NCBI GenBank assembly: GCA_024137785.1
Contig: JAHRHZ010000021.1
Coordinates: 24,388,895 to 24,452,894, forward strand
Source of the DNA: Ginglymostoma cirratum
Lineage: Eukaryota
Length of the DNA stretch: 64,000 nucleotides
Reading direction: 5' to 3'
Part shown: piece after piece, positions 1 through 64,000 of the stretch
Layout: each line of letters starts with the position of its first letter
How positions within the stretch are numbered: the stretch's first letter is position 1
Notes under the pieces: model-generated
What the model saw: the letters and a program-made list of their open reading frames with translations, nothing else
Told to the model about the DNA's origin: nothing
The model's database searches: none
Translations under genes and position numbers: made by a program

Positions 1-180
1 CCTCCACCTATCCTCTCCTCTATCCATCCTCTATCCGCCTCCCCCTCTCTCCCTATTTATTTCAGAACCCTCTTCCCCTCCCCCATTTCTGATGAAGGGT
101 TTAGGCCCGAAACGTCAAGTTTTCCTGCTCCTATGATGCTGCTTGACCTGCTGTGTTCATCCAGCCCCATGCTTGTTATC
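1..180 (+). mobile_element. 3' end/pLTR of a Penelope-like (Neptune-type) repeat carrying a hammerhead motif
   Basis: Pyrimidine-rich tract, then CTGATGAAGGGTTTAGGCCCGAAACGTC and a tail shared with 12910-13004 and 14168-14276. Confidence 0.7.
85..120 (+). ncRNA. Minimal type I hammerhead ribozyme motif
   Basis: ATTT-CTGATGA-A-GGGT ttag GCCC-GAAAC-GTC-AAGT: intact core, 4-bp stem II, stem I ATTT/AAGT (one G-U pair), palindromic ACGT stem III, GUC cleavage triplet. Confidence 0.7.
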
Positions 181-184
181 ATGA

Positions 185-476
185 AAAATTATGAATTTGA
201 ATTCAACAAGAACTGCAATTAAAAGCTAACATACCGTGCTACCACATATTATTGTCATAAATATCCATCTGAGTCACTAATGCCCTTTATGAAAGGAAAT
301 CTGCCACAATTACTTGGTCTGGCCTACATGTGACTACAGACCCACAGCAATGTGGTTGACTTTTTACTTCCCTCTGAAATGGTCTAACAAGCACTCAATT
401 CAAAAACAATTAATGATGGGTAATAAATGATGCCCCAGCTAGCAATGACACATACCATGAATAAATTTTAAAAAAG
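185..476 (+). mobile_element. tRNA-derived SINE (5'-truncated) with CR1-type LINE tail
   Basis: Body (ggtctggcctacatgtgact.cagacccacagcaatgtggttgac) and tail (gggtaataaatg...ccatgaataaatt) shared with 13891-14343, 26600-26935 and 56593-56910. Confidence 0.75.
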
Positions 477-599
477 CCTGATGCATACATGCTGGAACCA
501 GCATAGTACAGATAGTGTTGGTGGATTCTTTCAACCTTTGTACCATTTTTCACAGTGTCTCCAACAAGCCTGTGTGCTGCTCCTGTAACTGTTTATCCA

Positions 600-1010
600 T
601 TTTGAAGAAGTTGTGAATGGCTGTCACCATGTGGTCCTCTCCTCTCTGGAGTAGTATGGGTGCCTGGTTTCCAGCGGTCTCCTATATGCTAGATGGCAGC
701 CTGCAGCATTTCTTCCTAACATGCTTTCTGTGTTGCCTTACCTGCCTCACTCACAATCACACCTTCTTTTCCTGACTGCTGACCTCATCAGCAGGTTCTA
801 TCCAAGTGGTGTTTTGGCTTCCAATACAAAGAATCTAGGTAACTTTCCCCCTCATTGATGCATTGCAGGATCTGTAGTTCAGCCTTCAGTTCATAAATTC
901 TGAACTTTAACTTCTTGAACTTCAAACATTTAACGCAGACATGTTTGTCTTTGATCACAATGGTAATCAGGAACATCCAATGCTGCAGCCTTGACACATC
1001 ACCTATCATG
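600..1010 (-). mobile_element. CR1 LINE ORF1 remnant (Zn-knuckle/leucine-zipper N-terminus)
   Basis: Translation HVCVKCLKFKKLKFRIYELKAELQILQCINEGESYLDSL resembles the vertebrate CR1 ORF1p N-terminus. Confidence 0.6.
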
Positions 1011-1262
1011 AGTTTTAGTTATATTATTTACTTACAAATGTTGCGATTAATATGTTTATTAACTTTACAACCGATTTGTATACTATGTTAAAATTAAAGA
1101 ACACAAGAAACATTGACTGTTTACCAGAGACTCATAAACCAGCTCACTCCTTCTGTATTTGAGGACCAACCAATTCCAAATCAACTGCAATGAATCTAGC
1201 TTGATGTCAGCATCTACTTCATGCACTCCCCTAAGAGATGCTGATTATCTGTCTTGCAATTT

Positions 1263-1481
1263 AGAATCACAGAATCCCTAAAGTGTGGAAACAGGCTATT
1301 TGGCCCAACAAGTCCACACCGCTCCTCTGAAGACATCCCAGCCAAACACATTCCCCTAACCCTGCACTTCCCATGTCTAACACACCTAACCTAAACATCC
1401 CTGGGAACTATGGGCAATTTAACATGGCCAATCCACCTAATCCTGCACATCGTTGGATTGTGGGAGGAAACCGGAGCACCC
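1263..1481 (-). mobile_element. HE1-type (V-SINE) 3' half
   Basis: Reverse complement of the V-domain and tail of the full copy at 9771-10135. Confidence 0.85.
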
Positions 1482-1709
1482 TTCATTTGTTCCACTAAGT
1501 GATGTTGAGTGGCTGTCTCGGGATACTCAATTCTTCCATTCCTCTAGTTGATGCTGACTTTCCATCAGGGTCCTTTTCTCATCTGCTTCTCTTGGAGCAA
1601 ATTTTTTGAAAATTCACCGGGCACCACTTTCCCAGACATTTTTTACAATCAACACTTTTAATCTTCTAGTACCAGAATGGAAATGTTTTCGTCTCCCTTA
1701 TAAATCATT

Positions 1710-3450
1710 CTACAGAATCATAGACTGTTACAGTACAGAAGAGGCCATTTGGCCTGTCATATCTATACTGGTTCCCAAAACAGCAACCCAGCTAGTCACA
1801 TTCGCCAGCCCTATCTCTGTAGCCCTCTCAATGTGTGACTTCCCAATATTTATTTAGTTCCCTTTGGAAACCCCCTACACAGCCTGCCTCCACCACTCTC
1901 CCAGGCAGTGCATTCAAAATCTTAACAATTCTCTGAGTAAAGAAGCTTTTCCTCATCCCATTCCTAGCTATCTTGCTGATTATCCTAAAGTTGTGACCCC
2001 TAGTTACTGACATACCAACTAGTGGAAACAGAATATCCTTCTTCATCCTGTCAAAATTGTTTATAATTTTGAACACCTCAGTAAGGTCACATGCTAATCT
2101 TCTCTGCTCCAAGGAGAAAAAGCCCTGTTTAGAACACAAAACCTAGAACAGTACAGCATAGGAACAGGCCCTTTGGCCCATCATGTCTGTGGTGACCAGG
2201 ATGTCATTCTAAATAAATTCATCTGCCTGCACTTGGTCCTTATCCTTCTATTTCCTACCTATTTATGCGTCTGTCTAAATGTGTCTTAAATGTTGCTATC
2301 GTATTTGCTTGTACCACCTCTCCACCCCAGCAGCACATTCCAGACACATACCACCCTCTATGGAAAAAACTTACCTTGCACATCTCCTTGAAACTTGAGC
2401 CCTCTCACCTTAAAACAATGTCCCCTGTTATTTGACATTTCCATCCTGGCAAAAAGACTCCAACTATCCACTGTATCCATGCCTCTCATAATTTTATGTG
2501 CTTCTATCAAGTCGCCTCTCAGCCTCCAACACTCAAGCAAAAAGAATGCCTCTCATAATTGTATCTCATAAGAATCCAAGTTTATCAAACTTTTCCTCAT
2601 AGCTAATACACGCCAATCCAGGTAATATCCCGGTAAATTTCTCTAATCTTTCCTTGTATCTAAAATCTCTCATTCCTGGTATCATTCTAGTAAATCTCTC
2701 TTGCACTCTCTTCAGGGCTTTAACATTCTTGCTTAAATAAGGTGCCCAGAACTGAATACAATATCCAAATATGATCGGACTAATGATTTTGTAGAGATGC
2801 AGCATCACTTCCTTTGCTTTAATACTCTATGCCTTTATTTATAAAGCTAAGGATCCTATAAGCCTTCTTAACAACTGTTTCACCTTGCTGGCTACTTTTA
2901 GAGATTTATGCCCCAGAATCCCAAGATCCGTCTGCTTGTGTACTCCCCTCAAAGTTGTACCATTAAGCCTGTATTGTTTATCCATGTTTCTTGTAGTAAA
3001 GTGCATTACCTCACATTTCTCTGCATTGGAATTCATCTCCCAGCTGTCTGCCCATTTGGCCAACTTGTAAATGTCTCTCTGAAGTCAGTCAGTGTCATCC
3101 TGACAATTCACTATTCCCTGTAGCTTAGTATCAACTGCAAACTTAGAGATTTTGCTCTCAACAACCATCTCCAAATCAGAAATCAGAAAAAGCAAGAGTC
3201 CCAGCACTGATCCCTGGGGAACCTGCTTTCAACTTATTCTCCAGTCTGAGAACAGCCCATCTATACTTACCCTCTGTTTCCTATCTTTTAGCCACCATAT
3301 AATCCACGCTGCCAAGGACTCATCAATCCCTAACATTTATAATTTGCTAAACAACTTCTCATATGGCACTGTATCAAATGCTTTCTCAAAGTTCAAATAA
3401 ACAACATCTACAGCACCACACTCATCCACTTCCTGTATCACCTCAAAGAA
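1710..3450 (-). mobile_element. CR1 (HER1-like) LINE 3' fragment, interrupted by a second CR1 3' fragment at about 2131-2640
   Basis: Broken ORFs with CR1 RT C-terminal motifs (KWAD.W.M..NAEKCEVMHF; YCIQFWAPY; LEQRRL..DL.EVFKI; FFTQRIV..NALP); the host sequence resumes in register after 2640. Confidence 0.9.
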
Positions 3451-4119
3451 CTTGTAAATTAAAGCAAGCAAGTGACTTAAATGATAACTTTGACAAATTT
3501 CATACTAAATAAAAGAGAAATAATTATATCTCATATGATTCAGGTGATGTAAATGTGATTTATTTTCACAGTACCATCCCAAGTATAAAAGAATCACAAT
3601 TAAATGGAAAAATGGTGTAAATGTATTATATAAATATACAGTAATAAATATCCTAGTAGTCTGCCACTAAAATAACCTTGTAAAACATGTCTGTGAATCA
3701 GATAACATTGAAAGTTTCATTGATTAAATCAGAACTGTGATACCATCCTGTAGGTTATGTGATTGCATGTGCTGTTGTTCTTGCTGTCAAATTGCAGGCC
3801 AAAGACAATTACCATTGAATCAGTACAAATACACTATATTGTATATTATGAAATATCAAATAGATGTGAATAAACTACAAAGTTCTGGTGACAGTTTACA
3901 ATTAAAATCATCTATGTTATGCTTCATGAGTTTATAGTTCTTACCAGAATTCCTTGAGTGAGTCAATTATTCGTAAATGCTCTTCCAGATAATATGCCTA
4001 AAATAATATTTTAAAGTCATATTGCAACCCCAGGATGCAGATGCTACATGGGTGTCAATGTTTTATTATGCACTGAATAGGTTTTTCAATATCTCATCCC
4101 AGTGGTTAAGTTATGAGAA

Positions 4120-4515
4120 GAGATAAATATAACCTGTTTTCTAAAGAATTTAGAAGGTTAAGGATGATCTGACTGAAGTCTTCAAGATATTAACGGGAAA
4201 AGACAAAGTAGACAAAGATAAACTATTTCCACAAGTTTGAGATTGTAGAACTAGGGGGCACAGTCTGGGAATTAGGGCCAGACCATTCAAGAGAGATTTT
4301 GGAGGCACTTCTATATACAAAGGGTCATGTTTGGAGCTCTCTTCTGGAAATGGCAATGGATGCAGGATTAGTTATTAATTTTAAATCCAAGATTGATAAT
4401 CTTTTGTTCAGCAAAGGCATCAAGGGATATAGGCCAAAGGCAGGAATATGGAGTTAGGTCACAGATCAGCCATGCTCTCACTGAAGAGTGGCTGAATGGC
4501 CTACTCCTGTTCCTT
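4120..4515 (+). mobile_element. CR1 LINE 3' end
   Basis: agaaggttaaggatgatctgactgaagtcttcaag (RRL..DL.EVFK) and terminal gaatggcctactcctgttcct. Confidence 0.8.
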
Positions 4516-6671
4516 TGTCAGAGATGTGGGATTTGGATTATATAGATAATCTGGGGACCTGATGTTGTATATTATAAACAAAAGGTTATAATTATGCTCA
4601 TCCCTTAAATTAAAGTAACTACATCATGTCATAGATACCCCACATTCCAAAAGGGACTGGAGGTTGGTGTGCAAGGAGGCAGTTTTACTGTTCCTGCATC
4701 TATAAGACAGTCTTACAAAAGCACAGATATTTGACTTTTCTTCCTCAAGGTGCCTTGCAGTCGTTGTTTCAGTTTCCACGTTTCTTAGAATTAAGCAATA
4801 AACTAAGCTTTGTGCAAGATTGCAGATTATTTCCTTAACAAAAAGAGCTCATGAAATTGAAAGTAATTCCCATTCTTTGATCACTTTTGAACAAGTTATG
4901 GCATTGAGACAGAAAGTGGCAACGTTGTTCTTCAGAGTTTCAGTTAATACTTTTTTTGAAGAACGAAGACAATGCTGTTTGAGAAGTAATAGAGATTTGC
5001 TTCAAGCAATTTTTTCTGAATTATCTCCTGATTTTACCACATCCTTTTTGACATTATGAAATCAGAATTATGACCTTGCCAAATTGCCTACTGTTAAGTA
5101 ATTCCATTTTTAAAATTAATTTGATTAGAATTAATCCTAGTACATATGCATTTGAAGTTTTTGCAGTATATAGATTATTTTAGCTCAGTTTGTGATTACA
5201 GCATTTTCATTTTAATTTAATCAGGATATTTTTTCTGCAAATTAGTAGGAAAGTGAATACTTTCCAATGACACTTAGCTACTTGTTTTCTGAAATGAACA
5301 TTGTTTTGTTTCCACAAGGTCTAAACATTCATCAGGTTCTTTGATACTCTCCTTTAGTATTATACTCATACTCCAAATGGACACTAGATTTGCATTTTAA
5401 TCTGCAAAAAGTAACATATATTTTACCTGTCATAATATAGAATTGCTGAATGCTATAAAAACTACTTGTTAAGCTATCCTGCATGCGAGATTTCAGGAAG
5501 TAAGTATTAGAAGCTCGATTGGGTCCAGAAGATTCACACAAATTTGTCTCTTCTTGCCTGGCATCAATCCACGCAGCTTCCAGCATAATGTGGGCCTTCA
5601 TCCAGTAAGGGTAAATTACTGATGGTGATGAGAGGAGGCCCTCTTATTGGCCTCAATAGGGCCAAAGACGGGGTAGACCGTCTGTCGCCTCCCCCATACC
5701 CCACATAACATTTCATCCGGGTTGGGTGAAACAAGTAGGTCTTCCGCTGGATTTAACACACCTTCATTCCTGCCAGCAAGGAAGATTAAAATCCAGCTAA
5801 TTAACTCTGCTTTCTCTTCAGAAATTCTGCCTGATCTGTTGAGAGTAGTTCCAAAATTTTCTATTCACATTCCAGATTGCCAAAATTCAGTGTTTTGCTT
5901 TAGTTTTACAATCAACAGAAAAACTGTGTACCTAGAAAAGTAAAAATTTTCCCCAAAGTCTGCCTGACAGATTGATGCAGTTAATTATACTTAACTTCAT
6001 TTTGACACACGGCAGATACCAAACAAAGAAATTAAAAAAAATTGCAGTCTATTTATCTCGACCCCCGTTATCTGGTTCCCAATGCAACGCAGGAGTTTCA
6101 AATTTATTATAGAAAGGCAGGCACTTCAGATAAAGCGACGAATATTTTAACATTTCTCCTATCTCGTCATCAACCAACCAGCTTCCAAGTCACGGTATTT
6201 TGTCAAGCACGGTCTGGGTGACTCCTGTGCTGTTCTTACGATGATAGCAGTTATACAGATCAGTTACATCTCACTGTAAAATGGCTACAGAAGCATTTTG
6301 ATACAGTCCGACGTCCAGATTTTCGTTTGGAATATGTGAACGTTCAAGGACAGTGAAACTTTCGTGCCCGTAAGGCTTTGTTTATAAATTTCCTACACTA
6401 ACCATGCAATGTTACGAGAAATGGGTCCATCTCAAAATTACCAGGCAAACATGAGACTTCTGCACCTGGAGGTATTCAAATGAAAAATCATCAGCAAGAA
6501 CAGCGGTGTTCCGAACGGTCCTTCACAGTGCACTGTCCTCAGCCTTCAGAAGAGTTACCTTCATGTGTCATTTAGTTTCGCCTCTCCAATAATAAGTTGC
6601 TGGTTTGGTAGAGCCTCTGTGTGGCTATTTCATTGTGAGGGGGGATCAGTTTGATGTTCAGCTCGGAATCT

Positions 6672-7075
6672 CTGAGTTTGGTTTGTGCAGTCTCTCTTTC
6701 TCTCCATTGGTTGTACAGCCTCTCTCTATTGGTTTGGTTTATGCAATCTCTCTTTTTCTCTATTGGTTTGGTTTGTGCAATCTCTTTCTATCTATAGATT
6801 TGGTTTGGTTTGTGCAATCTCTCTCTGCTTTGATTTGTACACTCTCTGTCTCCTGGTTTAGTTTGTGCTGTTTCTCTCTCTCTAGGTTTGATTTATGCAA
6901 TCTCTCTTTCTCTCTATTGGTTTGGTTTGTGCAGTCTCCTTCTATCTATAGATTTGATTTGGTTTGTGCAGTCTCTCTCTCCAGTTTGGTTTGTGCTTTT
7001 TTTTATAGGTTTGATTTATGCAGACTGTCTTTCTCTCTCTCGATAGGTTTCGTTTCTGTAGTTTCTCTATCGGTT
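6672..7075. repeat. Imperfect ~25-35 bp minisatellite (GGTTTGGTTTGTGCAATCTCTCTTTCTCTCTATT-like) upstream of the ATG
   Basis: About a dozen degenerate units; higher-order duplication 6731-6826 vs 6885-6980. Confidence 0.9.
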
Positions 7076-7140
7076 GCTGTGAATGGGCTCTGGTTTTTCT
7101 TTGCTGGTGGTCACTGCCCCCTGTCTGGTTGCTGGCGCTG

Positions 7141-7162
7141 TGTCTGTCTGTCTGTCTGTCTG
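7141..7162. repeat. (TGTC)n microsatellite in the putative 5' UTR
   Basis: tgtctgtctgtctgtctgtctg. Confidence 0.85.
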
Positions 7163-7203
7163 TATTCCCCCCGTCCCTCCCTCCCACCCCCTCACAAGGC
7201 AAA

Positions 7204-7278
7204 ATGGCGACTGAGAGCGAGTTGAGGCCGGACAGCGGCGACCCCTCGTCTGAGGAACGAGTCCCCACTGTCTGCCAG
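7204..7278 (+). CDS. CTTNBP2: CTTNBP2 first coding exon (MATESELRPDSGDPSSEERVPTVCQ)
   Basis: ATG in good Kozak context (aaaATGG), CpG-rich surroundings, donor CAG|GTAAAG at 7278/7279, phase 0; MAT... start and ~25 aa length match CTTNBP2 exon 1; joins in frame to exon 2. Confidence 0.85.
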
Positions 7279-8184
7279 GTAAAGTCCAGTGAGCAACCCG
7301 TACCGCGGAGTCAGTTTTATCAACGGGGATGTGTATTAAATAAATGAAGAAAAGCCCGCTCCTTTGTGAGAGGCTGAGTCTGGAATGTAGCCGCATAAAC
7401 TCAGTGGATACAATGTATCCGTTCCCTGTGGAAGTTGATGCGGGAAGCGGCCACACGCTAAGAGGGGTTCAGCCTGGAAAATGTAACCGTGTAGTGCTTC
7501 TACCTCTTAATAGATTCCGTTCTCGTCGCTTTTCTTTTTCATGACGTGTTTGAAAACACGATTTTGATTTGGGTTTTAGATTCGATATACGTTTGGCGTT
7601 TTGCTCACACCGCTGCCGAGATTCTCCTTTGCTGTCTTTATAGTGGAACGTACTACATTCCGAAATTGAAATTCGATTGAAGGCATTTTTTTTGTTTGAA
7701 AACGAAAACCCACCCACACACCAAGGTTTTTGCTGGCCCGCAGCACTTTGCCCTGAACAAAACCCCGAGGGTTGCTTTCCTGCAGCTGAAATCTGAGCCC
7801 GTGTCTATATCATTTATCTTATTCAGTTCAATAAGGCAAAACTCGATTGTATCGAAGATATTATTTGTCCAAACTATATTTCCTTTCATATTGTATCGCA
7901 ATTGCGGTTTAATTGTGATTGATGAGAACATTCGGCTACCTTAAATCGTAAGAGCTGTAGGAAAATCGACTAGCCACCTTAGGGAATTGAGGGGTTTTTT
8001 GCATTATCGTGTTTCATGCAGTACATAGAACAGTTGCACATTGTTTACGGTCTTTTGATTTTTATTTCAGTTAAACATTGTCAGAGGCGTAAATTATGTT
8101 TAATGTTGTCATTCAGATCATGCTTAATTCATTGGCGTGAATCCTTATCCACTTAAATTGGAAGTAAATTTGTTACTGTTACAG

Positions 8185-8292
8185 AAGTCTGAATTTGACC
8201 TGGAGAGTCTGAGTAAAACCGAGCTGCTGACTTTCCTAAGTATCCTTGAAGGAGAATTGGAAGCCAGAGATCTGGTGATAGAAACGTTAAGG
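8185..8292 (+). CDS. CTTNBP2: CTTNBP2 coding exon 2 ([36 protein letters not shown]), CortBP2 coiled-coil domain
   Basis: Acceptor ttacag| at 8184, donor AGG|GTAAGT at 8292/8293; 108 nt; signature LSK.EL...[16 protein letters not shown] of CTTNBP2/CTTNBP2NL. Confidence 0.95.
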
Positions 8293-9770
8293 GTAAGTGA
8301 TAGACTTTTATTTCTTAACTGTTTCTATTTCTCCCTCCATTTATAGGACGGTGCAAATGTGTGATACACACATTTCGCACAGGCTTTCATTTAAAGAAAG
8401 AACCAGATGCTGTTGGAATTTTCCAGCTAGGAGTATTCAACTTGGCAAACAATAATTGGATAGGTATTAGCAATTTCAAAGACATCCTCTCTTACACTTG
8501 CACTGTAAATGAATGCTGTCATCATTAGAGTTTGCAGCATTTCTGCTTTGCTGTACAGTTGATGTCAGGCTTAAATACTTTCCGAACGATTTGCCATTAA
8601 GCTGCCCTCCTACGACATAGAAGTGCTGCACTGATGGGAACGAAGGAAAGCTCAAGGCTGTGGGTGGAAATGAATTATTTAAATTATTAGAACCAGTTGA
8701 CAAAAGCTGTTAAAACTGATGGTACTTTTGGTTTCATAAGTAGGGAAACAGTGTAAAACTGGAATTGAAATGATGAGCCATTGGTTGGATAGCTATTAGA
8801 ACGTTATTTCTGTTTTTGGAACCTAAATAAGGAAGAATGTCAAGATTATGGAATGGATTCAAAAGGGATTTATTGAAGTGATACCATGTTGTGGGAAATT
8901 TGTTACGAGAAGACAGTCACAGATTGTGATTTTCTTTTTTAATAGTATATCAGTGAAGGTTAAGAGGCAATTTACTGGTGTTCCAAAGTGGGTTTAGGTA
9001 TTTGTGTTTAAAAAAGATCCAGATGGGGACACTGAAGGTTTAGTGCATAACTTTAAGATGTGCACCAAAATGTAAATGATGGTTAGGTGATTTTCTTATG
9101 CTTGTGAAGGAACTCCAGTATGTTATGCTTTCTAGTGGGATGCTTTGTATTTTTTTTAAAAAAAACTTTTGTAAGCATAATAATTTTAGTTTATGTTATA
9201 CAATGGAAGTACAGCTGGTAAGAAGCCAACGTGACAATATTCGTGACCCCCATTAAGCTTAGACTCCAAATGTAAGATAAATATAGTTGTCCTATATTTT
9301 CCTGCCACTCTGTCTATACATTCAAATGCAACATTTACACTAATCTTGTCTTTTTTTAACGTGTAAATGTTAAACTGGTTATTTATGTAATAATACAATG
9401 TCCTGTCTTTAATGTTAAACAAGCTCAGATTCTGCAGCTTAAAACAGTATCAAGTATTTCCTTCTTTGCTGAAATAATTTGTAAGCATCAGATTCCAAGT
9501 GCCTCCTGTACATAAATTTTAAATGAGACTGCCTTGTTTACCTTTAAACTTTCAGTTGATCACATGTTTGCAACTTGAACTGGTATGTTAGCCACGCCTA
9601 CATGACAGTTTTAAAGGTCAATTGATAATATTTTAAACTGAGTTGTTGGCTTGTATTTCATTCTTTAGTTAATTATTATGTTAGGATTGAGGGACAGGTA
9701 TAAAGGGTGCTGTAGTTTTAATCACTTCATTTTAAAGTTAAACTTCCACTATAATTGTCCCAGTGCTGAA

Positions 9771-10135
9771 GGGTGGTACGGTGGATCAGTGGTTAGCACT
9801 GCTGCTTCACAGCTTCAAGGACCCGGGTTTGATTCCACCTTCAGGCGACTGTGTGTGGAGTTTGTACATTGTCCTTGCGTCTGCATAAATTTCCTCCGGG
9901 TGCTCTGGTTTCCTCCCACATTCCAAAGATGTGCAGGTTAGGTGGATTGGCTATGCTAAATTGCCCATAGTGTTCAGGGATGTGTAGGTCAAGTGGATGA
10001 GCCATGGGAACTGAAGGGTTATATGGATAGGGTGTGGGAGTGGGGCTGGATCTGGGTGAGATGCTGTTCGGAGGGTCATTGTGGTCTGGATGGGCCAAAT
10101 GGCCTGCTTCCACACTGTAGGGATTTTACGATTCT
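9771..10135 (+). mobile_element. Full-length HE1 SINE (V-SINE superfamily)
   Basis: tRNA head with A box (tggatcagtgg) and B box (gggtttgattcc), V-domain (cctccgggtgctctggtttcctcccaca), CR1-type tail (gggccaaatggcctg...ctgtagggatt). Confidence 0.9.
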
Positions 10136-11482
10136 ATCAAGACCATTTTTAGCATGTTTTCGTTGGTCTACAATGCTGATTCATATAATTACAGCACACC
10201 GTTGTGGGTAAAGAGACTGAATGTCTGAACTGTTGCAATTCATTTTCAAATTAAATATTTATGGTCAAAACTCTGTCTATGTGCCTATCCAGTCCACCAT
10301 GCTAACAGACATTGGATCCCTGTCCTGTTATACAAGACATTTAAAATAAAAACAAATTCTGGAAATGCTCAGCAGATCTGGTCATATCTGTGGAACGATA
10401 ACGTTAATGTGTCAGCTTGGAGATCCTTTGTCAGTAAAGTTCTGGCTTTCTTTGGTTTCCTCCTCTCCCACTCTCTCCCTTCTTTCTTCCTTTTCTGACC
10501 ACCTCTCCTCCTCTTCTCCCACCCTCTTCCCCTGCCCTGCCTTTCTCTTCCGCAGCTGTGGCAGCGCCTTTATCTGCCTTGGCCCCAATCTTAGAGATTT
10601 TCTCTCAAACATCTTGTTTTTGTGTCTTTCAGAGGTATCCTTTTCAAAAGCTTTTAGTCTTCCTCACTCTCCTTCAATGCGTCCTATCTTTTTTATTACA
10701 TTTTCTGTACAGTGCCCTGGGGCTTTATTTTTAAATCTGGTAGCTGCTGTACATACATGTTGTAAGGAATTATGTACTCTTAAAGAATGCCAAATGGTTA
10801 TGGACCATTTGGGAATTATATAGTTAGTTATGGACAAACCGCTACATGTGGAAAGGAAATGAAGGAGAGTTGATTCACCTTGTTTTCTTATACTCTCAAA
10901 CAGTACAGCTTCAAACCAGGAAACATTTTACTTTAGGATAGTGAATGTTGAATCTAACTTGGTTCAAATTTATTTTGGGTTGTTTGAAATTTGCTGTTGT
11001 TTGGACTGCGAACTGAGTTATATTGATCAAAGGCATAAATTTTCTGAGTTCCTAATTATCATAAACATATTCACAATTATGTTTATTTACAATTACAATT
11101 TAGAGTTTATTTTGTTCTTGATTGTATTTTGTTTGTTCCAAACTCTGTTTCTTCCTGATGTATACGGTATCAGCTGCTATTCTAAATAGGTTATTGCTTA
11201 TCAGTAATTCTGAATCACATTTAATGTCTGTTAGATGATTGCTCCCAGAACCATTTAAATTCAGAACATTATTAGGGTCATATGATGGTTACTTTTATTG
11301 TTTCTATTAGGGCTGTTATACAGTGCATGTAACTTGATAGTGATGGATACAATTTAAATTTTAAATAAATTGAGAAAGAAAGCACTTCTTGAAACTAGTT
11401 ATTTAAAGTACTTAAAATAAGAGATGTTGATAAGATCTCAAAAGTACCCCAAGAATCGCTCAAAGTGTATTGAGGACTATCA

Positions 11483-12070
11483 TCATTCTCTTAGGCTGTT
11501 CCTTAGAACTGAGGGTGACTTTCTGCCACGCCGGTGACCAAATGGTCTGATACTGGAGGTGCAGACGCTGGCTCAGGATAGTGTTTGCTGAAGCGGGTTG
11601 GGGAGGGCACAGGGTAGGGGAGTGCTCTGGATTATAAACACACTTTCCACTATTTGTGCTTGGCTTCTAACTGGGTCTGTCAGAGATGGCTCCCTTGCAG
11701 AGGCTTCTTTCCTGATTTGGGAAGTCTTGGTTAAGAGATTTCCACCAGTCGGTGGTGATTTGTGCAGTTTTATTCTGGGAGACATGGAAGATGTCCTTGA
11801 AGTCTTTTCTCTGCCTTCCTAGAAACTGCTTGCTTTGACAAAGCTGGGAGTAGAGGGGTTTGTTTTGGAAGTCATGTTAGGCATGATGCGGCCTGTCAAC
11901 TTCTTATCCAGCTGATTAACTGGAACTAATGCCTTAGTACTGTGGATGTTGGCATGAGAGATGATACTGATACTGAAGCACCTATCCTGGTAGTTAATTA
12001 TACATTATACTGAAGACGCACAGATATAACAGGGTGAGGCATGATTGTTGAGTGACACCATGCTGTAATA
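11483..12070 (-). mobile_element. RTE-clade LINE 3' remnant
   Basis: Starts with a (cat)n-type terminal repeat and an RTE-like 3' UTR; heavily decayed coding remnant. Confidence 0.5.
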
Positions 12071-12909
12071 GAATAGTAGTATCTTTTTGGCATCAAATTT
12101 CAGTTAATTGATTTGGTGAGAACAGCTAGAGGAACAGTGGAGAAACTGGACTGTTAACAGGAACTAGTGCTCATTGAAATTATGAATTTATTCCATTTGT
12201 ATATGGGCACTTCATTGAAATGTAGTGCCATATTTATAGAATGGCAGCATCTAATTTTACTGCAACTAGATAAGAGAAATACCAACAGATTATAAAAGTG
12301 CAATATTTAGATGGCCTATTAAATATTCTAAATTTAGCTCCAGAACTGGGTCACTGCTCACTTGTGATTTATAAGAATGTGCAAATTTACTACATTTTCA
12401 AAGCAAATTTATAAACTGAAGCAACACTTACCGACTTTTTTGCTCTTTCAAACTTTTTTTGGGACAATTCAAATTTTGTTTTAGTGACTATTTTCCGCAT
12501 AATTTTAATACCTATTTTCTAAGGTCAGACTAATTCTGTTATTGCAAACTTGCATCTTCTCAAGACAAGTATAATACAACCCCAAAGCATGGCAAAGTTG
12601 TCTTTCCTACGCTGAGTCAACTGCTGGGTATATATGCTGCTCATATAATTGAAGAAATTGGTTGTTGAAGCACACGGTTGGATTTGTTGCTGTATACTGT
12701 GGGTCTACGATATCAGCCTCCCATTGTTCATAGACCATTCTCCATGATGGAGAGAGTTGCAAAAAAAGGGACATTTTCCCTAATTTGGGGGAAGTTGGAA
12801 AATTGTGTCCGTATGAATTGTGACAGTGCTGCTGATGGAGAACAGCACGGATAAGGGAAGCTGAACTTTAAAGACTTTAAAGGAAATAATGGTCTGCTGA
12901 ATATTGAAT

Positions 12910-13004
12910 CTGATGAAGGGTCTAGGCCCGAAACGTCAAGCTTTCCTGCTCCTATGATGCTGCTTGGCCTGCTGTGTTCATCCAGCTCCACACCTTGTTA
13001 TCTC
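12910..13004 (+). mobile_element. Young Penelope-type pLTR fragment with hammerhead core
   Basis: CTGATGAAGGGTCTAGGCCCGAAACGTCAAGC...ccttgttatctc; near-identical to 89-180. Confidence 0.8.
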
Positions 13005-13209
13005 TCATTATCTCTAACCCAATTATCACTTATCTTTCAGCATCTCAAACACTACAGAAAAATATCAGGAAATAGATTCTGCGCTTGTGTCCTGGAATTT
13101 AAGTCGGCATGCAATGCTGAGAGTAGTGTTCTGTTAAAGGTTTTTTTTAAATTTTGAATTTTAAAATTTGACCCCTAGCGATCTGTTCAGGTGGCAATTT
13201 AGACAAAAA

Positions 13210-13590
13210 GTTTCATTGAAACATATAGGATTCTTAAGTGGCTTGACAGGATAAATGCTAAGAGGATGTTTCCTCTTATGGGAAAGTCTAGAACTAGATG
13301 GCAGAGTCACAGAATAAACAGATGTCAATTGAAGGCTGAGCTGATGAGGCATTTTTTTTCTCCGAGAGGATTGAGAACGTTTGGAACTCCTTACCATCAG
13401 AGCTATGGGGGCAGAGTCCTTGTGCATATTTAAGGTTGAGATAAATTCTTGATCACTGGGGGAATCAAGGGTTACAGGGTAAAGTCAGGAAAGTGAACAT
13501 GAGAAATGTCAAACCAGCCATGATCCTATTGAATGGTAGAGCAGACAGAGAGGCCGAGTGGTGTACTCCTATTCCTGTTCCTTATGTTTC
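13210..13590 (+). mobile_element. CR1 LINE 3' end
   Basis: Typical CR1 3' region ending tactcctattcctgttccttatg. Confidence 0.75.
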
Positions 13591-13629
13591 TGTTGGCTTA
13601 TTCACTGTTGGCTCAATAAATTGACCGAA

Positions 13630-13820
13630 GTTCCACCCTCAACCAGTGATACTAAACCAGATTTAACTGGTGACTCCTATCATTTGCTGCTTGTGGGAAC
13701 TTGAGCCCAAATCATATGCTCAACTTCTCTGCATAGCAGCAATTACCCTATACTTCATAAGTTGTTTAGTTTCTGTAAACTCAGTTGACATGTTCTAAGA
13801 AATTTCAAGGTAAATACATA
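13630..13820 (+). mobile_element. Decayed DeuSINE-like 3' fragment
   Basis: ccctcaacc...actaaaccagatt...tttgctgcttgtggga resembles 31541-31937. Confidence 0.45.
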
Positions 13821-13890
13821 CATCAATTTTCTTAAAATGTGTTCAACAATAAGTTAAAAGTACCACATTTTCAGGGTGGTTTTGTTTTCC

Positions 13891-14343
13891 TTTATTTGTT
13901 AATGGGATGAGGGTGTCGTTGGCTAGGCATGTATTGCCCATCTATAATTGCCCAGAGGGCAGCTAAGAGTCAACCACATTGTGGGTCAGGAGTCACATGT
14001 AGGCCAGACCACGTAAGGATGGCACTTTTCTTCCCTAAAGGACATCACTGAACCAGATTTGTTTTTCCCGACAATCAGCAGGTTCGTGGTCATCGTTAGA
14101 TTCTTAATTCCAGATTATTATTGAATTCAAATTCCACTACCTGCTGTGGCAGGATTCGAAACCAGGTGGGTCTAGGCCCGAAACGTTAGCTTTCCTGCTC
14201 CTCTGAAGCTGCTTGGCCTGCTGTGTTCACCTTGTTATCTCAGATTCTCCAGCATCTGCAGTTCCCACTATCTCTCCCCAGAACATTATCTGGGTGTCTA
14301 AATTACCAGTCCAGCGATAATACCACTAGGTCATCGCCTCCCC
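13891..14343 (-). mobile_element. Full-length tRNA-derived SINE with CR1-type tail, interrupted by a pLTR fragment at 14168-14276
   Basis: Minus-strand head ggaggcgatgacctagtgg (A box) and ggtttcgaatcc (B box); homologous to the uninterrupted copy at 56593-56910. Confidence 0.8.
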
Positions 14344-15164
14344 TCCAGGCCTTTTCCTGTGCCTTGCTTAGAAATATGCCACTGATAGGTCTAGGGGAAA
14401 ATGAGGGCAGCATAATGTGTATGTGTAAATATAGTCTTGTACAAGTAAGAAATGCCTTTGGTTTGTTTGCTGCATAGAGTCAAACACAAATGTTTGTTTG
14501 TTTTGTTTCTTATGCTATTGTACAGAACCGAACCGCTTTAGTGACTATGCATGTGTATATATAGATATTTTGTGAATCAAGTATATTTTTGAAATTTTAA
14601 AAAAAAAACGCATTTGGAAGTGCATGCAGTTTAAAATTTGCTTGTAATCTGCCACTGGGATTTGGATTGAACCAATGTAAGCATCTCTGATAAACTCTTT
14701 CCTCTGAACTAATTTATTTCCTAGCAATGAAAGGCCATGTGACAACTTTATCACCTGGATCGTATCGTACTTCATCACAAAAAAAAGTTAAACCCACAAC
14801 ATCACTTTTTATCTGTCATGCTTCAGTGAAACAGTTTGGAACACTTTTTTGGTCTGTTGAAGCACTAGATAAATGCACATTATAAAATGAATAAACTGCA
14901 CTGAGTATTTTTAAAATGTACTTTTTTTTTGGATTTGCTTACCAATGAAACACTAATTTTTATTATTGGTCTATCTGTAGAAGGACCCTAGTAATTTGGA
15001 TTATTTACTATTTTATGAGGATAAATACATTCAACCATATAATGCACAAGAATGTAGAAGTAGGATGTTTAGCAGCTGAATATTCTGCACTTCAAACATA
15101 TCACAGCTTCTCTGTACCTCCATGTTCGCACATTTTGTTCCTTTATCCTTTTAGTATCCTAGTA

Positions 15165-15372
15165 AGGGAAGTTGGTTAGCTTAGTTGGGTGGACATCTGG
15201 TTTGCAATGCAGAGTGATGCCAACAGCATGGGTTTGGTTACCGTTACACACAGTGCTTTTCAATCCCTTCCCTGATGTGAGGTGTGATGACCCTCAGGTT
15301 AAACCACCACCAGTCACGCCAAATGAGCAAGCAGCCCTATGGTCCAGTATGACAATGGCAACTTTACCTTTC
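15165..15372 (+). mobile_element. Short tRNA-derived SINE ending atggcaactttaccttt
   Basis: A box tagcttagttgg, decayed B box, ~210 bp. Confidence 0.6.
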
Positions 15373-15389
15373 ACCCTTGTCAACAAAAT

Positions 15390-16990
15390 CAATTAAACTT
15401 GGCCTGAAAGTTTCAATTGACCCAATACCTATCTTTGGGGAAGGAGAGTTTCAGATTTCCACTACTTTTGTGTAGGGAGAAAAACTTGCCTGATTTAAAG
15501 CCTAAAAGGTTTCGTTTTAATTTTAAGATTGGATCCACTTTGTCTGGAATCCCCATCATAGGATTTTTCTTTTAAGTCTTATCCACTTTACAGAATCCTC
15601 TTCATTTAAGAACAAAGAAAACTTACAGCCCAGGAACAGGCCCTTCGGCCCTCCAAGCCTGTGCCGATCCAAATCCACTGTCTAAACCTATCGCCCAATT
15701 CCTAAGGATCTGTATCCCTCTGCTCCCCACCTACTCGTGCATCTGTCCAGACGCACCTTAGAAGTTCAGTTGGATCAGCCTTCATCCTCTTAATGTCAAA
15801 GGAGTATAAGCCAAATTTATAAAACTTTTGTCAAAGCCACATACATACATTTCTGATGAATCAGTGCTGTACACACTTCCAAGTTCAGTTTATCCATCTG
15901 AAGGTGCAGTGCTGAAAACTGAATATATCACTTCAGATGTGACTGAAGCACAAGACCCCTTCAGATAAATGCATTAACTTTAGCTGATTTTCTTTATTAC
16001 TGTGCTTGCCCTTAACTTCTAGTTATTAGGACCAAATTACTGCAAATGCTGGAATCTGTACTGAAAACAACAAATGCTGGATATCACAGTGGGTCAGGTA
16101 GCATTCCTGGCAAGAGCAAGCTAACGTCTCAAGTCTAGATGAATCTTCATCAGAGCTAAAGTGGAGGGAGCAGCATTTATGTTATATTTGGGGGAGGGGG
16201 AATGGGGTGTAGGGTGATGGGGAAGAAAGGATGTTGATAGTTCAGATTAAGTGATCGGAATGTGAGAATGGCAGAACAATGGTGTATCAAACTGCCAAAT
16301 TTGAAAGAATAGACAGTGCCCCCCCCCATTACGATCACTTAATCTGAACTATCAACATCCCTTCTCCCCCAGCACTTTACACCTTCCCCCAACTATAGTA
16401 TAAATGCTGCCCCATCCACACTTCACTTTAGCTCTGAAGAATCTAGACTTAAATATTAGCTTGCCCTCACTACATGGGTGCTGCCTGACCTGCTGTGATC
16501 TCCAGCATTTGTTGTTTTCAATTTTTAGTTACTTCTGCTTATGTGCATCCATATCTGCCCACATCACCTCAATTTATAGTGCCTCATTGTGAAATTTGTA
16601 TTATTATTTGGCCTCTTTGAATCATTAGGTGATATTTTCACACTTGCCCACTTTGAAATATAGTTCTCGATTATGGCTGCACATTTTGTCTGCCTTTCTT
16701 TGTGCAGATGGGAGCAGGAAGCCACAATGTGCATTCTAATTTACTGCCATCTGTAAACTTGGATATACAACTCTCTCTCCCTTCATTGATCATTATATAG
16801 TGAAAAGCTGAGGCCCCAGTACACATCCCTGAGGAATATCACCTGTCAAATTCCACCAATCATAACACATTTGTGTTTTCCCCAATCTCTTTCTTACTTC
16901 CCAAGTAAATACAAAACCCACGCGACGAGAGTACTTCTAGTTTGGTGTGCTTTCATTTTTGCTAATCTCTAGCCTGATGCCTCTTCAAAA
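15390..16990 (-). mobile_element. Old CR1 remnant hosting a young CR1 3' tip (about 15608-15760) and a fold-back element (16062-16520)
   Basis: Decayed CR1-like phrases on both sides of the inserts; the young insert retains CpGs (caggcccttcggccctccaagcctgtgccgatcc). Confidence 0.55.
16062..16520. repeat. Long inverted repeat (~190 bp arms, ~75 bp spacer) of a hammerhead-bearing Penelope-type pLTR
   Basis: tgaaaacaacaaatgctgg / ccagcatttgttgttttca at the ends; ggatgttgatagttcagattaagtgatcg / cgatcacttaatctgaactatcaacatcc at the inner ends. Confidence 0.9.
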
Positions 16991-18479
16991 CAAAAACTAG
17001 ATTTCAATGAGAATTTAGCTTTTACTACAGAAGTTTAGCTGGGTGTCGCCTCAAATTCTACTTACTGTAAATAGTCACACCCTTGAGTTAATTAGAAGGG
17101 AAATTGTTCTGTGGACTGGCAGCTGTTTATAAATTCGAGGTCTTCCCAGGGCCAGAAAATCCAGTAGGGAATGACTAGCTTTCTTGTTGATGTTATTTAA
17201 ATGCATGACACAGGAATTTTCTTTGCTTTGATTAGAGTGTAGTAGGTGTATTTCAAACCTTCCTATACAGTGTTAAGACTTGAATTTTTTTAGGCACACA
17301 CTGAATTAATGCAGCAAAATACTTGCAAACCTTGGCGAGAACTAATACCCACTTACCTTTGAAAGTATTGCTATTATAGCTAATCAGACTTTAGAGGTTG
17401 ACATTGGTCATTCCTACAGTTTTTGTATTTTACTCATCCAGGCCTTTTACTACTATCTAGTGCTACTTGGTACAGTGCATTCATATTCTGAGGGAAATCC
17501 TCATGCATAATCAAAATACTGTTAAATTTATAACCTCGTTTTAATATATCCAAGTGTTCTTTGACCGGTATTTTGTTTACTTCATGATTGCACGTATGTG
17601 CTGGTAGACGTTTTCTGTGTTGACCTCTTCGTCATCAGAAGTTCCTTGACATCTAGTCACGTGTAATGTTTCAGGCTATGTATAGAAATTGATTCTAACT
17701 TTGCTCGTGTTTGTCTTGAATGGGCTTTCCAGGGAAGTGGTTTGCTGCAATGTTCATGTACTTTTGTAACCAGGTAACATAGTGTATTTTGATATGAAGA
17801 ATTAGAATCCTTACTTATCATGTCTTAAGGCTTATGACATTATGGCTCCCTGAGATCTTGTGTTTGGTTCGAAAACTGCAAAATGTGCACTACAGCATTG
17901 TGAAATGAAGCTACACATGTAAGTTGATAAATGCCCATGAAGGATATATTATAGAGAAGAAAAAGATGCAGTTTATCTGAGCCATTATTAAGATGGGTAC
18001 AGTGAGGTCTACAAGAATTTATTGTAAAGGGAGCACCAGTTATATTTGGGGCCATGCCGTGACTAATATCCTGAAAATTCAGGAGTTTCACAGATTTGCA
18101 AGATCTTTAATTTCTAACTCTCAGATAAAAGCAGCTTGTTACTAATATGTAAACTGTTTTTACTGCAGCCTTGTTTCTATTCTTCGTGTAGAAATACTGT
18201 TCATTTTAAACACATCGGGAATTGATTATGGAAATAGTCTGTCAGTGAGGTCTGTAGGAGGGATAATTTAAATCAGAAGAATGACCTATTTTAATATTTA
18301 GTATGCTGATGCAGAGATGTTCTGAATTTCTGACAGCAAAAAAAATATTCTGTGCTCGAGGAATGGAGAAGGGAAGTTTTAACTTCCATCCACTCAAGTT
18401 TGAATGACAGTAATTTTCAGGAAGAAAACTCTTTTACTATGCTCCATAATGTACCTTCAGCATCAAAATGTATGTAGTA

Positions 18480-19780
18480 AATGCCAAGCGGATTGCATAT
18501 GGTGGCAGCCTTGCATCTTGTAGGACAATGGTTTGCACTGTGGTGGTCAGCTCTGTGTTATGCAGTGCTTGGTGTGGATCAGGAGCTCCAAGCTGGCATT
18601 GCAGCCTCTGCTGCCTTTTCTGAAAAGCAAGTCAGTGGTTTGAGAAGGTACAAAGTTTACTGGCCTGTTTTCTGTGGGTTGTCGTCTTGTTTCTGCTGAC
18701 TTTTTCCAATGCTCTTACAAATAGTTAACCTGCAAAGGTCACAGTCATCAGCAACTCTCACTCAGTTGTTAGTGTCAGTGTCTGCCATCTTTAGATCTCA
18801 CTTGCTGGTGTCCTTGCAGCAGATGTATGCATACTCACTGGATGTGGCTCAGAGGCCAAATCACTGTACAGAAGTTTTTGGTTATACAATGCCATCCATC
18901 TGATATGTGGTTGAGCTAACATAGACATCATACCTTAACAGGGAGAGCATGCTGATGGATTTAGCATTTTCCAGGACTGTTGAATTGGTGATCTTGTCCT
19001 GACAGGATTGAACTGTTCAGCCCTTTTTTCTGCCTCGTATTGTCCAGGTGGTACCACTGTAGAGGACTGAGCTGTAGTTGCCAGGGTTGGTAGACTCTGA
19101 TGTTACCAGTCTGATTGTTGTTCCCCATGCACTCAGCTTGGACATAACAACTGCAGCTTTTGCAACTATATATTGCTTTCAGCATCAAGTGATAGATTGC
19201 TCGTAGTGTAAAGCCTAGATAATTAAACTATCTCCAGCATCACATTGTCAGTGCTGATAGATGGCAGTATGGCGACATCTGGACAATGACATTTGTCTTC
19301 CTGATGCTGGTGGTCAAACTAAACTCTACAGGCATGAGAGAGTCTGTCCATTGCTGCCAAAGGTGGTGGTCTGTGTGGAATGCCAGTAGTGCAGCTTTGT
19401 TGATATGGAGCAGCTGAGTATTTGTGGCAGCCTTGTTCCTGGATCTTGAGTGAGCAATGCTGAGCAACTTTCTGACAGTTCTGGTTTTTAAGGATACACT
19501 GTAGATGACCTGAAGGCATGTCAGCAGCAAATGAAAGAATATGTCAGAAGGAGTTGGAAACACACCTGTTTCATCCCACTATGGATCTCGAAGGATTCCG
19601 TTGTTTCCCCATTATTGTTTACCTTACCTATCACGTCGTCAGGGAAAGAATGGATCTCATTGTGCAGCTTCAGACGATTGGCTGTCAACTTCTGATTGGT
19701 TAACCTCATGAGAACCTGTCCTCCGACACTGTGCTGCACTTCATTCGACAGTGAGCTTGGCACTGCTATCGGTGGAATCC
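18480..19780 (-). mobile_element. RTE-clade (BovB/Expander-like) LINE, RT C-terminal half
   Basis: Frameshifted translation gives AALLA.HT...MDRLSHAC..F.LT.SIRKTNV, FNYLG, NLSLDAE...IAKAA.VMSKL, QDKITNSTVLENA. Confidence 0.8.
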
Positions 19781-19789
19781 CTATGTCGG

Positions 19790-20070
19790 ATCATCTTTAG
19801 CTACTAAGGGATTTTTTTGGGGAAGTGAGTGTGGACTATGAAACATGACCCTCCAGCCTCTGACATCATGGCCAGAAAAGGTAAATGAGAATGAGTAGAG
19901 ACTGGTTGACTTTTGATGCTCTGATGAGCTTTGTGTATCTGGCTCCATTTTTTTAAAAGAACAAAATGTTCCACAATACGTCCTGGAGATATTCAAGGTC
20001 AGGGCACTGGTGGCAGTTGGATCTGATCACTACTAGACAGAACTCTCTGTAAAGCACCCTTAACAGATAG
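19790..20070 (+). mobile_element. RTE APE-endonuclease fragment, inverted relative to the adjacent RT
   Basis: VNENE*RLVDF, ELCVSGSIF and AVGSDHY motifs on the + strand. Confidence 0.7.
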
Positions 20071-20437
20071 ACAGTGCTGACTGTAACACTGATTATCCCC
20101 TGAGTTCAAATAAGGCCATTAGATTAGTCCAGTGGATACTATTACAGTAAATCCAATAATGTCACTATTAGTATTTCCATTTTGTATGATACACAAATGC
20201 ATGTTCTTACGCATTAGGATTAACTTAAAACAAATAAAATTTAAATACATATTAGTGAAATTGTAGCCAACAATAAAAGGAGAAGATTGACATACAAACC
20301 TGGCACACTTACATGATCTGAAGGAGATCGCTAGCTTTACGGGATCCGAGAAATGGTCACTAGACGTACGATTGACCAATATTGAAATACTTGTTGGCAA
20401 AAAGAAGAGGTTGTCATTCTAGCATGTATGAATGATA

Positions 20438-20560
20438 TGGAGGTGCCAGTGTTGGGCTGGGGTGAATAAGGTCAGAAGTCACGTGACACCAGATTATAGT
20501 TTAGCAGGTTAATTTGAAATCGCAAGCTTTCAGAGCGTGGTGTGGTGTGACTTCTAACCT
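20438..20560. mobile_element. Short fold-back repeat, same family as 44230-44368
   Basis: Arms aggtcagaagtcac..acacca / tggtgt..gtgacttctaacct; shared 5' leader tggag.tgcc.gtgttgg.ctggggtg. Confidence 0.7.
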
Positions 20561-23500
20561 AGTTTGTATGTATGCAGCAATACTTAGATTTAATGAGTAG
20601 ACCTGAGACTTCATTTTTACTTCAGTTTGGCCTAATCATTACTTGTAGTGGTGTGTTGCATTGTTATAAACTTAATGAAGGATTAAAATATATCCTTGTA
20701 GAGCTTCACTGTTGTGTGCAGTAATTTAAAGGGTCTACTCTTTCCAAATGAAGAAATATTAAGAGTTAGAAGACACTGTGCATCATGGTGTTTTAGGCTG
20801 GCTAGAAGTACCTTTGGGCTCAAATAGAAAGAAGATTGCATCTGGTGTAGATTAGCTTGAAACAAATAAATGCAACATTGAAAGGACTGGCAGGAAATAA
20901 CTAAGACAGTGGGAATGGGCCAGTGGATATGGGTAAATACAGCAGGAATGGGTCAACTGCAAATAAATGGTACAAATAAATCTAGCTGGGAGGGGTAAAA
21001 TGAAACAAGAAAATAAAAAGGAAATAATGCCATGGAATTGGTGAATCTAGAAGTGAATGTTGCTGATGCATCCAGAAAAGCATTCAGGAGAGGTCAGATG
21101 TTGAGATTTTTAAATTTGTGGAGGAGGAATGGCATTATCTAAAGAACGGAATAACATGTTGAGAAAGTAGCTTGGCAGCTGGAGTATTTGTGGGGTTTTT
21201 TTTCAGTGTGATCTTCTCCAGGTGTTTTTGAGAAACTGAATCATAAAACTTGGCACTTCAAGCTATGCTGATGCATCACTTTCAAAAGTAGAGCTTACTA
21301 TATGTGTATCAGAGTCTGGTATCATCAGTTACAACAATAACTTGTATTTACACAGCTCATTTAACGTAAATATACTCTCCTGTTGGCTCCTGTCATATAA
21401 CAACAGCTTGCCTATTATAAGAATGTATCAGACACATACCATGGAACCTGAAGATGTAATAGATAAAGCTTAGAATTACGTTCATGTTAATTTGTGTAGT
21501 TTCACATCTGAAAAGATTGCTTTACTATGTCATCTTTGATTTTTGACACAAAATGCATGTATTCTTAAATGTATAGAAATAATGCCATTAAAGAAGTCTA
21601 TATGTAATCTATAGACAGACAGAGAAAATATTTCAAGAAGTGAGAATGGAGCTGAAAACCCTATAATGTGGCCAAAGTACTTTTCATCGCAGACTGCATA
21701 GTCATGTACTCCAGAATCTGGGGATCCATTTGTAGCATTTAAATCCATGTTTCATTAATGTGCATATTGTTCAAATCGTTGTTAGCAAGAGATCTTGTTA
21801 TAAGGATTTACCAACTAATGAGGCACTACCATTAAAACCAATTTCTTTGAACCTCCAGTCCCTCACCATTGAAATGGGAAAATCCAGTAATTAACAGATA
21901 TAAATGGGAAAAAAAAATGCTGTTTTGTCTGTGCTTTCATGTTCACTTTGTGAGGGTATGCAGGTTGCATATTTGGCTTTTCAGTTTACGTCACTTTCTA
22001 CCTAATCCTGTTTTTATTCCTTTTTTTTTTAATGGGATGTTGCTGTCAGAGTGGCATTTCATGCCCATCGTCAGTTGTCTGTGAGAACATGCTGATGAGT
22101 CAACTTCTTGAATCAAAGCACCTGGTCTAGTGTCAGTACACTAAAGGCCAGTTAGAAATGGAGTTCCAGGATTTGAACAGTGATGATGGAGTGGTTATAG
22201 TTTTCCAAACCATTGACGAAAAGCAGCAGACCCAGCACCTACAGTACTGTGCCAGCTTGGTCAGTAGTGATGCTGGTGAGCTACTCTTCCCACTGGATCT
22301 TGAAGACCAGAGTACATCTTGTGCAGTAGCTACTCTCAGTTCTCCTTCTGAGTGGTTTTGAACATGGAGGAGCACTGAACCAATAGCGAAGTGTGGCAGG
22401 TGGTAATCAACCGTGTTTGACCTGACATCAGAAGACTTTGTGGGGTCTGGGGACAATTTTTATGACTGCCTGGGGCCACTTGTTCCTGACTGTCTCCCCC
22501 GATCTTCTGCCAGTTCTAGTAGTATGTCCTGTTGGTGAGATGGGAATGTTGATATGGGAGTCTGGGATTTTGGCCACAGGATATGATCTGTGTGAGTCCA
22601 AGACTGATTATTGCTAGATTGGTCTTTGGAACATCTCTCCTGATTTTAGGTCTAGTCCCCTGATGTTACCCATCAGGACTGAGCTGGGACCCCCTTTGTT
22701 ACGTCTTGTTCAGTAGTTTCACAGTTATTCAGGAGTTGAGAAGCCAGTATTACCAATTTTTTCAATTGATTGATTTTAAATTTCCATTGCCAATTGTACA
22801 TCCCCCATTTGTCCAGAAAGCACTGCTACAAGTAAGTGGGCAGCTTTTTGTCTGATCTTGGTCAGAAATAGGCACTCTGTAGATTGGAAGATTCAAGCCA
22901 TTATATTGCAGTGTAACTTTAAATAATATTCTCTGGTCCTGTAGTACATTGATGGGTAATGTAAGGTTTTGTTCAATTTAAGCATATAATAACATGTTAT
23001 ATTGTTGTTTAATCTATAAATTGCTTTATGAAGCTTGCTGATAATCATGTCTGAGCACTACATTGGGACAGATGATTGGTATACTAGCCTATTGAAGCAA
23101 ATGGTTGTGCTTAAAGGCAGAAGGACAAGCAGCTCATACCATCTGGTGTACTGATAGATATACCAGCTTTCTCATTTGCCTGACGCTATATGTGGCCATT
23201 TTCAAAATGTACACCACTTAAAATTGCTCAGACAAAGCAGTTTGTGAATGAAAGCTGTGAGATCTCACCTGTATTGTATTATTCAGTACCATTTCATTAA
23301 TCACCATCAGCTTGTCTGCAACAACAGATTGAACAACAAAAGACTTTCTATTTATAACAGGCAGATAATAAATACGGACACCAGACAGAAGTCCAGTAAT
23401 TATGGCATTATGATTTGCAGTTAAGATTTGCTGCTTTTGTTTTAAACATTCTTGAGACCTTTTAGTGAAAATGAAATGTTGTTACTTTAAATTGGAAGTT

Positions 23501-24971
23501 GTTTTTTAAATGTATAAGTTTCAGATCATTCAGTGTCATATATAATACATGAAGATTCTGGCATTTTGTACTGAAGGTGCATAATTAGTTTTGACTAGAA
23601 GATACATGTAAGTGAAGGTAAACTAAAGCTATCATGTCTCTAATCAAAACTGTTCAGTGGTAAGACTTTTTCCCTGGAGAATCATGCAGGTATACCACTC
23701 CAGAGGATTACTATTACAAGTTCAAAATTTTAATTTACTTTTGAATTTGAAATAGAAATAAAAGGTTGGTATCAGCATAAGTCACCATGCAGTATTGAAC
23801 TGGCATAAGACCCACTATCTGTATCCAGTTTGGTTTGCATGTGCAAACCCATATGAAACTTTTAGAACAATCTTTCAATTAAATATAAACTTGTGTCAAT
23901 TCTTGTTAAGTGCTTTCTATTAATCTGTGAAAGATTGTGACAAGGCAGAATGACACTGGGATGATTCCATAACTATATTAAGTCTGCTTCAAAAAAATTG
24001 TGAAATGAACATTACCCTAAACTTAACTCTGACTAAGTATCACCTGTCAAAATGCTTCAGCATATTGCCCTTCAGAGCTAAGCCAGTTAGTGTAGTGTAT
24101 CAGGGACAGAAAAGTTTGGAGTAGATTTGAGGACACAAGATCTGGTGGTATCAAAACAGCCTGACCCTGAGGAAAAATGTATATGGGTTTGCTTGCTAAC
24201 AACATAACTGGTTCAGTACTTAACTGTTACCACAAGAGGATACATAGTATCATCTGTTGATACATTACGTCGATATAAATAGGATTGACAGAACTGTAAG
24301 ATAGTGTATTTTGTCTTGGTTCATTTAACTTTATTATTACTTGATAAAATGACATTATTTTGGCCAGTACAATCTTAAATTTTTATAAATGTAAAAGAAC
24401 CTGTGTACTGATCTCAGATGAAGCTCAATGTTATATATCACGTGAATGAATTATTACGGATGCTGCTGAAAAGCTTTAACATTTTTGACGTTAACAGTAA
24501 ATGTGGAATTTAGTTGGTTTACACAGTCATATTGTCTTGAACATAATCCCAAATAGCCGAATAACCAGTTCATACCATATTAAGAAATTGCTGGGTTCAG
24601 CTGATGGGGTGAATCAATTAAACATATTCTATATGAATTGATCCCAATCATTGTTGTAGGATTTCCTCGGAAGAGCATTCTTAATTTTTAACAGCTCATT
24701 AAATTCAATCGTATTTTTATTTTCAATTACAATTGTTTTCTTCATTTTTAGAGTTCAGGATTTGCCTGAGAGTTCATTTATTTTCATAGTTTGCTTTGGA
24801 AAGATCTCTTATTGTTGGTTTCCAAAACTTGCCTAGAAGTCTAGAAGAACTGCTAACTTGCAGAGGTGTGTATTTTGTTATTCTGCTGAGCTGCAGACTG
24901 TAGTAACTGATCTTTGTGAACCTACTGTAGGACTTGTATTTATGCTAGATTAATGACAGATTATAGTGATT

Positions 24972-26420
24972 AAAAACCGAGATTGCTGGAAATACCCAGC
25001 AGATTTGGCAGAAATTTTGAAGAGAAAGAAAGCTAACATTTATGGTTGTTGATCTTTTGTCAGGGTTGGAAAATGTTAAGAGAAGTAACAGGTTGTGCTT
25101 GCTTGCAAAGGCAGGGAAATATGAAGCAATGACAAGAATGGTTTATGATAGGGTGGAAAGCAATTTGGGTAAATTGATGAAAAGATGATGGTTGCAATGG
25201 AACAAGAAACAATGATGTGTCTAGAAGGAGTGTAAATAGCTGTAGACAAGCAGTTATCCAAAGCTACTAATGGGGAAAAATAATAAAGATAACGCTTCCG
25301 GTTTGTAATAGTTCAATTTGGTATTGGCTCTGTGAAACTGTGAATTGCATAATCAAAATATTAGGTATTGTGCCTTGAATGTACATTGCATTTAATTGGT
25401 ACAGTGTAGAGCAGTGGTTTTCAACCAGTCTGCAGATTGTCCATGTGTAACATGAAATTTTGTGGAAAGATAATGAAAATGTAGTTTCATTTTAAAACAA
25501 TATTCTATCCAATCAAAATTACAGTTCATAAAACTCATGAAAATCAAACATCAAATTAAAATTGAGATATCAGCGAGCTGTAATACTTTTACAATTTCTG
25601 ACAGCTTTCCTGTACAATCTAGCAACATTGGCATACATACCTAAACAACATGGGGGAGTGCTTGTCAGTCGAACAAGATTTGCGGGTGACTTCTCATCAA
25701 TTCCTCCCTCAGTCAGAAAGCTCAATGTGCGCCAGCAGGCCCAAGTTTCCCATTAACTCAATAAATTGCAATGTATTCTATTTTGCATTTTGCTCTGATC
25801 CATTGAATTTCAGTTATGTATCAGTTCAGTTATTTAATGGAAGTTGTACTTTTAAAAATGTTGTTAAAAATATGAAATGTCATTTGTGAAATTCAAACCC
25901 TAGAACCGAGTTCAGTGTGCGGAACACGTTTAGGACAGTGAATAGTTTGAAATTATTGAGTTGAGCAGGTTTTCAACATGCCTGTGTTCACAGATGAAAA
26001 CGGTATATTTTGCCAATGGATCTGAAACGTTAATGCCTTTCTTTAGTTTGTTGTATGCACGATGTTGCAAATGTCTCTAGTAAGACCATTATCATAGTGA
26101 AAACAAGTAAGTGAGACATTTATGAGCAATCAATTCAGCAGAAAAAAGTGGGTTTGCTGCGAAATTTTATCTTATTGTAGTTCACCATGTTCCTGAAAAG
26201 GCTGGGAACCGCTTGTGTAGAAACCATGTCACAGTGGGAGGAGATTTAAAACAATAGAGAACTTTTGGCCATGATTGAAAAAAACACCCATTCGCTTTTC
26301 AGTCACTTCCAACAGCCTGTTTTCACAGCACCTTCCAGTGCAAGCACGGGAGATGTAGCATTTGCCCTTTACGTCCTACCTCTGCCCGTCTTGCTTACCT
26401 GTGGACTGTGTTACCCCAGG
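24972..26420. mobile_element. Decayed Neptune-type Penelope remnant (pLTR on - strand, Cys motif on + strand) split by a hAT element
   Basis: pLTR-like 24972-25075; STFQCKHGRCSICP at 26327-26368 resembles the Cys cluster preceding the GIY-YIG domain. Confidence 0.45.
25412..26214 (+). mobile_element. hAT (Charlie/Buster) non-autonomous deletion derivative
   Basis: TIRs CAGTGGTTTTCAACC ... GGCTGGGAACCGCTT; 8-bp TSD GTGTAGAG/GTGTAGAA; transposase C-terminus remnant (EQDLRV...SSIPPSVRKL...QAQVSH*) ending at 25756. Confidence 0.85.
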
Positions 26421-26599
26421 GGCTGGTGCAATGCTAAGTTAATTAGGCCTTAAACACTTTATTATTCTAAGTATGTGGGTGAATGAGCACATAAACGATT
26501 AGTTAAGTAAAATGAATCAGCCACAACAACCTGCCTTTGATGGAGTAAAATGTCCCAATCTTCATTTACAAGTGTATGTTTAGACTAATGGGGACCTTT

Positions 26600-26935
26600 A
26601 TGGCCAGATGGTGGCTGAATGGTAATGTCACTGTACTCCTAAGCCAAAAGACATGGATTCACATCTCACCATGGCAGCTGGTGGGCTTTGAACTCTATTA
26701 ATAGATCTGGATTGCAAAGGTAGGCTTCACTAATGGTTACCATGACAACTGTCACGAACATAAAGACACCTCTTTTTCACTAATGTCCTTTTAGGGAAGG
26801 AAACCCGGTTTGGTCTACATTAATGTGGTTGTTTCTTAACTGCTGTCTGAAAATATTTAATTAAGTCACTGGAGTCGAGAGGAATTGGGCTAGGGAAACA
26901 ACTTGCTGACAAAACACTCATCCCACAAAAGAATA
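26600..26935 (+). mobile_element. Decayed tRNA-SINE with CR1-type tail
   Basis: cactaatgtccttttagggaaggaaa and related blocks shared with 185-476. Confidence 0.7.
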
Positions 26936-26959
26936 GAGAAACAAAAAATGGCTCTTAAT

Positions 26960-28450
26960 GAAATAAGTTAATGTTGGTGATCAAAATCTTGTTCAGAGAT
27001 AGATTCCAGAGAACATTTTAAAGAACGAGAGAGAGGTGGAGGAGTTTAGGAAGGGAGTTTGAGTTAGGGCCTAAACAGCTGAAGACATAGCTGCCATTGG
27101 TGGATGAATGGCCTAATGGAAAAGACACCTGACTTTGATGCTAACTGAGGTGCTAGCAGATGATTACAGGTTTCAATCCTGTTGTGATCATTTTGGGCAG
27201 TAATGGCATAGTGGACATATCCCTTCCTCTGAACCAGGAGGCTTGAGTTCAAGTCCCACCTTCTCTGTAGGTGTATAACAACATCTCTGAGTAGTTCGAT
27301 TAGGAAAATATCAAGAATAATTTCAAAAGGTCAGAAATTGAGAAACAAAATTGAAGTTCTTGTTATGGCAATGAAAGTGTTTTCTAAAATGAAAATGACA
27401 AGGCCATTGAGTAACTTCAACACGATTGAAAATGATAAAATCTAGGCTTTTGTAGACCACAAACCAGTGTGAGTTAACAAATGTAAGGGTATGAGTGAGA
27501 GTAGGGCTTGATACACATAATGTTACATGTTCCAGAGTTTTCAATTAACTTTAAGACAACAAGCTTCCAGGAAAGTCTTGGAATAGCCAAGTCTGGAGGC
27601 AGTTTAAGCATGGATCAGGGCATCAGTGTGTATAGCCTGCTGTGGTAGGTGGTATTACAGAGGTGAATGTAGTCAGTTTTGTCATGGTTTAAGTGACATG
27701 GTCAGAAGATTAGCCCAAGATATAAATAGAATGCCTAGGGAGTGAACAGTCTAAATTGGTCCATGGAATCTAGCTCCTCATTATTTAATTGAAGGTGATT
27801 TTCTCTAATGCAGAACTGGATGACCAGACAAGTAGCCCAACAGTGTTGAGGCAGAGCTTGGGTTGAAACAAGTGTTACTGAGACAAAGCTGGGTTTTGTC
27901 AGTACACGTGTATCTGACGTTAGGTTTTTGGTTGATATTGCTGAAGACCAGTGTGTGGTTAAGAAGTCAGAATGAGATTCAGGAGAACTCGAGGTCTAAC
28001 TGTGTGGATATGGGAATGCTGGGGAAGAGAGTAAATCTGGCCGTGACTTGTAGGCAAGTGTGGAACCAGTAAGGGTAGTTTCACCCTTTTGCAGGAAAGG
28101 CTTCAATATAAAATTGTGTTGTCAACAGCTGTGTGAACAGTTACAAACAGATCAAGAGAGCTATAGGGGGATAGTATATATGGTTAAACTCCTGTGGAAT
28201 CTCAATTTTGACTTCTAATTACAGCTGCTTCAGGGCAGGAATAGAAATCTGATTTTAAGAAAGTTCAAACATGGGAGTTATGGAATAAATTGATGTGGAT
28301 TCAGGTGGTGACAATCATCTGGAGAGGAAGTTTGCAGATTAGCTGGCCAGCACTGTGTTTTTAGAAAGGAGAGAGGCAGTAACTGAGGAGACTGGGAACT
28401 GTCTTTCGTCTCAGAATACGTGAGGGCGGGGAGAAAACTGTTGGCTGTTC
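26960..28450 (-). mobile_element. Highly decayed L2-like LINE remnants
   Basis: agggagtttgagttagggcctaaacagctgaagaca..gccattggtgg is a typical L2-type phrase; purine-rich decayed tract. Confidence 0.45.
27196..27312 (+). mobile_element. ~115 bp tRNA-derived element
   Basis: A box tggcatagtgg, B box gagttcaagtcc; homologous to 41700-41802 and 63420-63532. Confidence 0.65.
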
Positions 28451-31400
28451 AATTAAATCATTGTGGGTGTGTTATAGAGCAGGAACGAATTTTCTGATCA
28501 AATTCATTATATCACACTATGCCTAGAAAAATCTGGCAATACATAACATTGCTGATGCGTCTGTGATGTTCAGAGCTCTGGCCTACTTATTGGCCCAGAT
28601 CTTATGGTCGAGAGTGGCATTTCCGATTCTGATCAGGCAAGGGAAGTACACTTCTTTTAGAGGAGATTACCACTGAACCTCCAGGCCAAGTGGCCTTCTC
28701 AGCTGAAGCAATCTGGTGTAGTCTGTGAATCAACATAGCCAAAAGAGAAATGTCCCCTTTCTCACAACAATACCTGCTGCATTCCAGGAATTAAATGTTC
28801 TGAAGCCACTTCCTTAGTTGCTGCCGTGAGGTAAGTGAGGCGATAGAGTCGGCAGGTCAGTGAGTTGTTAGGGTAGGGTAGGTCAGTGTGGAGGGGGAGT
28901 CAGGGCTTTGGGAGCTGTTGAAGCAGATCTGGACTGGGGGCGCAGGGGGGTGCATGCTGCTGCAAACAAGTCACTTTGATATGGTTCAAGAGTTTAGTGT
29001 GGGTGACAGATGTCCCTGAGCCAGTATCGATCAAGGGTGCTGGGGGGAGTTGGAAGCCAGGTCAGTGGGGCTGATATTTATTTAGAACTAATGACGTTGC
29101 CAATGTTACTCCATTAAAGGAGGAAACTTGCTTGTAATCAGACATTCACTTTTTTGAAACCAAAAAAGCGATCATTTCTAAAATTTGATCACCCAGAGGG
29201 AGGGTGTAAAATTATTAAAATAATGCCCTTTTATTTCTGGGACACCACTTCAGAACAGAAAACCTCTTCAAGATCATTTCAAGGCAGCCAGAATTGGTGG
29301 AAATAACAGTTACAAAAATTTACCCCAGCCAGTGATGTAACATAATGGTCCAAAATCTATTGATATAGTAACAAGTTTAATATGCTGCCCTTGTTAACGG
29401 GTAGGTCTTCCAGCAGTTTGTGTTGGGCAGAAGTACCCCTTCAGTTGTGAACGTGGAAATGCCTTTGCTGATTTTTCTCTGCTCTGTGTTGACCTTGCAA
29501 GGAAAGCAGCTCGCTTTTATCTTTCTGTAAATTTAATTTTTTGTGTTTTAATTGACAACTAAACCAGTAGACAATTAAAGCTCCAAGTGCATACCTTCTT
29601 AGACACTTATGACCCTACAGTTCCAATCAGTGTTTCTGTCGGTAAAGGGAACAAGTTAAACTCCTGCCCCTGCCCTAGATAGTACATTATTAGATTTGTA
29701 AAATCAAGAATTCAATATTTGTGTTGAATTTTCTTTCTTTATCTCTTATGTCTCTGTCCTTTACTCCAATTTTACTTTCTCTGACCAATTCATCCTCTCT
29801 TTCTGCTGCTCCTGTTTCTTTCTCGGTCCTTAAATCTCATTGGTTAAAGCGATAGTTAGCTGTGATGTTCACTGGAATCCCAAATGCCTCACTACCCACG
29901 CCCCACACCCAATGAACTTCCAGCAACCTCCAGGCCAGAAACCCTTTTTGATCTGAAAAGGTGAATGAAAAAGGGCACATAACAAGATCATCCTGTCCAG
30001 CAAAATTTTGACCAAGTGCTGCCAGTTAGATAAGTCATGAGTGGAGATGTTTTGAGTGTGTTATTGGATATACCCAACTGGAAGATGTATTTGTCATTTT
30101 AGAGCCTAGAAGGGTCAAATGAAGAGATGGGTTACAACTGGAAATGTCACACTTGTTACAGGGTAGTGAGCGGGTTCTTCTGCTTGGCTGGAGCATTATT
30201 CTGAATCTGTTCTGACCTATATCCAACATGTGGATAGTCAGTGCCGACTCATGAGTTTAAAAATACTTTTCCTCCAAGATTTAATTGAACACAAAACTGC
30301 AAATCAAATAAACTGGCAAACCCTAATCCGATTACCTAGTTTTGAGGTTTATTTTTCCATCACTGTCAGCATGAATATTTCTGGATGACAAAATGTATTT
30401 TCATTATTGTTGAAAATTCACTTCAACAGCATATGTAATATTCTTCTGATTTTGTTTTCTTGCTGTCTCTTTTAAATGTCTACTTGTGTTAACCTATCAT
30501 CTGTTTATTCATGGGGCATTTGTTTTCATAAACGTTCATGACTAACTTTCTTAGCGATGGGATCAAACAATTGTTTTGAAGTAGACATGAGTAACTGTCA
30601 ATGAAACAAAACTGTCTGAGTTTATACCTGTCTAAAGATAATTGGTCAGTTGAAAATATCTGTTTCATGTTGGTAAGATAGTTACTCCAATGTGCGCAAT
30701 AAAGAAATAAAACACTATAGCAATTATATTGATCTTGTGATTATTCCACATTTAACATGATTGATAGGGCATATCTTGCATGGTTTGGTTGTGGAGTTAT
30801 ATAAATAACAGTTCAGTCAGCACAGATGGTAGGTAGTTTGCTGTGAATCTCAAGGGCAGGTGTTGGGAATATTTGTAATGCACCTTGCATCTAGTTAAGT
30901 CCTGTTATAGGTTTTCAACCTGTTCTGGTTCCACTGCTACACAGCCATTTAAGGCAAACAAATGTTTTTTGTATGACGTATCTCCTCATTAACCATATGA
31001 CAAGTTTTTGTTCTTTTCTATTGAAAAACATGGCCACTTGTTGAGAGCAAGCAGTTTTTACCAGCTACAGGAAAATTTATACATAAACTTTCCTCAGATT
31101 GATGCCCCTCACTAATTCCAACCAATTTTAGTAATTTTATAGCTGGGTGGCCATGCTTTTGACATCATTTATACTTTGTAGCAATAGTGCTGTTGGATCT
31201 TTCTTTCATTTTGTGAACTTTGCATTGATCTGTAGTTAGTTGAAATCTGTGCACCCTGTTTAATCCTCCCATTTCAATACAGACAATATTTCAGTGTAAT
31301 GCCTTCATTACAGTCGTGGTTCCCCTCGTTTGCCTAGTAAATAACAGAAATTGACTGACAGATAATTTAACATTTTTCATATTTTGCTCAGTCACTACTG

Positions 31401-31540
31401 TATGGAGATCTGAGTCATAGAAATGAAATCATGCATTGTATAAGTTGTAGAAATTGAATTTCCTTTTATTCTCTTCAGACTGGCAAGCTAACCTCTGTCA
31501 GACAGGAATTGACTATGATTAGTGACGACTGAAACAAGTA

Positions 31541-31937
31541 GGTGTCAGCCATTACTCAGTTGGTAGCACTCCCACCTCTGAATCAGAGCAGTTCAAGTTG
31601 GATGTCAAAATTTTCAGCAAAATACTCCAATGCAATATTAAGTGAATGCTGGAGATGCCATCTTTCAGAAAAACTGTTGAACCACGCATATACAAACACA
31701 CGCACACAATCTCTGCCCTCCATGGCATTGTCATGAACATTCTGGCCAATGCATATCCTTCAATCACAAACAGGTATGTAATTATTATTATGTTGCTGTC
31801 ACCGGAGCTTGCTGCACCCAAATTAGCAGTCGCGTTTGTCACGGTATAACAGTGACGATACTGCAAATGCTGCTTGTCGGTAAAGTATTTGAGGATGTCC
31901 TGAGGTTGTGAAAAGTGCTACATAAATGCAGGCTTTT
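31541..31937 (+). mobile_element. DeuSINE-like (SacSINE1/AmnSINE1-related) SINE
   Basis: tRNA head (tactcagttggtagcactc), central ctggccaatgcatatccttcaa...gcttgctgcacccaaattagcag, L2-type tail gtcctgaggttgtgaaaagtgctacataaatgca. Confidence 0.65.
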
Positions 31938-33834
31938 GTCCTTTGAGGCTTTGCACTGAGAAAATTCTACATGTCAAGGGGAGAAACATTTGGAATGTGG
32001 TTAATGTAGTCGGATCTGTCCTCAAGCATTTTAAAGTTGTGGAGAAATGAAGAATGCACATTCCCTCGCCTTCGTCTGGTATTACTAACTTGAAGTTTGT
32101 TTTGCGCATGCTTTTGTGTCTGTAATAATGTTAGCAAAATAGTTCACAAAAGGCATGACGAGTATCGATAAGTATATTCATAAAACATAATGATGTTCAT
32201 TGATGCCTCTGATCCAGCTATAGCACAGGAGAAGAATACATATTAATGTCTGCAAACTTGAATACAGTAAATTAAGTTGACTGTATCTGGGCGTAATCCT
32301 TTCCTGAAGGGCATAATATGAACTACAGTAACTTTCCTTCAAAAACACACCATCGTGCTTTCACAGTGTTTTTGTTTAGGTTTAGACTTACCATGCGTAA
32401 GGTATCAAGTTCTAATGGAGGAAATACTTCTGAGTGAAACTTTCAGAATCGGCAGTGGGAGTTTAGTTGTGGAGTGAAGAGTCCATGGCAGTTATAAAAT
32501 GCGACTAGTAATCTTGTTCCCTGGAAGAACAATAGAAATATAGAAAAACAATTAATTTTCTAATGATCTAACTCCTTTGAAAAGGAGCTGGATGCACATC
32601 AGTTTTAAGGATGTGATTGTGAATCAAGTGCATACATCTATGGAGAACAAATGCCATTTGAATTCTTGTCCTGCAGGGTTTAAAGAAGTGCCCTACACAG
32701 AGAGCAGTCACTTAAAATACTGGAGTGCAGTGCAAACTTTATTTGATTTGCTTTGGGGCAAGAGATTTATCTTTGGAGATTTTACATATGGTGAGGGCAT
32801 TACATAGACTATTAGGTGTGCAAATTGTGTACTACTTATTGAAAAGTTCTGATCCAGTGAGTCTGGTGACTTTTTTCCTGTATGCTTTAAATGTGCCTTC
32901 TATTTGTTTGGTTTTTAAATGGCTACTTCACCAAGTATGCGCATCAGTTTACTGTATTGTCAGTGCTGTCTGAAATTAGGTTAGGCCAAAATGTGAAGGG
33001 CAGTCTTTGTTCTGACTATCTGATTTTGTTACTTCTGCTGTAGTATATCTACAGCATCATACGTTGTAGAGATTGTACCACTTTATGTATATTAATGGAT
33101 TGTCTAAGTTTTTTTTTGTTTTGCATTTTATTTGCTATTCTTAATTCGTTCCTCTTCCATGGAAACAAGGTTTGACTGCCAAAAATTGGCACACTTGAGA
33201 AATGAAGCTGGGTACAATAGAACATTTCAATTAGCTGATGTCACATGAATAACATACATGCAAAGGTAAATGAGATTGCATTGAGAGGATCTAGCTTGAA
33301 CATGGTAAGGCTTTAAATTAATAAATCTTCTTTAATAATATTAGGGAGACTGTATGTATATCTTTTTATTTTCTTTAACAGATTGATATTAGACAACAGG
33401 GTAACATTCTCCAACTGGAAGAGCAGCACTGTTTGTCTCATGGGTGTCTCTGGAAGGATGCTGTGTGCATTCTGTTTCTGGAAAGTGATCTCTGCAGTGA
33501 CCTGGATGGTAGACAGTGAAAGTTGTCTGTCAAGCAGAATGATTGGAATTTGAACTTAAGCTGTCTTAAGTGGAGCTCATCTCTGCTCCTCTCCTTACTG
33601 ATGAAAATAACTTATAAGAGATTTTATTCAAATGAGAATAGGCTGAAGCTCTTCACCTGAATTGTTGCATAAATGTGTCTTTTTTTTAAAAAAGTAGCTA
33701 ATCTAGCAAAATGATACTGATAGTAACCATTCTGTTAAAAATTAAGTTTCTTTTTTACTCTTTGGTAAACGTATGGGTTGGGAATAATTTCAAGAAATTA
33801 AGGCAATATAATTACAGCTGCTTGAATTTTTAAG

Positions 33835-33990
33835 AAAAAAACAGATGTTCTGTAGATGCTCAGTAGGTCAAGTAGCGTCTTTAGGGAAAGAAACGCAATG
33901 TCAATGAAAGCTCGTTGACCTGAAACAGTTTCTTTCTTTAGCGATAATGTGTGACCTGTCAAGTACTTGTATCATCTCCTCTTTCTGTTT
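33835..33990. repeat. Decayed fold-back of a pLTR with hammerhead remnant
   Basis: gaaagaaac/gtttctttc and aggtca/tgacct complementary arms around atgaaagctcgttgacctgaaac. Confidence 0.5.
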
Positions 33991-34079
33991 AACATTTCAG
34001 GGAATCTGTTTGTTTCTGCACCCTCCCACTCTCATATGACAAGTAGTGGGCTGCTATTTCGTAATGGCTTTAACTGAGA

Positions 34080-36400
34080 AAATGCCTGAAGGTGCTTCAC
34101 AGAAGGATGTAGAGAAACAGATGCCCTACTTATGAGAATGACCTATAGCGTATTTGCAGTGTGGGATTTGAGAATGCATTTAAAAGAGGAAACAGAGGTT
34201 GAGGAGGACCCGAGTTTGAGGTGAGTTTAGATGTTCAGGGGAACTTGGCTTAAGGTCCTGTTACCAGTGGGAGTTGAAGTGATAGGGAGAGATCAGAGTG
34301 TGAGGACCAAAGACTGTGGCTAATATTCCAAAGTTATTTGAGTTAAAATATCACCACAGCAGCTTATGACTTTTAATCAAGATTTTAAAAAAAGCCTTAA
34401 AAAGTTGGTGTCAGTTTTAAAAAAAAAGGTGATCATGAACCTGTCAGATTGTTGTAAGTAGTCAACTGCTACATTTGATATCCTTCAGGACCTGTCCTTA
34501 ATAATAACGTAAAGTGCTAGAGAAACTCGATAGGTCTGTCTGCATCTGTGGAGAGAAGAAGTTAATGTTTTGATTCCTTAATCCCTGTATTTGGTTCTAG
34601 TCCCAAGTCACTGTGGTTGCTAGCAAGTCATGCTATTGTGTCTCCCACTAGTGATGGACTGTAAATGTGAATAACTACTATGTCCTCCGAATGAAAATAA
34701 GTTATACAGGCAGCTGAGAGTTAATACAACCAGGAAATGAGTAAATAGGCTATAATGTGGACAGACCAAAAGAGTACATGTCTGTTGGACAAGTTGGAGT
34801 TATGAAAAGTGATGGAAGGGAAGGAAAATTAAAAGAATCAAAATCAACAAGTCTGGACATGATAGATGGATTAGAATTTTAGCATTTGAGGACTGATGTA
34901 GAAGTGGAGTGCGAACAATGTTTCATAGGTGGTTTTAATGGGTAGGAGGTAAGCTTGAAGGCTTACAGATGAAGTGAACAGACACCAATGTAGTTGATAA
35001 TCTATTTCAGTCTGAGTGAATGTCAGAGGAGGAAGTTAGTAAAGGATGGAATTTTATGGTGGGGATCAAAAGTCATTGGCAAATTTAATCTTTATCCATA
35101 ACCAAGAATGGAACCTAGTGAGTATGAACAAATTGATACAACAAAACATGATCCACATTGGTCAATGTGATATAAAATTAACAATTCTGATTTTCTGCCA
35201 AAAGCACCATGTTAGATTTTGGTGCCAAATGTGGCTGCCACACTTTTGGCAGGTTGCTTTAAACCACCTTCAATAGATTAACTATCCAAATTAAAAGATC
35301 AACTTTAGGACTGGTGGCTGGTGTGTGTAAGACTGTTTGTGTCTCGAGTGCTTTTTTTCCCTCAAACCTGGCTCCAAGCAGTAATGTTGAAAAACATCGG
35401 AACAAGTTCCCAAGTGTAACTAGGATTTAGTATTCTATGAAGACGAATTATAACTGGGCGTTTTCACTGCACAGGTGGAACATGTACTGTAATCAGTTGC
35501 TATCACCAAAGAACATTGCATATATAAGAAACAGGAAGGGGTTGAATATTATCCATGGGAAATTCCAGAGAGTTAGTGCAGGAGTAGTGGAACAAAAAGC
35601 TGTTGCAGTGATTCTCTGACTGCAGCTGGGCTGGTAAAATTGGAAAAGGTGAATGCAGCCCTACCCAGACAGACCAGGGTCAAGAGATGTTGATGGAAAA
35701 TGTCATGGTAAGCAGTGTTAATGTCTGTGTGCAGGTTAAGAAGGATGAGGAAGATAAATTTATTTTTATCAGATCACATAAACATTCATCCATGACTGAT
35801 TAAAGAACTATTGCAGTGCTATAGCAGGGGCAGAAACTTGATTGGAGTGATTCAGTCTCCACAATCCATGAAGGGTGGGTCTGGATTTGAGATGATGAAA
35901 CTCTCCCGGACCTTGAGGAGAAAAGGAGAATGGAGATGGGACGTTAGTTAAGCAAGGGTAGAATGGCTAAGCATTATAGAGAGGGCAGATAAGAGCAACT
36001 TTGAAGTAGAAGAGAAGTGATACAAGAAATAAGAGAAGCATTAACCATATCAATTCAGAGCTAGGAAAGGAGATCGGATGGTCAGCTGTTCAGTGGAATA
36101 GGACCCTGACATAATGAAGTGGGTCTTATGGGCAAGATGATTTCAGAGAGAGCGTGGAGGGAGATGGGAGAGACTTTGGAACAAGTTGCAAATTCAGGAA
36201 GGCAGTAAGGTGCAAAATTTGAACTTTGAGGATCTTTCAGCTAATGGGATAGGGGAAGGGAGGGAACCACCTCACATAGTTGCAGTCTTTACACTTATGA
36301 AGTCCATGGGCTTTGAGTTCCCCACAATTATTGTTGGAGGGGAAGGTGGTGTAGGAGTGTGATAGTGGTGGTAAGAAGAAAAATGCTGTCGTAACCTTAT
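34080..36400 (-). mobile_element. Decayed L2-like LINE region with nested SINE (about 34340-34700) and pLTR fragment (about 34505-34575)
   Basis: Purine-rich decayed LINE phrases; SINE and pLTR blocks recognisable from other copies in the window. Confidence 0.4.
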
Positions 36401-39400
36401 AAAATCATCTTTAACTAAAGGTAATGAATGTAATTTGCTACTTCATGGTTGTAAAAATTAAATTTGCACATCAGTCTGTTTCCAAGTTTTCTGTTTATAA
36501 ATAAAATATAAGTAAAAATTGAAGGGAAATATTCCCAATTCCAATCCAAGCACTGTAAGAGTAGATCACATGATTAACTGTCCAAGTCACTGTATATCAG
36601 AGTTTTTCGTGATCTGATTTGGCAGTTAGGTTTCTCCACATGACAATCTCTAGGTTTTAGCTGTGCTTCAGCAGAGGTGTTAAGCCTAAGTCAGGTACTC
36701 CCCATTGATTGGAGGAGACATCATCCACTTTCTACTTATTGATTGCAGATTAACTTGTGTCATAGTCATTGTGAACAGCCACCATCCCTCACCACCACCT
36801 GACAAAAGACGGGATGCAGTATGTGGTACTAGAAGGAAGAAAGGAAACCCTTTTTGCTGAATTCCTATTTTCTTTTTTATTTGGCAATTTATGTAACATC
36901 TTTAAATGTAGTCCTTTTTTTGTTAGTTTTAGTAACAATCAAGACATGGGCACTCATCTGTCCTTTGTATTAAAGAATGTTCTTGTATGGTTTCATTATT
37001 ACTGTTGAAAATGAGTTCACAGGATAAACATGTTTAATCAGTGTCTAATCTACCATCTTCTTTTGAGTAATCTGATTTAAATGACTGAAAATGACTTTTA
37101 AAAGCTATATAGAACACTTAACTAGTTTTATTAGTGACTCAAGTCGGTTTTGTGGCAAGTTAAACATATTTGTAAGCATTCAAAATAATTTCATAGCTTT
37201 CTATTAGTGCTTTTCAACTAAGAAATAAAAAAAAACAATTTTCATAGCCTCCTCAAGGGCTTGTAGATAGCTGCAGTTAGTGGAAATTTGCCATGGTGAT
37301 TAATATGATCCGAGGATGCAGGCAGCTTCCAGCCTATCAATGCAAAACACCATTGAAACTCCGTTAACTGAGCTTGACGTGCATTGTTCTTTTGAACTAG
37401 TTGCCAATTGTAGACAAAGGCACTGGAGAAACCGATCCAGTTTAATGTGAATTCTATCCTGCGTGCAGTTTATTGTATTTTAACGTTGTACTTTGAGATT
37501 TTATTTAAAATGTTTTTCCTACTGATTCTGGTCAATCTAGTGCATTTGGAGATAGGACAAGCTTTTTTTGTACCTTTATTATTTTGACACTTATATATTT
37601 GGGAATGAAAAGCACAGATTTTATCACTGGATTATGACAAAACTGACAGTGCCCATCTTTGTTACAAGTGTGAAACTGACTGCAATTTCTGGCATCTACG
37701 CATGTGTAGTTAGAAATTCAATTGCAGACTTAATTGGGACAGTTCCCCTGTTCCTCCCTAAGGTACCGCATTGAAGTTTCACAGATGGAGATCTTTAGAA
37801 TTGTTTGAATTGAAGAGAATTTTCACATGTAATGTTCTAATCTCAATGTAACGACTCTCAAAACTATTATACTTTGTTAAATGAGGTGTAACTGGATTTT
37901 AAGTAGAACCTACATTTTACTGAACATCTCTTCTAGCCCCGAAAGACACTTTTAGTTAACTTGTTGAAAGCCTGATTTTCCTCATTGTGACAGAAATTCC
38001 ACAGGTTATTGATCTTTTTTCAAGTTTATTTAATATTTCAACTTCTACCTCCATTCACATGTGCAAGCCTATATTTTCCTGTCTGTGTAAATGAAGAATA
38101 CTCAGTACACTTTCACTTCTAATTTGTTCTTTGAGTCCATGCTTTAAAAAGGCAAGACAGCAATTATGTTACTGACCTCCCTGCTGCTGCAGGATGGAGA
38201 TAATGTTAAATTAATGTTACTTTTCTGTAATTCATGGCATTAAAATGTTTAGATAATGTTGCTTTTAATTTATTGTGGTCAAAGTCTTAAAACTTAATTT
38301 TGTGTCGTCTTTCCAGTCAGCAACTAGAATTTCAATTTATACAAGTTATTGGTCTTTTTCCGAACTGTAATGCTAGATCTTTCTTGCTAATGTTTTTTGA
38401 GTACGTCAGTAGGTGCCATCAGTTAGTCATTGATTGAAAGATTTGGGGCCACAATTCTTCATTAAATTATTGTTAAAAGATGAAGGTTGTTGCATATTAA
38501 TAGAGATATACTTAGTGACGTTGTCGCACTGAAATGAAACAACTTTATAATCTTTTGTGATTAGATGGCAGTGACTCCTTCTGTTTGAAGCATGAACAAA
38601 TACTGATTGGCATTTGAAATAGCCTGGCAAATTGATTGTTTATTAGAATTGAATTATATCCATAAGTTTAAATTTACTGAAATGGATTTTATTTCCAAAC
38701 CTGTAACTTTAACTTTAAGAAGTGATATCTTGCATTTGCTTGCTGTAACCTAATGTTTGACATTACATGCATTCTACCAACGGAGCAATTCTTTTTTTAA
38801 ATATGTTTGACTTGCCAGCTTTACATATTTTATATACAAGTTTACACATAGCTTGGATTAAGTTACCTTTTGCATGGAGAACAGGTCATCGTATTGCAGA
38901 TGGAAGCGAGTGATTTGGCAGTTTGCATGACTAGGAGCTATCACTCAGTTTTATATTTGTATTTTGTTTTAGAGAATTTGTCTTAGAACTGCCAGTACAG
39001 CATTTTGGAATAGGCTCATTTGTCCACTTGCGTGTTGACCTTTTTGAAAAATGCCATTTTCTTCTCCTTACTCCCCTTGTGTAGTCAAACTGTCACATTT
39101 CCCTGGCTGAGAAGAGTATATCCAGGTTTCTGTTAGTGCTCGATTTAAAACTGTACTGACTTGTCCATTTAGCCTTGTCCGCTCTTCCAATCATTCACTC
39201 TGGCTCTCAGCCCTTTTGAAGAAGCACCTTGTCTCAGCTTAACATGAAGGCAAGTTTCCAATGCCTTCCACCCAGGTAACCTCTTAATATGGCAAGACAT
39301 AATCAAACAGCACAAACAATTGTGAAATTTTAAGTGCAAGCAGTTGTAACCATAGGCACTTTATATTGGCAACTCCACAAATTTATATACTGGTTCAAAA

Positions 39401-40134
39401 ATCACTGCACCTAAAGACACCCTGTGTACAAACTGGCAGGAGTCCTGGAGCATAATGTTCAGTTTCTGTTCCTTTAAGCCTTTGTGCTTCTATGAATCTG
39501 GTGTAAAACACCTGACCTGCAGTGACCAGCAGTCAATTGAAGCTATTGATCCAGGTCTGTTTTCTCTAATGTAGCAATTAGTTTCAATTCAAATCAATTG
39601 ATCTGTCCTTGATGCGTGCTTATTGTGACCAGCAAGCAGTGGAAACCACTCAGGTGTGTAATCCTTCAGGTTTTATTGGTCCAGTTCCAATCACAAATTG
39701 ATCACCTTAATTTACTCTGCTTGCTTGACTTGATTCTTGGCAGCTTATGAATTCAGGTCTTTACTGGTGGGTTTACTTTAAGACTTCAGCATATCCTCTC
39801 TTGCCAAAACTGGCGAATGACTGGTGCATTCTGAGCATATGTTTCTCATAGAACCTGAGCATTCAGAGGAGCAGAGTGAGCCATTTAGCTCTTGGAGCCT
39901 GCTCTCGTCCAAGGTAATGTTCAGTTTTGATTGTGGGTCTATTAGTTCAGAGTTATTGAAATTTATAGCTTGGAATGGGGCCTCTCAGCCCATCATACCT
40001 GTGCTGGCTCTTTGAAAGAGCAATAATTGTTAATTGCCTATTAATGGCATTTGGTGGGAACTAACTGGGGACACGTGTTCGTGTATGCCCATATATTCTC
40101 ATGTAATTACACTTTACATCAAAGCAGTATTTAA

Positions 40135-41240
40135 GTGAGTGTGGCATCAAGGAGCCCTAATAAAACTGGAATCAGTGGGAATTGAGATAAACTCTACTGG
40201 TTAGAGTTATACCTAGCACAAAGGGACATGGTTATGGCTATTAGAGGACGGTCATCTTGGTGTCATGACATCCCTGCAGGAGTTCCTCGGGTTAATGTTC
40301 CAGATCTGGCTGCTTTATCAATGACCTTGCCTTCATCCTAAGATTAGAAGTGGGGAATTTTACTGGTGATTGCACGATGTTCAGGGTAATTTCTGTTTCC
40401 TCAGATACTGACTCATTTTGTGTCCAAACACAGCAAGCTCTAGATGATCTTTAGGCTCGGTTGACAAATGGCAAGTAATGTTCACAATACACAACTGTCA
40501 GGTCATGTCCATCTCCACCGAGAGAAAACCTAAACATTGCCCCATGATGTTCAATGTTGTTACAATCCCTGAATGTCCCACTATCAACATTCTGGGGATT
40601 ACCATTGACTGAACTAGCCATAGAACTCCTGTGGCCATGAGCAGATCTAAAGCTAGGAATAATGCAGCGGGTAACTCGCCTCCTGACTTCACAAAGCCTG
40701 TCCACCATCTACAAGGCACACATCGGGAGTGTGATGGAGTACTTCCTCTTGTCTGGTTGAGTACAGCTTCAACAACTCTCAAGAAGCTTGACACCATCCA
40801 GGACAAACAACACACTTGATAGTTTATGGATGTGGGGCCCATTACTCCCTTCACCACCAATACAGAGTAACAGCTATGTGAAAGATCAGTGGGAGGCACA
40901 GCAGAAATTCTCTAAGGCTCCTTTGACAGCATCTTTGAAACCCACAACTACTATCATCATTAAGGACAAGGGTGGCAGATGCATGGAAACACCACCACCT
41001 GCAAATTTTCATCCAAGCCACTCACCATCGTGACTTGGAAATATATTGCTGTTCCTCCAGTGTTGCTGGGTCAAAATCCTGGAACTCCCACCCCAACAAC
41101 TTTGTGTGGCTGTCCACATGAAATGGCAGCAGTGGTTTAAGAAGGCAGCTCAGCACTACCTTCTCAGCGACAACTAGGGATGGGCAATAACTGCTGGCTC
41201 AGCCAGTGGTGCCCCCATATCTTATGAATGAATAAGGAAA
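40135..41240 (+). mobile_element. CR1-clade LINE 3' ~1.1 kb (probable partner of the CR1-tailed SINE)
   Basis: RT remnants (gcaggagttcct = AGVP; decayed FADD), TTLKKLDTIQDK, and 3' tail gggatgggcaataactgctggc...atgaatgaataa. Confidence 0.85.
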
Positions 41241-41699
41241 CGTATGGGGTTATAGAGAATGGAAAGGCCCTGGTAAGTTGATACATCAGATGATAGCCAG
41301 TACTTATGAAACATGATAGCCAAACCATTGAGCTTCATTATAATTTGGAGTTATTTTCTAAAAATCAGATTCTGAACAGTTGATAGAAGTAAATGCAGGA
41401 TCTTATACTTCAAACATTTGTGTTTTATATCCTAAGGAGCAAACTTTGATTGGTCAAATGCTGGATAACATTGTGACTGATCATGGCACAAATGACTAAA
41501 CTATCACATCCATAGGTCAGGTGCCTAGAATGGGTAGTCTAAGGCATGTTTATTCCAGAATGGGTCTAATAATTGGAGGGATGTGACACATTTGGAACAT
41601 GCATGGAAGGTTACCTGCTAAGATTTTGAATATTAAGGATGATGGCCAAGAAGCATGGTACATGGAGTGGTTGAATAAGGTGAATGAATCGAAAGTGAG

Positions 41700-41802
41700 A
41701 ATATTTTTCTCAACAACCTGTTCGGAGATGTTATTACGCACCTCTGCGGCGGGCTGGACTTGAAACAAGAGGGAAGGATATACCACTGGGCCACAAGAGC
41801 CC
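41700..41802 (-). mobile_element. ~105 bp tRNA-derived element
   Basis: Reverse complement starts gggctcttgtggcccagtggtatatcc; matches 27196-27312. Confidence 0.65.
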
Positions 41803-42487
41803 TAGTGGGAAGAAAGAAAGGGCAAAAAACATTTCGAATCCAGAATTGACTTGTGTCAGAACTCGCAGTGGTGCAAGAGGGCAAGCTTCCTGAAATAAGG
41901 GGCCTTGACAGATACAAAAATGCAAGTCGAGGCCTTAGTTTGAAAAAAATTAGACAAGGAATAAAGGACTCTGGGCACTAAACTAGAAACAGATGTCCTT
42001 GTGATTGTAAATGTTTTATGGTTGTCAATAAATTTTAAGAATTAAACCGATGTATGGTTTCAGAAAGGGTGTTGTAGTTGGAGAGAGTTCATGTTCGTGC
42101 TTGAGTACACGAAAACAGAGCCTTGTCTCTCAGACTTTTCTAGAAAATGTTTCTACTGATTTCAAAAACTGTCAATTCAAAGTGTATATTAGTGGATGTG
42201 ACTGAAGAAAAAATTTGCAGTTGTTGTACACAATGACTTTCCAACCAATATTCTGTTTAATTGGATGTATGGAATATTAGTTCAATGACCGAATGTTGTG
42301 TTGTGGGATTATTCCCACAGCTTTTAACCAGTAATTTTTTTTGTTCCAATGAGTTTAGTAATTTTTCAGATTTTGACTGTTATCATTTAAAGATTAATTT
42401 AGCCGAGGGGTTATTCACTTGCTTGTTTTTGTTTTGTAAAAATGGCTCATGGCTTGGCGAGAAATTTCAAATTAAGGGAAATGACAA

Positions 42488-43724
42488 GTTGTAGATGTTG
42501 GTGTGTATCCCGAGCTGGGAAGTTTGATAGCAGATGTTTCGTCACCTTACTAGGTGACATCCTCAGTGCTGTGGAGCCTCCTGTGAAGCGCTATTGTCCT
42601 GTGTTGGTTCGAATTTATATTGTCTGGTTTTTGCTGTTTCCAGTAGGTGCCGGTTCTGGCTGCCCGTTGTAATGGTCGGTATATCGGGTTTAATTTCATG
42701 TGTTTGTTGATTGGAGTCTGAGGACGAATGCCAAGCCTCCAAGAATTCCCTGGCTGTCCTCTGTTTGACTTGTCTTATGGTAGTAGTGTTGTCCCAGTTG
42801 AAATTGTAGTTTTTCTCATCTGTGTGTATTGAAACCAAAGACATCGGGTCATGTTATTTAGTTGCCAGCTCATGTTCGTGGATGTGGGTTGCTAGTTGTC
42901 TTCATGTTTGTCCCACGTAGTGATTTGTGCAGTCTCCGTGTGGTATCTTGTAAACCATCCTGTCCATGGTATCTATTGGGACTTTAACCCTGGTCATTTG
43001 CCGTCCTAGTGTGGCTGCTGGATTGTGTGCTGTCATGATTCCTAGTGGCCTGAGTCGTCTGGCTGTCAGTTCTGAAGTGTTTTTTATATGTGGTTATGGT
43101 TATTGTTTCGGCTTTTGGTGTGTCCTGGTTGTGTTGTCTGTTGGCTAGGCAGCTGTGGGGGTATCCATTCCTGGTATTGACCTTGGAGAGGTGTTCTTCT
43201 TCCTCCTGCAGATTGCGTGGGTAGCAGCCCTTTTGAACAGGGTCCTAACACTGCTCCTCTTGTGTGATTTGGGGTGGTTGCAGTGATAGTTTAAGACCTG
43301 GTCAGTAAGTATGGAGTTCCTGTATACTTTTGCAGTGAGGTCACGTCCAGGAATGGGAGTTTGTTGTTTTCCTCTTCTCTTGTAAATGTGATCCCGTGAG
43401 TATGATGTTGATGAATCAGTGGGTGTTCTCACTTTCTGTTCTTTTAATAATTTCAAAAGTGTCACCCATGTATCTGATCCAGAGCTTGGGTTGGATCTGT
43501 GGGAGGGCTGTTTGTTCCAGTCTTTGCATGACTGCCTCAACTATCAGTCCGGAGATGGGTGAGCCCATGGGGAGTCCTATTGATCTGGTCGTATATCTTG
43601 CCATTGAGCGTAAAGTGTGTTGTTAAGCATAAGTCCAGTAGTTTGAATATGCAATGATTGTTGATCTGTTCCTCATTCTATCATCTGTTGCGTTCGTCTA
43701 ATAGGTTTGATATGGTTTCTTTGG
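42488..43724 (-). mobile_element. Penelope-like element (Penelope/Poseidon type), 5'-truncated: RT C-terminus, GIY-YIG endonuclease and pLTR
   Basis: GLPMGSPISGLIVEAVMQRLE, WIRYMGDTF, HPKSHKRSSVRTLFKRA, VYKIPHGDCTNHYVGQT, AREFLEAWHS; frameshifts and stops present. Confidence 0.92.
42529..42570 (-). ncRNA. Minimal type I hammerhead motif in the Penelope pLTR
   Basis: AGCA-CTGAGGA-T-GTCACCT agta AGGTGAC-GAAAC-ATC-TGCT: perfect 7-bp stem II, 4-bp stem I; ACAT is probably CpG-decayed ACGT. Confidence 0.75.
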
Positions 43725-44229
43725 AAGGACAAATGAACAAAAATCCAACATCATGAGCTCCTATGTAATATGTAATTGGTTAATGTTGTAACCTGTTGAA
43801 ACCTACCATGTTTAAAGCATGCTTCCATTGTAGGCCAGTTATTTTGAGAATATTCAAGACTCCACAGATTTGTATGTCCCACTCTTAAAGAGCCTTCTGA
43901 ACTTTTTAATAATTGTAAGTGATGTTTAAAAGAGTCTTGATGAAAACTCAGACTTACAAAGTTATCTATTTCCCTCTCTCAATAAATATTGCCTGAAAGG
44001 TTGAGTCTTTTCAACATTTATTTGCAATTTTTTGTTTTTATATAATAGTGCTACATAAAGTAGGAATATGTTACATTAGAAAACTTTCAGTTGTACTTTT
44101 TAGATATTTGAAAATAATTTTTAAAACTCCATTTACTACAGAAATGAGAAATAGAGACATTTTAGACATGAGAGAGGTACCAGGGGAATGACCTCATTGG
44201 GCACATGGCCACCACCTTATGCAGTTACG

Positions 44230-44368
44230 TGGAGATGCCGGTGTTGGACTGGGGTGGACAAAGTCAGAAGTCACACGACACCGGGTTATAGTCCAACAGA
44301 TTTTTGAAATCACAAGCTTTCAAAGACTTCACCTGATGAACTCTATATAACCTGGCATCGTGTGTCTT
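44230..44368. mobile_element. Short fold-back repeat with split hammerhead halves
   Basis: Arms aagtcacacgacaccgggttata / tataacctggcatcgtgtgtctt; centre has cacaagctttc and cacctgatgaa. Confidence 0.7.
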
Positions 44369-44582
44369 ATGCAATTTGTCAGACTTCAGCAATAACATTT
44401 GCACAAATCTTTTCTCAAATGATCTAAACAAGAATATAATTCTGTGAATTGATGCCAAGTGATATTAGTTGAATTCAAAGTTCAAATGCTGTGAGTCAGT
44501 CTTGCACTTGCCAGCAGTAACTGTGAATGTTGACATGTTCTGCCAGTTGCTATTCCTTCTGCATGGCAAGATAATTACAGTG

Positions 44583-44670
44583 TAAAAACAGAAATGCTGA
44601 CAATTCTCAGCAGGTCAGGCAGCATCTGTGGAGAGAGAAAGCAATTTAACTTTTCAGGTTTGCAACCTTT
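44583..44670 (-). mobile_element. Older pLTR-derived short repeat (related copies near 5800-5900, 10347-10445, 34505-34575, 43935-44040, 58657-58775)
   Basis: aaaacagaaatgctg...ctcagcaggtcaggcagcatctgtggagagagaaa shared block. Confidence 0.65.
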
Positions 44671-46289
44671 TTTATTGTGGCAGTGTGATGAAAAGACAGG
44701 ACTTCTGTTTTTAGCTATGCATAACATGTTAATTCAAATGATCTTCATTAAGATTTTGTAGATGACTAATTCCTTATGCGGTAGGATACATCCTAGATCC
44801 ATTTTGGAAGTGGTATGCTTTGCATCTAATCCTGTGATGTGGCTCTCTATCCCTTGGGCAGTGCACATGTTTATGTAAACCCCCAGATGTAGGATACAAT
44901 TTAGTTGGAATTAAAAAGCTTCTACTAAAGCTTTAGAGATTCAACAAATTTATAAAATTTAATAAGGGAACATTTCAGTAGTTTTCTGGGATAGCTTTCT
45001 GACACAAGGGTACTGTCCTGTTTAATTTTTTTCCCAAGCAGCTCAAATCCATTGACCTCTGATTTGTATTTCTTAACCATTTAACACAACCCTGAAAAGA
45101 GGGCGGAGCATGTACAGCCTTGTCTGTTTTTGGGGTCTTGCGTCCTTACCTTTTTTCAAATCATAGAATCTGTAGTGTGGTAGGTGATACACATTTTGTT
45201 TTTAATATAAAGAATAATTAACTAAGCTCTAACTGTCATTAAGTAAATATGATGATGCCTTTTCTTTCTTTCAAATACTGGTTTATCTTGGGAAGTGCAT
45301 AAGGACAACTGTAGACTCGTAGGTTGACATTCATGCTGATAAGTAACATGTTTATTTTAAGTAATGAATGATGAAATTATAGCTGAAGATAAGCAATGTG
45401 AAGACAAATTAAATGTTACTGCATAATAGCATTAGCCTTGGAGCAGATGGAGATTTGATTTGCTGTAACTATCAGCACAGTGTTTAGAAGAAAAGTGCAA
45501 GTAAGATCTCTTTGAATGTATAGCATGGTGAACACTCATGGTTGTGATCAAGTAATGGCAGGTTTGCAGTGTATTGTTTAGGCACATTCTGGAGTACCAA
45601 GTATAGTCCCTGTCTTTGGCATCATTAGGGATAGCAAGGTTTTTAGGAGGATACAGCAAAAGCAGACTAAAATAGTTTCTAGGTTTAGATACTTGAGCTA
45701 TGAGGAGGGGTTTCTGGAAATTGGAAATGTTATGCCTAAGAGGTTCAGTGATTGCCTCTCAATTTCTTGAAAAATGAATGAGGATTTTTCACAAATAAAT
45801 TCACTACCATTCTATTGTTTTATCCAGTTTTAACCATCATCAACCTCTTACTAAATTGATACAATGAAATAACAACTGGATTGCTGTTATACTGTTTTAA
45901 GTAGTTACTTTTAGTTGTTCACAACTGAAGTGTATGTTTATGTCATTTGCTTCATTACAATGTACATTTTGGATAGCAGTACAACAAATTTGAAATTTTT
46001 TAAAAGTAAGGTCTTTTTGTTATGATTCTGTCATCAAAGCATGGACCATATCTGGCTTCAGTGTTTAACTGAAAAAGTTAAAAGCACAATGAAACTTCAA
46101 TATTGGCATCTGGTGCAGCCATTTTCATGTCTTAACATATTGATTGTCGAAAGAATTTGAACCTGGACATCTGATGAAGGAAAAATGTTTTCTGAATGGG
46201 CCAGTAAGTGATTTTCACACCTAGGCAAAAATACGTTCCAAAAGTATTTGGGCCATTTGTAACAACTCACTAAGAATCCTTTTGACAGC

Positions 46290-46565
46290 ATGATTTCTAC
46301 CATCTAGAAGGATAAGAGCAGCAGGCGATTACGATCACCACCACCTCCAAACTTCCTTCTATTCCATGCAACATGCTGATTTGGAACAATGTCGCCATTC
46401 CTTCATTGTTGCTGGCTAAAGCTCCTGCCAGAACAGAACCATGGACATACCACATCACATCAACTGTAGCAATTCAAGAAGGTGCAGCACCACCACCTTA
46501 GGGGAAAATAATGGAAGATAGCAAATGTTGGCCTTGCCAATGGCATCCATATTCCAGGATTGAAT
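46290..46565 (+). mobile_element. 3' end of the same LINE family as 40135-41240
   Basis: ttctaccatctagaaggataagagcagc...caccaccacct...ttcaagaagg...caccacctt. Confidence 0.7.
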
Positions 46566-48390
46566 TGTTGTGTAAATTGATGAGTGATTTTACTGCTTCA
46601 GTAATTGTTTTATGCGTGGAAATTAACAAAAAGACAAATTAAACTGTGAAACATCCCCCCTATCCACGCTAAAATTTTGAGATTGTTCTCAGATTTTGTT
46701 TCTTTTCAAATCATGTTCTGGCTAGTTATTGTTGCCAATTTCTAACCCAGTATTAAGAGTTGAAATGCAGTTTACTTTTGTGATGCACAACCTCTTCCTA
46801 TGTATTAAGAAGTAAGAATTGCAGTGTTACATCCAATGCCGTTCATCTGTTCCAGATTATCATGAAAGACTGGGCAGGCAATCAAAGGAAGAAGGAGCTA
46901 CGATATGTCAGTTATGTCCTTCAGGAAGCATGCCACATAGTGAGTGGATTTGAGATTGCATGAGGGAGACAAGGACAGGGTTGCTCTGGGTATCAGCTGC
47001 AGGACAGTCCCCAAAATCTCCACATTATTATGATGCTGATGCACAGTTCCCTAGCAAACATTGCTAAGCTTTTGAGTATGTCCAGCAAGTACAGGTCAGA
47101 CTTCAGTGTCTTCCTATAAACCACATACCTGAGATGCGTTTGCAGTATCTTTGTTTTTGAGAAGCTTCTAGTTTTGTGGGGGCGTCTGTGCAGACTTATG
47201 GTTGCCTTTTACATTATGCTAATATCATTAGCACCTGGCTGCTATGTTTGCACTGTGTCTGGTGTGTGGGTTTTGTGATTTCAGCGTTTCACTTAGCCAA
47301 TGTACCCAGCATCCCTCGCTGTTTGGCCAAGTTAGCAATCTGTGTTTTAGCAACCGGGAGGCTGCTGCACCATACACTTCATACTCAGCAACTGGAGCAA
47401 TAGGTGCAGTGTAGTTTGAATGTATTTTCCGATGCATGCAACAATGTTGTCATGAACTTACATTAGAATGAGCAGGATGAAAACTATCAGACTGCTCCAA
47501 GAAAGTCTTTCTTGACCTCAAGATTTCAGTCCATGACCAGAACCTGTCATCATTAAGCAAGTTTACTTATCCCCAGAGTGGCCTCTCTCAAGCCCTCTAT
47601 ACTGATGACCAGCCACATGCAAGAACCGCAAGAGCAAATGTGCACATGACTTGCCAGAATGATCTATATGATGAAAATGTTGATTTTAATAGATTTTTGG
47701 GTAATTTTGTCTTGCGTTCCCATGAAATAAAGAGATTAGGATGTGGTCTAATCCAGGTATTTAAGTGAATAAGTGACGTAACAGGATGGGTGAAAGCAAT
47801 TCGTGCAATTAACAAGAGAATCCAGAACTAAAGAGCAGTATCGATTTACAGCCAAGATAGTCAAGTGTATCCAAGCACACCTTATTTATTTATGTTAGTG
47901 ATTGTGTAAATGTGAAACTCATTGGTCCAAATTTCATTGCAGTAATGATGGCAAAATTATCATGTTTACCCCCTTAATTTCACTGAAATGGAGAGAAAAT
48001 TCTAGAGTCAACATATACAGAATAACATGGAAATCCTTAAGTTGCTGTCGGTGATTTCATGCTTTTTTGTAAGGTGCACTTCAATCATAGAAAATCCATT
48101 TAATTGATGAGAATTATTTCCTCCTATGTTGTTAGTCTCACTGTAAAAATCCTTGAAAAATTGCAACTTTATTGAAGGAGATGTAATGGGGTTGTTGAGA
48201 GTGTACTAACTTCATAAATACTGCCAAATTATTTCATTGACTCAGAGTTAATTCTGTATTTTGGAATTTCGCTGATAGAAAATTCCATTTTTGTTTTGGA
48301 AAGTTATAATTTCTATCTTAATCCAGTTGGTCATTATTAATTTTCTCATTAAATGTCTTCAGTATTCCGGTTTGTATGTGTGACTATATC

Positions 48391-49281
48391 AGAGATGTAG
48401 AAACTAGGAGCGGCGGTAGGCCATTCAGTCCTCCAAGCGTATGGCACCATTGAATATGAACATGACTGATCCTCAATTTCAATCCTATATTCCTGTTTTC
48501 TGTCCAGACTCCTTAATTCCTGTAATATTGGGAAAAATAATCAATCCTTCTTTTGAACATACTTGGCCTCCCCAGCTTTCTTTGGTAATACATTCCATAG
48601 GTTTACCACCCTCTGAGTGAAGGAATTTTTTTTATCTCCATCCTGTATGGCATACCTTGTATCCCTAGGCTGTGACTCTTGATTCCAGACTGCCAACCAG
48701 GTGAACTAAATCTGTTCTGCCCTTTTTAGAATGTTATACATTTCAATCAGATCTCCTCTCATTCTTCTAAACTATAGGGAATGCAGCCCAGTTGAACTGA
48801 TCTCCCTTCATACGATAGTCTTGCCATCCCTGCTGTCGGCCGAGGGAACCTTTGCTGCATTCCCTCTACGGTAGGTGTATCCTCTCCTTGTAGTGGGACC
48901 AAAACTGCACAAAGTACTTGAGCTGAGGTCTCATCTGTAAGCTTCTGCATAACTGCAGTAAGACTTCCAAACTTCTGAACTCTCATTCTCCTTCAATTTA
49001 GGCCACATGTGCCTTCCTAATTGCTTGCATCAGCCTGTCTACTTCTCTTGACTGGTGTACAAGGACATCCTTGTATGTTCATATTTCCCAATATATCACC
49101 ATTTAAGTAATGCTCTGCTTTTCTAGATTTCAAACCAAAGTGCATGACTTCACATTTATCCACTTTATTCTTCATCTGCCAGGTATGTGCCCGCACACTC
49201 AACTTGTCTAGATTACTCTGGGGGTTCCTTGCATCCTCCTCACAACCGCACCTAGTTTTGTGTAATTGGTAATCTTGGAAA
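48391..49281 (-). mobile_element. CR1 LINE 3' fragment
   Basis: WQMKNKVDKCEVMHFG, MQQRFPR...MARLSYE in minus-strand ORFs. Confidence 0.85.
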
Positions 49282-50039
49282 TCATGCGATTGGCTGTTAC
49301 CTGCCTGCTGGCATCATTTTGACTGCGCAGAAAGACATCTGCTGGACTTGTCTGATTTGACCTGCCATAGGGACTGAGGAATAAAGAGATTTGTAGATTT
49401 CTTTTGTATGTTATTACTGTTGAAGTCAGTGACCAGCAATGTTGCTTCAGCACTAACGAATCTATGCCACTGTCCCAAAAGACTGTAGCTGTCAATTTGG
49501 TTGTGCAGTTTGACTTGCTATTGCGCGATCTTGTTGAAAAAAACGCTGTTGTGCCCCTGAATTCTTCACGATTGATTGCTTCTGCTGTGAGCAATAGAGT
49601 GAAGGTTTGAGGCAGTTTGTTTGATCTTGTTTCTGGTGTTAAGAAAGGCCTGCATGCAATTTATCTTGCTTTTTGGGGCTGTTGCCGTTCAAGGTCAGTG
49701 TTATATTTTTGAACTTCTTTATTAGATATGATTCTTGGATCCAACATCAAATATTACTTTGAATGTGGACTTTATATCATCTTAGAAGCCAGTGTGTGTT
49801 TCAATTCACTTTAATTTCAATTCAAATTAAATTCGCTTTCAAGTAACGTTGATTTACTAGAATATACAGTCTGCTGCCACATGACCTCCTATTTTGGTAG
49901 CTAAATAACATGAAACCAAGTGGAATGTACAGCACAGAAACAGAATTTGTGAAATCTGCTTTATGCCAGTGATAATGCTACAGCTGAGACTACTGCTACC
50001 AACCCATTTTGCAAAGCCAAGAGAAGATGATGGAGAACT

Positions 50040-50425
50040 ATTGCCTTCAACTGCTGCAGTCCAAACAGAGCAGGTGGACCCCCACTGTTTTTATACAGGA
50101 GTTCCAGGACTTTGACCTAGCAACAGTGAAGGAATTACAGTACAGTTCCAAGTCAGGATGTTGTGTGACATGGAGGTGGTGATGTTCCCATGCATCTATT
50201 AATTTTGCTGTTGCAGAGGTCATGGAAATTGGAAGATGCTGTCTGAGGATCTTTGACTTGCTTTGACACATCTTGAATATGGTCACACTGCTGTGTCTGT
50301 ATGACAGTGATGAAGGGGTTGCATGTTGAAATTGGTGGATTGGGTGCCAATCAATTGGGTGGCTTTGTCCTGTTGGTATTAAGCTTCGTGCGTGGTTGGT
50401 GCAGTACCTTCCCAGGCAAGTCAAA
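50040..50425 (-). mobile_element. 3' fragment of the LINE family of 40135-41240
   Basis: ggagttccaggactttgacctagcaacagtgaagga...ttccaagtcagg is the reverse complement of its 3' region. Confidence 0.7.
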
Positions 50426-52419
50426 ATGTTTTATCAGGCTGTGTCTGAGGCAGAAAGCGCTTTGAAGAAAACCGCCTCAAACAGTAGATTTTATTGCAAA
50501 ATGTAGCTGTAACAGTAACTATTATTCTGCAAAATGCAGTAAGAACAAAGCTGCTTTGACTGAGAGGTCAGTCAACATAAAATTAATGATTGAAATACAG
50601 TTGTCTGCTTCTAATGCTATGAAATACTGTCTTGGAGACATTACCATGAAGTATCATACTTTCTCTACTAGAATAGGTGTACCTGCTATTGGGAAAATTC
50701 CAGCTTAAATATAATAAATCCTCTTATTCTGTGAAATAGAGGACAAAGTGATTGTATGTGCTTAATAAATACCTGCAGTAATATAAAACTGAAACCAATA
50801 TAAAGGGAATCAGAATTGGATCATTTACCCCAATTTGTACTGAAATTGCTTTTCTTTACGCAGTGCGGGAGTTACTTTGTAGATAACACCCATCGTAATA
50901 CTTTAATTTATTTTACATTCTAAGCTATAATTTGAAGGAAAGATGTTTTGAAGAAAATGTGTTTAAAGTAAAATCTAATGGAAGGTGAACATTTAAAAGC
51001 TGTATTCTTTTTGTTGGCTGTACAATAAAAGCTTTTATCTGATTTGCTTTTCCATTAAGTAATTTTTAAGTTTCATTCCCTTGGGCCAGTTCTTTTCAAA
51101 GTCTGCAGATACCACTGCATTACATTATGAATATACTACATGAGTAGCGCGATCTGTGAAAGTACTGGCTGCACGATCAAACCATGTAGCTTATGGTAAG
51201 ATCATTGTGTGTAAAATAATTTAAACAGAATATTTTTTAAAAGCAAACTGCTTCATATGTCTGCATGTGATTAGAAACAAAGTAAGATACACAATAAGTG
51301 CATTGCAGAATCTCTACTTCACCATGATCCAGCAAACTCCCAGAATTGTCAGACTTCATAGCTTGCTTTTATCTTCAGTTCTTTCTGTCCTGAATTCTGT
51401 TATTATACATTTTACAGGCATAATTGGCTGGTCGGTAATATCACATGACTGCAGTCCCGGAAATGCCCACAATGATACGAAACAGGGTTCAGACCAAAAA
51501 ATGTTGCAGCAACTCAAATAATTTTGTCATACCCGATCTCTTCGAATACAGAAGGAAAAAGAATGTATTTACGTGGCACCTTTTCAAATATTTTAGATAT
51601 CCCTAGGTAGTTTTACACAAAATTAATTTGAAGCATAATTGCTTTGTGATTAACTCCATTTCCAGTATTCTGTGAGAATATAACTCTCAGGAAACATTCC
51701 ATTCCAAGGGTGCTACATTTAACCATTTCACAATTTATTAATATTAACTTCTGCCTTGCAACGGGGAGGGACTTACTGAAATGTTTTCAAGAGGTCACTC
51801 AGGACAGTTCAGGGGTCATTGAAGAGGACTTAAAGTGTTAGCAGCAGTTGGATAAGGCAGTTGGTTGGAGAAACAGTCTTTGTTTGGAGTAATATTGTTA
51901 ACTGGCAAATTATGAGTTTTGTGCAGGGAGGATTTGGAAGTCCTACAGCAGTTAAACAGCTTTGTTTGCCAAAGGGCCAGGGATGTTATGGGAGCCGTGA
52001 GAGCTCAGAAAAAGCCATGTGCCAATAATAGAGTATAATTGAGATTGAAAGTTGAAAAGCCTGCAAGCAGTGTTTGCTCGATGCAACTGAGCAAGATTAG
52101 AGCTAGAAAAATCCACGATTGGTCCTGCTTTGTGAAGATTGCATTTTTGTGAAAAGTCAGAGGAGTGCCTTTGAGGGGGTAAGGTTCACAGAATCCAGGA
52201 GAGTGTAAGTGTTCTTGTATTGTATAGTAAAATTTATTGTTGATTGTTAAAAAGCATGGCATCTTGTGCTTTTGTTCTCTTAGTATGTCTCCTAGATCTC
52301 TCACTTAAAAATCTAATTTATTAGTGCATTGCCAGATTTGTAATGTAACTTTGGTGGTGTGGCTGAGGATGTAACAACTGTTAGCTTGTAAGTGAGCTCT
52401 GAAGCTGTTGTTGGCAAAA

Positions 52420-52640
52420 TTATGAATGACCAAATAATCTATTCTAGCTTGTCATTGGGTTTTAGGGACGAAGTTTGGCCAGGCTGTTGGAAAAACTCTG
52501 TTGCTTTCCTGAAGTTGTGCTGTTATTAAATTTTTTGCAACTTCTTGGGAGGCAGACTTCTTGGGTCTTGGCTGTTGTCTTATTTGGAACGCAGCACTTG
52601 TGATAATGGACGACATCTCAAGTGCTGGATTAAAATGTAA
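52420..52640 (-). mobile_element. Decayed DeuSINE-like fragment (its tail is possibly at 51558-51650)
   Basis: aatgaccaaataatct...ttggccagg; tail-like gtatttacgtggcaccttt. Confidence 0.4.
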
Positions 52641-55389
52641 TTCTCAATTTTTCAGTCAGTTCATCAGAAAGGGTCTTTGCTTTTTGATGTCAGCAAGAAA
52701 ATAGTTGGGAAAAAAAGGGTGCCAAATATTGAGCAGCTTTATTTTACAACACAAGCATGCAGAATGAGTGATGATCAAATACTGCTCAATCAGTACAATC
52801 TTTCTACATTTTATAATACAAGGCAATAAACACACATTTTCTCACATCACTAGGTTATCTTGCTTGACTTAAAATAACTTAATTCCATTCTGACTTTGTA
52901 TAATCTACTTTTGCTGCCTGATTGTCCTTGTAGCTCTGTTTTGTTGTAAATAAACTGACTGTCTATGACATTTTTTTCTGGATTTTGTTGGCCTACCATG
53001 TTCATAGACAAAAGTTAGCAGACATTTTCCAGCAGAATGAGTTGGTTTAGGCGAAAGGTGATAGCTACTCTGGTCTGTATCCAGTTTGGTAGCTCTCCTT
53101 TATTATTCTGCCTGCTGTGGGGCACAGCTTGCTACAAGGGCTTTGCTATTTTAGCCACTGCCTTGGGAGGGCTGAACGGGAGACGGGAAAGGTGATGTGG
53201 CTGTTGAGACCAGACGTGCAAGCCAGGTGAGGAGGGTGCCTGGACTTTAATTTGGCTGATGCCCTGCAGGCTCTGTCACGCCCAGGTTACTTTGATGGGG
53301 TGGAGATGTGGAATGTGGCATGCAGGGGCCACAACATGTGGTGGCCATATTGAGTGGTCAGGGGCCTGATTGATGGGAGCTCCCTGGTGAAGACCTTGAG
53401 CAGCAGTGTATCAAAGGGAGAGGCTGCAAGTCAGAAGACAGGAGTGGCCTAAAGTCTGAGAGAGGAAGAGGTTGTGCCAAAATGGCGTCACTTGGATCAG
53501 GCAAGTTACTGTTTTAAAACAAATATTGTGATGTTCCAACAAACCTTCTGTTCCTAATAACTTAATGTTAAAGCAAAACAGCACCAAAAGGGAAAGCAGT
53601 AAGCATGAATGTCCTATGCAGACTTACAGTTACTTTCAAATTGGCTTGTTTCGTGATCTTATTACACACCTATGGAGTTGGTGGAACTTGAACCCAGACC
53701 TCCTGACTCAGATGTATTAACACTACCACAGGGCCTCGAGCCATCTGTACTGACTCCTAAGAAATAGGAGTATGAGCATGCCATTTGACCTCAATTGGCT
53801 ATAATCCTTGTAGGTTTTTTTTAGCTTTGTGAACAGCAAAACTTTGTAAATAGCAAAAACTGCAAGAAGAGAGCAAAGAACCCCTAAGAAGGATTCTGCA
53901 AGAACAGATTAGGGTAAGTTAGGTGGGAGAGGGAAAGGCTAAATACCTGTTGATGCCACCTTGCACTCCTGTTTTATGCTCGTCGCGATGAGGGATGTTG
54001 GTGCTGAGGAATTATACTCCTCCTATTTGTGGCATCCAGTGTCAGCAGCAGGCACTTGTTATTCACGTACAGCTCCTTTTCACTCTGTCCCAAAAAGGAT
54101 TCTCAGGCCCACCTCTGTCTACACTGGCGTGATGATTAATTTCATTTTACATACCAGGCTCTCTGGATGTTGAACTAGAAACTGTTTAGCAGTCCTATCA
54201 TTCTTTGCAGTGTTTACTCAGCAGCCAATTTAACACTGAAGATGATTGAAATCTAGGTCTGTTGCCACCCGCAGATGTTGAGAGTTATGATCTTGTGAAA
54301 AAGTTTTCATTGAACACTGGGTAAATATTTCACAACATTTTTAATAATAAAAACATGACAAGGTGCCTCTTCCTGCACTATTGTCATGTTAGCAATCTGT
54401 TGTAGTTACAGTTCAGATTTTTCAAAAACATAATCATTCTTATGATAGTGACTGAGATTGGTGACCTTTGTTTATTGACTGTTTTACCCCGATTGACCCA
54501 ATTTAGTGCTTTCCTAGTTTGGAGTATTGTATATGGGTTAGATCTTTCACTAAAGGGTATTCGTGAATCAGTGTTTTTTAATCTACTGTTAGCTGTTTCT
54601 TATTCATATTCGGTCAGGAGTTGACTGCAGTTGGCTGAATTTTACTGAGTTCCACTTCACATCTTTGTGTCTGACTTTAAGATTAAGTCAGAATCAGACC
54701 ACTTCCATTATCCGGTTAAGCAGCAAACTAGTGTTTTTCAAATTAAATATTTTAGGTTGATTCCCTAATAGTGGACTCTAGTTTAACAAAATATCAAGTA
54801 ATCCGATCATTCATATCACTTAGTAGGAATTCATATTATATTTTCCACTGTGATGCCAATAGTGTTGGTGACCCAGTTTTGAAAAAGAGTTTTCAGAAAA
54901 TATTAAACCAAGCTTTCCTGTTTTCTCCTGCTTTTGAGATTGACCTATTAAAGTGCTCTTTTTCCTTTGAAATCCTAGTTGGGGAAAATATGCTAATACC
55001 TTCTCCACTGCTGTCATACAACTACTTTCACTGGCCAGTATACAAATTGGAATTCCTATATTTTCATGTGTTATAAGAATAGCCTTGATAACAGGCTTGT
55101 ACTCACCACTATATCTCCACCTTTAGTGGATCTCTCCTCTCAGCTAGACAGGATATATCCAGAAGAAATCTCAGATATTGCTGAAAGGTACGCATTTCTG
55201 GGAATGACAATTTCAGGCTGTTCTTTGTTTTGGTCTATGGCAAGACTTACCCAATTTTGGTCCAAGTCCCCACATTTTATTGAAAAGGATTTTGCAGAGT
55301 TAACTAGGCGGCATGGTTGCCCAGCAAGGGCAACATATGTTTATGCCCATATGTTTATCGATTCATTGCCGTATTTTGTTGTTGAGCTT

Positions 55390-55600
55390 TGAGTGTGAAC
55401 TTCCTGTGTACTTCACAGTAGTTCAGAATCAATTGTACCATGGATTTGGAGTCATGTATAGGACATACTGTTTAAAGATAGCAGATTATCTTCCCTAAAG
55501 GAAGGACATTAGTGAACCAGATGGGTTCTTACAACAGTCCAGTAAATACACGTTCAAACATCAGCTTTTTTGTGTCAGATTTATTTAGTTAGACAAATTT
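55390..55600 (-). mobile_element. Partial CR1-tailed tRNA SINE
   Basis: cttccctaaag...gacattagtgaaccagatggg. Confidence 0.65.
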
Positions 55601-56592
55601 AATTTAGGGCAAACATTTTTGCCTGAGCTTAAAAGTTCTTAATTACATTTGAGGCATTCTATCTAAAGTATTAATAAATGTACCTCTACATTTTGTTGAA
55701 ACTTGATATATTTTCTATAAGATGTCCTAATAAGCGTAAATGACATTGAGAATTTTTTTCTTGATTTGATGTGAGTGCTGTGAAGGTCTTTCATTTGTTT
55801 TTGCTTTTATAGCCGTGAGAGCTGTGGACTGAATGGGTTGGCTGGCTTCTTTATTTTATAATGTGTCAAGAGGAAAGCCTGTGTCAAAGGCAGATACAGT
55901 TCTAGATTCCTCTTGACAGCCATGAAAGTACCAGATGTTCAAATTGCCCCCACAACATAGCCTGGCAGGCAATGTGATAACCCCTGTGCAAAAAGAGACA
56001 TTCCAAATAAAGAGAATTTTGTCCACATTGAAAATATTTCCAAAGAACTGTCTATTGATGATTAATTTGCAACATCATCTACCTCCTTTATTGCTTTTAT
56101 TCTTTTACTGCTGCATAATTCATTATGCCATTGGGTTTTGAATATTAAACACTTAAATCTGCCACAGTTATGAAACATTATTTGTTATGGAATAAAGGTG
56201 TATAATTTTCTCTAACCCCAACAGATTAAAAATGGAGCTTTCTGAATAGGGTTGAGAGAAATGAAGGTTCAATTCTAAAGGCTTAAAAGTTCCAAAGTCG
56301 TGGGAATGATTTTCTTTCCCATTAAATGGGCTCCTTGATTAATATTTCGTTTCATTTAGCAAATACTGATGATTAAATTTGGGTAGCGCCATGTCATCAA
56401 TCATCATGTAGGAACTTGGAGCAGACTTAATGGGTTATTGGGGCCAGAGGGAATGAGAGTTGAACAAGCCTGAACACCAGTCTCTCTTCACTCCACTATC
56501 TATCATATTTTGGTTTTTTTTCCTATGTTTAAATGCTTTGCTTTAAAATCATTTTAAAAACATTTTAATTCACTTTTAACATTTAAAATACA

Positions 56593-56910
56593 TTTTTTAA
56601 ATTCATTTCCATAAGGTGGGCATTGCTGGCTATTTATTGACCATCCCCAATTGCCCAGAGGGCAATTAAGAGTCGCCTGCATTGCTGTGGGTCTGGAATT
56701 ACACCAGGTAAGAATGGCAGTTCCTTCTCTAAAGGACATTAGTGAACCAGATGGGTTTTTTGACAATTGACAACAAGTCTTAATTCTGGATTTGCATTGA
56801 ATTCAAATTCCACCATCTACTGCGACAGAATTCAAACCCTGGACTCTGGAATATTACCTGGATTTCTGGATCAGCAGTCTAGCGATAATACCACTTGGCC
56901 CTTGCTTCCC
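56593..56910 (-). mobile_element. Near full-length CR1-tailed tRNA SINE
   Basis: Minus-strand head gggaagcaagggccaagtggtattatcgctagactg, B box gggtttgaattc, shared body and tail. Confidence 0.8.
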
Positions 56911-58924
56911 TTGATATATTTAAATATTTAAAGGCTCACCGAAATTAGCATTATAAGTTTGAGAACTCTGGGCAATTACTATTAAACAAAACTTACAGGC
57001 CTGCTAGATCCAGGAAAAATAAAATCAGTCTAGGTTATTTTACTTCTGCTGAAGCACATTAACTTGCTTGTTTACAGATTATCATTGCAGGTTCCAGCTA
57101 ATGTCTGATTCACGACTTTTCATTGAAACTATTTTCAGTCCCAAAAGCAGTGCAGGCACATTAAATCTGTAATCCCACAATTATAATTTGACAGTTTTTT
57201 TGATTGGCTGTGTAAATTTGAAGCTTGAATGAAGATAGAGATTTGGTGATTTTACTTTTGAAACCGTAACAATGAATGGTGAATTTATTAATGTAATTGT
57301 TGGCAAGAATAATCTTAGCACAGCATTATATGGAATCCATTAGGATGAGAGTTTGGTGTGGGGGGGAGGTGGTGGATGTCAATAAGAAAAAAAACTGCTT
57401 TGGCATTTAATCGTAATGCATTTGATATTGTGCTTTCGACATAATCCAATTATTTCAATTATCCTTCATTTACATCTTCCTCGTATATATCCACGTAAGC
57501 ATCAGAACATCAAATGGCACATTCTTTTTCATAATCTGATTTGTGTAGAAAATGGATAAGTATCGGTTAGCCTCCAATAGTGTGTTTTACCTGATGTGGC
57601 AGTGCTTGTGTTATGGCTCATGACATAAACATTTATTACAGCTAACTTAACATTACACACGTCAGGCACATAATGTGTCTAGACTAATGTTAAGACATTA
57701 GATTACAACACAGGAGTGTGGTTCTAGTAGAGTATAATGCTTCAAGTAGTCCAAGGTAAGAGGGAGAATGAGACCTTTATACCGTCAGATCACATACTAT
57801 GATACAGTGGAAGTATGAGCATGTCTTTTAAAGACATACTTGTGTTATGTCTCATAATAAGGATAACAATTGAAGTCCAAGTCTACATTTTTGTTAAAAT
57901 CAGTAAACAAATATGGTGTCTCTGAATGAACTGATTTGATCCATTGCAGAAATGCCATGTTGCCTTCTTAAAAGTAGATTTAGCACCAAGGCCCTAAAAT
58001 TCTTTTGTAAATGAAAATTAAGTAATTCTAAATATTTTATTTACAAATGTTCTTAACTTTCTTAATTGTGCATTCGTGTGTTTAGTAAACTGCTATGTAT
58101 GCGAGGAAATGGGTATTTTCATCACAAAAAAATGTCAGCCTTCATAAATTATAATTTTGAAAGAAATGAAAACCAAATGTGAGAGTGACTATTTAAGAGC
58201 ACACAGTACTAAATGGCAGGGAACATCCCAGCCATTAAGAACTCAATGCTGAACATCAGTCACGGGTATTCTCTTGACTGATTTACTCAGACTGATTCAC
58301 CCATGAGTGTGATTATTCTGAGTAGTTCTGAAAAGAGAATCACAAGTCATTCGGACTTGCTTAAGAACAAAATTTACTGATTACAAAATTTGTAACTAAA
58401 TTGCTGGATTTTGTTTTTGTCTCTAAGGAAATTGGATGACTAATTAGGATCAATACAGCAGGTATTAATACTGTGTCATGCAAGAATTAATGTAGTGAAA
58501 CATATTGAAGGACAGGAACAAGTTGCTAGGTATTCAATAACATTGGTTAAGTAGTAGACACAATTAGTAAATATTCTACATAAATTACATAAGCAGAATA
58601 CGTGGAAAATCCAGCATAAAATATATCAAAAGCAGGTTACGATAGCCCATTTGTTTTAAAACAAATGTTGAAAGTACTCCGGTCTAGCAGCATCTGTGGA
58701 GAGGGAGTCCAGTATGAGTCTTGTGTTCTCTGTCTTCAGAGTTTTTTGTTTTTATTTCACATCTTCAGTATGTGCCATCCTTTCCCGTGCATCTATCTGC
58801 GCAATCCCAAAAACAGTGCTGTTTCCCTAATCCTTGTGTTCTCAAATGAATATGAAGTGTAGTAACTCCAGGCATACTGTTTCTGGATTTCATGTTTATG
58901 CTATTCAATTTGTTGTCATTTCAG

Positions 58925-59155
58925 TCTCGCCGAAAGGATGTTTTTATCCAGGAACGTTATGGGACATTTAATCTCAGCGATCCTTTCCTGGCTCTCCAGA
59001 GAGACTATGAAGCAGGTGGTGATGATGGCAGCAAAGATAAGCCGGCCATCTGTACCAGTCCACTATCCATATTGCAAATAGTCATGGATCACTGCAAAAA
59101 GATGCAGGAGAGAATGACTGCACAGTTAGCTGCAGCTGAAATTCGACATAGAAAG
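58925..59155 (+). CDS. CTTNBP2: CTTNBP2 coding exon 3 ([31 protein letters not shown]...[11 protein letters not shown])
   Basis: Acceptor tttcag|, donor AAG|GTAGGT; 231 nt; [27 protein letters not shown] and HCKKMQERM are CTTNBP2-type rather than CTTNBP2NL-type residues. Confidence 0.95.
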
Positions 59156-59496
59156 GTAGGTGGTCGGATTTGCCTAAATGGTTTTTATTTCCAGCCATTT
59201 ATCAGTGCAAATTAAATCATTGCTGGGTTGTTGAAATGTCTCAATTGGTTGGAAGAGTTACGTCGTAAATCTGTTACTCTGTGCGGCAAGTGTGAAGCCT
59301 TTAAAAATCAACTTTTCAGCTAATCCAAAAAAAAGAGATTCAGTTAGAGACATGTTTGTTCTTGCAGGTTGCCAGAACAAAACACCGCCATGCTGTTCAT
59401 TAATAGGCCAGAATTCACGGTTCATTTGAGTTGAACCCTATTTATAAAATCAGGAAAAGGGTTTCACAGAGTATGTCATTACTTTTCATTTGTTAG

Positions 59497-59604
59497 GTCA
59501 TCTTGGACTTTGAAGAGGAGAGGCATAAACATGCCCAAGATGCAGCCCAGGGAGATGATGTTACATACATGCTAGAGAAAGAGCGTGAGCGGCTTTTACA
59601 GCAG
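59497..59604 (+). CDS. CTTNBP2: Coding exon 4 (VILDFEEERHKHAQDAAQGDDVTYMLEKERERLLQQ), CTTNBP2NL-like segment
   Basis: Acceptor ttttcatttgttag|, donor CAG|GTGTGA; 108 nt, phase 0-0, open frame; closely resembles CTTNBP2NL VILDLEEERQRHAQDTAEGDDVTYMLEKERERLTQQ. Not in the ORF track; translated by hand. Confidence 0.9.
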
Positions 59605-61637
59605 GTGTGAAAATAAGACTTGCTTGAAATTATAGCAACTGACTTTTGAGCTAGCTGATTGGAATGATTTAAGACTCTGATGAAAATGTTGCAAAAGCCA
59701 TTTAGTATTCTTGAGAATTTGAATGAAAGGAAAACGTTACTGCGGTAATAATTTACAATAGTGGTATGTGCCAGATCAAGTTGCTCCCTGCTGAAGACTC
59801 AGCATAACCTGATCAGCTACTTGACATCTGAAACTGATTTTTTTTAAACTATCTGTATACCATGTGTTTAATGTGTCAAATGTGACCAGTATTCATTACA
59901 GAGTTGCAGAACAATTACAACCAGCAATCCTATACGCTTTGAATGAGAGCAATCCCCAATAAAATGCTTGCAGGGTTGTGTTAAGTGAGTCATTTTATAA
60001 ACTGAAAACAGTTATGATGAAAATGTTGTCCTAACCCATACTAAAGTTTAATAGTTCAATATTTTCTGCAGATCGTTTGGTCCGCCCATTGAATGGATAA
60101 ATTAGGTTTTCTAACCTGAGTTTTTTTTTCTCTCCAAATTTTTGTCCACTTTGTCAGTTCTCCATCCACTGGCCCCAACCAGATGAAGTCCCTTATTTAC
60201 TGAAGAAGGAACTGGTGTAGTTTCTGTCCTCTGTTAGAAAGAAAAAAACTGCCTGGCAATTTATTAAAGATTTGTCTGTCTGCCACAGTTTCACCAAATG
60301 ATATCTCAATGTCCTGACCAAGGTTTTCTTTCTAAAACAGTATTAGAAGCTCATTTGATTGTAAGTTCTGCCAACGTTAGTTTTATGTGGGTTATTAGAA
60401 ATTAAATTTTAATAAACAATGTGCAGTAATGCCTTTATTGAATGTTTCAAAAGCTATCCAAAGACATTGCTAGTAAATCTCTTAGCAGTACTTATAAATC
60501 ATCTTCCCAATGGCTTGGAATTTTTTTGCATTTATATTCTGAGGTAAACTACCCCACAGTAAATATTTTCTTTTCAGTAACTCTATTAGCTTAAGCACGC
60601 AAACTTATTTCATTAACATTTGTCTATGCACCCTTCTAATGGGTGCATTTCATTTGCTCGGAATATCATACATCCAAATGAAGTACTATTTAGATTGCAA
60701 TGAGAGCTACCTCTTTAATCTTTCATTGAAAGTGACTGCTGGTGTTATGTTTATTCATTAATATGCTATTGCAAACATTCCAGAGATTGAACATGAATTA
60801 TTTTTGTGGTATAGAATATTACAGCGCAACAAATTGCAATTAAAATTAGGGTACAACCCAGTCAAGCCATCTCCACAAAATAACAAAGTAATTGTATCAT
60901 TCTAATGAGGACAAGATACTTGAAGCAGAATTTTCCATTCCTTGGAATTAGACAAACAGTAGCAAGAAAGTTTGGAACGTGCGAACAGTGGGGAATAAAA
61001 ATGAAAACTCGGTGAGAGAATTTTCATCTCGCTGGTGAGCCATGACTACCTTATTGGCATCTCATAATTAGCTCAACTCACTTCATTTTTAAAACCGATT
61101 CCAGTTCTCCTTTCTTCTCTAATAAATGGGAACTGAAAATTCCCAATTTATAAAGCAGAGCTGTTAACTGGTGGCTGCAGATTGCCCATTCTGACCCGGC
61201 TGTCGTCATTATGCCTGCCCTCGCACTAATTCTTCAATTGCTTCCACCCCTCAACATTTTACTTTGGAGTTCAGGGGCACCTAGGACTTAGATGCTGCTG
61301 CCAGGTTGTTTCACACACAGGGGGTGCACATCCCAGCATCTAAACAGGAGGCTTCTAATGACTCTTAGCTTGATTTCTTAGCATTCATTCACTTCCCTGC
61401 TTACTTAACGGCTTCCAGCCTTGGCAGCTGCATTTCCTTTCTTGCACATTGAGAAAGGCTGACAGCATGTCGTGGTTTGGAACACTGAATGGGGGTAAGC
61501 ATGCCATTGTGATGCTTTGAGCTGTGTCAGGGTCATGACAGCAGCTCAAGCAGCAGCCAGACTGTTATTTGCTTCAACTCAGTGGTCACATCTTTAAATC
61601 AAAGGGGAGCATTCCTTAGTGAAGTGGGGACTATGAT

Positions 61638-63390
61638 CGTAGAATCATAAAACATCGGAACAGCCCTTTGGCCCACCATATCTTTGCCAACCAGCAACAT
61701 CAAACTGCACCAATCCCATTTACCTGCACTTAGTCCGTGCCCTGGAAATTTAAGTGCTTATCCAGATGCTTCTTAAATGTTGCGAGAAATTTGCTTCCAT
61801 CGCCCTCTCTGGCAGCATTTTCCATATTTCAGCTACCCTTTGAGTGAAAAGTTTTTATTTCTCAGATCGCTTCTAAACCGTTTGGTCCTCACCTTAAACT
61901 TGTGTCATCTGGTCTTGGACATGTCTGCTATGGGGAAAAGGTCCTCATGATCTACCCTGTCTATGCCTCTCATAATTTTGTATACCTTAATAAAATCCCC
62001 TCTCAGCCTTCTCTACTGTGGGGAAAGCAAATCCAGCCTATCCAATCCATCCTCGCAACACATCTTTCATCACTGGCCACATCCTGGTGAATCCTCAGGA
62101 CCCTCTCCAGTGCAATCACGTGCTCCATTGTGTAGCAACCTGAACTGTACACACTACTCTATCTGTGGCCTACCAAATTTTTCATAAAGTTGTAATGAGA
62201 CTTTCTTGCTCCTCTAGCCTACACTAATGTGGGGAAGCATCTGAATGGCTTCTTTCTGCCTGTACCACTGGGGTCTATGGACTTGTACACCAACGTCCCT
62301 TTATTTCTCAGTACTCCCCAGGGACCTACCATTCATTGTCTATATCCTTCCCTTGTTGGACCTCCTAAAATGCATCAGGATTAGATTCCATCTGCCATTG
62401 TTCTGCCCAATTTACCAGTTAATCAATATCAGTCTGCACCTTAAGGCTGTCCTCTTCACTTTCAGTAATACCACCAATTTTGGTTTCATTTGCAAACTTA
62501 CTAATTATACCTTCTGCATTCACATCCAAGTCGTTAATAAATGTAACGAACAGCAAGGGTCCCAGCACTGAACACTGTGGTACAGTGCTGGCCACGGGCT
62601 TCTAATCACGAAAACAAACTTTCGTCATCACCCTTTGCCTCTTATTTACAAGCCAGTTTTTGTATTCTGTTTGCCAACTTGACTTGAATCCCATGGACTC
62701 TTATCTTTTGGACCAGACTTCCATATGGAAGCTTGTCAAAGGCCTTGTTGAAGTCCACATAAATCAAATCAACTGCAGTACTCTCATCAGTATATTTAGT
62801 CACCTTTTCCAAAAAAAACTCAGTTAATCAGCCAGGATCTCTGTTTTAAATCCATTGTTGACTGTTGCGGATCAATCCTTGCTTTTCCAAGTATTGATTA
62901 ATCCTGTCCCTCAAAATTTTCTCTAAGGACTTCCTTACTATTAACATCTGATTAACTAGCCTGTAGTTACCTGGCTTATATCTATTACTGTTCTTGAACA
63001 AAAGCACCACATTAGCTAGCCATCTGACATTTCACCTGTGGCCAGTGGAATAGTGAATGTATCCACCAGGGCTCCAGCTGTGTATTCCGTTTTACTCTCA
63101 GTCAGCACTGAGCCCAGCTGCTATTTGTGCTCAGGCTGCCTTTGTTTGGTGGCATGATCTCCTATAGTGCTCAGTAGGATGAAGCACCCAATACAATGAC
63201 AACTCCTTCCTTGTCTCCCATTGCAGCCTAGGGATTTATGCACCTGTAGGCTTGCTAAAACATCCAAGAACCTCCCCCTTATTAATCTTAACATGGTCGA
63301 CTACCTCACTATCCCAACTGAAATTCCCCAACTGCAGTATCTTTCTCCTATTTGAATACAGATGAGAAATATTTATTTAAGACCTCACCC
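61638..63390 (-). mobile_element. CR1 LINE ORF2 3' ~1.7 kb
   Basis: aagggtcccagcactga (SVLGPL), tcatttgcaaactt (KFAND, decayed KFADD), ttgtcaaaggccttgttgaagtcca (DFNKAFDK), aactagcctgtagtt (NYRLV). Confidence 0.88.
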
Positions 63391-63419
63391 ACGTCAGTTA
63401 GGGGGCTTTCATGGTCATT

Positions 63420-63532
63420 TAGAAAACTGTATTTAATCAAACTTGAAGTTGTCATGACGCACCTCTGGGACAGGTGGGACTTGAACCTGCTAGACCAGAA
63501 GCAGGTGAACTACCACTGCACCACAACAGCCC
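63420..63532 (-). mobile_element. ~110 bp tRNA-derived element
   Basis: Reverse complement gggctgttgtggtgcagtggtag...ggttcaagtcccacctgtcccagaggtg. Confidence 0.65.
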
Positions 63533-64000
63533 ATAAAAAGGATTTTGATCTATTAAAGTATGTTTTTAAAATTCAACACTACACCAACATTCCCATGTAT
63601 CAATCTCTGTCCTGACATAAATCCCAGAAACTTAAGCTGCAGGAAAGCTCCATGATCCTGACATGAATTGTACACCCAGTCTTCTGATCTAAAGTTGGTT
63701 AGGTTCTTGATCCTACCAGAATCTGAGGATCTGTGTCCTTCCAGTCATCCAATGAGGCAAAGGAAGGCTTGAAATATAATGAAAGTTGGATGGAAGAGCA
63801 GTTTATGGCGATTTGAGTCCGAGGTGGTGAAGTGTCCCCAGTGAGGAAGTAGAAATGGCAGAGGGCAGGAAGAGTTAATAGTTTGTGTTGAGGCGTGTTG
63901 AGAGTCATTAAGTGGACCTGATGCATGCAATAGCGGGTACTGTGAAACCACATACCTTGGTGAGATACATGTGTGCAGTGGCAGCTTTAGACTGACTGAT

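Follow-up and report, generated by a model that had tools for sequence, protein, structure and literature searches.

A minimal hammerhead ribozyme at the probable RNA start of a young, Neptune-like Penelope element of the shark Ginglymostoma cirratum

The window analysed here, a stretch of 64,000 nucleotides from Ginglymostoma cirratum (assembly GCA_024137785.1, contig JAHRHZ010000021.1, positions 24,388,895–24,452,894 of the forward strand), opens within the pseudo-LTR (pLTR) of a Penelope element. Positions 1–84 of the plus strand are a pyrimidine-rich part of the 3′ UTR of this pLTR, which runs off the left edge of the window and lies upstream of the putative RNA start, and a minimal type I hammerhead follows on the same strand at 85–120, with evidence from sequence, descriptor, fold and covariation. 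Helix I consists of ATTT (85–88) and AAGT (117–120), four pairs of which one is G-U; the core CTGATGA (89–95) is followed by an extra A96, stem II pairs GGGT (97–100) with GCCC (105–108) around a TTAG loop, and GAAA (109–112) leads into C113, G114 and T115, with the predicted cut after C116. The hallmarks of minimal type I hammerheads (CUGANGA, GAAA, UH and the type I order) are all present, as are the extra base between positions 9 and 10.1 (A96) and the closing pair G10.1-C11.1 (G97-C108). Stem III is confined to the palindrome ACGT (112–115), and since an A112-U115 pair would enclose a loop of two nucleotides, helix III is unable to form within one molecule and is predicted to form only between two copies. 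An intact minimal hammerhead with a palindromic stem III that a monomer cannot close is what the preliminary description of this DNA had proposed, and every core part of it can be read in the sequence. The start of the 5′ leader of the element occupies 117–181 on the plus strand, where this copy stops at the shorter of two fixed 3′ ends, about 65 nt past the cut (+65).

Two further copies lie in the window on the plus strand, and the preliminary description, which had the motif with its flanks repeated at 12910 and repeated in part at 14168, has to be corrected on their details. The copy at 12909–13003 is 92.6% identical to 88–180, ends at about +65 and has kept its core intact (with the loop CTAG), but the ATTT/AAGT flanks are not repeated there: the copy is 5′-truncated at T-CTGA, just inside the putative +1, helix I is lost, and the sequence after the cut is AAGC. 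The copy at 14168–14277, which is inserted in another repeat, ends in GTT and has an internal deletion and the long (tailed) 3′ end, begins at stem II; the 5′ half of the core, CTGATGA, is absent. A loose core pattern gave five matches against 1.37 expected, a number reached in one of 100 shuffles, and a descriptor that requires the stems gave 135 distinct matches in the fetched loci, most of which had been selected by the motif, against 0.6 per shuffled replicate. An Rfam scan returned no hammerhead family at E ≤ 5.

Nearest-neighbour energies, which ignore magnesium and protein, fold the monomer into an inactive hairpin (−9.3 kcal/mol) that pairs UGAUG with CGUCA over the core and leaves helix I a probability of at most 0.02, and they assign −5.1 kcal/mol to the active dimer against −28.8 kcal/mol for an inactive one that pairs through stem-loop II. 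Stem-loop II (97–108) is almost self-complementary, so that two RNAs could swap it into a duplex of 12 bp, an arrangement reminiscent of retroviral dimer-initiation hairpins; a self-complementary stem-loop II is absent from the other families. Among related motifs, a monomer did not cleave and dimers cleaved to a low extent according to PMC4209133, and the anole element cleaved only together with its own protein (PMC11167929).

Within the family the copies decay neutrally. Among 113 copies the palindrome has its CG centre in 100 and CpG decay in the other 13, and 42 of the 113 carry the AAGC variant, in which helix I is reduced to 3 bp. Across families a different pattern is seen. Helix I reads ATTT/AAGT, AGTC/GACT, AGTT/AACT, TCAC/GTGA or AGCA/TGCT in the fetched loci, and in a ten-row comparison of such motifs, the check on the stems that the preliminary description had suggested, both helix I and helix II covary: 82% of cells are paired, a value reached in none of 500 shuffles and to be set against 57% for the best slid control, and all four pairs of helix I change on both sides. 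The rows were picked by hand and are related, two rows of the AGCT family are shifted by one column and were scored as unpaired, and the search descriptor leaves helix I free and requires stem II in part. The G10.1-C11.1 pair is GC in nine of the ten rows and GU in one. In a second family with 973 exact matches, for which positions 15.2 and 16.2 were left free, a hand count of 100 listed copies found GC in 82 and CG in none. As this other family uses AGCT, the palindrome persists although its letters differ, as predicted for a helix III made by two copies. The compensatory changes in helix I and the retained palindrome point to selection on the hammerhead fold. Parts of the pLTR also occur in contigs under four other organism labels, where the listed differences within the 28-nt core are confined to N7 and loop II, a divergence too low for a selection test.

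A 29-mer of the motif has 53,004 exact matches in the 4.36-Gb genome and its reversed control none. The view of the preliminary description that the repeat is young is supported, given that positions 1–179 are 100% identical to two other loci and match many genome copies at 97–100% identity across 179 nt, with a median identity of 93.9% for 155 copies compared with one natural copy. At the 3′ side, 109 of 296 copy ends fall between +58 and +72, and another 131 lie at or beyond +95, where they peak at +99 to +101 and a few continue. The two fixed 3′ ends, 34 nt apart, constitute the Penelope tail, for which 30–40 bp has been described in Penelope-like elements (PMC8557442, PMC11167929). Inverted head-to-head pairs and target duplications of 8–16 bp are common among the copies, the duplications being present in about nine of 30 short copies inspected. 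The three window copies are dispersed, neighbouring pairs in the genome are mostly inverted, and the only short direct pair among loci L001–L030 is that of L011, 403 nt apart.

The carrier can be read from the long copies of the family. The region that matches 1–84 follows the stop codon of a GIY-YIG domain in these copies, which extend upstream into a single ORF for a reverse transcriptase (RT) with a C-terminal GIY-YIG endonuclease; RVT_1 (E = 1.4e-7) and GIY-YIG (E = 3.7e-5) each exceed the Pfam cut-off in one natural frame (L099, L115). The ORF contains DKG (L099), YIDD and a CX4CX2C linker (CNLSKCYTC in L115, CNRRKCYTC in L015). A complete element runs from a pLTR with hammerhead through the leader, the ORF and the 3′ UTR to a second pLTR with hammerhead. 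Two direct hammerheads 3.5–3.65 kb apart bracket the ORF in L182, L197 and L198, that is, in three of 20 ten-kilobase loci picked for their long 5′ reach, and in L198 the ATG of the ORF lies 138 nt past the cut. L176 and L178 have an upstream partial tandem that includes the endonuclease end of the previous copy, and L176, L178, L197 and L198 are full copies whose upstream sequence would be missing from a linear RNA of unit length. Partial-tandem pLTRs, inverted truncated copies and a tail of 30–40 bp, the hallmarks of endonuclease-bearing (EN+) Penelope elements, are all found in the family. This ORF anatomy holds at the level of the family, having been read in long copies other than that at 85, and a tblastn search of the window with the family ORF returned nothing at E ≤ 1e-3.

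Since the long copies join the pLTR to an RT and GIY-YIG ORF, the three copies in the window are best seen as truncated ends of an autonomous Penelope element and not as a retrozyme. The preliminary description had entertained both a Penelope pLTR and a retrozyme or other short repeat family; the former is upheld by the ORF of the long copies, and the latter is not supported, the copies being 5′-truncated ends of the autonomous element. The processing by two copies that it also proposed would have to contend with an active dimer predicted to be far less stable than the inactive folds and with copy 5′ ends that do not peak at the cut. Retrozymes lack coding capacity, whereas this family encodes RT and GIY-YIG, and the short-unit tandem arrays typical of retrozymes are seen neither among the window copies nor, apart from the one direct pair of L011, in L001–L030. 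A linker of the CX2-5CxxC type marks Neptune and Nematis (PMC8557442). We accordingly call the element Neptune-like, a clade label given by the linker and DKG motifs, and the hammerhead itself almost certainly belongs to the known minimal kind of Penelope elements.

We next consider where the copies begin. A 5′ end was counted when the two bases before a given 29–30-mer differed from those of the element; two mutually exclusive patterns for helix I were used, and their sum is a lower bound. Genome-wide, at least 13,260 copies (9,596 + 3,664) have their 5′ end at the opening bases of helix I and 29,397 continue further upstream, short copies thus making up at least 31% of those counted by the three patterns (13,260/42,657). 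Starts at the predicted cut number 966, compared with 1,549 at a control site 20 nt upstream (−20) that shares the trinucleotide AAG with the cut, 362 at +9 and 603 at +16; because the patterns differ in CpG content, the ratios between these counts are approximate. Of 136 copy ends that had not been selected at their 5′ end, 30 lie at the edge of helix I, four at the cut, 21 between the two, 16 downstream and 65 further upstream. The same edge recurs in two other families, where 15 of 24 ends lie within 8 nt of the core and 34 of 42 within 11 nt. There is no clear peak of 5′ ends at the cut. A footprint of cleavage had been suspected from three inverted junctions and was not supported, the 966 ends at the cut being fewer than those at the control with the same trinucleotide. 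Ends at the cut are 1.6–2.7 times above the two downstream controls; three of 30 loci inspected there are indels in intact ribozymes and about six are fold-backs at a self-complementary sequence that spans the cut. Plain junctions with flanking DNA account for 11, 9 and 11 of 30 loci at the cut, at −20 and at +9, which scales to about 350, 465 and 130 copies, respectively, and on these figures there may be a small real excess at the cut.

Several junctions carry extra sequence. In six of 98 short copies the junction repeats the first bases of the element, as would be expected of an enzyme that reaches the true end of the RNA and re-aligns. In L271, L277 and L287 the first 7–14 bases are tandemly repeated at the 5′ junction, resembling telomerase-related template re-alignment. 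Short copies that lie within or are fused to internal parts of the element, often at the edge of helix I, were observed in L033, L184 and L282.

The edge of helix I coincides with a putative promoter. The initiator consensus is YYANWYY, and an initiator-like CCATTTC lies at 83–89 on the plus strand with its A at position 85; this A is the predicted +1 and also opens helix I. A TATA-like box, TATTTAT (54–60, plus strand), lies 31 nt before A85. Among 12 natural long copies drawn from five families, nine have a spacing of 29–31 nt between the TATA-like box and the initiator-like A, against 0.1% of window positions, and three lack a strict initiator match. In the AGCT family the initiator-like A falls 7 nt before the core, where the short copies of that family stop, and in a Poseidon-like family it falls 18 nt before the core. 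By hand count, 70 of 100 listed copies have a G before the start A, compared with 13 of 100 at the cut and 19 of 100 at +9. In L1 and SVA an untemplated G is a mark of capped templates (PMC4859970), and the bases at the copy starts are suggestive of a cap-derived G, confounded by other sources: of 30 loci, 22 are preceded by G, and, judged by eye, target sequence, an inverted arm or a repeated CTG would account for all but about eight of these. We consider it quite likely that the RNA of the element starts at A85 from a TATA/initiator promoter.

Poly(A) RNA-seq reads (data set X19; 36,311 reads, unstranded) cover the pLTR on both strands, with copies in host transcripts dominating and no pile-up of molecule ends; X20 gave 19 reads. 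Two further candidates were set aside. A downstream promoter element overlapping ACGT (RGACGTGY, PMC2377424) is off by two in its spacing in this family, and a splice acceptor is contradicted by the absence of AG at that base and of a shared upstream exon. The arrangement of TATA box, initiator and hammerhead is not universal: D. virilis Penelope has its start 46 bp upstream of an intron (PMC2377424), and it is the end of this intron that meets helix I (PMC4209133). A search of mostly open-access literature found no statement, in titles or the first lines of abstracts, linking promoter, first base of the hammerhead and ends of short copies. In L198 (minus strand) the first 171 nt of the putative transcript have four ATGs before that of the ORF, and the first of these, within the catalytic core, opens a frame of 14 codons.

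The explanation that we favour, and consider probable, is that the motif is the pLTR hammerhead of a young autonomous Penelope element and likely forms the first 36 bases of an RNA starting at A85. Reverse transcription would begin some 65 or 100 nt downstream of the cut site, in line with what the anole element does in vitro, and on uncut linear RNA the enzyme would run off the 5′ end to leave solo or back-to-back copies of 95–135 bp. Since the pile-up lies at the putative start and not at the cut, the short copies are likely to be such run-off reverse transcripts of uncut RNA. Longer copies, such as that at 85, would need a template that places this region after the 3′ UTR, which could be supplied by the repeat at the far end, by tandem RNA from read-through, by a jump between templates or by a circle made by the ribozyme. 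The ribozyme, which would fold only as a pair formed by the two ends of one transcript, 3.5–3.65 kb apart, or by two RNAs, probably cuts slowly and probably needs the protein of the element. Cleavage would remove a capped leader of 32 nt that includes the start of the 14-codon upstream frame; given an ATG 138 nt past the cut, the ORF would be spared. Most dispersed genomic copies would be inert fossils.

In the model of PMC4209133, the ribozyme cuts both transcript ends as an intramolecular dimer, and long and partial-tandem copies would be templated mainly by the ligated circle. We regard this as possible but doubtful, and it is compatible with the favoured explanation for the long copies. 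The pair of hammerheads in each element, the upstream sequence in L176, L178, L197 and L198 and the retention of palindrome and helix I across families are in keeping with a circle; against it, folding predicts an unstable active dimer, copies that start at the cut are few, and tandem read-through or template jumping would give the same copies. The junction of such a circle would be equal to the genomic sequence. An extended reading, which we put forward tentatively, likens the process to retroviral strong-stop copying: the promoter would start on the first base of the hammerhead, RT would begin 95–135 nt in, its run-off would yield the tens of thousands of short and mirror copies, and the ribozyme would act as a switch that removes the cap and closes the message into a circle, from which the entire element could be copied and its promoter restored. 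If this were true, the ribozyme would fold when the ends of a transcript, or two RNAs on a dimeric protein, meet, and a single process would account for pseudo-LTRs, for partial tandems and for the role of the Penelope hammerhead, which has long been an open question.

It is unlikely, in our judgement, that the fixed 5′ end reflects something other than a transcription start, be it an RT stop, an endonuclease nick at the triplet ATT, or microhomology to T-rich target sites or inverted arms. Against an RT stop, a structural block should halt the enzyme 3′ of a fold and not past it. Many junctions are indeed inverted or show microhomology and extra T's, and the anole protein nicks 5′-ATT-3′ in its own pLTR junction (PMC11167929); the pile-up, however, also occurs in families whose edge is AGTT or ACTTCAC, which lack ATT, and the TATA spacing predicts the same base as the pile-up. 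We find it likewise unlikely that the motif no longer cleaves and is kept as a promoter, a protein-binding site or a means of RNA pairing through stem-loop II. The predicted monomer, with UGAUG folded onto CGUCA and helix I rarely formed, and the preference of two copies for the 12-bp stem-loop II duplex would suit this idea, as would the eight of nine Xenopus retrozyme dimers that did not cleave (bioRxiv 10.64898/2026.07.22.740005), but the compensatory changes of helix I and the stem III palindrome kept across families point to selection on the hammerhead fold, and the anole motif cleaves once protein is added (PMC11167929). Very improbable, finally, is a non-autonomous retrozyme or SINE-like short hammerhead family amplifying by itself: the at least 13,260 short units with fixed ends, the target duplications in about nine of 30 and the single direct pair of L011 would fit one, whereas the short copies have no TATA-like box upstream and do not differ in sequence from the end of the autonomous element, the window copies are dispersed and not tandem, and neighbouring pairs are mostly inverted.

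The motif is of a kind already in print. It shares with the minimal hammerheads of Cervera and De la Peña 2014 (PMC4209133) the core boxes, the extra base before stem II, G10.1-C11.1, palindromic positions 15.2–16.2, the lack of loop 3, the 4-bp helix I, the location in pLTRs and the occurrence mostly as single dispersed copies with some opposite-strand pairs. It differs in stem II, which has 4 bp here and 7–8 bp in families of S. mansoni, and in copy number, with at least 53,004 exact matches here, whereas coelacanth has about 4,000 copies and Xenopus tropicalis about 9,000 (PMC4209133). No shark is named in the available part of PMC4209133, and the supplementary alignments of that paper and of PMC8557442 may include shark motifs. 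With EN+ elements of the Neptune clade the family has in common the single ORF, RT, CX2-5CxxC linker and C-terminal GIY-YIG, as well as partial tandems, inverted 5′-truncated pLTRs, optional 34-nt tail and target duplications (PMC8557442, PMC3846280). A rotifer pLTR has a putative TATA box and an Inr-like TCACT; promoter, first base of the hammerhead and short-copy ends are not linked in the accessible text of these two papers.

The Anolis carolinensis Poseidon element PAc (PMC11167929) is similar in that two RT start sites bound the tail and the hammerhead lies at the junction of pLTR and ORF. Uncut RNA is the main insertion substrate of PAc, no RNA-seq reads end at the cut, RT starts internally and cleavage is assisted by protein. 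The PAc start codon, however, lies within the ribozyme, with the cut 26 bp into the ORF, unlike the shark ATG 138 nt past the cut. Non-LTR retrozymes likewise have a type I hammerhead and are related to Penelope pLTRs, but they form non-coding tandem arrays whereas the shark family is coding and dispersed (bioRxiv 10.64898/2026.07.22.740005). The function of the hammerhead in Penelope elements is called unclear in PMC8557442, and the copy ends of the shark family amount to a very large natural record. This record yields a start predicted to the single base, A85, that holds across families of differing sequence, and it argues that the short copies derive from uncut RNA; should cap mapping agree, the geometry of Penelope replication would be fixed, namely the start points of the RNA and of copying and what a cut would take away (the cap and the 14-codon upstream frame, with the ORF spared).

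The window contains other traces of Penelope elements. A second, unrelated minimal hammerhead lies on the minus strand at 42525–42570, with a stem II of 6–7 bp, helix I AGCA/TGCT and a stem III palindrome that a CpG change has destroyed; it forms the 3′ end of a broken, Poseidon-like Penelope element whose coding remnants (GLPMGSPISG, FLDV and YKIP..YVGQT motifs) span about 42560–43680; a tight pattern for it finds two copies in the genome. At 16062–16520 a 72% inverted repeat with CTGAWGAA cores, TATAAA upstream and the shared downstream motif resembles two decayed pLTRs of a further Penelope family, arranged back to back. A degenerate tandem repeat region is located at 6669–7071.

Follow-up and report, generated by a model that had tools for sequence, protein, structure and literature searches.

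The 108-nt exon at 59497..59604 of a 64,000-nt stretch of Ginglymostoma cirratum DNA (the window) is probably exon 4, in its ancestral state, of the stretch that encodes the CortBP2 coiled coil of shark CTTNBP2, an exon which is both included and skipped in the annotation of cartilaginous fishes and which was likely lost a single time, in the bony-vertebrate ancestor, where this would have fixed the skipped isoform. CTTNBP2 is an autism-linked synapse gene, and synteny with CFTR is among its known traits.

Exon 4 and the gene structure in the window

The coding features of the window, together with the intron that precedes exon 4, are the following.

7204..7278, + strand: exon 1 of CTTNBP2, 75 nt, 25 aa counted from the first in-frame ATG
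8185..8292, + strand: exon 2, 108 nt, 36 aa, with which the CortBP2 domain begins, 36/36 identical to whale-shark P0002
58925..59155, + strand: exon 3, 231 nt, 77 aa, ending in RHRK and leading into the long coiled coil
59156..59496, + strand: intron 3, 341 nt, GT-AG
59497..59604, + strand: exon 4, 108 nt in phase 0-0, coding for 36 aa, AG acceptor and GT donor

The length of each of the four coding exons is divisible by three. Exon 4 is preceded by an intron end reading catttgttag and closes with CAG followed by gtgtga; its + strand is open in frame and the - strand has a stop. The original prediction of a 108-nt phase 0-0 exon 341 nt past exon 3 agrees with these data in coordinates and translation. 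Exons 2, 3 and 4 match consecutive positions of the Pfam CortBP2 profile PF09727 (2-29, 32-109 and 110-145, respectively) with 41.4, 60.5 and 41.7 bits, where the Pfam cut-off is 26.9, and E values far beyond chance (2e-10, 2.9e-16 and 1.7e-10), and by these profile matches the three exons belong to the CortBP2 domain family. Neither exon 5 nor ankyrin exons were found by tblastn in the 64-kb window, the next exon lying beyond it, and a look at the repeats near exon 4 yielded nothing of note.

Exon 1 is identical to whale-shark P0002 at 25/25 residues and to zebra-shark P0173 at 23/25. Both of these models begin 36 codons upstream of the ATG of exon 1 in the window; in other sharks the start codon is the ATG corresponding to 7204. 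Just 5' of exon 1, positions 6596-7222 form a low-complexity, T/C-rich repeated stretch with a 209-codon open frame, into which the 36-codon N-terminal extension of the whale-shark and zebra-shark models reaches. Intron 1 measures 906 nt and intron 2 (8293-58924) 50.6 kb; the latter holds several - strand ORF pieces that resemble, by eye, LINE/reverse-transcriptase remnants (e.g. 42566-43540 and 48762-49313).

Identity of the gene

Over the four exons the window is identical to whale-shark CTTNBP2 (P0002, 1761 aa, with ankyrin repeats and an AAA-lid region) at 173/174 residues and to the zebra-shark protein at 171/174, and the closest match of exon 3 among those listed is Rhincodon CTTNBP2 (76/77). 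A maximum likelihood tree of 35 rows and 508 columns was built with the exon 4 columns dropped and with P0002 as proxy of the window gene. Its rows include 7 chondrichthyan CTTNBP2, 8 bony-vertebrate CTTNBP2 and 7 CTTNBP2NL (NL) proteins, three of the last being unnamed and judged teleost-like by our own reading. Chondrichthyan and bony-vertebrate CTTNBP2 group together (99/99), the NL rows form a separate clade (100/99), bony CTTNBP2 is a single clade (100/99), and the cyclostome placement is weak (84/78). The proxy of the window gene therefore groups with CTTNBP2 and not with CTTNBP2NL, in a tree that contains no shark NL. Constraining chondrichthyan CTTNBP2 to join NL costs 18.15 log-likelihood units, with moderate significance in the AU test (p=0.0325). 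Sequence identity, tree and AU test identify the gene as a CTTNBP2 orthologue, as had been proposed at the outset. The accompanying description of exon 2 as NL-like is rejected: exon 2 scores 125-131 against bony CTTNBP2 (4 rows), which exceeds the 115 obtained against NL (4 rows). A shark CTTNBP2NL was not found, tetrapod NL alone appearing beyond the query among the best 120 of 1083 matches.

Exon 4 as an annotated cassette in cartilaginous fishes

All 22 chondrichthyan species examined have gene models that include exon 4, 49 rows in total, and for 18 of them there is also a model from which precisely exon 4 is missing, 18 rows in total (these are counts of database gene models, not of reads). 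The whale-shark model, which is closest to the window (only one was seen), includes exon 4, and the Logan rows P0514-P0516 of a skate cluster are C-terminal fragments, uninformative on this point. Exon 4 looks like an annotated cassette exon in cartilaginous fishes, frame-preserving and with canonical splice sites, and the suggestion in the original prediction that it could be alternatively spliced is borne out at the level of annotation by the 18 species. Skip forms do not occur among the 6 amphioxus, 3 lamprey and 3 hagfish rows listed, nor does an exact skip form occur among the 133 NL rows checked (119 of them score-biased, the other 14 being listed members of a mammalian NL cluster).

Two features at the borders of exon 4 bear on its splicing.

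59464..59501, + strand: YCAY cluster, four motifs at 59464, 59476, 59486 and 59498, spanning the exon 4 acceptor
59605..59610, + strand: exon 4 donor, GTGTGA, 7/9 consensus matches

By the rule given in PMC2014790 (log10 assumed; cut-off 0.6) the YCAY cluster scores 0.90, a value reached by 9/828 intron stretches and 2/181 pseudo-acceptors, and the acceptors of exons 2 and 3 score 0 over the same span of -40..+20. The scan covered 8 motifs in 3 regions of one genome, and the YCAY cluster was picked post hoc. Seven YCAY motifs lie in the 110 nt before exon 4, a window size chosen after the fact, and such a density is met in 1/459 background windows and 2/2000 shuffles. Motifs for RBFOX, QKI and ESRP were found neither in intron 3, nor in exon 4, nor in the 400 nt with which intron 4 begins. 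YCAY clusters across a 3' splice site are reported as silencers that give exclusion in the brain (PMC2014790), which suggests 59464..59501 as a candidate, predicted NOVA silencer, a lead at about 1% background before post hoc correction. The donor is weakly suggestive of a soft splice site, with 7/9 matches as in exon 1 against 8/9 in exons 2 and 3.

It is improbable that exon 4 is constitutive, the skip models being annotation products or splicing noise and the loss in bony vertebrates a plain genomic deletion that was not preceded by a cassette stage. Such an account draws on the fact that skipping is known from gene models, not reads, and aligning bony-vertebrate proteins without the exon can influence such models; on the four species out of 22 without a skip model among the rows fetched (whale shark, Pristiophorus, Leucoraja and Amblyraja, with one row each); on the constraint on exon 4, which is stronger than on the neighbouring exons; and on a donor only slightly weaker than the others. 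It has to contend, however, with exact skip models in species across sharks, rays and a chimaera, with the lack of skip models among the 14 listed mammalian NL cluster members, with a YCAY cluster found at the exon 4 acceptor only, and with a mayfly isoform that skips the same block. We prefer the cassette reading.

Absence of exon 4 from bony-vertebrate CTTNBP2

The best 120 of 378 matches to exon 3 comprise 30 chondrichthyan and 90 other rows. Exon 3 is joined straight to exon 5 in 85 of these 90, the remaining 5 being short read-throughs. Among the exon-less rows are mammals, birds, a crocodilian, squamates and turtles as well as coelacanth, bowfin, paddlefish and sturgeon, and a further search added Xenopus and two named teleosts. 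The alignment gap in bony-vertebrate CTTNBP2 is exactly 36 columns, the human, coelacanth and bowfin isoforms are likewise without exon 4, and exon 3 ends in RQKK, the derived state, in 105 of 108 exon-less rows. Exon 3 runs directly into the next exon in the human models P0201-P0203 and P0206, and the mammalian CTTNBP2 models are without exon 4, so that the original claim of its absence from mammalian CTTNBP2 holds. The claim that the exon was lost in the mammalian lineage has to be abandoned, since CTTNBP2 of sturgeon, paddlefish, bowfin, teleosts, coelacanth and Xenopus lacks it as well.

Outside the chondrichthyans, 43 of the rows retrieved combine exon 4 with ankyrin repeats. Their exon-3 scores are at most 133, compared to about 290 in bony CTTNBP2, and therefore none of them represents vertebrate CTTNBP2. 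In a search among proteins of 376-1199 aa the chimaera query scored 511 bits and NL came next with 337 bits, no row falling in between; among the best 120 of 1083 matches, everything after the query was of NL type. A 23-aa insert after exon 3 in Paramormyrops P0241 was considered as a remnant of exon 4 and rejected, as its score of 41 is at background level; we read it as a gene-model read-through.

As exon 4 is absent from all bony-vertebrate CTTNBP2 seen, the simplest reading is a single loss, likely in the bony-vertebrate stem. Multiple losses (separately in ray-finned and lobe-finned lineages), or survival of an unannotated exon, seem to us very unlikely. CTTNBP2 of bichir, gar, lungfish and zebrafish is not among the named rows, absence is read from protein rows and not from intron DNA, and insects show that repeated loss of the block is possible; the same junction, however, is present in every bony-vertebrate row, almost always behind the derived RQKK, bony CTTNBP2 forms one clade, and a direct search with exon 4 (see below) found no bony-vertebrate long form. 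A single stem loss is the reading we retain.

Independent absence in insects

According to gene models, on which presence and absence in insects rest, some insects are without the same block independently of bony vertebrates. Three insect proteins show a 35-column gap, corresponding to exactly five heptads: isoform X4 of Cloeon dipterum and the proteins of Rhopalosiphum padi and Bemisia tabaci (exon-less mayfly, aphid and whitefly Naus/CTTNBP2NL-like rows P0333, P0341, P0343, P0376 and P0377). One form is listed for R. padi, and 3/3 cluster members of B. tabaci are without the block. The locust retains it in 15/15 rows listed from a cluster with 49 members, as do thrips and a wasp, and Neocloeon (P0285) and Lutzomyia (P0351) have decayed versions. 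Placed on the tree, these states need at least two changes.

Exon 4 is an ancestral and highly conserved segment by its distribution

A search with exon 4 among proteins of 968-3082 aa, which depends on five-residue words in common and would overlook a copy that had decayed, gave 71 matches from 77 candidates: 23 chondrichthyan CTTNBP2, 47 named invertebrate proteins, 1 unnamed protein and no bony vertebrate. The invertebrate carriers are amphioxus, hemichordates, echinoderms, molluscs, a brachiopod, an annelid, the horseshoe crab and Hydractinia. Ankyrin repeats accompany exon 4 in 47 of the 48 non-chondrichthyan rows (P0122-P0169), the exception being Hydractinia, and therefore exon 4 and the long architecture were both present in the ancestral gene. 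The domain composition of these rows is CortBP2 plus ankyrin in 47/48, with an AAA-lid region in most. The short architecture of CTTNBP2NL and of insect Naus looks derived and would have arisen when the C-terminal half was lost.

Lamprey and hagfish proteins named CTTNBP2NL retain the exon 4 segment. The cyclostome homologues found (P0233, P0374, P0375, P0266, P0378 and P0379) are all short, NL-named and with exon 4; an ankyrin-bearing cyclostome gene was not found among the rows retrieved. The segment is present in 133/133 of the NL rows checked (119 owe their ranking to an exon-bearing query and are hence biased), and FILIP-like rows have a diverged version (13-16/36 identical). Two unnamed proteins are worth recording: P0353 has a kinase (DAPK-like by eye) and ankyrin N-terminus fused to a FILIP-like CortBP2, possibly a gene-model fusion, and P0307, an NL-like fragment, is without about 40 residues in the exon 4 region, though not at the exon boundaries.

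Exon 4 of the window shares 35/36 residues with the chimaera, 28/36 with amphioxus and 27/36 with Hydractinia; for comparison, exon 3 shares 66/77 with the chimaera and 12/66 with Hydractinia. In a 40-row alignment of exon-bearing proteins, 16/36 columns of exon 4 but 9/77 of exon 3 are at least 90% conserved. By these measures no other block of the CortBP2 domain is as conserved as exon 4, and by its distribution it is ancestral and not an NL trait. The RHRK ending of exon 3 is common to amphioxus, molluscs and insects. Thus, the original prediction was right in taking exon 4 for the pre-duplication state, kept as it is in invertebrates, cyclostomes and NL, and in assigning the segment to CTTNBP2NL (mammalian P0220 is 30/36 identical); its description of exon 4 and RHRK as NL-like gives way to shared ancestral states, found also in amphioxus, molluscs and insects.

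It is scarcely credible that we are dealing with CTTNBP2NL in the window, or with a CTTNBP2 into which conversion from NL brought exon 4 back: exon 4 is indeed 30-31/36 identical to tetrapod NL, the scores of a proline-rich stretch (500-660) are much the same for the two paralogues and shark NL was missing from the tree, but the near-complete identity to an ankyrin-bearing whale-shark CTTNBP2, the tree and the AU test all go against it, and exon 4 is 25-29/36 identical to invertebrate outgroups, so that transfer from NL is unnecessary.

Predicted structure of the coiled coil

In the AlphaFold2 model of the chimaera protein P0015, exon 4 (residues 109-144) lies within a single helix (78-280), the pLDDT of which dips to 77 at residues 121-130, inside exon 4. 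The exon-less form is predicted as an unbroken helix (107-271) with a pLDDT of 93-98 across the junction. A two-copy prediction of P0015 residues 70-215 gave a parallel, in-register homodimer with a score of 0.50, the best of 3 controls reaching 0.01; the runs had at least 97% contact agreement and a pLDDT of at least 85, and an alignment was not used. In calibration, the dimer mark was reached by 21/30 pairs and 0/23 single chains of microbial origin and by 17/29 pairs and 0/30 single chains of eukaryotic origin; within the eukaryotic set the figures were 7/16 for animals and 1/7 for cases without an older solved relative. The pass of P0015 may reflect likeness to solved coiled coils. A PDB sequence search with the chimaera protein returned nothing but a chance match to a coiled coil, that of GrpE (E 0.24).

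Exon 4 is predicted to supply five heptads and one further residue to a coiled coil that is dimeric and parallel and has, in this part, a core of polar character (Glu, His, Asp and Gly). Its core positions in the predicted dimer are largely polar (E116, H120, D123 and G127), and the invariant residues A125, D128 and D129 fall outside the predicted interface, from which we infer that exon 4 most likely serves as a soft hinge and carries, on its conserved outer face, a docking site for a partner that is itself conserved. When the register is assigned by hand from the hydrophobicity profile and the interface list, a 4-4 stutter falls at the end of exon 4 in the including form; by the same assignment, removal of 36 residues would yield a 3-3 stammer and the insect removal of 35 residues would keep the register. 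Skipping would give a shorter, stiffer rod in which dimerisation and striatin binding are kept and the docking site is dropped.

Mouse CTTNBP2, a protein without exon 4, is reported to bind striatin through its N-terminal region (PMC3496612) and to homo-oligomerise via the coiled coil of its N-terminal part (PMC9106668). Oligomerisation, zinc binding and striatin binding are all ascribed to this N-terminal region (PMC3496612, PMC9106668, PMC7654188), and exon 4 is therefore not required for these activities. The relevance for striatin binding which the original prediction had attached to the exon is not sustained, as mammalian CTTNBP2 binds striatin without it (PMC3496612). STRIPAK complexes that contain CTTNBP2 or NL are said to exclude SLMAP-SIKE (PMC6323126). 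RhoD was considered as a partner of exon 4 and rejected, its reported site in FILIP1 (431-778) being outside CortBP2 (PMC3521688).

Discussion

We propose that after the CTTNBP2/NL duplication exon 4 became optional in CTTNBP2 and was kept in NL. Given the NOVA-type YCAY cluster at the acceptor, skipping would likely be neural, and loss of the exon in bony vertebrates would have made the skipped isoform permanent. A more far-reaching version, which we regard as doubtful, would see in exon 4, as the motif that defines the CortBP2 family, a removable docking module, NOVA-silenced in the neurons of early jawed vertebrates and hard-wired in the silenced state by the exon deletion of bony vertebrates, which would be part of the reason why CTTNBP2 and not CTTNBP2NL builds spines; whiteflies and aphids would have dropped the module independently, and sharks would keep the switch. 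CTTNBP2NL reportedly cannot replace CTTNBP2 in dendritic-spine formation, and both bind cortactin and striatins (PMC3496612).

Exon 4, the most conserved motif of the family, is the largest discrete difference in the coiled coil shared by CTTNBP2 and CTTNBP2NL, and the shark isoforms are a natural matched pair differing solely in 36 residues. The history of CTTNBP2 exon 4 is a dated example of an ancient exon that was kept, became optional and was lost. The isoforms are already in public annotation, and their evolutionary reading appears to be absent from the literature searched, in which no publication on exon 4 was found and which mostly leaves subscription journals outside its coverage. The relevant passages of PMC3496612 do not discuss the exon 4 gap between mouse CTTNBP2 and NL, expected to be visible in Figure 1 of that paper.

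Mammalian CTTNBP2 shares with the shark gene the start of the CortBP2 domain in exons 2-3 and the long N-terminal helix, and with the matching shark proteins the proline-rich cortactin motif and the ankyrin-bearing long form. It differs in being without exon 4, in the derived RQKK at the end of exon 3, and in a coiled coil that is 36 residues shorter with a probable change of register at the junction. CTTNBP2NL and the single-copy homologues of the Drosophila Nausicaa type (PMC6602326) carry the exon 4 segment, as the shark gene does; unlike shark CTTNBP2, CTTNBP2NL forms a separate clade, and ankyrin repeats are absent from the NL rows listed. That a naus-like ancestor was duplicated is put forward in PMC6602326 as speculation only.

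Shark exon 4, a candidate for NOVA silencing by its sequence motif, resembles the neogenin and Stxbp2 exons silenced by NOVA (PMC2014790) in having a YCAY cluster across the 3' splice site, and the score of the shark cluster exceeds the cut-off. Exon loss via skipping, with convergent losses, is already known, e.g. for exon 3 of TNNI3, an in-frame exon that, like exon 4 of CTTNBP2, is skipped in some lineages and lost in others (PMC12992808). Unlike TNNI3, the CTTNBP2 event would lie at the base of bony vertebrates, after a duplication, with a paralogue that keeps the exon; it is known from sequence. Separation of isoforms between paralogues after duplication has also been described (PMC4494069, the main text of which names CTTNBP2 0 times). 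The cases reported there involve mutually exclusive homologous exons, unlike CTTNBP2, but the outcome is alike: NL encodes the including form and bony-vertebrate CTTNBP2 the skipping form.
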